In this document: positions 1 through 64,000 of the stretch, in pieces
Numbering within the stretch: the first letter of the stretch is position 1
Layout of the letters: the number at the start of each line of letters is the position of its first letter
Origin: Coleofasciculus chthonoplastes F2-STO-03
Lineage (GTDB): Bacteria > Cyanobacteriota > Cyanobacteriia > Cyanobacteriales > Coleofasciculaceae
DNA: 64,000 nucleotides
Direction of reading: 5' to 3'
Assembly: GCA_040222015.1 (NCBI GenBank)
Contig: JAVJWO010000072.1
Location: 15,564-79,563, forward strand
Notes under the pieces: model-generated
Told to the model about the DNA's origin: nothing
Databases searched by the model: none
Seen by the model: only the letters and a program-made list of their open reading frames with translations
Position numbers and translations under genes: made by a program

Positions 1-452
1 CGGATACCGTTCAGCAGGCAATTCTGGATCAAAATCAGTTAGCAATTGTGGTGCATGGTGAACCGGGAACCGGGAAAACGGTATGGACACAAGCGGTGGC
101 AAAAGAAATTCTTGTACCGTTGGGGTATACTATTTTTATTCTGGATCATGATGCGGTAGAAAATTTTGTACCGCCGAGTTATTTGGAACGAGTTGCCCTA
201 ATTATTAACGAAGCGGATAACTTAGCCAAAAATCGAGCTAGTGAAGTGGCGCAATGGAATAATAAAACGGAGCATATTCTCAGTTTGCTGGATGGAACGT
301 TATATCAGAGTGTGATTGATGACACCGGAATTAAAGCGCAGCAAAAATTAGTGGTATTAATGACTTGTAATACCACAGAACGCTTCGACCCGGCGATGTT
401 ACGTAAAGGACGAGTGGATTTGACCTATGAGTTTATGCATCGATTTGTGTAA
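1..452 (+). CDS. AAA+ family ATPase, 5'-partial at window edge
   Basis: Walker A GEPGTGKT, Walker B-like LIINEAD, SRH-like DPAMLRKGRVD. Confidence 0.8.
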   Translation, partial: DTVQQAILDQNQLAIVVHGEPGTGKTVWTQAVAKEILVPLGYTIFILDHDAVENFVPPSYLERVALIINEADNLAKNRASEVAQWNNKTEHILSLLDGTLYQSVIDDTGIKAQQKLVVLMTCNTTERFDPAMLRKGRVDLTYEFMHRFV

Positions 453-478
453 GGCTGAGTAGATTTGACGATTAAATC

Positions 479-502
479 GGGCGCACGTCGGTGCGCCCCT
501 AC
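479..502 (-). repeat. GTAG-footed REP-like palindrome, family A (GTAGGGGCGCAC..GTGCGCCC)
   Basis: GGGCGCACGTCGGTGCGCCCCTAC; related copies near 13110, 14119, 22111, 22218, 56565. Confidence 0.8.
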
Positions 503-512
503 CTCAACATTT

Positions 513-552
513 CTACCCCACCCTAACCCTCCCCTTATCAAGGGGAAGGAAC
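513..552. repeat. dispersed intergenic repeat (CTACCCCACCCTAACCCTCCCC..AAGGGGA.GGAAC)
   Basis: near-identical copy at ~13143-13182. Confidence 0.7.
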
Positions 553-744
553 CGGATAAGATTAAAGCGATGAAATTCAAAGTTTTACAGGGAAAAGTTC
601 TCACCTTAAGTTGACACGGATGCAAACCTCGCGCCCCGACGAGGCTGATGTAACAATTGAGACATGGTACGCTACTTCAAATAATTTCATCCTAAAGGCA
701 TAAGCTAAAATTGACCTTATTTCCTAAAATGAGAGAGTCTCCGT

Positions 745-760
745 TGTAAGAGTTATTACA
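745..760. promoter_or_regulatory. putative NtcA box
   Basis: TGTA-AGAGTTAT-TACA (GTA-N8-TAC) about 50 bp upstream of the lipoprotein gene; weaker TGTA-N8-GACA at 649-664. Confidence 0.4.
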
Positions 761-807
761 TTATGTAAATACCCTAGTAACGAGATAATGAATTCTATAA
801 AAAAGTT

Positions 808-1101
808 ATGTCTTTTCTAAAACGACCCCTTCTATTACTTCCTCTGGCTTTACTGCTTGTTGTTTCAACAGGTTGTCGCGTGGAAAAAGAGCAAGCCGGG
901 GAAGAACCGGATGTAGATGTAAACGTAGATCCTGGACAGTTGCCCGAATATGAAGTTGAAGGACCAGAAGTTGATGTAGGAACTGAGGAAAAAGAGATTA
1001 CCGTTCCTGATGTGGAGGTAACCCAAGAAGAAAAGACGATTACCGCGCCTGATGTTGATATTCAACCTCCAACTGACAATGATTCCCAAGGAAATCAATA
1101 A
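808..1101 (+). CDS. small acidic lipoprotein, hypothetical
   Basis: basic N-terminus, hydrophobic stretch, lipobox-like STGC, acidic PDVDV repeats. Confidence 0.75.
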   Translation: MSFLKRPLLLLPLALLLVVSTGCRVEKEQAGEEPDVDVNVDPGQLPEYEVEGPEVDVGTEEKEITVPDVEVTQEEKTITAPDVDIQPPTDNDSQGNQ

Positions 1102-1112
1102 TAGTAACCGTT

Positions 1113-1145
1113 AGGGAGCTTCTTTTGGCAACTGAGAAGCTCCCT
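1113..1145 (+). terminator. hairpin, probable terminator
   Basis: AGGGAGCTTCT...AGAAGCTCCCT, 11-bp stem just after the stop codon. Confidence 0.6.
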
Positions 1146-1467
1146 GAATAATTTAGCCTTATTGTGTCCCAGGATAACCATTAGCACCATAAGCGGCTAA
1201 CTCAAATTTAGTATTTAAACTTCTTATAACGACCTGGAAAACTGGTATATAATAGTATGCCAGTTTTTGAACTGTCTATACTACCGTTGTAACTTGAACC
1301 GTTGCGACTCCAAGCTATTCAGGATGGTGTAATCAAAGCAACGAAGTGGAGATGGTGACAAAGGAAAAACTGGGCTATTGCATTTCCTATCGAGGAAAGA
1401 CGTTATCAAAGATGAATGATGAAGTCTATTCCGGCTACCTCGGTGTTCCCTGTTTCCCTAATTGCCT

Positions 1468-2409
1468 ATGAGTTCCTCCGTAGAGAATCAGCAAACCCAA
1501 CAAACCCAATCGTCACCCCTAACCCCTGCAATGATTCAACGGGTGAAAGAAGGATTGAGTGCAGCCCGCGATCGCAGAGTGCGTGATGCTGTCGAAAATG
1601 CTAGGAATAATCTGAATGCGATCGCGAATGGGGAGTCAGATCAGCGAGTCAGGGGAAGGGTAAGGCGTTTCATCCTGCGATCGTTCATTCATCTGCTGTT
1701 CCCCGTGCGAATCGAAAACCCGGAATATATCCCCACTCAACCCGCGTTACTCGCCGCCAACCATCTCAATCACATTGATCCATTACTGATTCTCGCCGAA
1801 GTCCCAGGACATCCCTACTACTACACCCCGGCTGACGCCCGTACTCTCTATAACCATTGGTGGAAACGCCGGATTTTGGGTTGGGCGGGGGGTGTCATTC
1901 CCCTAGAACGGCGCTGGAAAGAAGAAAAAGCGGTTATTGAAGCCGCCCAATCAGGGCGTGAAGATTTAGCCGACTTAGCCGCCGCCATTGAAGAGGATGT
2001 ACCAAGCAACGCCGGATTAGGTACTATGCGACAGATAGAACGGGTGGTGCAGGCAATTTTTGCCTGTGGGGATGGCGTTTTAATCTTTCCAGAGGGGAGA
2101 TTGGGTGAGGTTGAAGGTGAATTACAATTGCCCTTAGCGCGAGGTGTGATTATGTATGCGTTGCGGGCTGGCGTACCGATTGTACCCGTAGCCTTGATTG
2201 GCACCCATGACCTTTATTTTCGCAAGCCATTAACCCTGCGATTTGGCGAACCCTTGCACTTTCCCCAATCCCAACGCCCCAAACCGAAGGAAGTCAAAAA
2301 GGCGATGGAAACGTTACAAGAGGCGCTGATTAAACTATTACCTAATAACTATCAAGAACCCAACCAACCCAAGCCGCTGCGTCATTGGCTCAATTGCCTA
2401 TTGTTGTAG
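1468..2409 (+). CDS. lysophospholipid acyltransferase (PlsC family)
   Basis: NHLNHID (HX4D) motif, FPEG motif, VPIVPV. Confidence 0.85.
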   Translation: MSSSVENQQTQQTQSSPLTPAMIQRVKEGLSAARDRRVRDAVENARNNLNAIANGESDQRVRGRVRRFILRSFIHLLFPVRIENPEYIPTQPALLAANHLNHIDPLLILAEVPGHPYYYTPADARTLYNHWWKRRILGWAGGVIPLERRWKEEKAVIEAAQSGREDLADLAAAIEEDVPSNAGLGTMRQIERVVQAIFACGDGVLIFPEGRLGEVEGELQLPLARGVIMYALRAGVPIVPVALIGTHDLYFRKPLTLRFGEPLHFPQSQRPKPKEVKKAMETLQEALIKLLPNNYQEPNQPKPLRHWLNCLLL

Positions 2410-2543
2410 GGTTTCACTACTATCGTTTGAAATGGTGCGTTACGCTTTGCTCTCCTCACCCTACACCCGCTAAACCTACCTCGACAGACAGCAAGCAGTC
2501 TTCAACAAAGGACAAATAACAAATGACTAAGGACAAATGATAA

Positions 2544-3947
2544 ATGACAAACACTGATTTAGCCTTCACACCCGCCTTAGAACAAGCGCAATTAATTCGC
2601 CAAGGTCAAGTATCTCCCTTAGAATTAGTCGAACTTTATTTAGCCCGCATTCAACAGTTTAATTCTCAATTGGGCAGTTATTTTAGTGTCGCCACTGATA
2701 TGGCGTTAGCGGATGCCAAAGCCAAGACTGAACAGTTGACGCAGATAAAAGACAGTGCTGAACTGCCCCCCTTTTTTGGCGTACCCATTGCCATCAAAGA
2801 CCTCACAGCTGTCCAGGGTTTACCCTGTAGCTACGGCACACCGATTCTCAAAGATAAAATAGCGCCTTATGATGATGGAGTCGTTACCCGGATTAAACAA
2901 GCTGGCTTCATTATTTTAGGCAAAACTGCCACCTCAGAAGTTGGTTCGCTTCCTTATACCGAACCCCCAGGATTTCCCCCAGCCCGTAATCCTTGGAATT
3001 TAGAGTACACCCCAGGTGGATCAAGTGGGGGTTCAGCCGCCGCTGTCGCTGCTGGATTATGCCCCATCGCCCAAGGTTCTGATGGGGGTGGTTCAGTGCG
3101 TGGACCCGCCTCCTGCTGCGGAGTGGTGGGGATTAAACCTGCACGGGGTCGAGTATCCTTTGCCCCTGTGGGCGATCGCCAAAATGGGATTGCTACTAAT
3201 GGTGCTTTAGCCCGCACGGTTGCGGATGCGGCGGCGTTGCTGGATGTGATGTCCGGTTATATTCCCGGTGATCCCTATTGGTTACTTGATCCGGAGGTAT
3301 CATTTCTGGAAGCCACTCGTCAACCGCTGGGTCAATTGCGAATTGCCTTTTCTACAGCAATACCCCCTCTAGGAGATGCCGCAGAGGTTTGTCAGCAGGC
3401 GGTGCATGAAACGGTGCGGCGATTGGAAGAGATGGGACATGAGGTGGAAGCGGGTTGTCCAGATTTTAGCGGTTTAATTGAACCTTTTCAAAAGGTGTGG
3501 CAAGCGGGGGTAACGGCTACAGGAATTCCCGTGGCGGCGTTAAGTCCGATGAATCAGTGGATTGCTGCCCAATCGGGTTCGGCTGGGGAGTATTTGCAAG
3601 CCGTTGCCCAGATGCAGATTATATCACGACAGATTGTCGGATTTTTTGACAAGTTTCAGGTGTTGGTGCTTCCGGTTTATATGGAGCCAACAATTCGGGT
3701 GGGGGAATGGGCGTCTTTAAGTCCAGAGGAAACGTTGCAAAATATTATTCGTTGGATTGCGCCTTGTCCTCCATTTAATGCCAGTGGACTACCCGCGATC
3801 GCAATTCCCACGGGATTTGACTCAAAGGGTTTGCCTGTGGGAGTTCAGCTAGTGGGACGCCCTGCGGCTGAAGCGACGCTGATTGCGTTGGCTACCCGGT
3901 TAGAAGCGACAAATCCGGGGATTCACCAGCGTCCAGCTTTAGAGTAG
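2544..3947 (+). CDS. amidase signature family protein
   Basis: GVPIAIKD, TPGGSSGGSAAAVA, GSDGGGSVRGPA. Confidence 0.92.
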   Translation: MTNTDLAFTPALEQAQLIRQGQVSPLELVELYLARIQQFNSQLGSYFSVATDMALADAKAKTEQLTQIKDSAELPPFFGVPIAIKDLTAVQGLPCSYGTPILKDKIAPYDDGVVTRIKQAGFIILGKTATSEVGSLPYTEPPGFPPARNPWNLEYTPGGSSGGSAAAVAAGLCPIAQGSDGGGSVRGPASCCGVVGIKPARGRVSFAPVGDRQNGIATNGALARTVADAAALLDVMSGYIPGDPYWLLDPEVSFLEATRQPLGQLRIAFSTAIPPLGDAAEVCQQAVHETVRRLEEMGHEVEAGCPDFSGLIEPFQKVWQAGVTATGIPVAALSPMNQWIAAQSGSAGEYLQAVAQMQIISRQIVGFFDKFQVLVLPVYMEPTIRVGEWASLSPEETLQNIIRWIAPCPPFNASGLPAIAIPTGFDSKGLPVGVQLVGRPAAEATLIALATRLEATNPGIHQRPALE

Positions 3948-4021
3948 TAAGGATTTGGCGTTTGTTAACATTTCAATCTACACTTGTGGGACAAGTGCCA
4001 TAATCGAATATTAACAAGGAT

Positions 4022-4125
4022 TAAGCTGTCATGCATTTAAATTGCGTATTAGTAGCGAGCTTTCTGGCTCGCACTACAAGGATTTCGTCATTGTTGACAT
4101 TAAGGTTTGAATGCCGAACAGCTTA
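4022..4125. mobile_element. ~103 bp MITE-like element (TIR TAAGCTGT..GCATTTAAA) with an internal GTAG REP
   Basis: inverted ends; a reverse-complement copy lies at 58605-58707. Confidence 0.75.
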
Positions 4126-4171
4126 CAGCATTTTTGAATTATTTTATTATAGGCACGTCCGCAACCTTGGG

Positions 4172-4462
4172 CTAATTAAGCGTCATACTCTGATTGGTTG
4201 CACAATAATCTCGACAATTAATCGCTTGTTCCGAATTGGCAATAGAGGGATGGATGGTACATTTGAGACGATGATCGTTGGTAAAAAATTGACAGTGGCT
4301 ACAAGGGATTTGATGCATGCGCTTGGCATTTGCCACACCGTCTTTAATCGCCAACAAGACTGTCAGCAGACCCAGGATTACTATTGCCCACGCTAGACAA
4401 AAGCACAGAGGTATGAGAAAAGGCTGAATCGCCTGAATTAGGGGGTAGAGAACTTGAAACAC
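4172..4462 (-). CDS. conserved cyanobacterial membrane protein with a Cys-rich C-terminus
   Basis: N-terminal TM followed by HQIPCSHCQFF..LKCTIHP..AINCRDY. Confidence 0.7.
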   Translation of the reverse strand: MFQVLYPLIQAIQPFLIPLCFCLAWAIVILGLLTVLLAIKDGVANAKRMHQIPCSHCQFFTNDHRLKCTIHPSIANSEQAINCRDYCATNQSMTLN

Positions 4463-4722
4463 AATCTATCCTGTCTGACAAATCAACCAAACCAATAGTA
4501 TTATTAAACCTAATCTGAATGATTAGTTTTGGCAATTATATCAAATTATGCCCGATCACAAGTACCGCAAGCTTGGCAGTCAATCTGTCTTAGTCTGCAC
4601 GTTCCGACGCATGTACAGATATGACTATGTGTGCATAGTTCTGCATAGATTTTTCGGAACGGTGCATGGGTACTCCAGGAAAGAAGGAGATAAGAGAGAA
4701 TTGTCCCAATCCCCAATTACCC

Positions 4723-5289
4723 TTAAAAAGGAATATCATCTAAATCTTTCTGGGTATCGGGAACCGGGGTAACGTTTGGCACAGTAGTCGGTTCATAAGT
4801 CGGCTGATCCATTGGCGATGAATAATCATAGTCCTGATTTCTCGGTGCTGAGACAGGTGCCGGGGTTGGAGGGGTTGGGCGCGATCGCATGGGAACAACA
4901 TTCTCGTGAGGCTTGGGTGATGATGGGATTGTTGTCGTCTGCATCGTTGGGGAAACGGTAGCTGTTTGTAGCCCCATGTCCGTATCTGCACCCAGTTTAT
5001 GAACTCGATAAGTGGTTAATTCAGCCCGTTTTTCTTTAAATCCTTCGGGGCGCTCAATTGTATTCATACTCAGACGCCCTTCAAGGACTACAAGATCACC
5101 AACCCCATAGTTTTCCTTGATTTCTTGAGCCAAATTGCCCCAACCGACTACTTTGAGTGTTGAAGGTGGATCTTCGGATCGCACACTGGGAAACTGCACC
5201 AGCATTTGGGCAATAGGGGTTTGATTATCCGAGGTGTAACGCAGTTCTGGATCTTGAATAATTTGTGCCATCAAGACGCAGCTATTCAT
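4723..5289 (-). CDS. ssb: single-stranded DNA-binding protein
   Basis: OB-fold N-terminus (DPELRYT), Pro-rich linker, DDIPF C-terminal tail. Confidence 0.9.
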   Translation of the reverse strand: MNSCVLMAQIIQDPELRYTSDNQTPIAQMLVQFPSVRSEDPPSTLKVVGWGNLAQEIKENYGVGDLVVLEGRLSMNTIERPEGFKEKRAELTTYRVHKLGADTDMGLQTATVSPTMQTTTIPSSPKPHENVVPMRSRPTPPTPAPVSAPRNQDYDYSSPMDQPTYEPTTVPNVTPVPDTQKDLDDIPF

Positions 5290-5514
5290 CGTTAATATCT
5301 CCTGGCGCTTTAGGTAATAGATCTAGTCACTGATTGACCGTGACTGCTAGTTGAGTCGCGCTTATGTTTGGGACAATTGGTCATTTAAAAAACCATATTA
5401 GCCCATTCTATCATCACTCTGATAGGAGCTATTGACTCTTTACCCAGCAGACTTATGTTGACCAACGAAAAAAGAGTCCGTTGCTATAACTCAACGGCTT
5501 CCTTCTTTAAGGTT

Positions 5515-5528
5515 AGAACAAAAGTACT
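5515..5528 (-). promoter_or_regulatory. cyanobacterial LexA (SOS) box upstream of ssb
   Basis: minus strand AGTAC-TTTT-GTTCT fits RGTACNNNDGTWCB and overlaps a TATAGT -10-like hexamer. Confidence 0.65.
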
Positions 5529-5593
5529 ATATTGTCAGGAGGGGAGAGAAAGTTTTGGCCCAACGTGCTTTCTCAAGGGAACCTGGAACAGTC

Positions 5594-8134
5594 TTAGACA
5601 GTCGATTCAGCTTTGGGCAGTTCTAACCCTTGCTCTTGTTCAATGAACTCTTGCACATAGGTGCGATATTTTCTCAGATTTGCATCGACCCAATCCCGAT
5701 CATCGCTGTTGGCAAAGACATGGACTAGCGGTTCTCCAGCATCCGGCAAAATCAATACCCAACTGTCTGTGTACCGATCCACAATTTTAACCCCATCAAT
5801 GAGTTCTAAGTCGTCATTAGCATGGGTTTCGACTAAGTGGCGCATTAATGCCCCTTTCACCGTCCAAGGACAGCGCATGGTATAGATTTTGTGGCAAACC
5901 CGAGGCAATTCGCTGCGAATCTGACCTAAGGATCGCTCTTGAATCGTCAACATCTCAATCAACTTGGCGATGCAGAACATGGCATCAAATCCGGGATGGA
6001 GTTGGGGGAAAATAAAGCCCATTTCCTCAGAACCACCCAATATCACATTAGGATTAGTTTGAGACGCTTCCATCAACGCCGCCGGATTCGCTTTAGTACG
6101 AATCACTCGACCATCATGACGACGGGCGATTTGTTCCACAGCACCGGAGGTATGAACCGGAACCACTACGGTACTGCGAGGATGAGCCGTCAGCATCACG
6201 CTAACCATCAGCGCGGTTAGGGTTTCCCCCCGCACGGGCATTCCGGATTCATCCACTAAAATGAGTTGTTCCCCATTCGCGGACACCTGCACACCAAAAT
6301 TACCTTTAAGGGCTTCAACCACTTGACCGAGTTGGGTGAGCAATCCTTCTCGTTCATCGGCGGACAGGGACATTTGATGTAAGCTGGCATTTAGGACAAC
6401 TGCATCACAGCCAAATTTTGTCAATAAGACAGGGAGAACCGCCCCAGATACTGCATAGGCATAATCAATCACTAATTTCGCGCCACTATTGCGAATCGCT
6501 TGCACATTTAAATGCCGCTCAAAGCCGACGCTATAGAGATCAAGTAATTGACTGGGATAGTTAACATTACCGATTTCTGGAATTGGCGATCGGCGCAAGT
6601 CTTCTTTGAAGTAAGCCCCTTCAATTTTCTTCTCCTTCGCCTTGGAGATATTGATGCCGTGGGAATCAAAAATTTCAATCAGAATATAGTCGGGGCGATC
6701 GGGGTGTACCCGGGCATGAATCCCCCCGGTAACGGCTAGGGTGGGTACAACTAAACGAGCAATGGGGATGGCTGTATCTTCCAAATTCTGGACGTGAACC
6801 CCCACAGACATCAACCCGGCAATTAGCGATCGCGATACCATGCGAGAGATACTGCGCTGGTCACGAGAAACGGTGACTTGAGACCCCGCTTTTAAGGTTG
6901 ATCCGTAAGCTGCACCCAATTTGACGGCAAACTCTGGCGTAATATCAATATTCGCCAAGCCTTGAACGCCGCGCTGACCAAAAAGATTCCGTTGCGCTGT
7001 ATTTCCCCAAATCAGGTTCATGTTTAACATGGCACCCGATTCAATTTTCTTGCTGGGCCAAACCCTCACACTGGGGCTAATTTGCGCTTCTTCTCCCACG
7101 GTGGACAAAGCACCCACAACCGCACCTTCTAAGACATGGGCACGACGATCCACCCGGGTTCCTCGGCAAATGACACAAGCCCGCAGATGGACTTCATCGC
7201 CAATAATTGAACCATTCCAGAGAATCGGACGCTTCAGGTCAGCGTAAGCCCCAACGGTGACATTATCCCCAATGACGGTTCCTGCCTCAATATTCACCCC
7301 TGGACCAATGCGACAATTACTGCCAATCAGGGCTGGGGTTTCGATTTTAGCCGTAGGATCAATGGATGTATTTTGTCCCACCCATAGTCCTGATCTCTGT
7401 TCTTCGTAGGCAAAGTCAATCTCTACTTTTCTATCTAAGGCATCGTAATGGGATTCGCGGTAAGCATCCAGGTGTCCCACATCACACCAATATCCATCCG
7501 CGACAAAGCCATACATGGGTTCCCCTTTTTCTAGGAGTAGGGGAAACAGGTCTTTAGAAAAGTCAGATTCTGTGTTTTCGGGCAGGTAATCTAGGACAGA
7601 GGGTTCTAAGATGTAAGTCCCGGTGTTTACTGTATCTGAGAAAATCTCACTGGTTGAGGGTTTTTCTAAAAAGCGGCGAATCCGCATTTGCTCATCGGTA
7701 ATCACTACGCCGAATTCCACGGGATTGGGGACGCGGTAGAGAACAATGGTGGCTTTCGAGTTACGGCTTTTGTGGAATTCAATGGCGGCTTGCAAATCGA
7801 AGTCGGTGATGCTGTCACCACTGATGACGATGAAGGTATCATCAAGTAATTCGGCAATGTTTTTCACGCATCCGGCAGTACCTAGGGGTTGGTCTTCTTC
7901 AACGGCATAAGTCATTTGTACACCAAAGTCACTACCATCTTGGAAATAATCCCGCATCACATCGGGGAGGTAGTAAAGTGTAGCAATGACTTCGGTGATG
8001 TTATGGCGTTTGAGTAGGTTGATAATGTGTTCGGCGATCGGTCGATTGAGTACCGGCACCATGGGTTTGGGCAGATCACAGGTTAGTGGTCTCAAACGTG
8101 TTCCCGAACCGCCTGCCATCAGCACTGCTCGCAT
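5594..8134 (-). CDS. bifunctional mannose-1-phosphate guanylyltransferase / phosphomannomutase-like protein
   Basis: [16 protein letters not shown] nucleotidyltransferase motif, hexapeptide repeats, C-terminal PGM/PMM-like domains. Confidence 0.9.
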
Positions 8135-8217
8135 AAGTCCTCCTAAAAATTTTTGGCTTCACGGTGTTTGAACCGTATATTTTTCTATTTATTGTCTCGT
8201 TTAACTAAGCTAGCAAG

Positions 8218-8307
8218 TTGACATCCTCACCGCCTACAAGGAAGGTGATTCCCAAAAGCGTCAAACAGCGATAGCTGAATGTACTTTCGGTGGGGTCATG
8301 CTACAAC
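8218..8307 (-). mobile_element. IS200/IS605 (TnpB-type) right-end remnant
   Basis: minus strand ..GGGAATCACCTTCCTTGTAGGCGGTGAGGATGTCAA: subterminal hairpin ending in TCAA; no ORF. Confidence 0.55.
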
Positions 8308-8590
8308 TGAACCATAGATGGATGGATGAATAGGTAGACTAGAACTGAACTTAATGCTACTTTGACTTGTATCCGGGATCAATTCTACCTAGGACTGAAA
8401 TGTTGAATTAAAAAAGCTGAAAGCTTTATTTTACAATTAATTCAAGGATTCGTATATCTCCAGATATAACCGGAGACGTTTTGGGAGAGTTGGTCTAAAA
8501 TGAGTGAATTAGTAGGTTCGCTTTTGCTCGGCTGAGGCTTTGCGGTCGGTGTGAAACAGTCCCTGATTCGGTTTCTTGGGGGTTAATTGG

Positions 8591-8785
8591 ATGAAAGTAT
8601 TAGTTTTGCTTCTCGTGTTGGGAATTTATGGCTACGGCGCTTGGAAGTTCTGGACGGGGTTCAATCGGACGAACTTCTCCCGTGGCTTGCCTAACCGGAT
8701 TTATTTGTCTCTGTTGTGGCCCGCTTTAATTGTGGCAAATAAGTCTTATCGGAAAAACTTTACCAAAGCGCTGAAAGGTCGGTAG
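8591..8785 (+). CDS. small conserved cyanobacterial membrane protein
   Basis: 64 aa, GAWKFWTGFNRTNF..LSLLWP; directly upstream of cbiJ. Confidence 0.7.
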   Translation: MKVLVLLLVLGIYGYGAWKFWTGFNRTNFSRGLPNRIYLSLLWPALIVANKSYRKNFTKALKGR

Positions 8786-8788
8786 GTA

Positions 8789-9715
8789 ATGCCTGCGAGT
8801 CAACGGCGTCTGTGGCTGATTGGTGGAACAAGTGAGAGTGTACAGTTAGCAGAGGCGATCGCGTCTGTAGATCTACCTTATCTGGTTACGGTGACAACAG
8901 CCGCAGCCAAGTCACTTTATCCTCAAACGCCAAATTTACAGATACAAGTGGGGCGCTTGAATGGGAAGCAGATTGAGCAGCTTTGTCAACAGCAGCCTAT
9001 TACAGCCATACTTGATGCCTCTCATCCCTATGCGGTGGAAATTTCCCGAATTGCGATCGCGACGGCACAACGTTTCCAAATTCCCTACCTGCGTTTTGAA
9101 CGTCCTAGGGTTGAGGGAGATGGGGGAGATGAGGGCGGGTTTAGTAACATCAGGGTGACAACAACCGAGAATAGTGAAACCCGCCCCTACAAATCGGTCA
9201 GGGCGGGTTTTGAACAAACGTTATCATCAACAGCGAAACCAAATTCCCTAAACCCGCCCCTACAGAGGAATAATCAACCTGCGGTAATTACCTTAGACAG
9301 CTTTGAAACCTTGGTGGCGGGTGACTATTTAAATCAACAACGGGTACTATTAACCGTTGGGTATAAAGTTTTATCCTTATTTCAAGACTGGCAAGCGCGA
9401 TCGACTCTATTTGCCCGGATTCTTCCCGGGGTTACGTCTCTAGAGGCGGTTATAGCAGCAGGATTTAGTCGCGATCGCATTATAGCCCTACGCCCCCCTG
9501 TACCCGTTGAATTGGAAATGGCACTCTGGCGTCACTGGGATATTTCACTGGTGGTGACTAAGGCGTCTGGGGTAGCTGGGGGAGAGACGACGAAGCGACA
9601 AGTGGCGGCGCAGTTGGGAATTCCATTACTTGTCATTGATCGTCCGGTGGTAACGTATCCACAACAAACCAGTGATGTCGCTGTAGCGTTGGAGTTTTGC
9701 CAGAGATATTTATGA
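8789..9715 (+). CDS. cbiJ: cobalt-precorrin-6A reductase with an in-frame REP insertion
   Basis: LIGGTSES, DASHPYA, YLRFERP, VVTKASG; extra ~50 aa after ERP. Confidence 0.9.
   Translation: MPASQRRLWLIGGTSESVQLAEAIASVDLPYLVTVTTAAAKSLYPQTPNLQIQVGRLNGKQIEQLCQQQPITAILDASHPYAVEISRIAIATAQRFQIPYLRFERPRVEGDGGDEGGFSNIRVTTTENSETRPYKSVRAGFEQTLSSTAKPNSLNPPLQRNNQPAVITLDSFETLVAGDYLNQQRVLLTVGYKVLSLFQDWQARSTLFARILPGVTSLEAVIAAGFSRDRIIALRPPVPVELEMALWRHWDISLVVTKASGVAGGETTKRQVAAQLGIPLLVIDRPVVTYPQQTSDVAVALEFCQRYL
9133..9264 (-). repeat. two family C REP-like elements (GGGCGGGTTT..AAACCCGCCCCTACA) inside cbiJ
   Basis: units at 9133-9191 and 9201-9264; the second closely matches the reverse complement of intergenic 28066-28133. 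Confidence 0.85.
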
Positions 9716-9808
9716 ATGAGCGAAACATAGACCTGAATCCTTACAATTGGATATTAGTATGTTCAGAAACAGAAATGACCGTGATGTTGACCTCAGTGGT
9801 GCCCCCTA

Positions 9809-10312
9809 TCACCCTGTTGCTTTAATCCAATTGTTCAGCCGGGTAAAAATGGATTGAGTCAACTGATTAAACTGTTGCTGGCGATACCACTTTTGAAACG
9901 CTTTCTCATAAGCGTCTCCTTGAAGTTGATAAGTATTCCACGTCTTCAAACCCAGTCCGGCTCCCCAAAACAAGAGAATATACAACGCCCAGGAAAGCTG
10001 ACCAGCACTGAGCAAATTAATCACAACTAAAAAGCTATTAACGATAATATATTTGCCAAACCGCTGCTTTAATTGGCTGCGTCGATAGTGTTCAAACTCC
10101 TGGCGCTTGTACTGCTGTTGTTGCTGAAGCCGCCATTCCTGTTCCGCTAGTTGGAGGTTCGCTGGCGAGATTCCCAATTCAGCTGCAATTTCTACAAGCT
10201 GCGTCCGGGAAAACTCACCGCCATTGGCTTGACGGACGATCGCGAGATTCAGGATTTGCTGGAGTTCTTCTTGGTGATAAGACTGGATAGTGGTGTGTTC
10301 AGAAACAGACAT
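9809..10312 (-). CDS. 2TM domain-containing protein
   Basis: Y..EELQQILNLAI..ELGI N-terminal motif, two C-terminal TM helices. Confidence 0.8.
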   Translation of the reverse strand: MSVSEHTTIQSYHQEELQQILNLAIVRQANGGEFSRTQLVEIAAELGISPANLQLAEQEWRLQQQQQYKRQEFEHYRRSQLKQRFGKYIIVNSFLVVINLLSAGQLSWALYILLFWGAGLGLKTWNTYQLQGDAYEKAFQKWYRQQQFNQLTQSIFTRLNNWIKATG

Positions 10313-10580
10313 GACCTATATTAAGAGTATGAGTGAGCTGAAGATGAAAACAACAAATAGTGGCACATTGAGGTTGTCCTTCCTCTATTATTATCAACGA
10401 CACCTAGACAGACAGCACAGACTGGCGGATGTTCACAACCGAACCCCTAGGGTCGGATTTTACGAAAAATAATAGTGGAACGGAAGTTTTACATTTCGTT
10501 ACGATAGATTCAGACCCCAAGGAGGACACTATAACAACTATAAAAACGTTTTCTTTGACAGTAGATTTGAGGTAATTCGT

Positions 10581-11702
10581 ATGAACGGTAGTATTCGTGT
10601 TGGTAATTTATTGGGGATTCCCTTTTATGTAAATCCCTCCTGGTTTTTAGTTCTAGCTTTGGTCACCTTTGAGTTTGGGGGGTATCTCGGCGGGTTTGCC
10701 GGATTGACAGGTCTTTTACCCTGGGTGCTAGGATTCGTGGGTGCGCTGTTGCTATTTGCTTCGGTTTTAGCCCATGAATTGGGGCATAGTTTAGTCGCCA
10801 TTCGCCAGGGCATTGAGGTGAAATCGATTACCCTGTTTCTCTTTGGGGGTCTAGCCAGCTTAGAAAAGGAATCTCAAACGCCAGCCGACGCATTCTGGGT
10901 CGCGATCGCGGGTCCTTTAGTTAGTTTAGCCCTTTTTGCCCTATTTACGGGTATCGGCGTGAGCAGCGGCGTCTCTGGTCCCTTGGCAGCCATTCTCAGT
11001 TTACTGGCTTCGATCAATTTAGTCTTAGCCCTGTTCAACCTGATTCCTGGCTTACCTTTAGATGGTGGCAATATCCTCAAGTCCGTGGTTTGGAAAATCA
11101 CCGGGAATCCCTATCGAGGTGTTGTTTTTGCCAGCCGGGTTGGTCAGGTTGTAGGATGGATGGGAATCAGCATCGGTATCCTTTCTGTCTTGGGACTGAG
11201 TAATTTTGGTAGTATCTGGACGCTATTAATTGGGGTATTCCTGCTGCAAAATGCGGGTATGTCGGCGCAATCAGCCACCCTACAAGAAAAACTTCAGGAT
11301 CTCAAAGCTGAAGATGCGGTAATTCCAGAGAGTCCAATTATCTCGGCTGATCTGTCGCTGCGGGAATTTGCCAACAACTACATTATTGGCAAAAAAGAAT
11401 GGCGCAAGTTCTTGGTGACTGATGAACAGGGACAATTGATCGGTGCGATCGCGGTTGATGATCTCAAAACTGTCCCCACCTCGAACTGGACAACGACTCT
11501 AGTCAGCGAACTGATCCAGCCTGTAGATTTGGATGCGATCGTCAAATCCGATCAGTCTCTGTTAGAAGTGATTACGCTGCTGGAACAAGGCAAATTTACT
11601 CAATTGCCTGTGGTGCGCGAAAATGGAGTCCTGGTTGGACTATTGGAAAAGGCATCAATTGTTAGTCTCCTAGAGAAGCGAACTCAAACCAATCCCGCTT
11701 AA
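10581..11702 (+). CDS. site-2 protease (peptidase M50) with CBS domains
   Basis: HELGH zinc motif, FNLIPGLPLDGG, C-terminal CBS pair. Confidence 0.92.
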   Translation: MNGSIRVGNLLGIPFYVNPSWFLVLALVTFEFGGYLGGFAGLTGLLPWVLGFVGALLLFASVLAHELGHSLVAIRQGIEVKSITLFLFGGLASLEKESQTPADAFWVAIAGPLVSLALFALFTGIGVSSGVSGPLAAILSLLASINLVLALFNLIPGLPLDGGNILKSVVWKITGNPYRGVVFASRVGQVVGWMGISIGILSVLGLSNFGSIWTLLIGVFLLQNAGMSAQSATLQEKLQDLKAEDAVIPESPIISADLSLREFANNYIIGKKEWRKFLVTDEQGQLIGAIAVDDLKTVPTSNWTTTLVSELIQPVDLDAIVKSDQSLLEVITLLEQGKFTQLPVVRENGVLVGLLEKASIVSLLEKRTQTNPA

Positions 11703-11739
11703 ACCTATTGGCGTCACTGAAATTAAAGACTTAAGCTTG

Positions 11740-11764
11740 ATCCCTCGACTAAAGTTCGGGGGAT
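11740..11764 (+). terminator. hairpin, probable terminator
   Basis: ATCCCTCGAC-TAAA-GTTCGGGGGAT followed by TT. Confidence 0.5.
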
Positions 11765-12042
11765 TTATCGTAAAAGGCGACAAGGCTACAAGGCACAAGG
11801 GCAGAAGGTAGAAGGTTTATTACGGGTACGTGGCATTTGGGTTGTCAAGAAAGTCCTAACCTTTATAGCGACAGCTATATAATATTATTGGCATCGTTTC
11901 GTAAAAGAAACACCATTGGTTCTCTTGTAGGGGCGACCCGCTGGCATCAATTAATAACGGTAGTCTACTAAGTTTTTCGGGTCGCCCTCTACTCAAACCC
12001 TCGTTTTGTAAAAGGTGTATTAGGAGGTTAAAGAGTGATTCA

Positions 12043-13086
12043 GTGAAAACAAAACTTAAGCGATTAATCTTTTGGTCACGAAAGTTCTCAGTTCATTTCG
12101 TCGCTTATTTTTGGAAGTTACCCACTTGGTCTGTTGTTTTCGGCGCAACGGTTCTAGTTATCACTGTTATCTTGATAACGGATGAAACCTCTAAATTATA
12201 TAAAATCATAAATAATGTCGAAGCGATTAGTATTTTTGCGGCGGTTGTTTTATTTTTAAAAGAAACGCCGAATCGAAAGAAACAATTCTATTACCAAGCT
12301 TGGCGCACAATAGACGCTGCCCATGGACGACAAACTAGCTATGCCCGGGTTCAAGCCCTGCAAGATTTGAATGAAGAGGGGGTGAGTTTGAGAGGACTTA
12401 ATGTTCCGGGCACTAATTTACAACGGATTAATTTACCGAAAGCATTTCTCTATGAAGCTAACTTACAAGAAGCTAATTTAATTACCGCTGATCTGAGTAA
12501 CAGTCACCTGGATAAAGCGAAACTGAATAAAGCGAAACTGAATTCTGCAAAACTAACAGACGCTTGCTTGATTGCGACGGATTTGAGTGAAGCGGATCTA
12601 AGTGAAGTTAACTTGAAAGGGGCTGATTTGATTGATGCAAACCTGAACCATGCGAATCTTATTGGTGCGAATTTAAGGGGGGCTGATTTGAGTCGAGCAG
12701 ATTTGAGTCATGCTAATCTGAGTCGAACAGATTTGAGTCAAGCTGATTTTATGGATACTAACCTAAGTGATGCTGACTTGAGTGGAGCGAATCTGAGTCA
12801 TGCTGACTTTAATAATGCGGATTTGAGTGATGCGGATTTGAGTGGGGCTAATCTGAGAAATACTGATTTTACCGATGCTAATTTAAGTGGTGCTAACTTA
12901 AGCGGGGCGGATTTGAGGGGGGCGGATTTGAGTGATGCGGATTTGAGTGATGCGAATCTGAGTGATGCGAATCTGAGTCAAGTTGATCTCAGCAACGCTT
13001 ATCTTGATGGGGCTAATTTCCCCCCCACTCCCTTAAAAAAAAACGAGACTATTGTCTATAATCCAGACGCTAGAAAAAAGGTTTAA
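12043..13086 (+). CDS. membrane-anchored pentapeptide repeat protein
   Basis: N-terminal TM segments followed by a long A(D/N)LXX run. Confidence 0.9.
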   Translation: MKTKLKRLIFWSRKFSVHFVAYFWKLPTWSVVFGATVLVITVILITDETSKLYKIINNVEAISIFAAVVLFLKETPNRKKQFYYQAWRTIDAAHGRQTSYARVQALQDLNEEGVSLRGLNVPGTNLQRINLPKAFLYEANLQEANLITADLSNSHLDKAKLNKAKLNSAKLTDACLIATDLSEADLSEVNLKGADLIDANLNHANLIGANLRGADLSRADLSHANLSRTDLSQADFMDTNLSDADLSGANLSHADFNNADLSDADLSGANLRNTDFTDANLSGANLSGADLRGADLSDADLSDANLSDANLSQVDLSNAYLDGANFPPTPLKKNETIVYNPDARKKV

Positions 13087-13251
13087 AACGGGTAAATTCA
13101 AATAAAAATGTAGGGGCACGGCATTGCCGTGCCCAGGTAGCTCTACCCCACCCTAACCCTCCCCTGATCAAGGGGAGGGAACATAAGGGGGGTTATTAAG
13201 ATTTGTTTGTGGCATCACTCTTGTTTGTTCCCAGATCCGAGAAGGGAATGC

Positions 13252-13878
13252 CTATCTTGAGACTTTGCCTCCCTTTTCGAGCGATCGCAGCAATCGAATC
13301 AAACTTATTCCAGTTAACCCTGCAACTAACATCCACGTTACCCCTAAACCCAGAACTTCGCTGAGAAACATCTGGGTAAAGCGGCGCAAAAGTCCACCGA
13401 CAATCCAACCTACGGCTAAACTAATTGACCAGTATAGACTATTGGCAAAAATCCATCCCCAAGCTTTGCTAACATACTGTCTCAGAACCCACCATTGCGC
13501 CATTCCCAGGATTAGCCCCAAGGTTGCGCCATCGACGACTCCATAAACCAACCGAGGGAAAAGACGCATCGTTCGGGGAGCAAACCAACCGATGACTCCA
13601 AAGGAACTCAACCCCATGACTCCCCAACCGAGGAAACTTACAATAATCCACCACCAGGCGGCGGAAAGGTGTCGTCTCAAGACTAGCCATTGGGCGAATC
13701 CGATTATCGTCCCACCGATGATTCCCTCAATTATACCGATATCCGGTCTTTCTCCGATCTCAATCCAAAATAGACTTGCCACAAAACCTAATAGTGTCAC
13801 CAATAGCCACTGTAAACAGAAGCTACCGCTAGTTTCGATGGGTTTGATTGGGGATTGATAGTTGATGGTTACAGGCAC
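13252..13878 (-). CDS. multi-pass membrane protein, hypothetical
   Basis: repeated G.AQW.VLR..W.WI motif, about 6 TM helices. Confidence 0.75.
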   Translation of the reverse strand: MPVTINYQSPIKPIETSGSFCLQWLLVTLLGFVASLFWIEIGERPDIGIIEGIIGGTIIGFAQWLVLRRHLSAAWWWIIVSFLGWGVMGLSSFGVIGWFAPRTMRLFPRLVYGVVDGATLGLILGMAQWWVLRQYVSKAWGWIFANSLYWSISLAVGWIVGGLLRRFTQMFLSEVLGLGVTWMLVAGLTGISLIRLLRSLEKGGKVSR

Positions 13879-14084
13879 GCTGATTCTAGAACTTAAGAAT
13901 AGTTTAATCGATAATTTGCCAAATTTAACGGAATAAATTTTAACCCGCCTGGGTAATTGAGAGGGGAGATTTTGTTGTCCGGTTTAGCGTGCGATCGCGC
14001 TCGAATTATTCGGTTAATTTTATGATCGAATTTGGCGTTAATCTATCCATCTCAGGAATTACGAAAGCCTCTATCTGTCTGTAG

Positions 14085-14187
14085 TGGGCTGACCCACCTA
14101 AAATGGTGAATTAGAATTGTAGGGGCGCACGGCGTGCGCCCATTCTAATAGTAAAATCTATTGCACAATTTTAGCTGGGTCACGCCG
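14085..14187. mobile_element. MITE-like element (TGG..TG.C.CA.CTAA ends) with an internal family A REP
   Basis: homologous to 22020-22167, 22172-22275 and 56531-56896. Confidence 0.7.
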
Positions 14188-14323
14188 CCATCGTGCGTTA
14201 CGCTTCGCTCTCCCCACCCTTCTCTCTATAGATGGTGTAGCTGCGTAAGTCCCCAAGCATTGCCAATTGAAGTGAAGATTGAGTATAATCAGGCAATTGC
14301 TCAGAAAAATCGGAGCAGTTTCC

Positions 14324-17300
14324 ATGTTTAAGTGGTGCCGGATTCCATTTCCCTCCTGGTTTTGGCTGATTATCGCCCTCGTAGACGGGCAAGCTCATCC
14401 CCTCAACGCCCAATCGATAACAGCCGAACCGGATGGCATGGGTACAATTGTCACGATTGATGGAGAGCAGTTTAACATTTCAGGTGGCTCTTTATCCGGG
14501 GATGGCAGCAATCTATTCCACAGTTTCGATGATTTTGGGCTAGATGCCAATCAAGTGGCGAACTTTTTGTCCAATCCCCAAATTCAGAACATTTTAGGGC
14601 GCGTGGTTGGCGGAAATGCTTCCATTATCAATGGGTTAATTCAGGTGACTGGCGGCAACTCTAATCTTTATTTAATCAACCCATCGGGGTTTATTTTTGG
14701 CGAGAATGCCAGTCTGAATGTACCGGGAAGTTTTACCGCAACGACAGCCAATGGGATTGGGTTTGATAGCGGCTGGTTTAATGCGGTGGGGGATAGTAAC
14801 TATCAGGTGTTAACAGGTTCTCCCAATCAGTTTACCTTTGGTACACAGCTAGGGGCGATTATTAATGCCGGGGATTTAGCCGTAACCGAGGGGCAGAATT
14901 TAACTTTACTGGGAAGTACAGTAGTGAATACCGGAGCAATCACTGCACCAGGAGGAAATATTACCATTGCGGCTGTTCCGGGGGAGAATTTAGTCCGGAT
15001 TAGTCAACCGGGAAACCTGTTGAGTTTGGAAATTGCACCGATTGAGGATAGTACGGGACAACTGTTACCGGTGAGTCCCTTGGATTTAGCCGCATTGCTG
15101 ACAGGAGATGGCAGCGAAACTGTGGAAACCGGGTTGAGTGTTACCTCAAATCAACAGGTGCAGTTAGCTGAATCTGAGGTGGAGATACCGACTGATAGGG
15201 GAGTGGTTGTGGCATCGGGTAGTCTGGATGCATCCGGTGAAATGGGTGGTACGGTTAATGTGTTGGGTGAGACAGTTAGTTTAATTGATGCCGATATTAA
15301 TGCATCTGGGGTCAATGGCGGTGGCGTAATTCGTATTGGTGGCGATGAGCAGGGTCAGGGACTTGTCCCTAATGCTCAGTTTACTATTGTTGATGCCAAT
15401 ACGATAATTAATGCCAATGCCTTGACTCAAGGCAATGGGGGTAGAGTCATTGTTTGGGCAGATCATACTACAGATTTTTCTGGCACAATTACCGCACGGG
15501 GCGGCAATTTAGGGGGTGATGGCGGGTTTGCCGAAGTGTCGGGTGCAAATACGTTGCAGTATCAGGGGTTAACTGATTTAATTGCCCCGAATGGAACGAC
15601 GGGGAATTTATTATTAGACCCCGCTACTTGGGTGATTGCTAATTCTGGGGGAGATATCACACCAGCCGACGTGGTAACTGCTCTGATGACGGCAAATGTG
15701 ACTTATGATGCGACTGATTTTCTCACGGTTAGTGATGGGATTGATTCCAGTAGTGGTAACAATTTAACCCTGGATGCGCCGACGATTAATTTGGATGCGT
15801 CGATTAGTTTGACGGGTCAACTGATGGGGACAGCCAACACTGTGAATGTGGGTACGGGTGGCTGGGTACAAAATGGGGTGGATGTCGCAGTAGATGGGGC
15901 AACAGTGAATCTGGCTGCGGGAGAGTTTATTGATCCCACCACAATAGAGATTAACAAATCCCTAACGTTGATGGGTGCAGGGGCTGAGAATACAACGGTA
16001 AGTGGTGATAATACCCGTCAGGTGTTGAATATCTCTGGTGGGGATGTGACGTTAGATGGCTTAACTATTGCCAATGGAAATAATGCTGAGTTTGGTGCAG
16101 GCGTTTACTACAACGGTACAGGTACGCTGACGATAACTAATGCTACCTTCTCTGGCAATAGTGCGATCGGTGGTGATGGTGGTGATGGCATCGACAGTGG
16201 TGGCGGCGGTGGTGGCGGTGCCGGACTTGGAGGGGGTATCTTTTTCGACGGTGGTGGTACAGTTACGGTTAGCAACTCCACGTTTATTGGTAATCAAGCC
16301 ATGGGCGGGAATGGCGGTAATGGCGACGGTAATTTCGGCGGGAATGGCAACGGCGGTATGGGCGGCGGTTCCTTTGGCGGTATGGGCGGGAATGGGGGTA
16401 ATGGGGGTAATGGGGAATTCGGTGGCGGTGGTGGCGGCGGTAGCGGCAGCGGCGGGCAGAGTTTGGGCATCTCACTTAACAACGGTGGCGGATTCGGTGG
16501 TGGCAGTGGTGGCGGTTTATACGCCAGTTTGCAGAATAGTCCCAGTGGTCCCGTTACCTTTTTAGGCAGCGGCAACAGCGGCGGCAAAGGCGGATTTGGC
16601 GGCGGCGGTGGCGGATTTGGCGGCGGATTTGGCGAGTTGTTGGGCGGCGGCGAAGGCGGTAGTGGTGGCGGTGGCGGCGGCGGTATGGGCGGCGCAATTT
16701 TTGTCAACTCTGGCTCAATTTCAGTAAGAGACAGCACTTTCACTAACAACAACGCTACGGAGGGTAAAGGTGGTACAGGTGATTTTGATAATAGTAAAAA
16801 CGGTCAAGGATTCGGTGGTGCAATTTTTATCAATACAGGAAATGCCGAACTGACCAATAGTACGATGAGCGACAACAGCGCCACTGACAATGGTGGTGGC
16901 ATTTATAGCCGGAATGCCACAGTTAATCTCAGAAACACGACGATTGAAAATCCTGGCAGTAGCGCGTTGCATGGTGGGACAGAAGAGCTTACCTTAACAG
17001 GAGATGAACTAGACATCACGGGTAGAATTTCTGGCAGCGGCAATCTAATCATTGAACCGGAAACCTTAAGCCAAAGTATTCAAATTGGGGGCACGGATAG
17101 CGGTGATACGACTATTTTGGATTTGAGTCAGACAAAATTGAATCAAATTCAAGGAAGTTTTAACTTGATTACCATCGGACGTACTGACAGTACAGGCACA
17201 GTTACCATCAAGGATGACGCCAGCTTCAATAATTCCGTGAATATAGCCGGCGGGTCAACCTTGGTAGGCCCCAATCAAGAGACCATCTGGAACCTCACGG

Positions 17301-20300
17301 ATACGAATCAAGGAAACCTGAATTCTATTTTTCCCAATGAATTAACCTTCAGTAATATTGAAAACTTAATCGGTGGCACAGCCAATGATACCTTTGTCTT
17401 TAGTAGCGGTGTCAGATTCAATGGCAATTTAGATGGTGATGCCGGAAACCTGAGTCTCAGAGGCGATGAAATTGATGTCACAGGGACAATTTCTGGTAGT
17501 GGTAATCTAATTATTGAACCGGAAACCGCCAGCCAAGGGATTCAAGTTGGTGGCACAGATAGCGGCAGTACCACGATTCTCGATTTAACCGAGACAAAAT
17601 TGAATCAAATTCAACCCGGTTTTAGCACGATTACTATCGGGCGTACTGACGGCACAGGTACAGTTACACTCAAGGATGGCGTCACCATTAATCTTCCCGT
17701 GAATATAGCCGGTGGGTCAACGTTAGTCGGTCAAAATCAAGACACCACCTGGAACATCACGGATGCGAATCAAGGAAACCTAAATTCTATCTTTGCTAAT
17801 GGATTAAGCTTCAGCAATATAGAAAACTTAATCGGTGGCACAGCCAATGATACCTTTATCTTTAGTAACGGTGTCAGATTCAGTGGCAATGTGGATGGGG
17901 GTGCGGGAAACCTGAGTCTCAGAGGCGATGAAATTGATGTCACGGGGACAATTTCTGGCAGTGGAACTCTCACCATTGAACCGGAAACCGTCAGCCAAGA
18001 GATTCAAATTGGTGGCACAGATAGCGGCAGTACCACGACTCTCGATTTAACCGAGACAAAACTCAGCCAACTTCAAGGGAATTTTAGCACAATTACCATC
18101 GGCTCTCCTGATGGCACAGGCACGGTTACACTCAAGGATGGCGTTAACTTTAATGCTCCCGTAACTCTAGCTGGTGGCTCAACATTGGTCGGCCAAAATC
18201 AAGACACCACCTGGAACATCACGGATACAAATCAAGGAAACCTAAATAATTCTACCTTGACCAATGGCTTAAGCTTCAGCAACATTGAAAACTTAATCGG
18301 TGGTACAGCCAACGATACCTTTACCTTTAGTAACGGTGCGACATTAACCGGAACAATTAATGACAGTGGTGGTACGAGTCTTCTCGACTACTCCAATACC
18401 TCCACCCCCCTGAGTGTAAACATAACGGGCATCGACCAATTTACGATTAATAACACCCTGACTGTCAATCAAGTCAGCAACATTGTGGGGAGTCGTGCCG
18501 ATGATACTATTTTATTCAGTAACGGTGCCCAGTTCAGTGGCAATTTAGATGGGGGTGCAGGAAATCTGAGTCTCAGAGGCGATGAAATTGATGTCACAGG
18601 GACAATTTCTGGCAGTGGGAATCTACTCATTGAACCAGAAACCGCCAGCCAAAGCATTCAAATTGGTGGCAGCAATAGCACGACTTCTCTAGATTTAACC
18701 GCGACAAAACTCAGCCAAATCCAACCCGGATTTAGTGCGATTACCATTGGTAGAACTGATGGCAGTGGTGTGATTTATCTCGGCGGAAATACCGAGTTTA
18801 ACCGTCCTGTTATCCTACAATCTCTGGGCGAGGGCGGTACAATTAACACCACAGGCGGTACACTCACTAATCCAAATGGCAATATTACCCTAGACGCCAA
18901 TCAAACCATCACTACAGCAAATATTACTGCACCCGGTCAACAAATTAGCCTCACCAGTGAAAATGGCAGTATTGATACTAGCGTCGGTATTCTCAATGGC
19001 AGCAATATTACCCTCAACGCCAACCAAGGCATTACCACCGCCGATATCACCGCATCGGAATCCATTAACCTCACCAGCGACAATGGCACCATTAATACCA
19101 ACTCTGGCATCCTCAATGGCAGCAATATTACCCTAAACGCCAATCAAGATATCACCACCGCCGATATCACCGCATCGGAATCCATTAACCTCACCAGTGA
19201 CGATGGCGAGATTAATACCAGCACGGGCACCCTCAATGGCAGCACTATTACCCTAAATGCTAATCAAGATATTACCACCGCAAATATTACCGCATCCGAT
19301 TCAATTAACCTCACCAGCGATAATGGCAATATTAATACTAGCGCGGGCATCCTGGATACCAGCAGTACCACCGGAAATGGTGGCAACCTAACTCTCAGAA
19401 GTCCCAACGGAGAAATCACCACCGATGATATTAATACAAATGGCGCCACAGATGGCGGAGATATCACCATTGAAGCCCAAATTCAAATCACCACAGGCGC
19501 AATTAACTCCCAAGGTGAGACAGGCAAAGGCGGAAATGTTACCCTTGATCCCGAAGGGGATATCCAAGTCACCTCAATTAACGCCGAAGGTGGCACCACT
19601 GGCGGTGACGTAGACATTACCACCGAAAGCTATTTCCGCGCCACCGAAAGCTTCAGCGCCGCCAATGGCACAGCCGCCAGCATTTCCACCATGGGTGGAG
19701 AAGAAGGCGGAGATATCATCATCCGTCATGGCGGATTTTTGGATAAAACCCCCTTCGATATCGGCAACGCCACCACCAACGGTACAATCGCCGCCATCAC
19801 CAGTGGCGAGTTTACCCTGACTCCCTTGCAATCCTTCTCCTTCACTCATATCGAAGGAAACATTCAAATTCTGACAGGCTTAAATTCCCTCTCCGCTGAT
19901 ATCATTCAAAGCCTCGGTTTAGGCGAGAATATCAGTATCAACGATGGCACCATGGCTGACGCCCTGAACACCGGATACACCTCCGCCCCCTCCCTGAAAA
20001 TTATTGGTGCTGTCGATAGTAATACCAGTGGTAACGCTAGTGGGAATACCAGTGGTAACGCTAGTGGGAATACCAGTAATACTGACAATGCCAGCAATAG
20101 TACCACCCGTTATATTGAATCCCTCGAACAACTGCGACTCAAAGAATTTGCTGATTATTTTGGTGAAGACTTCTCCCAATACTCGATTTCGCTCAATAGC
20201 ATCCAAGATATCTTAAGGCAAATTCAACAACAAACTGGCAACCGTAGTGCAGTTATCTACGGAGTTGCCCAACCGGATAAATTAACCTTGGTTCTCTTCA

Positions 20301-21316
20301 CCGCCGACGTTGAACCCATCACCGTTAATGTCTTAGTTCCCCACGCAGAACTCCAAAAAGCCACTCAGCAACTGCGTGTCGCTTTAACTGATAGTTTCCG
20401 TCGTCAAGGAACCGGCTATTTACAACCCGCCCAAAACCTGTATAACTGGTTAATTAAACCCATCGCCAATGAATTAGCCGACGCCAATATTGATACCTTA
20501 CTCTTCTCCCTGGATGGAGGCTTACGCACTGTACCTTTGGCAGCACTTCATGACGGGGAAAACTTCCTAATTGAAACCTATAGCCTGAGTCTAATTCCCA
20601 CATTCAGTCTGATGAATACCGACTACCAACCCATCCCAGACGCCAAAATCTTGGCAATGGGGGCATCAGAGTTTGAGGAATTAAATCCCTTACCTGCTGT
20701 ACCTGTAGAATTATCCACAATTACCCAACAAATGGGGACAGGTGAAGTGTTTCTCAATCAAGAGTTCACCAAACAGAACTTAATTCAACAACGCCAGGTT
20801 ACTCCCTATCAAATTATCCACCTAGGAACTCATGGAAACTTTAACGAGGGAGACGCGAGTCATTCTTATGTGCAACTGTGGGACGATAAGTTGGATTTAA
20901 CCGAAATGCGACAGTTAAATTGGGATAATCCGCCGGTGGAGTTATTAGTCTTGTCGGCTTGTCGCACGGCTATCGGTAGCAAAGATGCCGAGTTAGGATT
21001 TGCTGGATTAGCGGTGGCGTCTGGGGTAAAAACGGCATTGGGGAGTATTTGGCAGGTGAGTGATGGGGGAACATTGGTATTAATGAGTGAGTTTTATACT
21101 CATTTGGGTGAAACTCAGATTAAAGCAGAGGCACTCAGACAGGCACAATTATCGATGCTGCGGGGAGATGTGGTGATTGAAGGGGGACAATTGCGAGGTG
21201 AGGGGGTACCGGATAATCTGATGTTACCGCCGGAGTTAGCGGAAACGTTAGACAAGGTTGATTTATCTAATCCCTACTATTGGTCAGCGTTTACCTTAAT
21301 TGGCAGTCCCTGGTAA
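14324..21316 (+). CDS. giant filamentous-haemagglutinin N-terminal (TPS) domain protein with C-terminal CHAT (caspase-like) domain
   Basis: NLFHSF..NPSG TPS motif, Gly-rich stretch, internal repeats, CHAT IIHLGTHG and VLSACRT, PYYWSAF..GSPW end; ATG at 14324 with GGAG upstream (the ORF track starts at 14279). Confidence 0.92.
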   Translation: MFKWCRIPFPSWFWLIIALVDGQAHPLNAQSITAEPDGMGTIVTIDGEQFNISGGSLSGDGSNLFHSFDDFGLDANQVANFLSNPQIQNILGRVVGGNASIINGLIQVTGGNSNLYLINPSGFIFGENASLNVPGSFTATTANGIGFDSGWFNAVGDSNYQVLTGSPNQFTFGTQLGAIINAGDLAVTEGQNLTLLGSTVVNTGAITAPGGNITIAAVPGENLVRISQPGNLLSLEIAPIEDSTGQLLPVSPLDLAALLTGDGSETVETGLSVTSNQQVQLAESEVEIPTDRGVVVASGSLDASGEMGGTVNVLGETVSLIDADINASGVNGGGVIRIGGDEQGQGLVPNAQFTIVDANTIINANALTQGNGGRVIVWADHTTDFSGTITARGGNLGGDGGFAEVSGANTLQYQGLTDLIAPNGTTGNLLLDPATWVIANSGGDITPADVVTALMTANVTYDATDFLTVSDGIDSSSGNNLTLDAPTINLDASISLTGQLMGTANTVNVGTGGWVQNGVDVAVDGATVNLAAGEFIDPTTIEINKSLTLMGAGAENTTVSGDNTRQVLNISGGDVTLDGLTIANGNNAEFGAGVYYNGTGTLTITNATFSGNSAIGGDGGDGIDSGGGGGGGAGLGGGIFFDGGGTVTVSNSTFIGNQAMGGNGGNGDGNFGGNGNGGMGGGSFGGMGGNGGNGGNGEFGGGGGGGSGSGGQSLGISLNNGGGFGGGSGGGLYASLQNSPSGPVTFLGSGNSGGKGGFGGGGGGFGGGFGELLGGGEGGSGGGGGGGMGGAIFVNSGSISVRDSTFTNNNATEGKGGTGDFDNSKNGQGFGGAIFINTGNAELTNSTMSDNSATDNGGGIYSRNATVNLRNTTIENPGSSALHGGTEELTLTGDELDITGRISGSGNLIIEPETLSQSIQIGGTDSGDTTILDLSQTKLNQIQGSFNLITIGRTDSTGTVTIKDDASFNNSVNIAGGSTLVGPNQETIWNLTDTNQGNLNSIFPNELTFSNIENLIGGTANDTFVFSSGVRFNGNLDGDAGNLSLRGDEIDVTGTISGSGNLIIEPETASQGIQVGGTDSGSTTILDLTETKLNQIQPGFSTITIGRTDGTGTVTLKDGVTINLPVNIAGGSTLVGQNQDTTWNITDANQGNLNSIFANGLSFSNIENLIGGTANDTFIFSNGVRFSGNVDGGAGNLSLRGDEIDVTGTISGSGTLTIEPETVSQEIQIGGTDSGSTTTLDLTETKLSQLQGNFSTITIGSPDGTGTVTLKDGVNFNAPVTLAGGSTLVGQNQDTTWNITDTNQGNLNNSTLTNGLSFSNIENLIGGTANDTFTFSNGATLTGTINDSGGTSLLDYSNTSTPLSVNITGIDQFTINNTLTVNQVSNIVGSRADDTILFSNGAQFSGNLDGGAGNLSLRGDEIDVTGTISGSGNLLIEPETASQSIQIGGSNSTTSLDLTATKLSQIQPGFSAITIGRTDGSGVIYLGGNTEFNRPVILQSLGEGGTINTTGGTLTNPNGNITLDANQTITTANITAPGQQISLTSENGSIDTSVGILNGSNITLNANQGITTADITASESINLTSDNGTINTNSGILNGSNITLNANQDITTADITASESINLTSDDGEINTSTGTLNGSTITLNANQDITTANITASDSINLTSDNGNINTSAGILDTSSTTGNGGNLTLRSPNGEITTDDINTNGATDGGDITIEAQIQITTGAINSQGETGKGGNVTLDPEGDIQVTSINAEGGTTGGDVDITTESYFRATESFSAANGTAASISTMGGEEGGDIIIRHGGFLDKTPFDIGNATTNGTIAAITSGEFTLTPLQSFSFTHIEGNIQILTGLNSLSADIIQSLGLGENISINDGTMADALNTGYTSAPSLKIIGAVDSNTSGNASGNTSGNASGNTSNTDNASNSTTRYIESLEQLRLKEFADYFGEDFSQYSISLNSIQDILRQIQQQTGNRSAVIYGVAQPDKLTLVLFTADVEPITVNVLVPHAELQKATQQLRVALTDSFRRQGTGYLQPAQNLYNWLIKPIANELADANIDTLLFSLDGGLRTVPLAALHDGENFLIETYSLSLIPTFSLMNTDYQPIPDAKILAMGASEFEELNPLPAVPVELSTITQQMGTGEVFLNQEFTKQNLIQQRQVTPYQIIHLGTHGNFNEGDASHSYVQLWDDKLDLTEMRQLNWDNPPVELLVLSACRTAIGSKDAELGFAGLAVASGVKTALGSIWQVSDGGTLVLMSEFYTHLGETQIKAEALRQAQLSMLRGDVVIEGGQLRGEGVPDNLMLPPELAETLDKVDLSNPYYWSAFTLIGSPW
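16988..18780 (+). repeat. intragenic ~462 bp (154 aa) repeats, about 3.5 copies
   Basis: L(S/T)L.GDE(I/L)D(V/I)TG.ISGSG starts at 16988, 17450, 17912 and 18566. Confidence 0.85.
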
Positions 21317-21409
21317 TTTGTAAAGCTTTTGTGTAAATAACTCAGAGTTTTGAAAATTTTCTATTATCATGGACTTAAGCGTATTGATGAAGTTTTGTAT
21401 ATCTACAGG

Positions 21410-21943
21410 ATGAATAGATTAAAATCTTTTAAGTGCTTGAGTCTAGTGACCGGAGTATTCACGACAATCGGGGTAATGGGAATCGGCTGGCAACCCCCGC
21501 TACAAGCCCAGCCGGATGCAGAAAGCGTAAACACATTGACCGCCCAGGTTCCATCGCGCGATCGCGGCGCTGGCTTGCGCGGTGATGGATGCGGCGAAGC
21601 CACGATTACTCCCTTGATGTCCACCAAAGAACCCGGAGTCTATATAGCCAAACTGAACTCGCCAGTAACACTCTCCTGGCAAATACCGGAAACCAAGGTT
21701 ACCACTGCCGAATTTCTCCTGGTTGATCAGAGTTGGAATCCCGTGTATCAAACAATGATTGAGGTTCCCGAAACAGGGGGTGAGATGACAATCAATCTCC
21801 CTGATGACCTGTCTATAGAAACGCAAACAGATTATTACTGGCAGTTTGCCTTAGTCTGTGATGCCAATGATCGCACCAAAGATAATGCGATCCAAGGGGC
21901 ACTACAGTTTACCACCCCAGAGACGTCCACGTCCCAAAACTAA
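21410..21943 (+). CDS. DUF928 domain-containing secreted protein
   Basis: signal peptide, GAGLRG..C, YYWQFALVCDANDR; typical neighbour of CHAT genes. Confidence 0.8.
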   Translation: MNRLKSFKCLSLVTGVFTTIGVMGIGWQPPLQAQPDAESVNTLTAQVPSRDRGAGLRGDGCGEATITPLMSTKEPGVYIAKLNSPVTLSWQIPETKVTTAEFLLVDQSWNPVYQTMIEVPETGGEMTINLPDDLSIETQTDYYWQFALVCDANDRTKDNAIQGALQFTTPETSTSQN

Positions 21944-21955
21944 GCAGGTAGGGGC

Positions 21956-21981
21956 TGTAGAGACGTTCCGGTGGAACGTCT
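21956..21981 (+). repeat. GTAG-footed REP-like palindrome, family B (GTAGAGACG..CGTCT)
   Basis: related copies at 24553-24582, 25051-25079, 26847-26876 and 44583-44610. Confidence 0.8.
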
Positions 21982-22015
21982 GGCAGCAATGGTACATTAG
22001 TTTATTTCCACCAAC

Positions 22016-22279
22016 CTACTGGACTGACACAGCTAAAATGGTGGAATAGATTTGACGTTTAACCCTGAATTTCGACAGGCTCAATTGCCGCGAAGTCGAA
22101 GGGTTAAACCGGGCGCACGCCGTGCGCCCCTACAATTCTAATCCACCAATTAAGGTGTGCCACGACACTACTGGACTGACACAGCTAAAATGGTGGAATA
22201 GATATTACCATTGAATCGGGCGCACGCCATGCGCCCCTACAATTCTAATTCATCTTGCTAAGGTGTGCCACGCCACTAC
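22016..22279. mobile_element. two tandem MITE-like elements separated and flanked by CTAC
   Basis: TGGACTGACACAGCTAA...GGTGTGCCACG(A/C)CA units at 22020-22167 and 22172-22275. Confidence 0.8.
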
Positions 22280-22327
22280 TTAACTTTAATCACTCATCGA
22301 ACCGAGACACTTCAGGGTGGATAATTT

Positions 22328-25054
22328 ATGAAAGAAGCCTTTATTTCTTACTCCCGGCGCAATAAGGAATTTGTATGGAAACTGCGGGAGGCATTTAAAA
22401 ACGCTAATCGTGAGGTTTGGGTGGATTGGGAAGGCATTCCCCTAACCGCTGATTGGCGACAAGAAATATACCAGGGCATTGATGAGTCCAATAACATGAT
22501 CTTTGTGATTAGTCCAGATTCAGTAGCATCCAAAGAGTGTGGTGTGGAAGTGGAATGCGCCCTGAAACAAAATAAGCGAATTCTGCCGATACTCTATCTG
22601 GATGTTGATCCAGACGCGATGCATCCAGAGATGAGAGAACTCCCTCAGATTGATTTTCGCGAGGGGACAAATTTTGAGCAAGCGTTTCAAGAACTGCTGC
22701 AAGCGATTGATACCAATAAAAAAGGAACCCAAGAACATACCCGCTTGTTAGTCAAAGCCTGGGAATGGGAGAAAAAAGGACGCAATAGTAGCCTTTTATT
22801 ACACGGGAGTGAACTGACATCAGCAGAATATTGGCTGGTGTGGAGCTGTGCAAAAATACCCTTCCCCACAGCCTTGCATCGAGAGTATATTGGGATGAGT
22901 CGGCAATGGGCAACCCGTCAGGCAAAACGGTCGATTATTGGGGTTAGTGTGGCGCTGGGTGTGTCTACTCTCTTAGGACTTGTCGCGTTCTGGCAATATC
23001 AGCGATCGCAAAAACTTTATGTGCAAGCCCAGCAAGAACAGCTTATTGTCCAAAGTACCACCTCCGACGCTTTATTTGTATCCCAACAAAAATTTCCTGC
23101 CCTCTTAGAATCCCTAGAGGCGGCTAAAACGCTGCAACAAGCCAACTGGGTTAGCCGAGATCCTCAACTTCATTCAACGATTTCCACGGCGTTACTTCAG
23201 TCTGTCTATTGGGTGAATCAATCCAACCAATTAGACGGGCATACAAATAAAGTTCGTAGCGTTAGTTTTAGCCCCGACGGTGAACGTATTGCCTCCGCCA
23301 GTAGTGACCATACGATTAAACTTTGGCAGCGAGATGGGAGTTTAATCAAAACCTTAGCAGGACATCGCGATCGCGTCCGAGAGGTCAGCTTCAGCCCTGA
23401 TGGTGAAATGATTGCCTCCGCTAGCCGGGATGGGACAGTAAACCTGTGGACAAAAGATGGGGCAAAGCTACATAGCATTAATGCCCATGATAATGATATT
23501 TACCACGTCAGTTTTTCCCCCGATAGCCAAATTATTGCCTCAGCCAGCCAGGATGGGACGGTAAAACTGTGGAGTCGAGAGGGTGAACTCCTCAATTCCT
23601 TAACTGGACATAATGCCCCAATTCTCAGTGTCAGCTTCTCGGCTGACGGTCAACGCTTGGCATCGGCTAGCGCTGATCAAACCGTGAAACTCTGGACAAT
23701 TGAGGGTGAAGAACTACAAACCCTGACAGGACACCAAGGAGAAGTCACAAGTGTGAGTTTTTCCGGGGATGGTCAACTCATCGCCACCGCCAGTCAGGAT
23801 AAAACGGCGAAACTCTGGACAATTGAGGGAGAAGAACTGCAAACGCTAACCGGTCACAAGGATGGCATCTGGCAGGTGACATTTAGCCCAGATAGTCAAC
23901 GCCTTGCCACCAGTAGTAAAGACAAAACCATCAAACTCTGGGATCGGGAGGGAACCCTACTCAATACCCTCACCGGACATAGCAGTCAGGTATTTGGTGT
24001 GGATTTCAGTCCAGATGGGCAAACTCTAGCATCAGCGAGTGATGACAAAACCGTGAAACTCTGGAAACTGGACAATCCTTTAGTCAAAACCTTCCCCCGA
24101 TCTGGTCGTAGTCCCAGTTTTAGCCCCAATGGGGAGTTAATCGCGATCGCATCCGAAATGAATGTCACCCTTTGGAGTCCAGACGGCAAGAAATTGAACA
24201 CCCTGTCTGGACATCAAAATTGGGTGCAAAGTGTCAGTTTTTCTCCCGACGGTGAAACCATTGCCTCAGCCAGTGATGACCAAACCGTGAAACTCTGGAC
24301 AAAAGACGGGAAAGAATTACAGACGCTAAACGGGCATGAGGGAATCGTCTGGACGGTACAATTTTCTCCCGATGGAAAGTATCTTGCCTCAGGGAGTCGA
24401 GATGGAACCGTGAAACTCTGGACTCCTGACGGCGAACTGGTGCAAACTCTCGAAGGTCATCAGGATATGGTCTTAGAAGTCCGCTTCAGCCCCGATGGTC
24501 AAACCCTCGCCTCCGCCAGTCAAGATGGCACCGTGAAACTATGGCGTCTAGATGGAGAGACGCGCCATGGCGCGTCTCTACAGACGATTGAAGGACATGA
24601 TGCCGCCATTGGCAGTGTCAGCTTCAGCCCCGATGGTCAAATCATTGCCACCGCCAGTGATGACCAAACCGTGAAACTGTGGACAACTGAGGGCAAGTTA
24701 CTTCAGACTCTGGAAGGACATCGCGATCGCGTTTATCGCGTCACCTTTCGACCCGATGGTCAGTTCCTAGCTACTGCCAGTTTAGACGGTACAGTGAAAC
24801 TTTGGACGCTTGATGGCACAGAAGTCGTTACCTTGAACGGACATCAAGCAGGCGTTGAACATCTCAGTTTCAGTTCCGATGGCAAAACCCTGGCATCTAC
24901 AGATAAAAACGACACCATGATTCTCTGGAATTTAGAGTATTTGGATGACCAATTACTCGACCATCTCATCGTAACCGGTTGTAATTGGGCAGGAGACTAT
25001 CTGCAAACTAACTCACCGTCTCAAGACATTTGTACAACAGACGGCAGTTCGTAG
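22328..25054 (+). CDS. TIR domain - TM - WD40 repeat protein
   Basis: FISYSR, SKECGVE, TM SIIGVSVALGVSTLLGLVAF, about 14 GH..SFSPDG..VKLW repeats. Confidence 0.92.
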   Translation: MKEAFISYSRRNKEFVWKLREAFKNANREVWVDWEGIPLTADWRQEIYQGIDESNNMIFVISPDSVASKECGVEVECALKQNKRILPILYLDVDPDAMHPEMRELPQIDFREGTNFEQAFQELLQAIDTNKKGTQEHTRLLVKAWEWEKKGRNSSLLLHGSELTSAEYWLVWSCAKIPFPTALHREYIGMSRQWATRQAKRSIIGVSVALGVSTLLGLVAFWQYQRSQKLYVQAQQEQLIVQSTTSDALFVSQQKFPALLESLEAAKTLQQANWVSRDPQLHSTISTALLQSVYWVNQSNQLDGHTNKVRSVSFSPDGERIASASSDHTIKLWQRDGSLIKTLAGHRDRVREVSFSPDGEMIASASRDGTVNLWTKDGAKLHSINAHDNDIYHVSFSPDSQIIASASQDGTVKLWSREGELLNSLTGHNAPILSVSFSADGQRLASASADQTVKLWTIEGEELQTLTGHQGEVTSVSFSGDGQLIATASQDKTAKLWTIEGEELQTLTGHKDGIWQVTFSPDSQRLATSSKDKTIKLWDREGTLLNTLTGHSSQVFGVDFSPDGQTLASASDDKTVKLWKLDNPLVKTFPRSGRSPSFSPNGELIAIASEMNVTLWSPDGKKLNTLSGHQNWVQSVSFSPDGETIASASDDQTVKLWTKDGKELQTLNGHEGIVWTVQFSPDGKYLASGSRDGTVKLWTPDGELVQTLEGHQDMVLEVRFSPDGQTLASASQDGTVKLWRLDGETRHGASLQTIEGHDAAIGSVSFSPDGQIIATASDDQTVKLWTTEGKLLQTLEGHRDRVYRVTFRPDGQFLATASLDGTVKLWTLDGTEVVTLNGHQAGVEHLSFSSDGKTLASTDKNDTMILWNLEYLDDQLLDHLIVTGCNWAGDYLQTNSPSQDICTTDGSS

Positions 25055-25239
25055 AGACGTTGCCTGCAACGTCTCTACAGATGGGGGAGATGAGGGAATT
25101 GTCGGGGCGGGTTTTACCACTAACGTTGGCTTTGCACCCTGATATAACTCGCGCCCGCCCCAACGGATTACCTGTATTCTGTAACAAAGGACGAATGACG
25201 AATAACCAAGGACGAATGACCAAGGACGAATAACAAAAC

Positions 25240-27984
25240 ATGGCTGACATTTTTATTTCCTACTCCTCCCCAGACAAAGAGGCAATTCAGAGAATCTGTG
25301 ATGCCCTGAACCAAGAGAACCGAAACATTTGGATTAACTGGCAAGAAAATCCTCTAACGCAGACTGAACCAGAAATAGAAGCCGCCCACACCTGTATTTT
25401 TTTTATTAGTCCCCACGCCATTCAATCGGAGTGCTGTACTCAAGAACTGGAGTACGCAATTCAACGCTGCAAACGCATTATCCCAATTGTGCTGCGGGAT
25501 GATCAACTCCAAGGCGTACATCCAGAATTAGCTAGGCTAAACTGGGTATTCTTCCGCGAAACCGATAATTTTAATGGGTCATTGGAGTCCCTTCTCAAAA
25601 CCCTAGATACCGATTTAGATCATATTAAGAAACATAGCCGCTGGCAACAACTGGCGAAAGAGTGGGATAAGAAACAACGCAATAACCACCTTTTACTCCG
25701 AGGAAGTGAACTCGAAGCTGCCGAACAATGGTTGACAACCAATGCGGAAATCGAACCCAAACCCACCCAACTTCAACGAGAGTATATTGATGCAGGACGA
25801 AAAGCCAGAACCCGTGGTCAAAGACGACTCTTGGCTGGCGTTAGTGTGGCGTTAGGCGCTTCGGTTATTTTAGGCGGAGTGGCATTCGGGCAATATTTAA
25901 GAGCAGAACGACTGCGGATGCTTGCCCTAACCGGGCAGATTATTAGCCACAGTAAAACAGCAGAAGCTTTGTTTGCTTCCGGTCAAGGCTTTGAAGCCCA
26001 ATTAGAAGCCCTGAAAGCGGGTCATAAACTGCAAACCGCGAACTGGACTCGTAATGATCCGTCATTAAACGCCACCGTAATCACCGCCCTCCATCACAGC
26101 TTGGCTTGGGGTAGAGAACGGAACCAATTAGAGGGTCATACGGACAGAGTATGGGATGTCAGTTATAGTCCCGATGGGGAATGGATTGCTACGGCGAGTA
26201 ATGACCAAACCGTAAAACTTTGGCGTCCAGATGGTACTTTAGTTCGTACCCTCACCGGACACAATCAGCAAGTCCGGGGCGTAAGTTTCTCTCCAGATGG
26301 GCAAACCCTTGCCAGTGGCAGTTTAGATGGGACGGTTAACCTGTGGAATCAAGAGGGAACCGTGATTAAAACCATCGCCGCCCATGATAATGCTGTCAAT
26401 AGCGTCAGGTTTAGCCCCGATGGTGAACTCCTCGCCACCGCCAGTGATGACCAAACTGTGAAACTTTGGCAGCTAGATGGCAGGTTGGTGGGTACTCTAG
26501 AAGGACATCAGGGTCAAGTGTATGGCGTCAGTTTTAGCCCTGATGGTGAAACCTTGGCGACAGCGAGTTGGGATGGTATGGTAAAGGTTTGGACGCTAGA
26601 GGGTGAAGAACTGTTAACCCTCACGGGTCATGACGCTGGCGTTACCGGGGTTAGCTTTAGTCCAGATGGGCAAATTATTGCCTCAAGTGGTGCAGACAAT
26701 ACAATCAAACTCTGGAGTCAAGACGGCAGGCTGATTGCCACGCTCAGGGGACATGATAGCCTAATCAATAGCGTGGTTTGGAGTCCCGATGGACAAACTC
26801 TCGCCTCCAGTAGTGATGACCAAACCGTGAAACTCTGGCGTTTAGATGTAGAGACGTTGCATGCAACGTCTCTACAACAGACGCTGACTGGACATCAGGG
26901 TGCGGTTTATGGGATGAGTTTTAGTCCCGATGGGCAGACGTTGGCGTCGGCGAGTTTAGATAAGAGTGTAAAACTGTGGCAACTGGGTGAACGTCAGCTG
27001 GTTGATACGCTTAAGGGACATCAGGATGCTGTTAATAGTGTCCGGTTTAGTCCCCAGGGGAATTATTTGGCATCGGCGAGTTCAGACAATACGGTGAAAC
27101 TCTGGCAAAGTGATGGGAAAGAGTTAGCGACGCTGCAAGAGAATAGCGATCGCGTCTATGATGTGAACTTTAGCCCCGACGGTGAGACGATCGTCACGGT
27201 GGGTGATGACAAACTCCTGCGCTTGTGGAACCGAGCGGGGAAACTCCTGAAGACTTTGCCAGGGGAAGAAAATCTAGAGGATAGACATCGCGATCGCATA
27301 AATCGGGTGAGTTTTTCTCCAGATGGTGAAACCATTGCCACGGCGAGTGAGGATGCGACGGTTAAGTTGTGGAATCGCGACGGAACCCTACTGAAAACCC
27401 TCAATGAACATAGTAGTGGCGTCAATGATATTAGTTTCTCCCCCGACGGTGAGATGATTGCTTCAGTTAGTGATGACAACACCGTGATTTGGGATAAAAC
27501 TGGCACAGTACTCTCATCATGGCAGGCATACGAGGAACCGATCAAAGCCGTGAGTTTTGCCCCTGACGGTGAGACGATTGCCACGGCTAGTGAGGATAAA
27601 ACGGTGAAACTCTGGAATAAAGACGGTGTTTTATTAAATACGCTTGAAGGTCATGATAATCCAGTTTATGCGGTAGCATTTTCTCCTGACGGTCAAACCA
27701 TTGCATCCGGAAGTTTAGACGGACAGATCAAACTCTGGCAACGTGATGGCACGCCAATTGTCACCCTTAAAGGGCATCAGGATGAAATCAGAGGGTTGAG
27801 TTTTCACCCCGATAAGCAATTGTTGGCATCTGCCAGTTTGGACAACAGCATCATTTTGTGGAATTTGGAGGATGTTAATCAAACTGTTCTGGATAATCTC
27901 CTGGTTCGCAGTTGTGACTGGGTAGGGAATTATCTGAAGACTAACCCCAATGTAACAGACCGCGATCGCGCCCTTTGCAACTAA
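25240..27984 (+). CDS. TIR domain - TM - WD40 repeat protein (paralog)
   Basis: IFISYS, SECCTQELEYA, TM segment, about 14 WD40 repeats. Confidence 0.92.
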   Translation: MADIFISYSSPDKEAIQRICDALNQENRNIWINWQENPLTQTEPEIEAAHTCIFFISPHAIQSECCTQELEYAIQRCKRIIPIVLRDDQLQGVHPELARLNWVFFRETDNFNGSLESLLKTLDTDLDHIKKHSRWQQLAKEWDKKQRNNHLLLRGSELEAAEQWLTTNAEIEPKPTQLQREYIDAGRKARTRGQRRLLAGVSVALGASVILGGVAFGQYLRAERLRMLALTGQIISHSKTAEALFASGQGFEAQLEALKAGHKLQTANWTRNDPSLNATVITALHHSLAWGRERNQLEGHTDRVWDVSYSPDGEWIATASNDQTVKLWRPDGTLVRTLTGHNQQVRGVSFSPDGQTLASGSLDGTVNLWNQEGTVIKTIAAHDNAVNSVRFSPDGELLATASDDQTVKLWQLDGRLVGTLEGHQGQVYGVSFSPDGETLATASWDGMVKVWTLEGEELLTLTGHDAGVTGVSFSPDGQIIASSGADNTIKLWSQDGRLIATLRGHDSLINSVVWSPDGQTLASSSDDQTVKLWRLDVETLHATSLQQTLTGHQGAVYGMSFSPDGQTLASASLDKSVKLWQLGERQLVDTLKGHQDAVNSVRFSPQGNYLASASSDNTVKLWQSDGKELATLQENSDRVYDVNFSPDGETIVTVGDDKLLRLWNRAGKLLKTLPGEENLEDRHRDRINRVSFSPDGETIATASEDATVKLWNRDGTLLKTLNEHSSGVNDISFSPDGEMIASVSDDNTVIWDKTGTVLSSWQAYEEPIKAVSFAPDGETIATASEDKTVKLWNKDGVLLNTLEGHDNPVYAVAFSPDGQTIASGSLDGQIKLWQRDGTPIVTLKGHQDEIRGLSFHPDKQLLASASLDNSIILWNLEDVNQTVLDNLLVRSCDWVGNYLKTNPNVTDRDRALCN

Positions 27985-28065
27985 TTAAAGGCAGAAGGCA
28001 GAAGGCAGAAGGTAGAAGGGAACCTGGCGCGTGTTCCTTCGCTTCGCTAGTCGGACATGATATTG

Positions 28066-28133
28066 TGTAGGGGCGGGTTTAGGGACTTTCTTTTGGCTAG
28101 GGATGATAACGTTTGTTCAAAACCCGCCCTGAC
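28066..28133 (+). repeat. family C REP-like element
   Basis: TGTAGGGGCGGGTTT..AAACCCGCCC; other copies at 37751-37815, 39982-40043 and 42246-42307. Confidence 0.8.
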
Positions 28134-28183
28134 ATGGCTTCTCAAGGGAGCGAGTATGACATAAGACATAAGACATAAGACCA

Positions 28184-29743
28184 TCAACTTCTCGGACGCC
28201 CTAGAGTAGTAATATAAAGAACCGCCTCATCCGGAGGAATCCCCAAAACCTCATTCACTTGCTGATCAAAGAACCCGCCAATACCACTTACCCCCAACCT
28301 TAAATAAATCGCCGCTAAATTGAGCCGTTGTCCCAAATGTCCCGCATCCAGATGCAGGTAACGATAAGCGCGATCGCCATACTTGGCGACAGCTTTTTTC
28401 AAGTCGGCTGTGTGAAAGAGAACCACACTAGCATCCCGCCCTAACTCTTGTCCTAAGCACAAATAATGTAATTCTCGGCGAAAGTTCTTAAAGCGGATTT
28501 GCCGCAATTCTTGAGCTTTTGGGGCATAATAATAGCAGCCTTCGTCTAAACCCATCACTCCTGAAATTGCCACAAAGGTTTCAATTAAACTCAGATCCAA
28601 ATAATCAGGAGAAGGTTCAAATCCTTGCTCGCTGTAGTGTTGGGGTTGGTAGGTGAAATCGAGGAGCAATTTAAGTTCATCTAAGGATAGCGGCGCACCA
28701 GTATAAGCGCGAGTTGATCGCCGTTTGAGAATCGTATTTTCCAAAGCTTGAGGCGCATATCCTTCCCTGGTAACACTACCCCATTGAATCGGTGATGTAG
28801 TCGTAGAGATTTTGGTGCAGAAGGGAAAATTATACTTGTCTTCACCTACCTTTTCTGACTCTGATTCCCCAGATGGTGGCGATTCGATTTCCTGCTTATC
28901 TGTCGGTTCAATTTGCGTCGCTTGATGCAGGTAAGCCAGCAATTCCCCATCAGGAAGTTCGGGATAGTCAAACTGCGTCGCTGACGGTAAAGCAGTGGGC
29001 TGAGAGGGGTTGCTTTGTCCCTGAAATTGATCCGCGAGGGGAACAACTGCGATCGCGCCTTCTTGTTCCGGGTTAAGATAAAGCAGATCATTCACCTTCT
29101 GATCGACAAAGCCACCAATCAGAGAGGGACGATACCCGGTTAACGCACCCGCGAGTTCAATATTGCCTAACAAATGACCCGTATCCAGAAATACTCGACG
29201 ATAGGCGCGGTCTTCATAGCGCCAAGCTGAACGATAAAATATAGCGGTGGTGATAATCGCCAGTTCTGTTGTCTCTAAGCTAGGATGCTGGAAACAAGCC
29301 TCTTTTAGCCCTGACCAAACCTCGCTATCCCAAAAACGCACTAGAGAATGGCTAGGACACTGATAGTTATACAGTCCTGGAGCTAATATAGAAGTCCCCC
29401 TGGAAATTAAATAGACTTCCGCCGGATACAATCCCCCGGCTGAAGGCGCCGCCCTTAAATAAACCGGAGGTCCAATCATAGTTGCCATCTTAGCCGTTAA
29501 GCCATAGCTGCACAAGAGCAACCGTGACAACCGCCACCAACTTTTACCGGGTTCCTGGGCGAACGCCTGGGGATCTTCTTTGAGATAGGGCTTCAGATCA
29601 ATGGTTGTTCCTAGTTTATACTCTTTAAAGGGTATCGGTTGATTGTCCCAGTCTAATCGCTTATTTTTGGACGCGATCGTCTCCGGATCATATTTGGTGC
29701 GCTCGTGATAATGTTGAGCAATGGATAATTGTGGGTTGGACAT
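28184..29743 (-). CDS. SagB/ThcOx family dehydrogenase (two nitroreductase-like domains)
   Basis: YHERTKY, LRAAPSAGGLYP, RRSTRAY, YRYLHLDAGH. Confidence 0.9.
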   Translation of the reverse strand: MSNPQLSIAQHYHERTKYDPETIASKNKRLDWDNQPIPFKEYKLGTTIDLKPYLKEDPQAFAQEPGKSWWRLSRLLLCSYGLTAKMATMIGPPVYLRAAPSAGGLYPAEVYLISRGTSILAPGLYNYQCPSHSLVRFWDSEVWSGLKEACFQHPSLETTELAIITTAIFYRSAWRYEDRAYRRVFLDTGHLLGNIELAGALTGYRPSLIGGFVDQKVNDLLYLNPEQEGAIAVVPLADQFQGQSNPSQPTALPSATQFDYPELPDGELLAYLHQATQIEPTDKQEIESPPSGESESEKVGEDKYNFPFCTKISTTTSPIQWGSVTREGYAPQALENTILKRRSTRAYTGAPLSLDELKLLLDFTYQPQHYSEQGFEPSPDYLDLSLIETFVAISGVMGLDEGCYYYAPKAQELRQIRFKNFRRELHYLCLGQELGRDASVVLFHTADLKKAVAKYGDRAYRYLHLDAGHLGQRLNLAAIYLRLGVSGIGGFFDQQVNEVLGIPPDEAVLYITTLGRPRS

Positions 29744-30113
29744 AGTTTTTTCAGGATAGTGTTTGCTCTAGCTTTTATCTAGAAGTTTTTAATATAACTA
29801 TCGTTATCCTAATTCGTAGCTGGTATATCTCGCCCATATACAGCATGGACGGGGTCGTTGACTTATGAGTTAATCATTTCCAACTTTGATAATAAAACAT
29901 TTCTACATAGAACACCAAGCCTACTTTCATGATTATAGGATAAAAAAATATCGTCGTTTGCATACCAAGAAACCCAGTTGATTAGCCTTGATTTTGAAGA
30001 CTTGACCGATACTCTCAAACCAGCTCTCTTTAATCACAAAAGCTTTTATTTGTCAATCTACATCAAGAATTAAATATAAATCTTGATAATCCTTAAAAAA
30101 AAATTAGGAAAAA

Positions 30114-30129
30114 TGTAGCTTTCGCTACA
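30114..30129. promoter_or_regulatory. putative NtcA box
   Basis: TGTA-GCTTTCGC-TACA, canonical GTA-N8-TAC upstream of the pentapeptide gene. Confidence 0.5.
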
Positions 30130-30233
30130 ATGCCTTACCCTTAATACAGGGTTTTAATCATAAATCTATAGTGACCTTATCAGGCAGATTAAATTGGGAA
30201 GAGGAAGAAGAACCTTCCAGAGTCACAGAGCAG

Positions 30234-30797
30234 ATGGAGAAGATTGGTAGAACAGAGTTACTAGCTCAATATGCTAAGGGTAGACGCGACTTCAGTGCGA
30301 TTGATATCAGTGAGGCAGACTTATTTGAAGCGGATCTACAAGGCATTAATTTGAATGGCTCTTACTTACAAAAGAGTTATTTGCCTTACTCTAACCTCAG
30401 TCAAGCCCAACTCCAACACGCTCAACTGCAAGCAGCTGAGTTGAGCGATACTAAATTATGCCAGAGTAATCTATCTCAGGCAAATTTACAACAAGCGAAT
30501 CTATCACGGGCAACATTACGTCGTGCCAATTTACGGGGTGCTAATTTAGCCTATACCAACTTGCAAGGGGCTGATTTAGGCAATGCTGATCTAAGGGATG
30601 CCAATTTGAATTATGCTAACTTAAGCGGTGCTAATTTAACTCGGGCAAATTTAAGTCAAGCTAAGTTAAAGGGAGCAATTTTTTTTCGCAGCCATAATGT
30701 TGATTTTTCTAATGCTTATGTCGATTGTTCAACTATTTATCCAGATGGACATCGACATGATTGTAAAGCATCGCCAGGAAATCAATTTCCTGGCTAA
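30234..30797 (+). CDS. pentapeptide repeat protein
   Basis: ELLAQYAKGRRDF N-cap followed by A(N/D)L repeats. Confidence 0.9.
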   Translation: MEKIGRTELLAQYAKGRRDFSAIDISEADLFEADLQGINLNGSYLQKSYLPYSNLSQAQLQHAQLQAAELSDTKLCQSNLSQANLQQANLSRATLRRANLRGANLAYTNLQGADLGNADLRDANLNYANLSGANLTRANLSQAKLKGAIFFRSHNVDFSNAYVDCSTIYPDGHRHDCKASPGNQFPG

Positions 30798-30970
30798 AAG
30801 CTAAAGTAAGCTAAAGCTTACTATATTTAATGTTCCCAGCCATTTTAGCCTTTTATATAAAAATATAAAAAATCAGCTTAAAAATTATAAATCATCATTA
30901 ATGTAACAAATAATTGATAATGACTCCAAAGTCTCGAAGAAGTAAGGAATTAAAATTATCTATGTAGCTC

Positions 30971-32281
30971 ATGACTAAGATCCGGTTTATTGATTTGTTT
31001 GCAGGCATAGGTGGGATGCGCCTAGCCTTTGAACAAGGAGCTAACACCTTAAACTACAAAACTGAATGTGTTTTCGCAAGTGAAATCAGTCCAGAATGTC
31101 AATGGGTTTACAAAAATAATTTTAACCATGAGATATTAGGAGATATCCGAGCAATTAACCAATTACCAGCCCATGACGTTTTATTGGCAGGTTTTCCTTG
31201 TCAGTCTTTTTCCTATGCGGGTAAGAAGGCAGGATTTGGAGACACGAGAGGAACATTGTTTTTTGAAATATTGAGATTAATCGATACCTGTAAACCTCAA
31301 GCATTAATTTTTGAAAATGTTCGTGGTCTTTATAGTCATGATCAGGGTAAAACGCTACAAACAATCAAGCGTGAAATTAAAGAACGAGGCTATAGCTTTG
31401 ATACATTTCTGCTAAACGCTGCTCATTTTGGATTACCGCAAAACCGGGTTCGCCTGTACATGGTCGGGATTTTAGGTGCTTCGCCAAAATTTGAGTTAGT
31501 TTCTGATGTGGGTCCGCCCGATTCCCATTCTTATAATTGTCAGCAGCTATCCTTATTTAATCCCTTGACCCAACCTGTTGCCGTGGCTGATATATTAGAA
31601 GATAATCCTGATTCTAAATATGATTGTTCCCCGGAGTTTGTTGAAGCTCTAAAAAGTCGATTAAACAATAATTTGAATCAATTGCATGGTCGGCGGCTGA
31701 TTGATTATCGTGGCGGAAATTCTCTGCACTCATGGGAACTGGGTTTACGGGGAAAATGTAGTCCAGAAGAAATTGAGTTAATGAATCGTTTTATTTTGAA
31801 GCGCCGGAATAAAGTATTCGGTCGTAATCAAGATGGTAAGTTGCTGAGTCGAGAGCAAATCGCTAGCTTTTTTAATTATCCCCATTTAGAACAAATTCTT
31901 GACTCACTCGTGGCTAAAAAATATTTACAAATTGTTGATGGTAAATACAAACCTGTATCAGGGAACTTCTCCTTTGAAGTTTACAAGTTTTTAGATCCCC
32001 GAAAAATATCAGTCACGTTGGTTGCTAGCGATGCCAATCGATTAGGAATTTATCACAATGATCGTGTTCGGAGAATCACACCGCGAGAAGCTGCACGTCT
32101 CCAGGGATTTCCCGATGAGTTTATTTTGCATAGTAACGATGATAAAGTGTACTATCAGTTAGGTAATTCTGTCAGTATCAATGTTGTGAAAGCTGTCGCC
32201 CGCGACGTTATTTTGAATACATTATCATGTCAAAGCAGAAACAAAAGTCTGATGACGCTCAACTCTCTATCTGGAAAGTGA
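30971..32281 (+). CDS. DNA (cytosine-5)-methyltransferase, M.BanI-like, orphan
   Basis: DLFAGIGG, GFPCQ, ENV, QNRVR, RLQGFP, LGNSV; variable region IDYRGGNSLHSWELG resembles M.BanI as recalled. Confidence 0.92.
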   Translation: MTKIRFIDLFAGIGGMRLAFEQGANTLNYKTECVFASEISPECQWVYKNNFNHEILGDIRAINQLPAHDVLLAGFPCQSFSYAGKKAGFGDTRGTLFFEILRLIDTCKPQALIFENVRGLYSHDQGKTLQTIKREIKERGYSFDTFLLNAAHFGLPQNRVRLYMVGILGASPKFELVSDVGPPDSHSYNCQQLSLFNPLTQPVAVADILEDNPDSKYDCSPEFVEALKSRLNNNLNQLHGRRLIDYRGGNSLHSWELGLRGKCSPEEIELMNRFILKRRNKVFGRNQDGKLLSREQIASFFNYPHLEQILDSLVAKKYLQIVDGKYKPVSGNFSFEVYKFLDPRKISVTLVASDANRLGIYHNDRVRRITPREAARLQGFPDEFILHSNDDKVYYQLGNSVSINVVKAVARDVILNTLSCQSRNKSLMTLNSLSGK

Positions 32282-32339
32282 TTATTGGGAACATATCAAG
32301 TTTGCACCAAATGTTCAAGCTAACCAAGGGAGTTGGGTT

Positions 32340-32438
32340 GGGAGCATCCCGTTTTGGACAAAGCATTACCTAAAGTAACGCAATTGCAAGGGTTTCAGCC
32401 CCATTCAAAGAGCCAACGTGCCAAATTGGGATGCTCCC
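32340..32438. mobile_element. 99 bp MITE with TIR GGGAGCATCCC and 8-bp target duplication
   Basis: GTTGGGTT at 32332-32339 and at 32439-32446. Confidence 0.8.
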
Positions 32439-32643
32439 GTTGGGTTTCGTGCCTCAACCCAACCTACAATGTTGATATGCACCGTGATTATTGGCGCGAT
32501 CGCGTTTACTATCTTGAGTTACTCTAGCTTTACAGGTAGCGCAGTTGCGGCTAATCTGCACTCCTGTTCTAATTTAGCGAAGGGTAGGATTATAACGATG
32601 ATTTCACCAGATACCAAACTTAACGTTTATTGTGCCTACCTAC

Positions 32644-33708
32644 TTAACCATGTTTAGGTCGTCGTACCCAGTGAGAACGCAGGGGACTGAGAACGCGGTT
32701 GAGTAGGCGAATTTGTTCGGCTGTCCCCATGCAGATGAGTACATCTCCAGATAATAGGAGGGTTTCACCATTGGGTCCAGCAATCAGATTGCCATCGGCG
32801 CGGCGAATTGCCAAAACTAATGCCCCGGTTTGCGATCGCAAATGAGCTTCCCGTAGGGTTTTTCCGATCAAAGGACAGCTTGAGGGGTCAATCAGAAACT
32901 CTTCCATGTAAAATGAACGATCAGCCCCGGTGATAATCCCATCTACAAAGTCCATCACCTGGGGTCTCAGGGCAGCCGATGCCATGCGCTTACCCCCGGT
33001 GATGTAGGGAGACACCACCGCATCTGCACCCGCACGTTGAAGCTTTTTCAGGGCGTCTTCAGAACTCGCCCGGGCAATGGCGCGGATTTTAGGATTGAGG
33101 GTTTTGGCAGAGAGGATGGTATACAAATTTTCTGCATCAGAGGGTAACGCCGCCACTAAACAAATTGCCTTTTCGATACTCACCGCATGTAGAGTATTAT
33201 CCAAAGTAGCATCCCCTTGGACAACAATGTAACCCAACTCCCGCGCCTCTTCTACCTGATCAGCTTGAGAGTCGATCGTGACAAACGGAATCCCCTCAGC
33301 CTTAAATTCTAGGGCAATCTGACGCCCTGTACGTCCAAAGCCGCAGAGGATATAGTGGTTGGTTAAGGTATCAATCAAGCGTCGTCGTTGCCTCAGTCGA
33401 ATTCCTTGTTGAAAGTAGCCTTGAATTAGGGCTTCTGTAAAGCGATTGACAATATAACCAATGGCGATAAGACCCATTAAGATCAGGGAAATGGTGAACA
33501 AGCGTCCGCGATCGCCCAGAGGATTTGTCTCTCCATAGCCAACGGTTGCCAGAGTAATGATCGTCATGTAGGCAGCATCTGACCATGACCACCCCTCTAC
33601 CAGTTTGTACCATAACGTACCGATGAGAGCGACTCCCAAGAGGGCAAGTCCACCACCAATCAGTTCTTTCCGCAGGCGTTGATATTTCTCTTCTAGAGTT
33701 GAGTACAC
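32644..33708 (-). CDS. potassium channel protein with RCK/TrkA domains
   Basis: TLATVGYG selectivity filter, CGFGRTG RCK_N, RCK_C. Confidence 0.92.
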   Translation of the reverse strand: MYSTLEEKYQRLRKELIGGGLALLGVALIGTLWYKLVEGWSWSDAAYMTIITLATVGYGETNPLGDRGRLFTISLILMGLIAIGYIVNRFTEALIQGYFQQGIRLRQRRRLIDTLTNHYILCGFGRTGRQIALEFKAEGIPFVTIDSQADQVEEARELGYIVVQGDATLDNTLHAVSIEKAICLVAALPSDAENLYTILSAKTLNPKIRAIARASSEDALKKLQRAGADAVVSPYITGGKRMASAALRPQVMDFVDGIITGADRSFYMEEFLIDPSSCPLIGKTLREAHLRSQTGALVLAIRRADGNLIAGPNGETLLLSGDVLICMGTAEQIRLLNRVLSPLRSHWVRRPKHG

Positions 33709-33833
33709 GCAGATGAATGATGGATAACTGTTCCCATAATTAAGCTATTTTCACAGTAAAATAAAATTTTTGCATTGCGTCCCTGGAGTATAAATAACGG
33801 ATGTTCATCCCGAAAATCGGTAAACTGACCTGT

Positions 33834-34142
33834 TTATGCCTCATCCACCGCCCCATAACAAAACAATACTGCGATCGCGCCACAAAAAATGCGAGAGGGA
33901 GGAAGGGAGGTGTGGCGTCGAATGACCAGTAAACTTAACGCAATTAAGCCAATAATCAACAGTTGTAGGGCTTGGACTAACAAAGGAATCGTCATTTGCC
34001 CATTCTTATGAAACAGGGGATACGCCTTTCCCCTCACCACAATCCCCCACAGATAAATCAATCCCAGACTAATTTCTAAACCAATCACCCCCCACAGCAA
34101 CCAGACGCCAGAGGGGTGAGTCGTAGGGGATTTAATTCTCAT
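33834..34142 (-). pseudogene. membrane protein, probably truncated
   Basis: three hydrophobic segments ending abruptly at GAVDEA*; overlaps the uvrC stop. Confidence 0.4.
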
Positions 34143-36166
34143 GGATGGAAATAGGTATAAATATCTTCGGCTAAACGCGAACCAATTCCCGGAACTTGAG
34201 CAAGCTGTTGTACCGATGCTTCTCGAATATAATCAATAGACCGAAAATGTGCCAATAGCTGTTTTTGACGCGCAAATCCTAATCCGGGAATTTCATCTAA
34301 GCGAGAACGGCGTAACGTTTCACTGCGTTGTTTTCGATGGAAACTCACAGCAAAACGGTGCGCCTCATCGCGTAAACGCCGCAATAATTGTACCCCTGGT
34401 TGTTCAGCGTCGGTGGGGAGGGGAAAGGATTCACCCGGGAGAAAAATTTCTTCCCGTTGTTTAGCTAAACTTACTACCCGAACTTTATCTAACAGGTTCA
34501 TATCCTGTAATACCGCAACCACGGCGGAGAGTTGTCCTTTACCACCATCAATCATAATTAAATCGGGAAAATCATCAGAGATTCCCTGTTTTCTGGGAAG
34601 GGCGGGTTTAGTTAGGGTATCGGTTTGTGGCGAAATGGTATCTGTTAAACCCGCCCCTACATCGGGGTTTTCCTGATGGTTGGGAAGGGCGGGTAAGGTA
34701 AGGTTATCGGTTTGCAGCGAAATGGTATCTGTTAAACCCGCCCCTACGTCTTTATATTGGCGAAAACGGCGACGAATCACTTCTGCTAAACTGGCAAAAT
34801 CATCGGAATGACCAATCGTTACCGTAGGATTTTTTATCTTATAATGTCGATAATGTTGCTTCGCTTGCGTCCCATTAATAAACACCACCTGAGACGCTAC
34901 CGGATTAGCTCCATGAATGTGAGAAATATCATACCCTTCAATCCGATGGGGTAAATCGGGTAAATCTAAAATTGCAGCTAAATCTTGCATCGCTTGGCTA
35001 TTGCGGTCAGCTAATTTCTGAGTTCGTTCTAACTCATACTTCGCATTCCGTTCCACCATTTCAATTAATTCAGCTTTGGTTTGCCGTTGGGGAACTAAAA
35101 TAGTAACTTTGCGCCCTTTCCGTTCACTTAACCAATCTGCCAATAAGTCTGTATCTGTTAACTCATGCTGGACTAAAATCTCACTGGGAATTTCTACAGC
35201 GTCAACGGTTTGATAATGATCTTCTAATACTCGTTGTAAAATTGCCCCTAGTTCAATTCCCCCTGATGGAACTTCAGCAAAAAATCCCAATCGCCCCACC
35301 AACCGACCGGCACGAATCTGGAATAATTGAATACAAGCATGATGGGCATCTGCCGAAAGCGCGATCGCATCCCGTGATACGGTATCATCGGGTAGGGCGA
35401 CTTTTTGGTCAGCACTGAGGGCGTTCAACCCTTTAATCTGATCCCGAATTTTCGCCGCTAACTCAAAGTTCAGCGATTCCGCTGCTTGTTCCATAGTCTG
35501 AGTTAGGATATCAATCAGTTCCCCCGTTCGCCCCTGAAACACCATCGCTATTTTTTGCACGGTATGGCGATACTCCTGCGGTGAAACAAGCTGTTGACAA
35601 ACCCCAGGACAACGCCCAATATCATAGTTAAGACAGGGACGGTCTTTAAACAGGGGACGGGGGCGCTGACGTTGGGGAAAAATCTGCTTGAGTAGGTGTA
35701 ATGTACTTCGCAGCAAGCCGACATCTACATAAGGACCATAATAGCGATCCTTTTCTTTTCTCAGGTTACGCTTGCGGGTAATAAAGATACGCGGATAGTC
35801 TTCTGACCAAGTAATACAAATATACGGATATTTCTTATCATCTTTGAGCAGCACATTGAAATACGGCTGATGCTGCTTGACTAAATTCGCTTCTAATGCT
35901 AGGGCTTCCGCTTCGGTATCGGTAACAATAAACTCAATCTCCGCCACCTGACGCACCATCATGGCGATCCGGGGACTCAGGGGTTGGGCGTTACGGAAAT
36001 AAGAACGAACGCGCGATCGCAGCTTCTTTGATTTACCAATATAGAGGATGCGATCGCTCCCGTCACGCATTAAATAAACCCCAGGTTCAGCCGGGATTTC
36101 TTTCAGGCGACGTTCTAGGCGATCGGGATTATTGACTAGAGGGGTTACTTTAGCCGAGGATATCAC
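34139..36166 (-). CDS. uvrC: excinuclease ABC subunit C with an in-frame REP duplication
   Basis: GIY-YIG (GVYLM..YIGKS), [23 protein letters not shown], HhH C-terminus. Confidence 0.96.
34595..34750 (-). repeat. two tandem family C REP-like elements (87 bp period) inside uvrC
   Basis: GGGCGGGT..AAACCCGCCCCTAC twice; encodes [20 protein letters not shown] twice. Confidence 0.88.
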
Positions 36167-36329
36167 AGATACTGATCATCTCGCTTACTCATCTTATCTC
36201 TATGATAAAACCTTTTTTTAATTCATGAGACCTGGAACATTTCATTAGGACAAGAGGTCAAAGGGGAAGTCTAACCATTTAAATGCTTAATCTTTTAAGA
36301 TTTTGTCACAACTAGTAGGAGTTTTCTCA

Positions 36330-37151
36330 ATGAAAAAACTACTCATGATTGCCGCCAGCCTATTTATCATATCAGCAGAATCGGCTCAAGCTTGTAGTTG
36401 TATGCGAGCTACCCCTGAGCAACATTTTGAATCCGCCAATGCTGTCTTTTCGGGTCGAGTTGTTAATGTGATCACTCCCCGGCGAACTCGCCGACGTCCC
36501 CAATTATCGTTCCCGCAAAAACGAGTCATGTTTGAAGTGTCCGACGTGTGGAAAGGACAAGAAAGACGCCGATTAATGGTGATGACATCCGATTCCAGTG
36601 CTAGTTGCGGTTTCAATTTTACTGAAGGAGAATCTTACCTCGTCTATGCCTCACGTTCAGATAATCGCTTAACCACATCCCTGTGTAGTGGCACAAAACT
36701 ATTAAGCCAAGCCAAAGAGGATTTAAGGATGTTAGAAGACCAAGAAACCCCATCCAATACTGTTGCGTTTGAAACCCTAGAAAAAAGCTGGAATAGTGGA
36801 ATAGCAGAACCCTTTCAGACAGTCATTCGTGAGCAAGCGACATGGGAGCAATTTGGGGCGAATCTTCATTCAATTGATAAGCCAACGCCATCTTCTCTAA
36901 ATGTTGACTTTACTGAAAACATGGTGATTGGAGTTGGACTAGGGAATCAACCCAGTGGTGGTTATAGTGTTGAAATTAAAGATATCGTGATGGAGGATGG
37001 TAAGCTGGTGATTAACGCTGTAGAACAGCAACCGGGACGGAACTGTCTGACGACCATGGCAATCACTCAACCGTATCACTTAGTTACGGTAGAAAAATCC
37101 GATTTACCCGTTGAATTTAACCGTCAAACTGAAATCGTGAACTGTGAGTAA
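36330..37151 (+). CDS. secreted protein: TIMP/NTR-like N-terminal domain plus PrcB C-terminal-like domain
   Basis: signal peptide AQA|CSC, VFSGRV, SCGFNF..GESYLVYA, C-terminal G.QPSGGYSVEI..TMAITQPYHLV. Confidence 0.7.
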   Translation: MKKLLMIAASLFIISAESAQACSCMRATPEQHFESANAVFSGRVVNVITPRRTRRRPQLSFPQKRVMFEVSDVWKGQERRRLMVMTSDSSASCGFNFTEGESYLVYASRSDNRLTTSLCSGTKLLSQAKEDLRMLEDQETPSNTVAFETLEKSWNSGIAEPFQTVIREQATWEQFGANLHSIDKPTPSSLNVDFTENMVIGVGLGNQPSGGYSVEIKDIVMEDGKLVINAVEQQPGRNCLTTMAITQPYHLVTVEKSDLPVEFNRQTEIVNCE

Positions 37152-37256
37152 CGTCAAGAAAGGGAACCGGCAACGAGATTGAAATTCCATTTCAGGAAAG
37201 GTGCGATCGCACCTTTTGCCACGGTGATTGAAATTGTTGCGACACCGATGCAGTAT

Positions 37257-37634
37257 TCAAGCCGACATGATAGTATGAGTTAAGCGATCGAGGCGTTCGG
37301 AATAACTTTTCATCACATTGAGCGCAAACATAGGTGTTTCCTGAACCGCAAACAGGAATCGCTGCTGATCCAGAAATGCCAAAGTACAATCTGTTTTCGC
37401 GATCGCGCTATAGGTTCTGTCGTCTACTCCAATCAATGTTCCGGTACCAAACACCTCACCCTTGCCGATGGTTTCCACAATCTTACCATTGACAGAGATG
37501 TTGACTTCTCCCTCCAATATGCCATACATATAGTTTGCTGGATCACCTTCTTGGAAAATGACCTGATCGGCAGAAAATGTCTTAGGTTCAGCCTGTTGTT
37601 GTAAGATGCTGACTGTGTTTGCGGGTTCTAACAT
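37257..37634 (-). CDS. stand-alone cyclic nucleotide-binding domain protein
   Basis: IFQEGD, GEVFG, RTYSAIAKTDC. Confidence 0.88.
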   Translation of the reverse strand: MLEPANTVSILQQQAEPKTFSADQVIFQEGDPANYMYGILEGEVNISVNGKIVETIGKGEVFGTGTLIGVDDRTYSAIAKTDCTLAFLDQQRFLFAVQETPMFALNVMKSYSERLDRLTHTIMSA

Positions 37635-37855
37635 GGTCTGTATGCCAGATCATTTTATGTTGGGTTATTATTATACCGAAAGGAGGCAAAATACCAGATA
37701 TAGCCAAAGTATAGCCAAAGGCAAAAAACAGAGGGCATGGCGTGGGATTCTGTAGGGGCGGGTTTCACTATTATCGCTTCGGTTGCACCCAGATGTGACT
37801 CAACCCGCCCCTACACACCAGGTTCCCGCAAAGGTGGTGAACGGAATTTCATTCT

Positions 37856-39934
37856 TCAACGCACCCCAACTAACAAATTCTGATACGCCGCCTCAATCCG
37901 TTCCACTTCCGATGACACATCTGTCTCTAATTTATTCAACCGCTCTAATTCCGTCCCTTGATTAATCTCATGCGACTCTTTTTGGGCGATTAAATTATCT
38001 AACTCTGACTGGCGAGCATTAATATCATCATTCATCCGTTCCGTCACTTCTCGCTCATAAACATCAAAGCATTCTTTCACCGCATCGTGAATCGGTTGCC
38101 ATTGTTCTCGTGCGACTTGAGGCAAATATTTAACTAACTCTTTCTTCGCCGCTTTCACCAACTCCTTCCGCGCTTGATCCGCTTGCACAACCCCAACGCC
38201 TAACCCCAATAACGCCAATCCCACGGGTCCCAAAACCACCCCTGACACCGCTGTAATCATCGCCCCAACACCCATCACCGTAATAAAATTAAGGGCGATA
38301 TTTTTCCAATCAAACCCCGCTCCCGCCATGGCTACCCCGGCAATATTTCCTCTTGCCAAGGAAAAGAGTCCTGCTGCCCATTTTGCCCAAGCGGGAGCAT
38401 TATCTTCTGGGGTTGTACCAATCACCGGAGAGATGCCTTGTCCGGTTAACTTTTCGGTAATTTTATCCGTCACCTTGGTATAAGATGCACCATAACTTGC
38501 TGCACTTTTGGATAACTGCAAAAACGCACTATCCATTTCTTTTTCAGCGATTAGACTCCACGCCGATAACTTATCATTTATATACTGCTCAAATGCCTGT
38601 TGCAGTCCAGCTTCAAAGGCTTCGCGTCTCCCTTTGTTCAAAAAATCCATAAATCGCAAATCGGGCTGATACTGCATGAAATCAGCTTCAAACGTATTTC
38701 CCAAGTTTAAAGTGTATGTGCGGAAGGAATCAGCCACCGCTTTTGCCTTACTATCCCGTACCGATTTGATTTCAGCTTGGAACTGCTGACAGATTTCATT
38801 GAGTTTATTGAATTCAGGTTCTACGGAATTAATCCGCTCTTTTAACTCCTTAACATCCTGTTCCAGCAACGGAATTCGCCGTTCAATCGCTTCCCGAACA
38901 TGACGATACCCTTGACGCGCCAAGGTTCTGGCTTGGCGGAATTCAGCCACGGCGCGTTCGCTGGTCAAAAATGTACTTAATGCGCCCAAAAACTCTGGAA
39001 ATCCGGTTCCTTCTAGAGACGCCGTTGGCTGCTTGACTCGTAACCGCAGCGCTTTAATCGCGGAAATCTCAAACACTCGTTCATCATAAATATCATGCCC
39101 ATCGACTTGACAGTAATCGGCTAAGTTAGCTCGAAATACACGCCGCACTTTATCTTCCGATTCTGCTAATTCTTCGGTATCATCCGGATCAATCAAACTT
39201 TCGCGAATCTGATCCCAAGCATTAATTAAAAAGAAAACCGATAATCCTCGATCCTTAATGTAATTTTCTAAATAACGGCGTTCAGCCAAGGTACAAGGTT
39301 GGGTTGCCCGCAGTACAAATAAAATCGCATGGCAATTATTGATATATCCCAGGGATAACTCGTTCCGGGCTTCAGTATCATTAAGTCCAGGGCTATCGAC
39401 GATTTCGATACCTTTTTGTAATAACGGTAAGGGATACTCTACGACAGCATAATCAACATTAGGGAATGCCTGTTTCTTCTGTTGTTCCAGTTGCTTGGCT
39501 TCGGCGGGGTCAATCGTGTAGCGCCGCTTAAAACTTTTAAAGTCAATATCTTCCGGGGGTGTCCCATCATTAAAATGAACGGTAACTTTTTTTTCTGTCC
39601 CATACCGCAACACCGTTAATAAGGCGGTACAGGGATTCACATCGGAGGGTAATAAGTTCTCGCCAATTAAGGCATTTAGAAACGTACTTTTGCCCCGTTT
39701 CATATCGCCCAAAACCAGTAATCTGAATACACCTTGTTGTAAATTTTTACTGGCTCGGCTTAAATCATCAATATCCCGTTCTAACCCCAAACTGCCAGAG
39801 GTATCCTTTCCCCTGGTTTCCCCTTGTTCCAGGGTTTGAGCGATTTCACCCAGACTGGTGGCGACTTGCGATCGCACTCTGGCAACTCGCTCTAAATTAT
39901 TCAGGAAACTGTCTGTTTCTATTTTGTAACTCAT
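37856..39934 (-). CDS. bacterial dynamin-like protein (BDLP)
   Basis: GDMKRGKST P-loop, PCTA, DSPG, NAWD; 692 aa with a hydrophobic paddle. Confidence 0.92.
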   Translation of the reverse strand: MSYKIETDSFLNNLERVARVRSQVATSLGEIAQTLEQGETRGKDTSGSLGLERDIDDLSRASKNLQQGVFRLLVLGDMKRGKSTFLNALIGENLLPSDVNPCTALLTVLRYGTEKKVTVHFNDGTPPEDIDFKSFKRRYTIDPAEAKQLEQQKKQAFPNVDYAVVEYPLPLLQKGIEIVDSPGLNDTEARNELSLGYINNCHAILFVLRATQPCTLAERRYLENYIKDRGLSVFFLINAWDQIRESLIDPDDTEELAESEDKVRRVFRANLADYCQVDGHDIYDERVFEISAIKALRLRVKQPTASLEGTGFPEFLGALSTFLTSERAVAEFRQARTLARQGYRHVREAIERRIPLLEQDVKELKERINSVEPEFNKLNEICQQFQAEIKSVRDSKAKAVADSFRTYTLNLGNTFEADFMQYQPDLRFMDFLNKGRREAFEAGLQQAFEQYINDKLSAWSLIAEKEMDSAFLQLSKSAASYGASYTKVTDKITEKLTGQGISPVIGTTPEDNAPAWAKWAAGLFSLARGNIAGVAMAGAGFDWKNIALNFITVMGVGAMITAVSGVVLGPVGLALLGLGVGVVQADQARKELVKAAKKELVKYLPQVAREQWQPIHDAVKECFDVYEREVTERMNDDINARQSELDNLIAQKESHEINQGTELERLNKLETDVSSEVERIEAAYQNLLVGVR

Positions 39935-40083
39935 TGTTTATTTTTCCCTTAACTATGTTCCTACCCAGTTATCTGAGAGAAGGGCGGGTTGAGTCAAGTT
40001 ATCAGTTTTTGGCAAAACGTTATCGGTAAAACCCGCCCCGACAACTGATAAAGACAATACCCAATCCGACCAATCCTTTCCGT

Positions 40084-42165
40084 TTAACCTGGGAACAATA
40101 ATAACTCCTCATACACAGATTCAACCTGCCGACATTCAGCTAAAATATCAGCATCTAAACCTCTCAACCGTTTTAACTCAGTTTGCCGATTAATCTCACG
40201 GGATTCTTTTTGTTCGAGCAAGTTATCTAACTCGGCTTTACGGGATTTAATATCATCATTAATCCGCTGAATTACTTCCTTTTCGTAACTATCAAAAGAA
40301 TCTTTCACCGCTTGACGAATCGGTTCTTGTTGTTCCTGGCTGAGTTGCGGTAAATATTTAACAAACTCTTTTTTCGTCACTTTAATCACCTCTTGGCGGG
40401 CTTGTTCGGCTTGCAGTGCGCCCACACCCAAACCCATCAACGCTAATCCAATAGGATTCCAAAACGTCAGCCCCGTAAAAATTAATAAAAAGCTGCTAAT
40501 TCCAATTACCGCTAACCAATTCACCAGGATATTTTGCCAAGTAAACCCAGCCGCCGCTAACGCCACACCCGCCACATTTCCTGACGCTAAGGAGAAAAAC
40601 CCCATCGCCCATTTTGCCCAAGTGGGTGACTCTTCCCCTGCATCAACCCGAACTCCCGGCGGTATCGTTTGTCCAATTAACTTTTCGGTCATGGAATCAA
40701 CAATTTGATTATAGGTTGCACCGTAGTTAGCGGCACTTTGGGCAAGTTGGGAAAACCCCTCTTGTAAATACTCCTCCGCCGTGCGTTCCCACTCGGCTAA
40801 TTTATTCTGAATATACTGCTCAAACGCTTGCTTTAATGCCGCATTAAACGCCTCCCGTCTCTCCGCTTGCAAGAACTCCAGAAAATCAATTGTCGGCTGA
40901 TAGCCTAAGAAATCAGATTCAAATGTCTTTTCTAAGTTCAGCACATAAGTGCGAAACGAATCCGCCACCGCTTTGACTTTTGTATCCCGCATCGTCCGAA
41001 TTTCATCCTGGAATTGATCGCGGATTTGGGTCAATTGCTCAAACTCCGGTTCAACCCCCTGAATCCGTTGTTTCAATTCTTCAATATCTTGGTCGAGTAA
41101 GGGAATTCGCCGTTCAATCGCTTCGTGAGTGCGGCTATAAACTTGACGCGCTAATGTTCTCGCTTGGCGTAATTGTGCCACGGCGCGTTCTTGGGTCAAA
41201 AAGGTATTCAGCGCCCCTAAAAATGCTGGGAATCCTGTTCCTTCTAGGGAAGCTTCTGAATCTTTTACCCGCCGCCGCAAGGCTTCCAGAGAGGAAATCT
41301 CAAACACTCGCTCATCATCGCGATTTTGTCCATCTTTTTGACAGTAATCAGTTAGATAGGTTTGGAATACCGTGCGTAACCGATTTTGTGCTTCTTCGAG
41401 TTCATCAGGATCATCGGGATCAATCAATCCTTTGCCGATTTCATCCCAAGCGTTAATTAGAAAGAAAACAGTTAATCCGCGCCCTTTAATGTAATTTTCT
41501 AAATAGCGGCGTTCTTCTAGGGTACAAGGCTGCATCGCCCTGAATAAAAACAAGATAGCGTGGCAGTTGTGGATATAGTTGAGTGATAATTCATTCCGGG
41601 CTTCGGTATCGTTCAGCCCTGGACTATCAACAATTTCAATCCCTTTTTCTAAGAGGGGTAAAGGGTATTCGACAACGGCATAGTCAACGTCGGGAAATGC
41701 CGAACTTTTCTCGGCTTCGAGGCGTTTGGCTTCGGTGGGATCGATGGTATAGTTTTGCTTAAAAGTGGCAAAATCGAGGGATTCTGGCGGTTTATCTCCT
41801 TTAAAGTAAACCGTGACTTTTTTTTGAGTTCCGTAGCGCAAAACTGTCAGCATCGCTGTACAAGGATTCACATCGGCTGGCAATAGGTTCTCCCCAATTA
41901 AGGCATTGAGTAACGTACTTTTACCTCGTTTCAAGTCTCCCAATACCAGCAGGCGAAATAAACCCTTCTGCAAATTGTCGCTGGCAATCCGGATATCTTC
42001 GCTTTCCCGCTCTAGACTCAATTTCCCGGAGGTTTCTTCAGCGTCCAATTCGGCTTGGTTTAGCCGTTTGGCAATTTGACTCAGATGCGTCGCCGCTTGA
42101 TGGCGCACTCTCACCACTCGCTCCAAATCCCTGAGTAAGCTGGTATTATCCACGGTATAGCTCAT
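40084..42165 (-). CDS. bacterial dynamin-like protein (BDLP), paralog
   Basis: GDLKRGKST, DSPG, NAWD; colinear with its neighbour. Confidence 0.92.
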   Translation of the reverse strand: MSYTVDNTSLLRDLERVVRVRHQAATHLSQIAKRLNQAELDAEETSGKLSLERESEDIRIASDNLQKGLFRLLVLGDLKRGKSTLLNALIGENLLPADVNPCTAMLTVLRYGTQKKVTVYFKGDKPPESLDFATFKQNYTIDPTEAKRLEAEKSSAFPDVDYAVVEYPLPLLEKGIEIVDSPGLNDTEARNELSLNYIHNCHAILFLFRAMQPCTLEERRYLENYIKGRGLTVFFLINAWDEIGKGLIDPDDPDELEEAQNRLRTVFQTYLTDYCQKDGQNRDDERVFEISSLEALRRRVKDSEASLEGTGFPAFLGALNTFLTQERAVAQLRQARTLARQVYSRTHEAIERRIPLLDQDIEELKQRIQGVEPEFEQLTQIRDQFQDEIRTMRDTKVKAVADSFRTYVLNLEKTFESDFLGYQPTIDFLEFLQAERREAFNAALKQAFEQYIQNKLAEWERTAEEYLQEGFSQLAQSAANYGATYNQIVDSMTEKLIGQTIPPGVRVDAGEESPTWAKWAMGFFSLASGNVAGVALAAAGFTWQNILVNWLAVIGISSFLLIFTGLTFWNPIGLALMGLGVGALQAEQARQEVIKVTKKEFVKYLPQLSQEQQEPIRQAVKDSFDSYEKEVIQRINDDIKSRKAELDNLLEQKESREINRQTELKRLRGLDADILAECRQVESVYEELLLFPG

Positions 42166-42327
42166 AATTGTTGTTGATTAACGCTATTTGGGAGATAAAG
42201 GCAGGTTTAACCTTCATTTTGTTCAAGGAACCTGGTGCGTGAGGGTGTAGGGGCGGGTTTTACAATTATCGTGTTTGACCTCAACCCGATGCAACTAAAC
42301 CCGCCCCGATCAAATGCAAGAGTTAAA

Positions 42328-42400
42328 TTCCCTGTTCCCTGTTCCCTGTTCCCTGTGACACACCGAGCGAAGTCGAGGTGTTCCCTGTTCCCTGTTCCCT
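42328..42400. repeat. heptamer tandem repeat (TTCCCTG)n with an embedded small element
   Basis: a reverse-complement relative lies at 62660-62734. Confidence 0.75.
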
Positions 42401-42722
42401 AAGACTTCTTGCCATCGCCTTCCAGGAAAATCTTATAGCCAATAAAGCCAATAACGCCGATAATCATAATCGTCGCGATCGCAGCACTCACCCGTACAAC
42501 CAGAACAGCCGCCACGACAAAGGCTAAGAACTTACCAAACATCACTAGCTTTCTCCCCCACCGTTGCAGCTTTCCTTCCGGTTGCTCATGCTTAACGGTT
42601 TGGTAGAGAGGAGGTTGATTAATTTCCGCTTCCAGTTCGCGTAGTCGGAGTTCTCGCTCTCGTTGGATCAGGTCGTGTTCCCGGCGCTGAAGCTCCCGGT
42701 CTTCATTATTGGGAGAAGTCAT
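42399..42722 (-). CDS. small coiled-coil plus 2TM protein, hypothetical
   Basis: RERELRLRELEAEI coiled coil followed by two TM helices. Confidence 0.75.
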   Translation of the reverse strand: MTSPNNEDRELQRREHDLIQRERELRLRELEAEINQPPLYQTVKHEQPEGKLQRWGRKLVMFGKFLAFVVAAVLVVRVSAAIATIMIIGVIGFIGYKIFLEGDGKKS

Positions 42723-42918
42723 GTCAGTTCATCCTAGTCTGAGATCGATCACAATAGGTTATGAAAAGGTTAAAACTTTTTAGCAATTCACCATAAATTT
42801 TCTCTTACTTTAACCTTAGAGCCTCAGCATCTGCTAGATCTGGTTAAAAAACTTTAGGGCAAACCTCCACTCCGGGAACCGCTTCACCCTCATCCCCTGC
42901 ACCACCGCACACCTACTT

Positions 42919-43070
42919 AAGTAGGTTGGTGGAAATAAAATCAACTATATTAAGTTATGTGAATAGACCTCAAACCCTTACATAAACAAATGACGTAGCT
43001 TGCTTCTCGCTCTCGCGAGTATGACGAATGACGATCTGTGCCGTTAACTTTTATTGTCCCTACCTACTTA
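42919..43070. mobile_element. MITE-like element with TIR TAAGTAGGT..ACCTACTTA
   Basis: inverted ends; partial ends of the same family near 22001-22019 and 32634-32647. Confidence 0.6.
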
Positions 43071-43075
43071 GATCA

Positions 43076-43516
43076 CTATTCTTGTTGGGTTGGCTGATGT
43101 TCAGCATCAACCAGGGTTTCTTTAGATTGATCGAGCATACCCTTACCAGAAGACGTGCGCTTTTTGGCATTAGTTGACGATTCTACATGACGGATGTCGT
43201 CATGCAGATGAATCTGAATTTTCGGTCCGGAACTAGCTAAACGGATAATCATCCCATCCACAACAGACATCTGGGTAATGCGTTTTTCATCGATATAGGT
43301 TCCGTTAGCACCTAAGCTGATAATTCGCCAACCTGAACCATTCCGCCGAAGTTCAACATGGTGACGTGAAACGACGGCGCTGTATAAAATGACATCATTA
43401 TCCGTAGACCGCCCAATCCGAATCACCGATTCCGATTTAAACGGCCAACTTTGAACAGGTACAGACTGGAGAGGATGCAGCAGGGTCAGAGTAATCACCG
43501 GTGTTACATCATTCAA
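43076..43516 (-). CDS. FHA domain protein
   Basis: IGRSTDND..VSRHH..GANGT. Confidence 0.88.
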   Translation of the reverse strand: MNDVTPVITLTLLHPLQSVPVQSWPFKSESVIRIGRSTDNDVILYSAVVSRHHVELRRNGSGWRIISLGANGTYIDEKRITQMSVVDGMIIRLASSGPKIQIHLHDDIRHVESSTNAKKRTSSGKGMLDQSKETLVDAEHQPTQQE

Positions 43517-43741
43517 AAACGTGGGTCCTTTCGACTGACTGAATACTTCTAGAGATTCCCATGAGTCTAGGAACTGAATTTAACAGGTTTTCCTTAAGGG
43601 ATACCATCGATCAACCCTAACTATTTGTCAATGGTTAGGAGTCAACACGGTAAAAGATTTTTCCGGAAATATTATAGAAGTTACCTGTAAATCAGGCTTT
43701 TATTATTAACCCCCCTCAGTTTCAGTACATAGTCAAGGGAC

Positions 43742-44521
43742 TTAGGACTCTTGGAACAAAAACGTTACCATGTCCCCTTTGCCTAGGCTAATGCGATCGC
43801 CTTTGCGTAAGCGATGGCGATCACCTTTCGGTAACGGGGTATGGTTGATGTATGTGCCATTGGCGCTGCCCACATCTTCAAGATAGTAGGTATCTCCCTC
43901 GACGCGAAGATCTGCATGAACTCGCGAAACAATTTCAGAATTCGGAAAGCCAGACACATCAATATCCGGGGGAATCTGATCGTTGGGTTTACCGATATGA
44001 ATCACACTGATATGAGAGGGGAGTTCTATATTGGTCTGGGTTTGTAGATGGAGCAGATAAACAGACTGCACCTGCAACTGCGTGACACTACCTGGCGTTG
44101 GTGTCGCGACAGGGGGTGGGGGGGGTGCTGTTTCCGGCTCCGGTGGGGCTGGCTTTTCTTCTTCTTCTGTTGTCGTTCCGGATTGACCCACCTGGGTAAC
44201 GGGTAGCTCAGGAGGGGGATCAGGTTGCGGGTCAGGGATGGGTGATTGGGAACTCATTGAAAGAGGCTCGGGTTCAATTAGAGGGTCAGGGGGGTCTAAA
44301 TCGGGTACATCGGGAACCGACACTGGAGCTGGTGTATCTGGGCTTCCCGTTGAGCCACTGGCTTTCAGGTTAAAACCACATTGACCGCAGAAGCTAGCGT
44401 CTGTTTGAACTGTTGTACCACAGTTGGGACAACTCATGCTTGCCGGTAAAGGTGTATAGCAGGCTTCGCATTGAGTCGCACCGTCTGGATTTTGGTGATT
44501 GCAGTTAGGGCAAACAATCAT
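43742..44521 (-). CDS. fraH: FraH-like protein (double zinc ribbon, Pro-rich, FHA)
   Basis: four CxxC pairs, Pro-rich linker, VSRVH..SANGT FHA; lies downstream of pgl/devB. Confidence 0.8.
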   Translation of the reverse strand: MIVCPNCNHQNPDGATQCEACYTPLPASMSCPNCGTTVQTDASFCGQCGFNLKASGSTGSPDTPAPVSVPDVPDLDPPDPLIEPEPLSMSSQSPIPDPQPDPPPELPVTQVGQSGTTTEEEEKPAPPEPETAPPPPPVATPTPGSVTQLQVQSVYLLHLQTQTNIELPSHISVIHIGKPNDQIPPDIDVSGFPNSEIVSRVHADLRVEGDTYYLEDVGSANGTYINHTPLPKGDRHRLRKGDRISLGKGDMVTFLFQES

Positions 44522-44738
44522 AAGCTATTCAAGATTCACACATTCAAAATTACCAACAAAAGCGGTTTGACAAAGAATTGTTGTAGAGACGTTGCATGCA
44601 ACGTCTCTACTGAGGGCAAAACCGCCGAAATCCTTCGAGTCAGCATCAGCCTTCCTCCTTCATCAAAACACAGTTAACCGTTCTACCTTAATAACTTGTT
44701 ACATCAGGCTCACGGGTTCTCTGTCGTGGAAATGAGCA

Positions 44739-45461
44739 TTAGCCTTTCACAGCTTGACCCGCTTGCTGATCTAAAAGCCACCACAATTCCCCTTGAGGCT
44801 GAATGAACCGCGCCGGATAGGTCAAGGGATCAGCTTCATCGGCAAAGATTTGAGCCAACGCAGGTTGCTTTCCGGCTCCCGCCACCAGAAACATCACGCA
44901 ATGGGCTTGGTTAATCAAGGGTACAGTAAAAGTTATCCGAGGTTGACCATCTTTATTGCCCACAGTCACCCGGCGATCGCAAACCTGTAGCGCTTGGGTA
45001 TGAGGAAATAAAGATGCCGTATGGGCGTCGTCACCAATGCCCAGTAAAATCACATCAAATTGGGGAAACTCGCCAGCAGCTACACCAAAGAACTCCCCCA
45101 GTTCAGTATCATGCTTCGAGGCGTCGGCTTCCGGAGACTCCCCGTCTGTGGGAATTGGGTGAATATTCGTGGGTGGGATATCAACGTGATCCAACCAAGT
45201 CTGACGCGCCATCGCTTGATTGCTATCCGGGTGATCGGCTGGGACATAGCGTTCATCGCCCCAAAAGATGTGCAGTTTATCCCAGGGTAGATCCTGGCTA
45301 GCTAGGGCTTCATAGAGGGGCTTTGGTGTACCGCCCCCGGCTAAAGCCAGGGTACAGCGCCCTGAGCGTTGGATTGCCTCCTGTATCTTTGTTAGGACAA
45401 CATCACGCGATCGCTCAATCAGCGCGGCTTGATCAGGCAAAACTTCGACAATTTTCTTCAT
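44739..45461 (-). CDS. pgl: 6-phosphogluconolactonase
   Basis: LAGGGTP, FWGDERYVP, DAHTASLFP; GGAGGA RBS. Confidence 0.95.
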   Translation of the reverse strand: MKKIVEVLPDQAALIERSRDVVLTKIQEAIQRSGRCTLALAGGGTPKPLYEALASQDLPWDKLHIFWGDERYVPADHPDSNQAMARQTWLDHVDIPPTNIHPIPTDGESPEADASKHDTELGEFFGVAAGEFPQFDVILLGIGDDAHTASLFPHTQALQVCDRRVTVGNKDGQPRITFTVPLINQAHCVMFLVAGAGKQPALAQIFADEADPLTYPARFIQPQGELWWLLDQQAGQAVKG

Positions 45462-45637
45462 CAATCTGTGATCCTCCTCCTCAACAGGTTACTTGGTCTA
45501 GCCGACCATTTCATTAGATAATTGCAGTAGACCCCTAGGGTAATCATTCAAATATCCATGAGTTACTATGGGCAAGTCATACATGAACCCTAATTGTCCC
45601 ATACAGTATGGGGTACACTCGGTTCTAGGGTAAAAAA

Positions 45638-45832
45638 TTCCACTACCCCACTGTGTAGACGGCGGGGATGGCTAAGGACTTGCCTTAGTCACGCAAGTGT
45701 TGAATAGACCCCAAGCTGCTAGCTGGTATGTACTTCCAGATACTTCCCTAGCCTGGATGATTATCTACCAACCCTTAGGTCTGGGTTCGTCTAAAAGGTG
45801 GAGATCTTGCTAGTAGTGGTATCGTTGGGACT
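45638..45832 (+). ncRNA. omega RNA / HEARO-like scaffold (IscB/IsrB type), stand-alone
   Basis: TTCCACTACCCC start, multiple paired stems, TCCAGATACTTCCCTAGCCTGGA hairpin whose UCCC loop can pair with GGGA at 45827-45830. Confidence 0.72.
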
Positions 45833-45947
45833 AAAACAGGTTTTGCAGGTTCCTGGGTTTTTCACCATTAAAAACCTGCTTGTAAACCATAGTGGGCGCG
45901 ATTTCGGACCCAACGTAAGACGATGGGGTATCCGTCGCGGAATCAGG
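45638..45947 (+). mobile_element. non-autonomous IS200/IS605 OMEGA-type mini-element
   Basis: terminal hairpins at 45646-45667 and 45897-45939, no TIR or TSD, no ORF, immediately followed by ATGAA. Confidence 0.68.
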
Positions 45948-46706
45948 ATGAAAAGTAGTACTATGTATTCGTCGTTCGCGGGTTTAGCACTTAAAATAGT
46001 CGGACTGATCATGATCCTATCGTCCCTGTTGGATTATCTGATCCTGATTATTCCCTCTCCTGGTGTTAGCCCCCTTCAGAATGAATGGCAGCTTAATTTA
46101 ACCACCCAGCTTGTTGATCGAGGTGTTATCCCGATGGTGGGAATTGCCTTTTTGATAGCAGGATATTGGATCAGCAATAACAGTGGTGGCTCATTACCGG
46201 AGCGAAAATCCTCAATCACTGACTTGAGATTTTGGGCATTTTTACTCTCCAGCCTATTGGGTTTACTCTTCCTGTTGCTTGTCCCCTTGCACTTTAACAA
46301 TGTCCGCATCCAAAGCAATCAAGCGATAGAACAGATTACTCAGCAAGCCCAGCAAGCTGAAACCCAACTGGAAACGCAAGTTCAGCAAATTGATACTCTG
46401 CTTCAAGATCCACAACAGCTAGAACGACTAGACCAAGCCATTGAAAGCGGTCAAGCTCAAGGAGAGCAACTCCAGCGACTCCAGGCACTCCGAGAACAAT
46501 TGCAGGCGCTCAGAACAGATCCCGAAGCGATCGCTCAAAGAACAGAGCAAGCTCAGACTCAAATCCGGGGTCGTAAACAAGAACTTGAGCAACGCGCCCG
46601 AACTGAGGCATTAAAAAGAGGTATCCGCATCGGTTTAAGCAGCTTACTCTTAGCCATTGGCTACAGTATCATTGGCTGGATGGGATTGCGGAACTTGAGC
46701 AGTTAA
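45948..46706 (+). CDS. HpsJ family membrane protein
   Basis: TM-TM (QLVDRGVIPMVG)-TM, Q-rich coiled coil, TM; conserved neighbourhood with DUF502-nusB-ftsY. Confidence 0.75.
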   Translation: MKSSTMYSSFAGLALKIVGLIMILSSLLDYLILIIPSPGVSPLQNEWQLNLTTQLVDRGVIPMVGIAFLIAGYWISNNSGGSLPERKSSITDLRFWAFLLSSLLGLLFLLLVPLHFNNVRIQSNQAIEQITQQAQQAETQLETQVQQIDTLLQDPQQLERLDQAIESGQAQGEQLQRLQALREQLQALRTDPEAIAQRTEQAQTQIRGRKQELEQRARTEALKRGIRIGLSSLLLAIGYSIIGWMGLRNLSS

Positions 46707-46988
46707 TCTTCAAGTTATTGCTATGCGAGCAACAGGCAAAAAGGTTTGATAACAGTCTCTAAATTGTCAGTTGATCGAGATTTACGATTCAAAGAAGATA
46801 CACATAAGCTTCCTAATCACCCATTCCGAGATAACAAATAATCTCTATTCGAGCCAGTTGCCAACTGCTGTAGGTAATCCCCAGTTCTGCTTTTATGTGT
46901 CATCGGTTACGATTGGCATTGAGGCGGATTGGGGTTCTCAATTTGACCAAACCGCTTTAGCTAGACTAATTTTTTTACAACCTTTGAC

Positions 46989-47843
46989 ATGTTCTCGATT
47001 TATATCCTCACCTACAACGAAGAACGAGATATTGAAGCGTGCATTCAGTCAGCGCGGCTGTCGGATGACATCATTTTGGTGGATTCATGTAGTAGCGATC
47101 GCACGGTAGAACTTGCCCAAGGCTATCCTGTGCGAGTTGTATCTCATGCCTTTGAAAGTCATGGGCGTCAGCGTACTTGGATGCTGGAGAACGTCTCCAC
47201 TAAGTATGAATGGGCTTACATCCTAGAAGCCGATGAACGGATGACCCCAGCCCTATTTGCTGAATGCCTAGAGGCGATCAAGGACAACCAGTACGTAGGA
47301 TATTATGTCGCTGAACGGGTCATGTTCATGAATCAATGGATTCGTCACTGTACTCAGTATCCCCGTTACCAACTTCGTTTACTGCGAAAAGGTCAAGTCT
47401 GGTTTACCGATTATGGTCATACTGAACGGGAAGTTTCTCAGGGTTCTATCGGCTTTTTGAAAGAAACCTACCCGCACTATACCTGTAGTAAGGGGTTTAC
47501 GCGCTGGATTGAAAAACACAACCGCTACTCCACCGATGAAGCCCGGGAAACCTTACGCCAACTTGAACAAGGCACCGTCAACTGGGGGAATTTGCTGCTG
47601 GGGCGATCAGAAGTAGAACGGCGTCATGCCCTCAAAGATCTGTCGTTACGCTTGCCCTTTCGTCCATTACTACGCTTTCTCTATATGTACATTTTCCTCG
47701 GAGGCTTCCTGGATGGACGTGCTGGCTTTACCTGGTGTACCTTACAGGCATTTTATGAATATCTAATTACCCTCAAGGTTTGGGAACTCAAGGATCAACA
47801 ACTGCCCACCCTTGAGGCAACCGATTCCCAACTCTCTTTCTAA
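46989..47843 (+). CDS. glycosyltransferase family 2
   Basis: ILTYNEE..I..C, VDSCSSDRT, LEADE. Confidence 0.9.
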   Translation: MFSIYILTYNEERDIEACIQSARLSDDIILVDSCSSDRTVELAQGYPVRVVSHAFESHGRQRTWMLENVSTKYEWAYILEADERMTPALFAECLEAIKDNQYVGYYVAERVMFMNQWIRHCTQYPRYQLRLLRKGQVWFTDYGHTEREVSQGSIGFLKETYPHYTCSKGFTRWIEKHNRYSTDEARETLRQLEQGTVNWGNLLLGRSEVERRHALKDLSLRLPFRPLLRFLYMYIFLGGFLDGRAGFTWCTLQAFYEYLITLKVWELKDQQLPTLEATDSQLSF

Positions 47844-47922
47844 AGACCAACACCCTTGGACAAGCTTAAATAGAGACATCAATACTTGCAACAATTCTTA
47901 ACAAGCTTTACAACTAGAGATA

Positions 47923-48046
47923 GAACCCTCGACCAGGAGTACTGCTTCACTGGGGCAGCAAAAGGGAAAAGGGGGTTGAGCAGGAGTTCATCCCCCTCAA
48001 CGGCTGGGAAAGCTGGCAGTGATTGCCGTGATCAGGTCAAGGTTTC
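47923..48046 (+). ncRNA. candidate structured RNA / leader of the DUF502-nusB-ftsY operon
   Basis: closing stem GAACCCTCGACC/GGTCAAGGTTTC enclosing four hairpins. Confidence 0.35.
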
Positions 48047-48118
48047 AACAGCTTATACCAGTAATTGAGGGAGCAATGACAGACGTTTAAGAGCCATTGT
48101 AAGGAGAGTCAGTACTCT

Positions 48119-48853
48119 GTGATCCAACGCTTCAAGCAGGACTTAAAAAACGACCTAATCGCCGGTCTCCTGGTAGTGATTCCCCTCGCTACCACAATCT
48201 GGCTGACGATTACCATCGCCAATTGGGTGATCAATTTTCTCACCCGTATCCCTAAGCAACTCAACCCCTATAATAACCTCCACCCCATTTTGGTCAATCT
48301 CTTGAATTTACTGGTCGGGCTAACGGTGCCCCTCCTGTGCATTCTACTGATTGGCTTAATGGCACGTAATATTGTCGGGCGGTGGTTGCTGGATTTAGGG
48401 GAACGAGTGTTGCAGGCAATTCCCCTGGCTGGATCAGTCTATAAAACACTCAAACAGTTATTGGAAACCTTGCTTAAGGATTCCAGCAGTAAATTTCGGC
48501 GGGTGATTTTGGTAGAGTATCCGCGTCAGGGAATGTGGGCGATCGCCTTCGTCACGGGGACAGCAACGGGTGAAATTCAAGGCAAACTCAACGACACCAT
48601 GTTGAATATTTTTATCCCCACCACTCCGAATCCGACCACCGGATGGTATGCTATTGTGCCGGAAACGGAAGTGATTAATCTTTCCATGTCCATCGAAGAT
48701 GCCTTTAAGGTATTAATCTCTGGTGGAATTGTTGCACCAAGCGAATCCTCCATGGGTGTACCCCTCCAGATGCCATACGGCAAGACGAAGCGAGAGCAAC
48801 CTCTATCCGATATGCTGCAACAGCAGATGTTACCCACTGAAGAAAGTTCGTAG
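48119..48853 (+). CDS. DUF502 domain protein
   Basis: AGLLVVIPL, VEYPR, FIPTTPNPTTGW; AAGGAG RBS. Confidence 0.92.
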   Translation: MIQRFKQDLKNDLIAGLLVVIPLATTIWLTITIANWVINFLTRIPKQLNPYNNLHPILVNLLNLLVGLTVPLLCILLIGLMARNIVGRWLLDLGERVLQAIPLAGSVYKTLKQLLETLLKDSSSKFRRVILVEYPRQGMWAIAFVTGTATGEIQGKLNDTMLNIFIPTTPNPTTGWYAIVPETEVINLSMSIEDAFKVLISGGIVAPSESSMGVPLQMPYGKTKREQPLSDMLQQQMLPTEESS

Positions 48854-48968
48854 TGATTAGGGATTGGGGAAAAGGGCAAGAGGGGGACAAAGGACAAAGG
48901 ACATCTGTAGCTTCTCGCTTCTTTTCGGGAGTGAGTAGAACAAAAGACAAAGAACAAAGGAAAAAACC

Positions 48969-49613
48969 ATGCAACCCCGCAGAATTGCTCGTGAACTGGC
49001 ACTTTTAGGTCTCTCTCAGATGTCTCGTGAACCGGAACAGCTTGATGAAAAACAACTGAGCCAGATGGTATTAGTCGCCGTGAGGACTCTAACCGATGAA
49101 ATTAACGAAGCCTTAGAAACAGCCTCAGCCGAACTCAAACGCGGGAGCGATCGCCTTCTCGGTAGTGAAACCCGTGCGATCGATGTGCGAAGTTCCAAAA
49201 CGATGGTTGCTGAAGCCATTGAACTGACTCAGAAGGCGATTAACCGTATCGGTGTCGCGGTAGAAATCCCGGAAATGATTCAGCTTGCTAATCAAGCCGA
49301 CGTGCGGGCTTATGCGATAGAAATTATACAGGCGATTCGTCGTAGGCAAGTCGAAATTGACGAAATACTGGTTAAATCACTTAAAGATTGGCAAATCAAT
49401 CGCTTACCCCGCATTGACCGCGATATTTTGCGAATAGCGGTGGCAGAAATGGCGTTTTTAGGGATTCCTGATCGGGTGGCTATTAACGAAGCCATAGAAC
49501 TGGCTAAACGCTACAGCGATCAAGAAGGGCATCGATTTGTGAATGGCGTGTTGCGTCGCGTCACTACCTGCCTTCAGGAGCCAGAGTCTCCAGCTTTAGA
49601 AAAGTTAATATAA
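48969..49613 (+). CDS. nusB: transcription antitermination factor NusB
   Basis: [34 protein letters not shown]. Confidence 0.95.
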
Positions 49614-49775
49614 GTAAGTCGGTTAGCCCAGGTCAACGTGAACGGTGAGGATCGTCATTGGTCATTGATCATACTCGCTCCCTTGAGCAGCAAGCTACGC
49701 CTTATGTCATTTGAAAGCAGTGATTTTAACTTAAAACTCAAAACTCAAAACTATTTCTAATTCTAATTAGGTGCA

Positions 49776-51536
49776 ATGGTATTTAATTGGTTCCGCCGCC
49801 AAGTTGGTAAAAGTGCAGCCTCTTCCGAGGAGAAGGAAAAGAAGCAAGAACAGCCGTCAGCAACTCCCCCGGTTGAATCGCCGCAATCGGAGAGTGAGTC
49901 TGCCACTCAGGATCAGTCATCAACGGTTGCTGATGATTATCTGAGCTGGGCAAAAGCAGCTTATACAAACCTACAAAAGCAGCAACAAGCGCCCTCAGAA
50001 GCTGAAACCGAAGCGCCAGAGGTTCAACCTGAGATGGCTGACTCTACCCAGGCTGACTTAACAGAAAGTACAGAAGCCACAGAAACTTCCCCGGAGCTAG
50101 AAACGGTGGAAGCAGAGGAAGCAGGGGAAGCAGAGGAAGCTGGGGAAGCTGGGGAAGCAGAGGAAGCAGGGGAAGCAGGGGAAGCTGGGGAAGCAGGGGA
50201 AGCAGGGGAAGCAGAACTTAGAGTTGATGAAAGTAGTACTGTCCCCTCCCCAGACTCTCCTGTGGTAACTAAGGCTGAAACCGAAGCCGAACCCGCCGGA
50301 CCTGAAGAAACGCTAATTCCGACGGCTTCAGATACCATAGTTGAAGCGGAAACCGACATCGCACAACCTGAACCTGCGGCTACAGAAGAATCAACGACTG
50401 TGCCGATTTGGGCAAGGAAATCAGAACGAGAAGAACGACTCAAACGGCTCGAAGCAACAGCGATTGAGACGTCAGAACCCGAATCAGTCGCCCAACCCGC
50501 AACCCAAGCTGAAGCCGAGGCGGATGTCGCCTTTGATGAAGAATTTTTGTGGTCAGCCAAAGTCTTAGCCGCTCAAGGGCGTACTCCTGATGATGTTTCG
50601 GCTGAGGAAATTAGCTGGCTCAAACAACTTCGTTCTGGATTGGGCAAAACTCGTCGCGGTTTAGTTAACCAACTCAAGGCGATTGTCGGTCAGGGTCCGT
50701 TGAACCAAGACGCCGTGATGGAAATTGAGGCGTTGCTGTTGCAAGCGGATGTGGGTATCGAGGCAACGGATTACATTATTGAAACCCTGCAAGCTAGAAT
50801 GCGCCAGGAAGTCTTGCCTCCGGAACAAGCGATCGCGTATTTGAAACAGATTCTCCGGGATTTACTGGATAAACCCTGTCGCGAGTCTTACGGTTCCACT
50901 TTTTTCCCGGAAAAAGACACCCTGAATATCTGGTTGATGACGGGGGTGAATGGTGCGGGAAAAACCACCACGATTGGCAAACTGGCTCACTTAGCCAATA
51001 AATCGGATTACAAGTGTTTGATTGGTGCTGCCGATACCTTCCGAGCGGCGGCGGTGGAACAGGTGAAGATTTGGGGAGAACGCAGTAGCACAGAGGTGAT
51101 TGCTAATCCGGGCAAGAATACTGATCCAGCCGCTGTGGTATTCGATTCAATCACAGCCGCTCAAGCTCGAAATACGGAATTGCTTTTGGTAGACACCGCA
51201 GGGCGTTTGCAAAATAAGAAAAATCTGATGGAAGAATTGGCGAAAATTCGCCGGATTATTGACAAAAAAGCACCTGAGGCGAAGGTGGAATCGTTGCTGG
51301 TATTGGATGCTACCCTCGGTCAAAATGGTTTGCGTCAAGCTGAGGTGTTCTCGGAAGCGGCAAAATTGAGTGGTGTGGTGTTGACCAAGTTGGATGGTAC
51401 GGCTAAAGGCGGTGTGGCTTTGGCGATCGTGCAGCAATTGGGATTGCCGATTCGGTTTGTCGGGGCTGGGGAAGGGATTGAAGATTTACGCCCCTTCTCC
51501 AGTTATGAGTTTGTGGAAGCGTTATTGAGTGGATGA
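49776..51536 (+). CDS. ftsY: SRP receptor FtsY
   Basis: GVNGAGKTT, DTFRAAA, DTAGR, TKLDGTAKGG; acidic N-terminus. Confidence 0.96.
   Translation: MVFNWFRRQVGKSAASSEEKEKKQEQPSATPPVESPQSESESATQDQSSTVADDYLSWAKAAYTNLQKQQQAPSEAETEAPEVQPEMADSTQADLTESTEATETSPELETVEAEEAGEAEEAGEAGEAEEAGEAGEAGEAGEAGEAELRVDESSTVPSPDSPVVTKAETEAEPAGPEETLIPTASDTIVEAETDIAQPEPAATEESTTVPIWARKSEREERLKRLEATAIETSEPESVAQPATQAEAEADVAFDEEFLWSAKVLAAQGRTPDDVSAEEISWLKQLRSGLGKTRRGLVNQLKAIVGQGPLNQDAVMEIEALLLQADVGIEATDYIIETLQARMRQEVLPPEQAIAYLKQILRDLLDKPCRESYGSTFFPEKDTLNIWLMTGVNGAGKTTTIGKLAHLANKSDYKCLIGAADTFRAAAVEQVKIWGERSSTEVIANPGKNTDPAAVVFDSITAAQARNTELLLVDTAGRLQNKKNLMEELAKIRRIIDKKAPEAKVESLLVLDATLGQNGLRQAEVFSEAAKLSGVVLTKLDGTAKGGVALAIVQQLGLPIRFVGAGEGIEDLRPFSSYEFVEALLSG
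50109..50216 (+). repeat. 9-bp tandem repeat GAAGC(A/T)G(G/A)G x12 inside ftsY
   Basis: encodes (EAG/EAE)n. Confidence 0.9.
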
Positions 51537-51722
51537 TCAGACTGGCAAGCTTTGGATTCGTTATTTGCTCCTGGGTATCCCAAAGGACAAATGACCAATG
51601 ACCAATGACCAATTCCAGAAAAATGAGAAAAATATGTAGTGATGTAACAATAACCGGATCAGATTAAGAAATATTGCAATAACTTGAATCCGTTGCTATG
51701 GTATGCATTGTCCATTTAGCGA

Positions 51723-51989
51723 ATGCTTGTTGGAACTATGAATATCATGCTAAACATTGGCGACTATGCCCATCATCGTTCAACTGGGAACGTGGGTAAA
51801 GTTGTAGCTTATGGGCATCAAATCGTAGATGGTGTGTATTTACCCACTCTCAAAGTTGAAGTACAGGTAGTAAATGAGAGTGGGAAGAAGAAACGAATAT
51901 TTATTGAAGACGTGTTTCAGGAATGGATGCAGGTGGAGCAAGACGTTCATCCAGGGAAGCCGACTGAGACTGATTTAGCGATCGCGTAA
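51723..51989 (+). CDS. small hypothetical protein
   Basis: IGDY..H..TG.VGKV..YGH..TLKV, SH3-like; start may be 51747. Confidence 0.6.
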   Translation: MLVGTMNIMLNIGDYAHHRSTGNVGKVVAYGHQIVDGVYLPTLKVEVQVVNESGKKKRIFIEDVFQEWMQVEQDVHPGKPTETDLAIA

Positions 51990-52056
51990 CGTTGAAATGT
52001 TCATAATGTCGGTAACCGCATCGGTGATGTCAGGACAAACTCTGCTCAACCCTCTG

Positions 52057-52419
52057 TCACTCAACCAACGGTCTAGTGATATCAATCGTAATTGTGCCGC
52101 CAAAGTCAGGGATAGGAGCAGCCGGTTTACTCAGCCGCACTTGTACTCGCTCTACTCTATCGAGCTTTAACAGAGCATCTGCGATCGCGCTGGCTAATTT
52201 TTCTACCAGGGAAAACTTAGAATTGGCAATCAGTTGCTTAACCGTGTCAATGGCTTGGCGGTAATCCAAGGTATCGGTAATCTCGTCACTCTCACCCGCG
52301 GCGGCTAAATCTAGCCATAACGTCAGATCCACTTCAAACCATTGTCCGAGTACCCGCTCTTCTGGCAGATAACCCGTATAGCCATAAGACCGAATTTTCT
52401 TGACCTGTATACAATCCAT
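52057..52419 (-). CDS. folB: dihydroneopterin aldolase
   Basis: YGYTG.LPEE..LGQWF.VD, TLDY, LVEKLA, KPAAPI. Confidence 0.95.
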   Translation of the reverse strand: MDCIQVKKIRSYGYTGYLPEERVLGQWFEVDLTLWLDLAAAGESDEITDTLDYRQAIDTVKQLIANSKFSLVEKLASAIADALLKLDRVERVQVRLSKPAAPIPDFGGTITIDITRPLVE

Positions 52420-52765
52420 CGATAATACCCACTAAACAACTAATGACGAATGACGAAATAGCCTCTATAATCCCGACAAATAGCCTCCATAACCCCTAAG
52501 TATTATCCCCTAAGTTTTTATGCCTAGCAGGGGTTTCCAGGGCATAATCTGAGGCTCTTCGCCATCCTCTCATCCTCCACAAGCATTCTCTCTATGCTTT
52601 CTATTGAAAATCCAAATGCTAAGAATGGGGCATCGTCAGTTAATCTAATTAAAGAAATATTATGAAGTGTTACAAAGCTTAACTCTTACCGGAAATTATG
52701 AGACAGTGTTCCAAAGAATTGACGTTTTCTGAGTACACTGTCGTTCTCTCACTCCTCGGAGTCTA

Positions 52766-54514
52766 ATGCGAATCATTAATCGTATACATTTTAGAAACCT
52801 GCAAGGTGACATATTTGGGGGGCTTACCGCTGCGATTATCGCCCTTCCCATGGCACTGGCTTTCGGTGTTGCCTCTGGTGCTGGCGCTGTAGCTGGTCTT
52901 TGGGGTGCTGTTTTAGTTGGCTTCTTTGCTGCCCTGTTTGGTGGTACACCCACTCTGATTTCTGAACCCACTGGTCCAATGACCGTGGTCATGACTGCTG
53001 TTATCGCTAACCTGACGGCGACGGCGGGTACAGAAAAGGGTATGGCTATGGCATTTACCGTAGTCATGATGGCAGGGGTATTCCAGATTATTCTGGGTAC
53101 ATTGCGGTTGGGTCGATACGTTACCCTGATGCCCTACACCGTAGTATCCGGATTTATGTCTGGGATTGGATTTATCCTGGTCATCCTGCAACTTGGACCA
53201 TTCCTGGGACAGGCGAGTCCTAAGGGTGGCATCCTGGGTACAATTCAAAACATACCTGACCTGATTGGGAATATCCAGCCCGGTGAAACGGCTCTGGCGG
53301 TTTTGACGGTTGCGATTCTGGTAATACAGCCATTTTTATTGCAATCTGTGCCGTCTAATATTAAGAAGTTTTTCCCACCGCCCCAATTAATAGCGCTGGT
53401 GATTGGAACGGTAGTAGCGTTGTTTGTGTTCCCTGAAATGGAAATGATCCGCCGCATTGGTGAGATCCCTCAAGCTTTACCTACTTTACAGGTACCAACC
53501 TTTAGTGCGGCAGAATTCCAAACCATGCTCATCGATGCCTTGGTTTTGGGGATGCTCGGTTGTATTGATGCTCTACTCACCTCCGTTGTTGCCGATAGCT
53601 TAACTCGTACCCAACATGACTCGAACAAAGAATTAATTGGTCAAGGTTTAGGTAACTTGATGTCCGGGTTATTTGGCGGTATTGCTGGCGCTGGTGCAAC
53701 CATGGGAACCGTGGTCAATATCCAAACGGGTGCAAGAACGGCTCTATCTGGTTTAACTCGTGCCTTAATTTTACTGGTCGTAATCTTAGGCGCCGCCAGT
53801 CTAACGGCTTGGATTCCCATGGCAGTTCTGGCAGGAATCGCCCTCAAAGTTGGTATAGATATTATTGACTGGGGTTTCCTGAAGCGAGCGCACCAGGTTT
53901 CGATTAAAGCCGCCATGATTATGTATGGCGTGATCATCCTTACCGTCTTTGTGGACTTAATTGTCGCTGTTGGTATTGGTGTATTTGTTGCCAATCTCTT
54001 AACCATTGAACGTCTCTCCAAACTTCAAGCCAAGGATGTTAAGACGATTACGGATGCTGATGATGCCATCCTGATGACCGATGAAGAGAAAGAACTGATT
54101 GATCAAGCCGATGGTCGCATCCTCTTGTTCCATCTGAGTGGACCGATGATCTTTGGGGTGTCCAAGGCAATCTCCCGTCAACACAATGCGATGGAAGAGC
54201 ATGATGTCCTGATTGTCGATTTAAGTGATGTTCCTCATTTGGGTGTAACGTCTTCACTGGCGATTGAAAATGCCATCAAAGAAGCGATTGATAAAGGTCG
54301 TCAAGTTTTCATTGTTGGTGCTACGGGTCAGATCAAACGACGCCTGCAAAAATTTGGCATTCTGTCACTCTTACCGGCAAATAATTTGCATGTTGATCGG
54401 ACAGAAGCATTGCGGCAAGCCGTTGCTGTGGTCAAGGGATATGAACCCCCAGCAAATGGTATATCGTCAACTGCCTATCCCACTCAAGCCGATGATGTGG
54501 CTATCAGCAACTAA
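52766..54514 (+). CDS. bicA: SulP-family sodium-dependent bicarbonate transporter BicA
   Basis: GDIFGGLTAA..LPMALAFG, ISEPTGPMT, STAS domain; followed by nhaS3. Confidence 0.9.
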   Translation: MRIINRIHFRNLQGDIFGGLTAAIIALPMALAFGVASGAGAVAGLWGAVLVGFFAALFGGTPTLISEPTGPMTVVMTAVIANLTATAGTEKGMAMAFTVVMMAGVFQIILGTLRLGRYVTLMPYTVVSGFMSGIGFILVILQLGPFLGQASPKGGILGTIQNIPDLIGNIQPGETALAVLTVAILVIQPFLLQSVPSNIKKFFPPPQLIALVIGTVVALFVFPEMEMIRRIGEIPQALPTLQVPTFSAAEFQTMLIDALVLGMLGCIDALLTSVVADSLTRTQHDSNKELIGQGLGNLMSGLFGGIAGAGATMGTVVNIQTGARTALSGLTRALILLVVILGAASLTAWIPMAVLAGIALKVGIDIIDWGFLKRAHQVSIKAAMIMYGVIILTVFVDLIVAVGIGVFVANLLTIERLSKLQAKDVKTITDADDAILMTDEEKELIDQADGRILLFHLSGPMIFGVSKAISRQHNAMEEHDVLIVDLSDVPHLGVTSSLAIENAIKEAIDKGRQVFIVGATGQIKRRLQKFGILSLLPANNLHVDRTEALRQAVAVVKGYEPPANGISSTAYPTQADDVAISN

Positions 54515-55069
54515 CAGGTTCTAATAAGGCTTGTTATATATGATTGATATCTAACCCCCCTGTCTCCAATGGGGAAATTTTTTTTGCGTTTAGGGTTTGT
54601 CAGATCCCCGATTTCTCGAAGAAATCGGAGATCTAATATCCAATCTGGACGATAAGAAAGGATTGGGATAATTATTAGGAATATTAAATCTGTAAATTTT
54701 CTTAATTTTGCCACAAAGACTTATAATTATAGTACGACTTAAACTTAGTAAAATAAGGTTTGTTTTTGCCAATTAACCAGATGCAAACCTTTGTCTAGAC
54801 TGATAAGGATAGGTCTGTGCCAAAAAGCCGATCAAGATGATCTGACAATAAATTGATCAAGTTAGAGTTGTGCGATAGGTATTCCTTTTATCTCAGCGCA
54901 CTCTAGTCAGAAATTCGCTTAAATTCAGATATTCATGGATTTAGGGGACACGCCATTTAAGGACTTCGGCTTGAAGTAATACGCTTTGAGGGGCTAAATA
55001 TAGTTGAGTGTCACTAAACCTCAAAGGTAACTCATCAATCAATCTCACAGACTTGAAGATAAACAATAA

Positions 55070-56467
55070 ATGCAGACCATGATTTTTTCCGACCTGATAC
55101 AACCAATTCCCATATTAGCAACAGCACCAGAAAATGGGTCAATTGTACTCGCTGGTGTGTTACTCAGTTTAGTTATCATTTATCTTGCCAGTAAAGTGGG
55201 GGGAGAGTTATCCAAGGCAGTTGATTTACCGCCAGTTTTAGGTGAATTAGTCGGCGGTGTTGTCGTGGGTGTTTCAGCCTTGCATCTGCTAGTTTTTCCC
55301 GAAAGTGGCGCGGTGGCGGCTGATTCGCTACTAATGAAGCTGCTGCAATGGATTGGTGATTTAAGCCCAGAGGCTGTCATCAGTGTCTTTGAAACCCAGA
55401 GTGAAGTCGTCTCGGTTTTAGCTGAAATCGGGGTAATCATCCTCTTATTTGAGATTGGCTTAGAATCAGACTTACGGGATCTCAAAGAAGTCGGTTATCA
55501 AGCGGCAATTGTGGCAGTGGTGGGTGTCGTCGCCCCCTTTGCAGCGGGTACAGCCGGGTTAATGTTTTTCTTTAATGTTGCCGCGATTCCAGCGATTTTT
55601 GCAGGTGCAGCGTTAACCGCCACCAGTATTGGGATTACGTCCAAAGTTCTCTCGGAATTAGGGCGTCTCAAATCAAAAGAAGGTCAAATTATTGTCGGGG
55701 CAGCGGTTATTGATGATGTCTTGGGTATCATCGTCTTAGCCGTGGTTGCTAGTCTGGCTAAAACAGGTGAGGTTGACGTTTTCAACGTTATCTATCTGAT
55801 TATTAGTGCGACTGTTTTCCTCCTCGGTTCTATTTTCCTGGGTAAATTTTTCAACCGCTCCTTTGTGGCGATCGCGGATAAGTTACAAACGCGAGGACAA
55901 TTGGTTATTCCGGCGTTTACCTTTGCGTTTTTAATGGCGTTCTTAGCGAATGTAATCCAATTAGAAGCGATTTTAGGAGCATTTGCAGCGGGATTGGTTT
56001 TGGATGAAACGGATAAACGCAAAGAACTGGATAAGCAAGTTGTTCCCATTGCCGATATTTTAGTACCGATTTTCTTTGTGGCTGTGGGTGCGAAAGCCGA
56101 TTTAGGTGTTCTCAATCCTGCGGTTCCGGCAAATCGCGAAGGATTAGTCATTGCTGTTTTCTTAATTGGGGTAGCGATTATCGGCAAATTGATTACAGGT
56201 TGGACATTTATTGGTCAACCCCAAATTAACCGCTTGGCGATTGGGGTTGGTATGATTCCTCGTGGTGAAGTGGGATTGGTGTTTGCGGGAATTGGTTCAG
56301 CTAGTGGGGTTTTGAGTAAGCCTTTAGAAGCAGCGATTATCATTATGGTGATTCTGACGACATTCTTAGCGCCACCTTTCTTGCGAGTGGCATTTAAAGG
56401 TTCCCCGGAAGTTGCGGAAGTTGAAGAGTCTAAAGAAGCTCTGGAACAAGCGGATTTGTTTGGATAG
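55070..56467 (+). CDS. nhaS3: Na+/H+ antiporter (CPA2), NhaS3-like
   Basis: LLFEIGLES, ATSIGIT, AAVIDD, GMIPRGEVGL. Confidence 0.85.
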   Translation: MQTMIFSDLIQPIPILATAPENGSIVLAGVLLSLVIIYLASKVGGELSKAVDLPPVLGELVGGVVVGVSALHLLVFPESGAVAADSLLMKLLQWIGDLSPEAVISVFETQSEVVSVLAEIGVIILLFEIGLESDLRDLKEVGYQAAIVAVVGVVAPFAAGTAGLMFFFNVAAIPAIFAGAALTATSIGITSKVLSELGRLKSKEGQIIVGAAVIDDVLGIIVLAVVASLAKTGEVDVFNVIYLIISATVFLLGSIFLGKFFNRSFVAIADKLQTRGQLVIPAFTFAFLMAFLANVIQLEAILGAFAAGLVLDETDKRKELDKQVVPIADILVPIFFVAVGAKADLGVLNPAVPANREGLVIAVFLIGVAIIGKLITGWTFIGQPQINRLAIGVGMIPRGEVGLVFAGIGSASGVLSKPLEAAIIIMVILTTFLAPPFLRVAFKGSPEVAEVEESKEALEQADLFG

Positions 56468-56530
56468 AGAACTGTAGGGGCACGGCAGTAGATAAACAAT
56501 GGTGCGTTACGCTTTGCTAACGCACCCTAC

Positions 56531-56896
56531 TGGCGTGGCACACCTAATTTGGTGCATTGGAATTGTAGGGGCGCACCGACGTGCATTGGCGTCAACTTAA
56601 GCTCAACCCCTCTCCCCCAGCCCCTCTCCCACGCCGGGGAGAGGGGATGGGGGTGAGGGCGGTTCCCCTTCTCCCGTGCAACGAAAGCGAAGCATCCTCT
56701 GTCCTCCCCCCTCTTGTAGGGGGGAACGAGGGGGGTGGGAGAAGGGGTTAGGGGATGAGGGGGAAATGTCGAGGAGTAAATAGACACAGCTTAAAACCTT
56801 GCCAGCATTGATTTTCTACCTTAAGTTGACACGGGTGACCGACGTGCGCCCAATTTAACCATCAATCTATTCCACAATTTTAGCTGTGTCAGTCCA
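56531..56896. mobile_element. MITE carrying a nested 253 bp element (56585-56837) with a 10-bp duplication
   Basis: inner inverted ends GTCAACTTAAG/CTTAAGTTGAC; ACCGACGTGC at 56575-56584 and at 56838-56847. Confidence 0.78.
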
Positions 56897-56902
56897 CTCC
56901 GG

Positions 56903-57805
56903 CTATAGAAAACGGGTTGACTGATTCCTAGTTTCAGCTAACGCTTGATGTAACGCCCCACGATGCCTCCAACCAACGAATCCGCTGTAAAGACATTCCC
57001 CTTCGGGATTCGCGACAAAGATATGGTCAACGTGTAACGGACTTGTCCAGATGCGAATCGTGAATCCGTTAGCAAAGGTGATGTAGGGTTGACTCCGGGC
57101 AAAGTCTCGCGGATGAGCATCTGTCATTCCAGGTATTGACTGCAAGCGTTCAATTAACTGAGCCATAAAATCTAGGGGGTAAGGGTCAGTTATTGTCGGA
57201 TTTGCCCAAAATTCCCGGATAATTCCAATGACAGTGGGATGATTTTTGAGTTGGGCATGGGCTAAATTGGGGATACTCACAAACTTGGCACGGGAAAACT
57301 TGGTTGATTCAACAGTAATTGTGCCGTCGCTACCCCTATCCCTATCGCCAGCAATGACTAACGTAGGAATCTTTTTGGCGATGGATTGGGCAATCTGGCG
57401 GCGATTCATCCCTAGCGCACCAGCCATACCGATACCAACACTAAAGGGGTCTATTATTCGAGCTAAATCTGCCCCGCCAATGGGGGATGCAACCAGTACA
57501 AATGATTCTATCTGAGACCACCATTCGGGATGTTGATTAAGAATTTCTAGCCAAATTAAACCGCCCATGGAATGACCGATAATTTGGATCGGGATATCCG
57601 GATACTGAATAATGGTTTGAGTGGCTATCCCTTCTACTTGTTGAATTAACGGTTCAATGCGCCACCAGGTTTTCAACCAACCCAGATTGGGTGTAACCAA
57701 GTGAGACTGGGGAGTGGCTAAGGATTTCGCTAGGGCTGCGATCGCGTGATGGGTATCCGCCCAGCCGTGTTGGGCAAATATAATAAAGTCTGGGGTTTTT
57801 GGCAT
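56903..57805 (-). CDS. alpha/beta hydrolase
   Basis: AQHGWAD, GHSMGG nucleophile elbow, DG..T, H.QLKNHP. Confidence 0.88.
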   Translation of the reverse strand: MPKTPDFIIFAQHGWADTHHAIAALAKSLATPQSHLVTPNLGWLKTWWRIEPLIQQVEGIATQTIIQYPDIPIQIIGHSMGGLIWLEILNQHPEWWSQIESFVLVASPIGGADLARIIDPFSVGIGMAGALGMNRRQIAQSIAKKIPTLVIAGDRDRGSDGTITVESTKFSRAKFVSIPNLAHAQLKNHPTVIGIIREFWANPTITDPYPLDFMAQLIERLQSIPGMTDAHPRDFARSQPYITFANGFTIRIWTSPLHVDHIFVANPEGECLYSGFVGWRHRGALHQALAETRNQSTRFL

Positions 57806-57891
57806 TGTGATAGTTAGATGAGGAAGATGGGGGAGATGAGGAAGAGAATTTGCAAAGGACGAATGACAAATGACGAAAGACCCATAACAAA

Positions 57892-58518
57892 TCAACCATC
57901 AATTATTACTGGATTTTGCCAAAAGTCCCGAATCACTTCCGCTACAGCCGGATGATTTTTTAGGGTGGGATGGGATAATGTGGGTAGATAAAAGAAATTT
58001 GCACCGGGAACCTTTGTTTCTTCTAGAGTCACTGCACCGTCCGTTCCGCCACCAATATCGCCCGCAATCACTAACGTGGGAATCACTTTAGCAATGGATT
58101 CCGCCATCTGGCGGCGATTGTTCAACAAAGCCCCGGCTATCCCCACCCCCATTCCCAAAAAGGTAAAATTTCGGGCTAAATCCACGCCACCAATAGGAGA
58201 AGCCACGAGAACCAACGACTCCACCTGAGTCCACCATTCGGGATGTTGGTTGAGAAGTTCTACCCAGATTAATCCGCCCAGGGAATAACCAATAATCCGG
58301 ATCGGGGTTTGGGGATACTGGGCAATTGTTTCCGTAGCAATTCCCTCCACCTGCTTGATTAACGGCTTAATCCGCCACCAGGTTTTCCACCAACCCAGAT
58401 TGGGGGTAATCACCAGCGTCTGGGGAGTCGCCAGAGTTTTCGCCATCGCTGCGATCGCCTCTTCTGTATCTGCCCATCCGTGTTGGGCAAATAGAATGTA
58501 ATCTGGGGTTTCTTGCAT
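57892..58518 (-). CDS. alpha/beta hydrolase, tandem paralog lacking the C-terminal domain
   Basis: AQHGWAD, GYSLGG; colinear with its neighbour. Confidence 0.85.
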   Translation of the reverse strand: MQETPDYILFAQHGWADTEEAIAAMAKTLATPQTLVITPNLGWWKTWWRIKPLIKQVEGIATETIAQYPQTPIRIIGYSLGGLIWVELLNQHPEWWTQVESLVLVASPIGGVDLARNFTFLGMGVGIAGALLNNRRQMAESIAKVIPTLVIAGDIGGGTDGAVTLEETKVPGANFFYLPTLSHPTLKNHPAVAEVIRDFWQNPVIIDG

Positions 58519-58604
58519 CGTGATAGTCAGATGAGGCAGCTGGGGGAGATGGGGGAGAGAATTTACAAATGACATAAACTTAGCTTGCTTCTCGCTTGCG
58601 CGAG

Positions 58605-58707
58605 TAAGCTGTTCGGCATTTAAACCATAATGTCAAGAATTGCGAGATCCTTGTAGTGCGAGCATCTTGCTCGCTACTAATACCCAATTTAAATGCATTA
58701 CAGCTTA
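58605..58707. mobile_element. MITE-like element, inverted copy of 4022-4125
   Basis: TAAGCTGT..ACAGCTTA ends, internal GTAGTGCGAGC..GCTCGC. Confidence 0.75.
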
Positions 58708-58718
58708 GGACGAATAAC

Positions 58719-59177
58719 TTATCCGCTTAGTTTAGCTTTAACCATAGCTTGAATCTTGCGACCTTCAGCACGCCCTTTGAGTTTGTCCATGGCGGGTCCC
58801 ATGACTTTCCCCATGTCTTTCATCGAACTTGCACCAGTTTGGGTAATAATTTCATCCAGTATCGCTTCAATTTCCTGATCCGATAGTGGGGCGGGGAGAT
58901 AGTTTTCAAGTATGGCTAACTCTTTGGCTTCTTGTTCCGCCAAGTCTTCCCGTCCAGCGTTACGATACTGTTCCATTGAATCCCGACGCTGTTTGGCAAG
59001 CTGGGCTAAGAGTTCAAGTTCCTGAGTTTCGGTGAGTGTCTCTTGTCCTTGAGGGCGCAAGCTGACCTCTTTTTCTAGGATCAGCTTTTTGATGCTGCGA
59101 ACCGTTTCCAGCCAAACTTTATCTTTCGCCTTCATCGCGACTTTGATATCTTCAGAGATGCGGTCTTTGAGGCTCAT
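58719..59177 (-). CDS. GatB/YqeY domain protein
   Basis: MSLKDRI..D.K.AMKAKDK, KQRRDS..QY, KDMGKVMG. Confidence 0.93.
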   Translation of the reverse strand: MSLKDRISEDIKVAMKAKDKVWLETVRSIKKLILEKEVSLRPQGQETLTETQELELLAQLAKQRRDSMEQYRNAGREDLAEQEAKELAILENYLPAPLSDQEIEAILDEIITQTGASSMKDMGKVMGPAMDKLKGRAEGRKIQAMVKAKLSG

Positions 59178-59378
59178 TATGACGATTGAGGAAACAACTG
59201 ATTAAATTATAAAGAGTAAACCGGGCGATCAACGGGATTGGCTCATTAGGATTGTAAGTTTAAGTTGAACAGCACTGAATTCATGCTGGTGGGCAGTGCC
59301 CACCCTACGATAAGCTGTCACGCATTTAAATATTTCAGTGCCATTGATTTTCAGTTATTCATCGAGATATATCCAACA

Positions 59379-60659
59379 ATGCTTATTCTTCATCACCCAA
59401 AACTCCTCGACTTCATGCAGGCTGATTATAGTGTGTCAGATATTCAGCAGTTATTCGAGTTTCTCAAAAACCAAGGCACATTTCAGTTTCCCTCACTAGA
59501 GAATGGCTTATTTGCGGCGGCTTTGTTAAAAAGTGACACCGAATATACAGACTATACCAGTGTTTGGGTACGAGATAATCTCTATATTGCTCATGCCCAT
59601 TATGTTCTGGGAGAGGTTGAAACTGCTCTGAAAACGGTTAATGCCCTGATCAGCTATTTTAATAAGCATCAATGGCGTTTTATCAAGATTATTGAGGGCG
59701 AAGCTGACCCCCAGAATGTGATGGAGCGCCCCCATGTTCGCTTTGATGGTAAAAATTTGGCGGAAATCAATCAAAAATGGGCGCACGCGCAAAATGATGC
59801 TTTGGGATTTTTCTTATGGTTTTACTGTCAATTAGCAACTCAGGGACTCCTGAATCCTCAAGCTGATGAATTCGCTGTTTTGGCATTATTTCCCCATTAC
59901 TTTCAAGCAATTCGCTATTGGCAGGATGAAGATAGTGGTCATTGGGAGGAAACGCGCAAACTAGAAGCGTCTAGTGTTGGCGGCGTAGTTGCGGGGTTAA
60001 AAGCCCTGCAAACCCTACTCAATCAAAGGAAAAAGTGGTCGGAGATACAAGAGTGCGATCGCGCCTTCTACCCATCTTTTTTAACTGAGTTAATCGCCCA
60101 GGGAGAATCAACCATAGAAACTATTTTACCCGCCGAATGCATCCAACCGGAACCGAAAAAGAATCGACGTTATGATACAGCATTATTGTTCCTGATTTAC
60201 CCATTACAATTGGTTCCAGAAACCACAGCCAATCAAATCCTAGATAATGTTATTACTCATCTGCAAGGTGACTACGGTATCCGACGTTACCTAGGGGACT
60301 CTTACTGGTGCGCCAACTACAAGAAAAAGTTGCCACCCCAAGAACGGACAAGGGATTGGAGTGAAAGCATTGAGGAGCGCGATCGCTTATTGGCGGATGG
60401 GGAACAAGCCCAATGGTGTGTTTTTGATCCGATTCTTTCCATAATCTTTGCACTCAAGTTTCAGCACTATCAACAGCCTCACGATTTCCAGCAACAAATC
60501 TATTATCTCAATCGTTCTCTGGGGCAAATTACCGGAGAAGATAGCGAGTTTGGCGAGTTGAAATGTCCGGAACTTTATCATCGAGAAGATGATCACTATG
60601 TTCCCAGTGATGCAACATTATTACTTTGGACACAAGCTAATTTAGCCGTAATTGATTGA
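59379..60659 (+). CDS. glycoside hydrolase family 15 / phosphorylase kinase regulatory subunit-like protein
   Basis: VWVRDN, AQNDALG, DSGHWEE, GIRRYLGDSY, PELY, LLWTQANL; C-terminus 13 aa shorter than the downstream copy. Confidence 0.8.
   Translation: MLILHHPKLLDFMQADYSVSDIQQLFEFLKNQGTFQFPSLENGLFAAALLKSDTEYTDYTSVWVRDNLYIAHAHYVLGEVETALKTVNALISYFNKHQWRFIKIIEGEADPQNVMERPHVRFDGKNLAEINQKWAHAQNDALGFFLWFYCQLATQGLLNPQADEFAVLALFPHYFQAIRYWQDEDSGHWEETRKLEASSVGGVVAGLKALQTLLNQRKKWSEIQECDRAFYPSFLTELIAQGESTIETILPAECIQPEPKKNRRYDTALLFLIYPLQLVPETTANQILDNVITHLQGDYGIRRYLGDSYWCANYKKKLPPQERTRDWSESIEERDRLLADGEQAQWCVFDPILSIIFALKFQHYQQPHDFQQQIYYLNRSLGQITGEDSEFGELKCPELYHREDDHYVPSDATLLLWTQANLAVID
60051..60649 (+). 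repeat. ~600 bp direct repeat, copy 1
   Basis: aligns to 61995-62593; both start at GAGT-GCGATCGC. Confidence 0.92.
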
Positions 60660-60703
60660 GTCTTGTGCTAATCTATATCTGAAATAATTATAAATCAAAT
60701 CTC

Positions 60704-61729
60704 ATGGAATTGCTAGATGTTTTAACTGTATATCACGGAACTGAGGCTAGGGAAATCGAGCTCTACCAGGGTGATTTGACTAGCTTGAAGCCAGAGGAAG
60801 CCGTTGATATATTAGTCGTTTCGGCTTTCCCGAACGACTATACTCCTACACCGACTTCACTCATCGGTGCTTTGTACAGCAAGGGAGTTTCTGTCCTACA
60901 ACTAGCCGATGCTAAAGCTGTGGATCTTCGGCAAACATGTTCCTGTTGGTTGTCCCAGGAAATAGTATCACAAGCATCTGGCATTCAGTTCAAGCGCATT
61001 CTTTGCTTTGAGCCGTGCGTGCGAGGTACTCCGCCGGAGGTTGTTGGGGACATTTTCCGTACTCTAATACCCTTTTTGGGAAGTGATACTCCCAGCTATA
61101 AAATTGCTATGCCTTTGGTTGCATCTGGCGATCAAAGGGAGTCAGCGAAAAAAATGTTGGCGTCGCTCCTTGAGGCGGCTGTACATTGGATGGCTTTGGG
61201 AATTCCCCTCAAAAAACTAAAAATTGTAGAACATTCGGTTTCAAAAGCCGCTCAATTGAAGCAAGAGTTTTCGTATTTGAAACGAAAGTACGAGATTTAC
61301 CCTCTTCGAGAAAGACCAGGATTTAAATATGAAATTTTTATTAGCTATTCTCATAAAGATACAGAAAAAGTTTTATTACTTACTGAGGAACTACAAAAAC
61401 TCCGCCCCAATCTATCTATGTTCCTTGATCGGCAAGAACTCAATGCTGGTATGGCTTGGCAGCAAGAAATCTACGAAGCTCTTGACGACTGTAGGAAAGT
61501 TATAGCGGTCTACTCTCCCACCTATTTAATATCCAAAGTATGTCAGGAAGAGTTCAATATTGCGATGTTCCGGCATCGAGAATCCGAAGAACCCATACTG
61601 TTTCCGATTTTTTTATTTGATGCTAAACTTCCTACTTACATGAAGGTACTTCTCCAGTATGTGGATTGTCGGGAAGGAGATGAAGAGAAGCTTCGCTATG
61701 CCTGTAGGGAGTTCTTCTCAAAATTTTAA
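60704..61729 (+). CDS. Macro-like domain - TIR domain fusion protein
   Basis: N-terminal LYQGDLT..VDILVVS..IAMPLVASG; C-terminal IFISYSHKD..FLD..W.QEI..SKVCQEE. Confidence 0.8.
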   Translation: MELLDVLTVYHGTEAREIELYQGDLTSLKPEEAVDILVVSAFPNDYTPTPTSLIGALYSKGVSVLQLADAKAVDLRQTCSCWLSQEIVSQASGIQFKRILCFEPCVRGTPPEVVGDIFRTLIPFLGSDTPSYKIAMPLVASGDQRESAKKMLASLLEAAVHWMALGIPLKKLKIVEHSVSKAAQLKQEFSYLKRKYEIYPLRERPGFKYEIFISYSHKDTEKVLLLTEELQKLRPNLSMFLDRQELNAGMAWQQEIYEALDDCRKVIAVYSPTYLISKVCQEEFNIAMFRHRESEEPILFPIFLFDAKLPTYMKVLLQYVDCREGDEEKLRYACREFFSKF

Positions 61730-61749
61730 ATCGGAAAACTAATTAGTTA

Positions 61750-62006
61750 TCAAAGATTGTGGCTTTTTACCGCGAATTCATTTTGCCTATCTTCTACTAA
61801 GATAACAGGAATAGAAGTGGTTTCTAGAACAGCTTGCGACACAGAACCGACTCGCACCTGTTGCCAACGTTGATGTCCCCGTTTTCCCATAACAATATCT
61901 GCCACTTGATACTCTTGTGCTACACGAACGATTTCCTCTGGAACAGAACCCTTGAGCGTGATAAATTTATAGCGAATATCACTGAGTAATCGTTGAGTGC
62001 GATCGC
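61750..62006 (-). pseudogene. universal stress protein, C-terminal fragment truncated at HIP1
   Basis: G.VPEEIVRVA..DIVMGKRG..VGSVSQAV..IPVILV; the N-terminus runs into repeat copy 2. Confidence 0.78.
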
Positions 62007-62642
62007 GCCTTCTCCCCATCTTTTTTAACTGAGTTAATCGCCCAGGGAGAATCAACCATAGAAACTATTTTACCCGCCGAATGCATCCAACCGGAACCGA
62101 AAAAGAATCGACGTTATGATACAGCGTTGTTGTTCCTGATTTACCCGTTACAATTGGTTCCAGAAACTACAGCAAATCAAATTCTAGATAATATTATTAC
62201 TCATCTGCAAGGTGACTATGGTATCCGGCGCTACTTAGGGGACTCTTACTGGTGCGCCAACTACAAGAAAAAGTTGCCACCCCAAGAACGGACAAGGGAT
62301 TGGAGTGAAAGCATTGAGGAGCGCGATCGCTTATTGGCGGATGGGGAACAAGCCCAATGGTGTGTTTTTGATCCAATTCTTTCTATTATCTTTGGACTTA
62401 AGTTTCAGCACCATCAACAGCCCCAGGATTTACAGCAACAAATCTATTATCTGAATCGTTCTCTGGGACAACTTACTGGAAAAGATAGCGAGTTTGGCGA
62501 ATTTAAATGTCCGGAACTTTATCATCGAGAAGATGACTCCTATGTTTCCAGTGATGCCACACCATTACTTTGGACACAAGCGAATTTAGCTGTGGCGCTG
62601 AACATGATGGAGACGAGTTTATCAGTCGGTGTTAAAAATTAA
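61995..62642 (+). pseudogene. 3' fragment of the GH15-like gene (direct repeat copy 2)
   Basis: in frame from ECDRAF to the stop, no start (TGA at 61983); keeps DATPLLWTQANL and the longer tail. Confidence 0.85.
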
Positions 62643-62822
62643 AGTTAACGGTTGAGATTAGGGAACACCTCGGACTTCGGCGTGAGCGCTCAGTCGAACG
62701 CTGCGCTCGGTGTGTAACAGGGAACAGGGAACAGTAAGAGGGTCAGGTAAATTTACAAAAATTTATACAGTACCGTTTTCTTTTTTCCGCCTACTTACTA
62801 TTGATTAATTGAATCGTTTATT

Positions 62823-63290
62823 TTAATCAATATCTTCATCTTGTTCCCTCTGCCACTGGGTTAACACGTCACCCGGATTAAACCCACGATACTGAAGATA
62901 ATTCCATAGCTTCCGCTTGGTTTTCGGATCAATATCATGAAAATCAGTAATTTTATACTTTCGCACAACCTTAGCTTTTAAACCATCCAGTTGTCCCCCT
63001 TCTTCCTCCTCCTCGGTTTGAGACTGCCAGATTTGTTCAAAAAACTCCGAATCAATTCCCTTATCTCGGCATTTACGTTTAATGAATATTTTGCCATATT
63101 TGCCTCGATAGGACGTGATCATGCTTTCTACAAAACGAGTATCCGATTGATAATTGAGGCGTTGCAGCTTCTCAATAGATTCAGTAATATCCTGGGCATC
63201 AAAGCCTTTAGTTTGGGCTTTTTGCGTGAGTTCAAAGACACTATATTCTCGACGAGCTAAAAGTTTACAGAAATAGTCAATACAATTCAT
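62823..63290 (-). CDS. recX: regulatory protein RecX
   Basis: LLARREYS..EL, YQSDTRF, YG..I...KG, YLQYRGF. Confidence 0.88.
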   Translation of the reverse strand: MNCIDYFCKLLARREYSVFELTQKAQTKGFDAQDITESIEKLQRLNYQSDTRFVESMITSYRGKYGKIFIKRKCRDKGIDSEFFEQIWQSQTEEEEEGGQLDGLKAKVVRKYKITDFHDIDPKTKRKLWNYLQYRGFNPGDVLTQWQREQDEDID

Positions 63291-63371
63291 TGATTGTCAG
63301 GATTAAATGGGTGGACACAATTAAAGTTAACGGTAGTAATCATCATTTGCCATTTGTCACCAAACCCTCTT

Positions 63372-63836
63372 TTATAGTACATTTGTTCGGGGGGGGGAGA
63401 CTTCTGTTAAACAAATCAGTTGAGTATCCGCATTAAAAACGGGGGTGATCGAAATGTTGAAATAGGTTGTATCATTAGCCGTTTTCCAGCCTACATTTTC
63501 CAGCGTGGCAGGATTGCGATCGCGATTCACTTTTTCAAAAGATTGGCATAAACCCGGAAGCTGCCAAAGTTGGAGACTTTGCAGGGAACTCCCCAGATCG
63601 TTGAGGGTTAAGCCAAATAGAGTATTTGCCTTTGCATTCGCCAGGATTAAGCAACGGTTGCTGTCTATGGCTAGCTGGGCGACGGGACTTGTCTCAAAGG
63701 CTGTTTGCCAGATGCGGATATCGGTAGCTGGAGAATCGATGGCTGGCTTTTTGCGCGATCGCGGACAGAGTTGCAAGTGTTCCTCTAACTCCAGTTTTAG
63801 CCCTTTCTGATAAACCCGATGCTGGTTCTTCAGTAC
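63372..63836 (-). pseudogene. PAS-containing C-terminal remnant of a CheR-type protein
   Basis: HRVYQKGLKLELEEHL precedes the PAS region (AFETSPVAQLAID..LAN..A..LFG); an in-frame TAA lies upstream with no ATG. Confidence 0.55.
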
Positions 63837-64000
63837 TTATTATGCTAAATTGTTAGTTGAAATATTCAAAGCCTTTATATAACAAAAGGTTTGGGCGTTA
63901 TCTGGATGTTTTTCTCAATTTTGAATAGCTGAGGCGCTACAATTATTATGGGGCTTGGTTTTTGATTGTTTAAACTGATAGTTTAGCATAGTAACTCCGG

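Follow-up and report, generated by a model that had tools for sequence, protein, structure and literature searches.

A probable protein-less derivative of an IsrB-encoding ISC1 transposon upstream of a cyanobacterial hpsJ gene

Introduction

Insertion of HEARO RNAs before ATGA or GTGA was reportedly noted by Weinberg in Nature in 2009; a 2010 paper in Genome Biology makes no mention of HEARO. Standalone omega RNAs are said to have been described by Altae-Tran in 2021. The transposons termed ISC1, whose protein IscB1 is equivalent to IsrB, are described in the sections devoted to them as members of the IS200/IS605 superfamily from cyanobacterial hosts that carry subterminal hairpins and lack terminal inverted repeats (TIRs) and target-site duplications (TSDs) (Kapitonov, Makarova & Koonin 2016, PMC4810608). 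For ISC1-1_MA from Microcystis aeruginosa, the same sections derive the target N|ATGA by comparison with an empty site, and for ISC1 elements from one species of the genus of the relatives discussed below they give the targets TT|GG and TT|GA (PMC4810608). The protein of such a system, DtIsrB, is portrayed in its structural description as an HNH-less nickase of about 350 residues that recognizes the target-adjacent motif (TAM) NTGA located 3' of its target, and its omega RNA of about 300 nt combines a 5' guide with a multi-helix scaffold and a conserved pseudoknot (Hirano et al. 2022, PMC9581776). In the accounts of the IsrB/IscB family the guide corresponds to the 5' flank of the element (Meers 10.1101/2023.03.14.532601; Hirano PMC9581776). 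The portions of the former that concern PATEs define these as protein-less elements that have kept transposon ends and omega RNA and that depend on TnpA and a nuclease acting in trans; transcription of their guides starts outside the element, and they tend to be retained where the site is transcribed and co-oriented (10.1101/2023.03.14.532601). The kind of element investigated here is thus already known, with precedents in N|ATGA ISC1/IsrB transposons, protein-less PATEs and standalone omega RNAs.

Results

A precise insertion upstream of hpsJ

In the window, by which we refer to the whole 64-kb stretch of DNA that was analysed, positions 45638-45947 constitute a discrete 310-bp insertion on the plus strand, with coordinates and sequence as described in the original prediction, which had viewed it as an ORF-less omega RNA element placed at a start codon. 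Its surroundings contain the following features:

44739..45464, minus strand: divergent gene of the 6-phosphogluconolactonase family (Pfam PF01182, 248 bits)
45618..45637, plus strand: 5' flank and would-be guide, CTCGGTTCTAGGGTAAAAAA, outside the element and directly ahead of position 1 of the omega RNA model
45948..45951, plus strand: ATGA, the target or TAM tetranucleotide, which supplies hpsJ with its first in-frame ATG and also exists in the empty allele
45948..46706, plus strand: hpsJ, intact, 252 residues, downstream of the element (NCBIfam NF050014 HpsJ_like_B, 299.1 bits, cut-off 260)

The element starts at 45638 with TTCCACTACCCC and ends at 45947 with ...GGAATCAGG, which is followed by ATGAAAAGT. 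At the empty site of the congener G001, GGGTAAAAAA is directly joined to ATGAAAAGT, equivalent to the window minus 45638-45947, with homology picking up again at 45948 (the allele, locus L006, reads ...CTCGGTTCTAGGGTAAAAAA followed by ATGAAAAGTAGT), and the corresponding site of G006 is likewise devoid of the element. The existence of empty alleles in relatives and a precise, TSD-free insertion 5' of ATGA, both of which had been predicted, are borne out by these two genomes, the former exactly by G001. Judged from this alignment, the element is inserted immediately 5' of ATGA; a target-site duplication is absent between the window and G001, and the junction is unambiguous because the end bases differ. 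The termini contain no TIR and, as predicted, neither the list of open frames nor the comparison with G001 reveals a TIR, a TSD or a nuclease ORF. No frame of at least 50 residues is confined to the element; it is touched by an in-frame upstream extension of hpsJ (45798..46706) and by a 73-residue minus-strand frame that extends into hpsJ (45791..46012). The flank preceding the element equals the empty allele of G001 in 20 of 20 nt and is there followed by ATGA, in exact agreement with the idea that guide and TAM would fit the vacated site.

The insertion is common to three species-level genomes, with the same site occupied in G007 (96% identity) and in G002, both of which contain an extra TTCA between the end of the element and the ATG that alters the AGG-to-ATG spacing. 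At the same location G004 carries 14 extra nucleotides containing AATCAG, and G005 a stretch of 67 nt beginning with TTCCA, which has nothing but AAAAAATTCCA in common with the window and occurs nowhere else in the sequences compared. The claim that ATGA provides the start codon of hpsJ holds insofar as it contains the first in-frame ATG; a second in-frame ATG 15 nt past 45948 is an alternative start, and the alignment to NF050014 begins at residue 8. Pfam yielded no match to hpsJ. In RNA-library data, the contigs X2 (45546-45907) and X4 (45807-45999) span the left junction, without break, and the right junction, respectively, in both cases with strand and ends not shown and DNA carry-over possible; the runs X5-X14 cover only minor portions of the stretch. 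A scan for sigma-70 consensus promoters between 45380 and 46050 gave 0 matches against 1.2 expected by chance and is uninformative.

The omega RNA core

The 5' part of the element corresponds to a structured RNA:

45638..45837, plus strand: omega RNA core, the counterpart of the HEARO model (covariance model R2, collinear alignment, covariation)

The covariance model R2, which was built exclusively from 13 omega RNAs linked to IsrB ORFs, finds a single match in the window, at 45638-45837, with 107.5 bits and an E-value of 1.1e-30 over model positions 1-202, and both R2 and a further covariance model, R1, match the plus strand only. Within the core, which is collinear with 14 relatives over 200 nt (alignment A1), P1 is accompanied by a pair of 5' hairpins, a long-range stem, a hairpin whose conserved loop reads ACUUCCCUA, and a 3' GGGAC pseudoknot partner. 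Its consensus stems (P1 ATTCCACT/AGTGTTGAAT, CCCCACTGT/ACGGCGGGG, TGGCTAAGG/CCTTAGTCA, GCTGCTAGC/GCTAGTAGT, TCCAG/CTGGA and AACCC/GGGTT) include the main stems that had been proposed from the window, all of which coincide with columns of the consensus structure, and compensatory changes are found in 34 of the 50 predicted pairs among the window copy and its 14 relatives. Pairing is observed in 94.9% of the cells, compared to 35-50% after shifting the 3' partners by 1-3 columns, and none of 500 shuffles attained the observed values. Covariation extends to a hairpin at the left end (A1 columns 9-17/31-39). The postulated pseudoknot between a UCCC loop and GGGA is paired at 96% across 15 sequences with one covarying pair (C-G in 8, U-A in 5), at which the window copy contains U.U. 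The window copy retains every helix and covers the model from end to end, yet it carries this U.U in the pseudoknot and a C.U mismatch in P1. Since the fold of the whole region is by itself only mildly unusual (z = -2.5), it is the comparative evidence that carries the case for the structure. On these comparative grounds, 45638-45837 is a homologue of omega RNAs located directly upstream of IsrB genes, and the match of the 5' 200 nt to R2 supports the original view of an ORF-less element with an IsrB-type omega RNA.

One expectation failed. The Rfam model HEARO (RF02033), proposed as a check of membership, gave no match over the whole window at its gathering threshold and none at E <= 10 on 45400-46100 (701 nt) or 45630-45850 (221 nt), and membership therefore rests on the covariance models built in this analysis. 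A match to sR43 in the Rfam search of 45400-46100 at E <= 10 was discarded as a chance hit. HEARO matches six relatives with 32-51 bits over the full model, all below the gathering score of 83, and five IsrB loci of the own genome are true HEARO matches with 114-136 bits; R1 gives no more than 21 bits to one of these, the bona fide HEARO L027, and fails to detect the remaining four. On these scores the element belongs to a divergent subclass beyond the curated threshold.

A remnant of isrB and the right end

Two segments follow the core:

45838..45890, plus strand: remnant of the 5' end of isrB (aligns to the beginning of the ORF in 8 IsrB elements)
45891..45947, plus strand: right end in the orientation of isrB (DNA fold, copies elsewhere, empty allele)

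The remnant contains a hairpin formed by GCAGGTT (45845-45851) and AACCTGC (45873-45879). The loop of this hairpin is the equivalent of the isrB ribosome-binding site and start codon, where ATT at 45867-45869 has taken the place of ATG, and GTAAACCAT at 45882-45890 matches the G-K-P codons ahead of the PLMP motif. Folded alone, this piece is not significant (z = -1.0); its stem covaries across subfamilies (ACACGAA/TTCGTGT, GCTGGTT/AACCAGC and GCAGGTT/AACCTGC). A terminal hairpin had been predicted at 45897-45939 and is recovered as a subterminal structure preceding the last 8 nt, GAATCAGG, in a DNA fold of the right end with -13.7 kcal/mol on the plus and -13.0 kcal/mol on the minus strand (z = -3.5 and -3.35), which is equalled by 1 of 200 shuffles. 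For the left end, a separate fold as minus-strand DNA does not reach significance (z = -1.5). The identical type of right end recurs in the copies L009 and L020-22, which are located elsewhere.

Related copies, their targets and their proteins

BLAST matches to 45691-45773 (75-81% identity) reside directly upstream of ORFs of 372-417 residues that contain RRXRR only; 12 of 20 such adjacent ORFs tested contain PF14239, and none of these an HNH domain. The C178 protein of the own genome matches the DtIsrB structure 8dmb over residues 2-370 (E 2.6e-47), in contrast to IscB, where the match is confined to about 115 N-terminal residues. By these criteria the linked proteins are assigned to IsrB. 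In gene-bearing homologous copies, isrB always follows immediately on the 3' side of the RNA, in plus-strand orientation, and in the own genome six full-length IsrB ORFs adjoin omega RNAs of the element's class, which is represented by 163 matches in nine genomes of the genus. The own genome also contains 18 RRXRR and 17 Y1_Tnp matches, with no Y1_Tnp linked to the element.

The target preference was tallied for 62 copies from three genomes (the own genome, G000, together with G002 and G008), 39 with and 23 without a recognisable right end. Right ends were called by a signature that leaves out the target; homology breaks were unusable, with BLAST alignments crossing the shared ATGA. The supposition that copies abut ATGA proved correct for 25 of the 39, ORF-less and IsrB-encoding alike, and incorrect for the other 14, which are followed by ATGG (5), TTGA (4), TTGT (2), ACGA, ATCA or ATAA (1 each). 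The loci L092-L095 are ATGG-flanked copies. At L061 and L064, neighbouring ATGAs separated by 7 nt have received two independent insertions, and each locus displays the empty site of the other.

The search for a parent succeeded in part, since it found the relatives linked to RRXRR ORFs described above and no close ORF-bearing parent, near-identical copies with an ORF being absent from the results. The closest relative of the window element is an ORF-less copy with 76% identity, and the best ORF-linked omega RNA (L060) is 72% identical, compared to 45-57% for the omega RNAs next to five IsrB ORFs of the own genome (C103 left out). BLAST of the own genome detects nothing beyond the element and, at C85, a degenerate 3' fragment, and further copies surfaced solely with the covariance model, beyond the reach of BLAST. 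An exact-pattern scan for the right end of the subfamily in 185,579 species genomes returned 5 loci from the same genus, all of them known ORF-less copies.

Signs of age and decay

Orthologous copies differ in one internal segment:

45697..45814, plus strand: segment absent from the orthologous G002 copy, in which L005 matches 45300-45696 and then proceeds straight to 45815-46400

Full-length copies, which still score above 100 bits with R2, are present in the window and in G007. The copy in G002 scores only 24 bits, and in an environmental contig the element has an internal deletion of 122 nt. The gap in G002 and many 80-nt matches had given rise to the idea that 45697-45814 was a nested second element, which was rejected: the segment is conserved omega RNA core, and G002 therefore carries a 118-nt internal deletion. 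From these comparisons the window copy appears to be old and decaying, and its function as a guide RNA has probably been lost.

Discussion

Origin of the element and its present role

We consider it likely, with a probability of roughly 85%, that 45638-45947 is a protein-less, PATE-like deletion derivative of an IsrB-encoding ISC1 transposon of the IS200/IS605 type, which is old and passively inherited. The derivative would have kept the scaffold of the omega RNA in full, ~50 nt from the beginning of isrB, whose start is converted to ATT, and the hairpin right end, and it would have lost the remainder of the nickase gene. The TSD-free, sequence-specific insertion that characterizes the family would have placed it 5' of the ATGA that provides the first ATG of hpsJ, presumably by a Y1 transposase (TnpA), supplied in trans because the element has no gene. 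It would thus reside in sense orientation, with the promoter region of hpsJ on one side and the coding sequence on the other, and from this position read-in transcription would generate an RNA in which the 20-nt flank serves as guide ahead of the scaffold. This guide and the ATGA TAM would specify the element-free allele, as the homing model of the family requires, a geometry that is evident from the alleles and from which activity may be surmised. The empty alleles themselves could be ancestral or originate from precise excision. By now, the copy would be inherited passively within the 5' leader of hpsJ.

Would the RNA instead act in trans today, with an IsrB of the own genome nicking the vacated ...AAAAAA|ATGA after excision by TnpA and so promoting homing? 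The full set of helices and high R2 score, the fit of guide and TAM to the empty allele, the IsrB and Y1_Tnp repertoire of the genome and the RNA-library contig across the guide-scaffold junction are all compatible with such activity, and precedents are found in the standalone omega RNAs working with IscB that are cited in Hirano 2022 (PMC9581776) and in the omega-RNA-encoding PATEs discussed by Meers (10.1101/2023.03.14.532601). Still, we regard it as unlikely, in light of the low identity to the compared own-genome IsrB omega RNAs, the mismatches in P1 and pseudoknot, the 118- and 122-nt core deletions that are tolerated by orthologous copies and the small size of the subfamily, for which the large genome scan found no ORF-bearing member. 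Moreover, IsrB is a nickase, and the parts of this literature that treat homing show it for IscB and TnpB, not for IsrB. The original suggestion that the element borrows and guides IsrB in trans looks doubtful for the present because of the missing close ORF-bearing parent, the old insertion and the internally deleted variants; the age, these variants and the low identity to omega RNAs of the own genome leave activity in trans unproven.

Co-option of the inserted RNA as a structured 5' leader that regulates stability or translation of hpsJ would agree with its sense orientation between promoter region and first ATG, its retention in three species-level genomes, the RNA-library contigs that join it to hpsJ and the change in AGG-ATG spacing caused by TTCA in G002 and G007. 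We find this decidedly improbable, as the hpsJ orthologues of G001 and G006 manage without the element, internal deletions are tolerated and the identity to G007 of ~96%, which refers to element and flanks combined, gives no sign of extra constraint.

In IS605 elements encoding TnpB, the TAM precedes the element, which is followed by the flank that provides the guide. The minus strand, which reads TTCAT, element, TTTTTTACCC, would permit this geometry for a TnpB-type mini-element with the TAM TTCAT and the reverse complement of the left flank as guide, but the plus orientation of isrB directly 3' of the RNA in gene-bearing homologues, the plus-strand matches of both covariance models and the covariation on this strand already disfavour this reading and leave it a minute chance. 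Equally slight, and already disfavoured by the homologous copies with the same ends at unrelated loci, is the prospect of an ancestral intergenic sequence deleted in G001 and G006, for which the 14 nt in G004 and 67 nt in G005 as potential leftovers might speak, but which would demand identical exact ends of two unrelated deletions at boundaries that coincide with position 1 of the omega RNA model and the ATGA target of the family.

Start codons as targets and implications

A tentative proposal, more doubtful than not, is that ATGA-targeting IsrB elements are adapted to land on start codons, where protein-less copies could persist over long times as harmless or even regulatory leaders. The ATG of the target would often be an initiation codon, and the element would therefore lie in a transcribed sense 5' leader in which an outside promoter for the guide is supplied. 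The coding sequence of the host would be left intact, and the right end, in which a Shine-Dalgarno-like GAGG or GGAG often lies 5-8 nt ahead of the ATG, might stand in for the ribosome-binding site that was displaced. Open frames of 60 or more codons start from the ATG in 8 of the 25 ATGA-flanked copies compared to 16% of 3,350 random ATGA sites, and about one third of these copies are located on real start codons. Pfam identifies true N-termini at such ATGs in FolD, a Mur ligase, a PNP oxidase, a response regulator, a metallothionein and a TPS-domain protein. The idea was not encountered in a limited search of the literature on ISC1 and PATE elements, and start-codon siting is a testable lead to how guides may be transcribed without killing host genes.

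The empty allele and a clean comparative model document the decay of an IsrB transposon into a guide-RNA-only element, and they reveal where the deletion was placed, with the whole omega RNA spared, including the hairpin over the former start of isrB. Furthermore, a large cyanobacterial class of omega RNAs slips past the curated HEARO model, which matters for annotation and for the mining of compact RNA-guided nickases.

Comparison with known systems

The core shares with HEARO (RF02033) a P1 that closes two hairpins, the long-range stem and the CUUC..CAG loop of another hairpin, whereas the Rfam model itself does not match the window element. With ISC1-1_MA, as far as its description extends, the element has in common the superfamily, the absence of TIR and TSD, the N|ATGA target, subterminal hairpins and a cyanobacterial host, and the termini 5'-GT/TT ... 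CG-3' are found in ORF-bearing relatives of this study. In contrast to ISC1-1_MA, the window copy has no isrB ORF and ends in ...GGAATCAGG instead of the ...CG that terminates ISC1-1_MA and the main class described here, and the TTGA-flanked class resembles the targets listed in the same text for ISC1 elements of the relatives' genus. A length of about 300 nt, the putative 5' guide, the multi-helix scaffold, the pseudoknot and an NTGA/TTGA/ATGA TAM 3' of the target are shared with DtIsrB in its published outline, as is an HNH-less partner protein of about 350 residues, represented in the own genome by the relative that matches 8dmb. The helix correspondence for SL4 and the nexus pseudoknot is presumed rather than aligned. 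Finally, the combination of transposon ends and omega RNA in a protein-less element, which would need TnpA and a nuclease in trans and transcription of the guide from outside, is a property of PATEs, of which those presented in the relevant portions of the literature mainly concern TnpB and IscB in Geobacillus, whereas the element upstream of hpsJ is derived from IsrB and has preserved a fragment of the isrB start.

The insertion and its empty allele

As judged from its alignment with congeneric loci, the 310-bp segment at 45638-45947 is a discrete insertion into the pgl-hpsJ intergenic sequence, which reads ...GGTTCTAGGGTAAAAAA|TTCCACTACCCC...GGAATCAGG|ATGAAAAGT, with bars marking 45637/45638 and 45947/45948. 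The features of the locus are:

Upstream of the element, minus strand: 6-phosphogluconolactonase family gene (PF01182, 248 bits)
45838-45890: counterpart, in alignments with ORF-bearing elements, of the 5' end of isrB (ribosome-binding site, start codon and about 17 codons)
45891-45947: right end, containing a significant hairpin (z = -3.5)
45948-45951: ATGA, the target-adjacent motif (TAM)
Downstream of the element: 252-aa ORF, HpsJ (alignment with NCBIfam NF050014 begins at residue 8 and scores 299 bits; cut-off 260)

No ORF confined to the 310 bp was found, in line with the original prediction, which had described an element devoid of a nuclease gene. A BLAST search with 45466-45960 against 41 genomes (the own genome and 40 relatives) matched all eight congeners (G001-G008). 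The whole region is present in G007 at 96% identity and, except for 45697-45814 (118 nt), in G002. In G001, the alignment of 45300-45637 continues directly with 45948-46400, and the resulting sequence, GGGTAAAAAA|ATGAAAAGT, is exactly the empty allele that had been predicted. The site is also empty in G006, the alignment of G003 departs after GCTAGGGT, and mapping of the locus in the eight congeners did not find an equivalent of the pgl-hpsJ site in G008. Because the end bases of the element differ, the junction can be placed without ambiguity, and a target duplication is absent.

Smaller changes at this site are seen in several congeners. G004 contains 14 extra nucleotides, GCATAATCAGAATG (about 1672-1685 of locus L007), including AATCAG as in the end of the element, and G005 contains 67 nt (L011 1663-1729), of which only the first five bases (TTCCA) are common to the element and which have no second copy among the sequences fetched; in either case, the extra bases may be what is left of the element or have a separate origin. 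In G007 and G002 (L004, L005), at the equivalent of 45947/45948, an extra TTCA separates the element end from ATGA (...CAGGTTCA ATGAAAAG), without counterpart in the window, in two environmental contigs or in other copies of the subfamily. It alters the spacing between AGG and ATG and, after any excision, would set the former guide-matching flank apart from the TAM.

An IsrB omega RNA in the 5' two-thirds

Covariance and comparative folding identify the 5' two-thirds of the element as an IsrB omega RNA. The own genome contains 18 RRXRR (PF14239) and 17 Y1 transposase matches, and the Rfam HEARO model scores 114-136 bits upstream of five of ten RRXRR loci; the HEARO search suggested originally returned no match to the window element at any threshold tried. 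The expected relatives with an RRXRR ORF do exist: BLAST matches to 45691-45773 (75-81% identity) are located directly 5' of ORFs in congeners and more distant cyanobacteria, 12 of the 20 adjacent ORFs tested encode RRXRR-only proteins, and at 6 of 11 such loci HEARO aligns in full length yet below threshold (32-51 bits). Fifteen cores are collinear over about 200 nt, and RNAalifold predicts 50 pairs in their alignment, with compensatory changes in 34. The consensus structure, including the pseudoknot proposed from the single sequence, pairs 94.9% of cells compared to 35-50% with slid partners, a value equalled by none of 500 shuffles. To avoid circularity, a covariance model (R2) was built from 13 RNAs adjoining IsrB ORFs; neither the window copy nor any ORF-less copy was included. 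Its single match in the 64-kb window is on the plus strand, where 45638-45837 align with model positions 1-202 (107.5 bits, E 1.1e-30), and bears out the assignment to IscB/IsrB-type RNAs. On structural homology, the linked proteins are IsrB and not IscB, as one from the own genome aligns with the solved DtIsrB (8dmb) over residues 2-370 (E 2.6e-47), whereas its match to IscB structures is limited to ~115 N-terminal residues. At locus L023, an Rfam match to the nitrogen stress-induced sRNA NsiR1 (550-609, 74 bits) is found about 630 nt 5' of a HEARO/IsrB element.

An internal-deletion derivative

In the 3' third, the position of the isrB start is ATT, as in the other protein-less subfamily, GTAAACCAT is the counterpart of the G-K-P codons preceding PLMP, and the stem enclosing the start shows covariation from one subfamily to another. 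Since both this remnant and the right end are kept, the element is, on the aligned evidence, an internal-deletion derivative that has retained the entire guide-RNA gene. ORF-bearing elements (e.g. L053, L047, L048, L013 and own contig C178) have a conserved, covarying hairpin at the 3' end of their omega RNA, with the isrB ribosome-binding site and ATG in its loop, which suggests that RNA folding might be coupled to isrB translation.

Copies and target sites in the genus

A second covariance model (R1) detected 163 copies across the nine genus genomes. The 14 strong copies of the own genome include six with full and three with truncated IsrB ORFs, and five without ORF (the window element and those on C160, C208, C210 and C83). 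Among 62 copies examined from G000 (the own genome), G002 and G008, 39 have a recognisable right-end signature (target excluded), and the remaining 23 are truncated, divergent or located at the end of a contig. The expectation that copies abut ATGA holds for 25 of the 39 and fails for 14, which are followed by ATGG (5), TTGA (4), TTGT (2), ACGA, ATCA or ATAA (1 each). In a second protein-less subfamily (start TTCACCAACC, end ...AAGGAGTTTCG), ATGA adjoins all sites seen.

Near-identical protein-less copies in G002 (L061 2360-2654) and G001 (L064 2334-2628) are placed 7 nt apart at neighbouring ATGA motifs of one locus (...ACACACTC|element|ATGATTGATGAAAAAT and ...ACACACTCATGATTG|element|ATGAAAAAT), and their junctions identify them as independent, recent insertions, each displaying the empty site of the other. 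A second class of IsrB elements (own C162, C170, C179; L111, L112, L131-L133, L136), whose omega RNA starts with TTCATG or GTCAAC and whose right end is ...CCCGCGAATATG, is followed by TTGA or TTGT and not ATGA, and ATGG follows a small subfamily (L092-L095 and L089); both look like TAM variants inside one genus. At one conserved locus in at least seven genus genomes (L020, L021, L022, L057-L059, L002), a pilM-like gene (PF11104) has on its 5' side a 5'-truncated copy of the window subfamily (matching 45779-45947); in the own genome (C85:59464-59564), the following ATGAA has decayed to AGAAA. On C210 (35327-35523, minus strand, and about 65 nt downstream), just past a gene ending in ...KAGKAGKK, an omega RNA core with about 20 isrB codons (...VPVVDPQGKP) is joined directly, with the right end absent, to another gene at its ATGA start; the product of this second gene begins with MKLTRKESVHRRHRRVRR. 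We take the flanking genes to be probably rplR and rplF, given an L6 match at the corresponding locus L056.

Guide geometry and probable relic status

The guide would be provided by the 5' flank, 45618-45637, which precedes the scaffold. As originally claimed for guide and TAM, these 20 nt and ATGA are identical in the empty allele of G001; the occupied site shows TTCC in place of the TAM. According to a preprint on such elements, the guide of IscB/IsrB RNAs is located outside the element and transcription therefore must begin outside, the elements are retained in the orientation of upstream transcription, and the nuclease restores the element by cutting the donor joint once it has been vacated (Meers preprint, 10.1101/2023.03.14.532601); IsrB is a nickase (Hirano 2022, PMC9581776). 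The window copy would have been inserted by TnpA acting in trans, and its RNA would arise from transcription that reads in from the promoter region of hpsJ. Environmental RNA-library contigs spanning both junctions (X2, 45546-45907; X4, 45807-45999) are a weak hint of transcription.

We think that the window copy is a relic, because the insertion is common to three species-level genomes, its omega RNA core has suffered deletions (118 nt in G002; 45650-45771, or 122 nt, in a contig of environmental origin), P1, the closing stem, and the pseudoknot contain mismatches, and the core is only distantly related to ORF-linked omega RNAs (45-57% identity to those next to five IsrB genes of the own genome, C103 excepted; at most 72% to any), its nearest relative being another protein-less copy at 76%. 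The right end is found at five loci among 185,579 species genomes, all ORF-less and of the same genus. The 122-nt loss is seen in an RNA-library contig (run X1, record 2), in which 45649 is directly followed by 45772 and the sequence then extends into hpsJ; the contig probably originates from a strain with an internal deletion other than that of G002.

Start codons downstream of insertions

In 8 of the 25 ATGA-flanked copies, the target ATG opens a frame of 60 codons or more, and in a ninth a 55-aa metallothionein frame; compared to a crude background of 545 in 3,350 random ATGA sites, the enrichment is modest. For several of these nine ORFs, Pfam profiles start near residue 1; the sole match of L103 is below threshold.

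Start of Pfam profiles in ORFs at target ATGs (ORF residue, profile position)
Metallothionein: 3, 1
FolD: 9, 1
Response regulator: 10, 1
Mur ligase: 26, 2
PNP oxidase: 35, 2
TPS: 51, 1

Many right ends contain GAGGT or AAGGAG 5-8 nt 5' of the target ATG (e.g. ...CACGAGGTAAAGCG|ATG and ...AAAGGAGTTTCG|ATG), which would supply the downstream gene with a new Shine-Dalgarno sequence. Some copies lack such a motif, and that of the window has just AGG, immediately beside ATG.

Relation to known elements

All essentials of the element are already known. Standalone omega RNAs (as cited in Hirano 2022, PMC9581776) and protein-less PATEs that carry omega RNAs and rely on the host for transcription of the guide (Meers preprint, 10.1101/2023.03.14.532601) have been reported. 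What is new is a clean example together with its own empty allele, the deletion anatomy of a guide-RNA-only derivative, and an omega-RNA class that escapes the curated HEARO model. The ATGA target is that of the previously described ISC1/IsrB transposons, published as N|ATGA for ISC1-1_MA (Kapitonov 2016, PMC4810608), and corresponds to the NTGA TAM of DtIsrB, described together with its omega RNA (Hirano 2022, PMC9581776).
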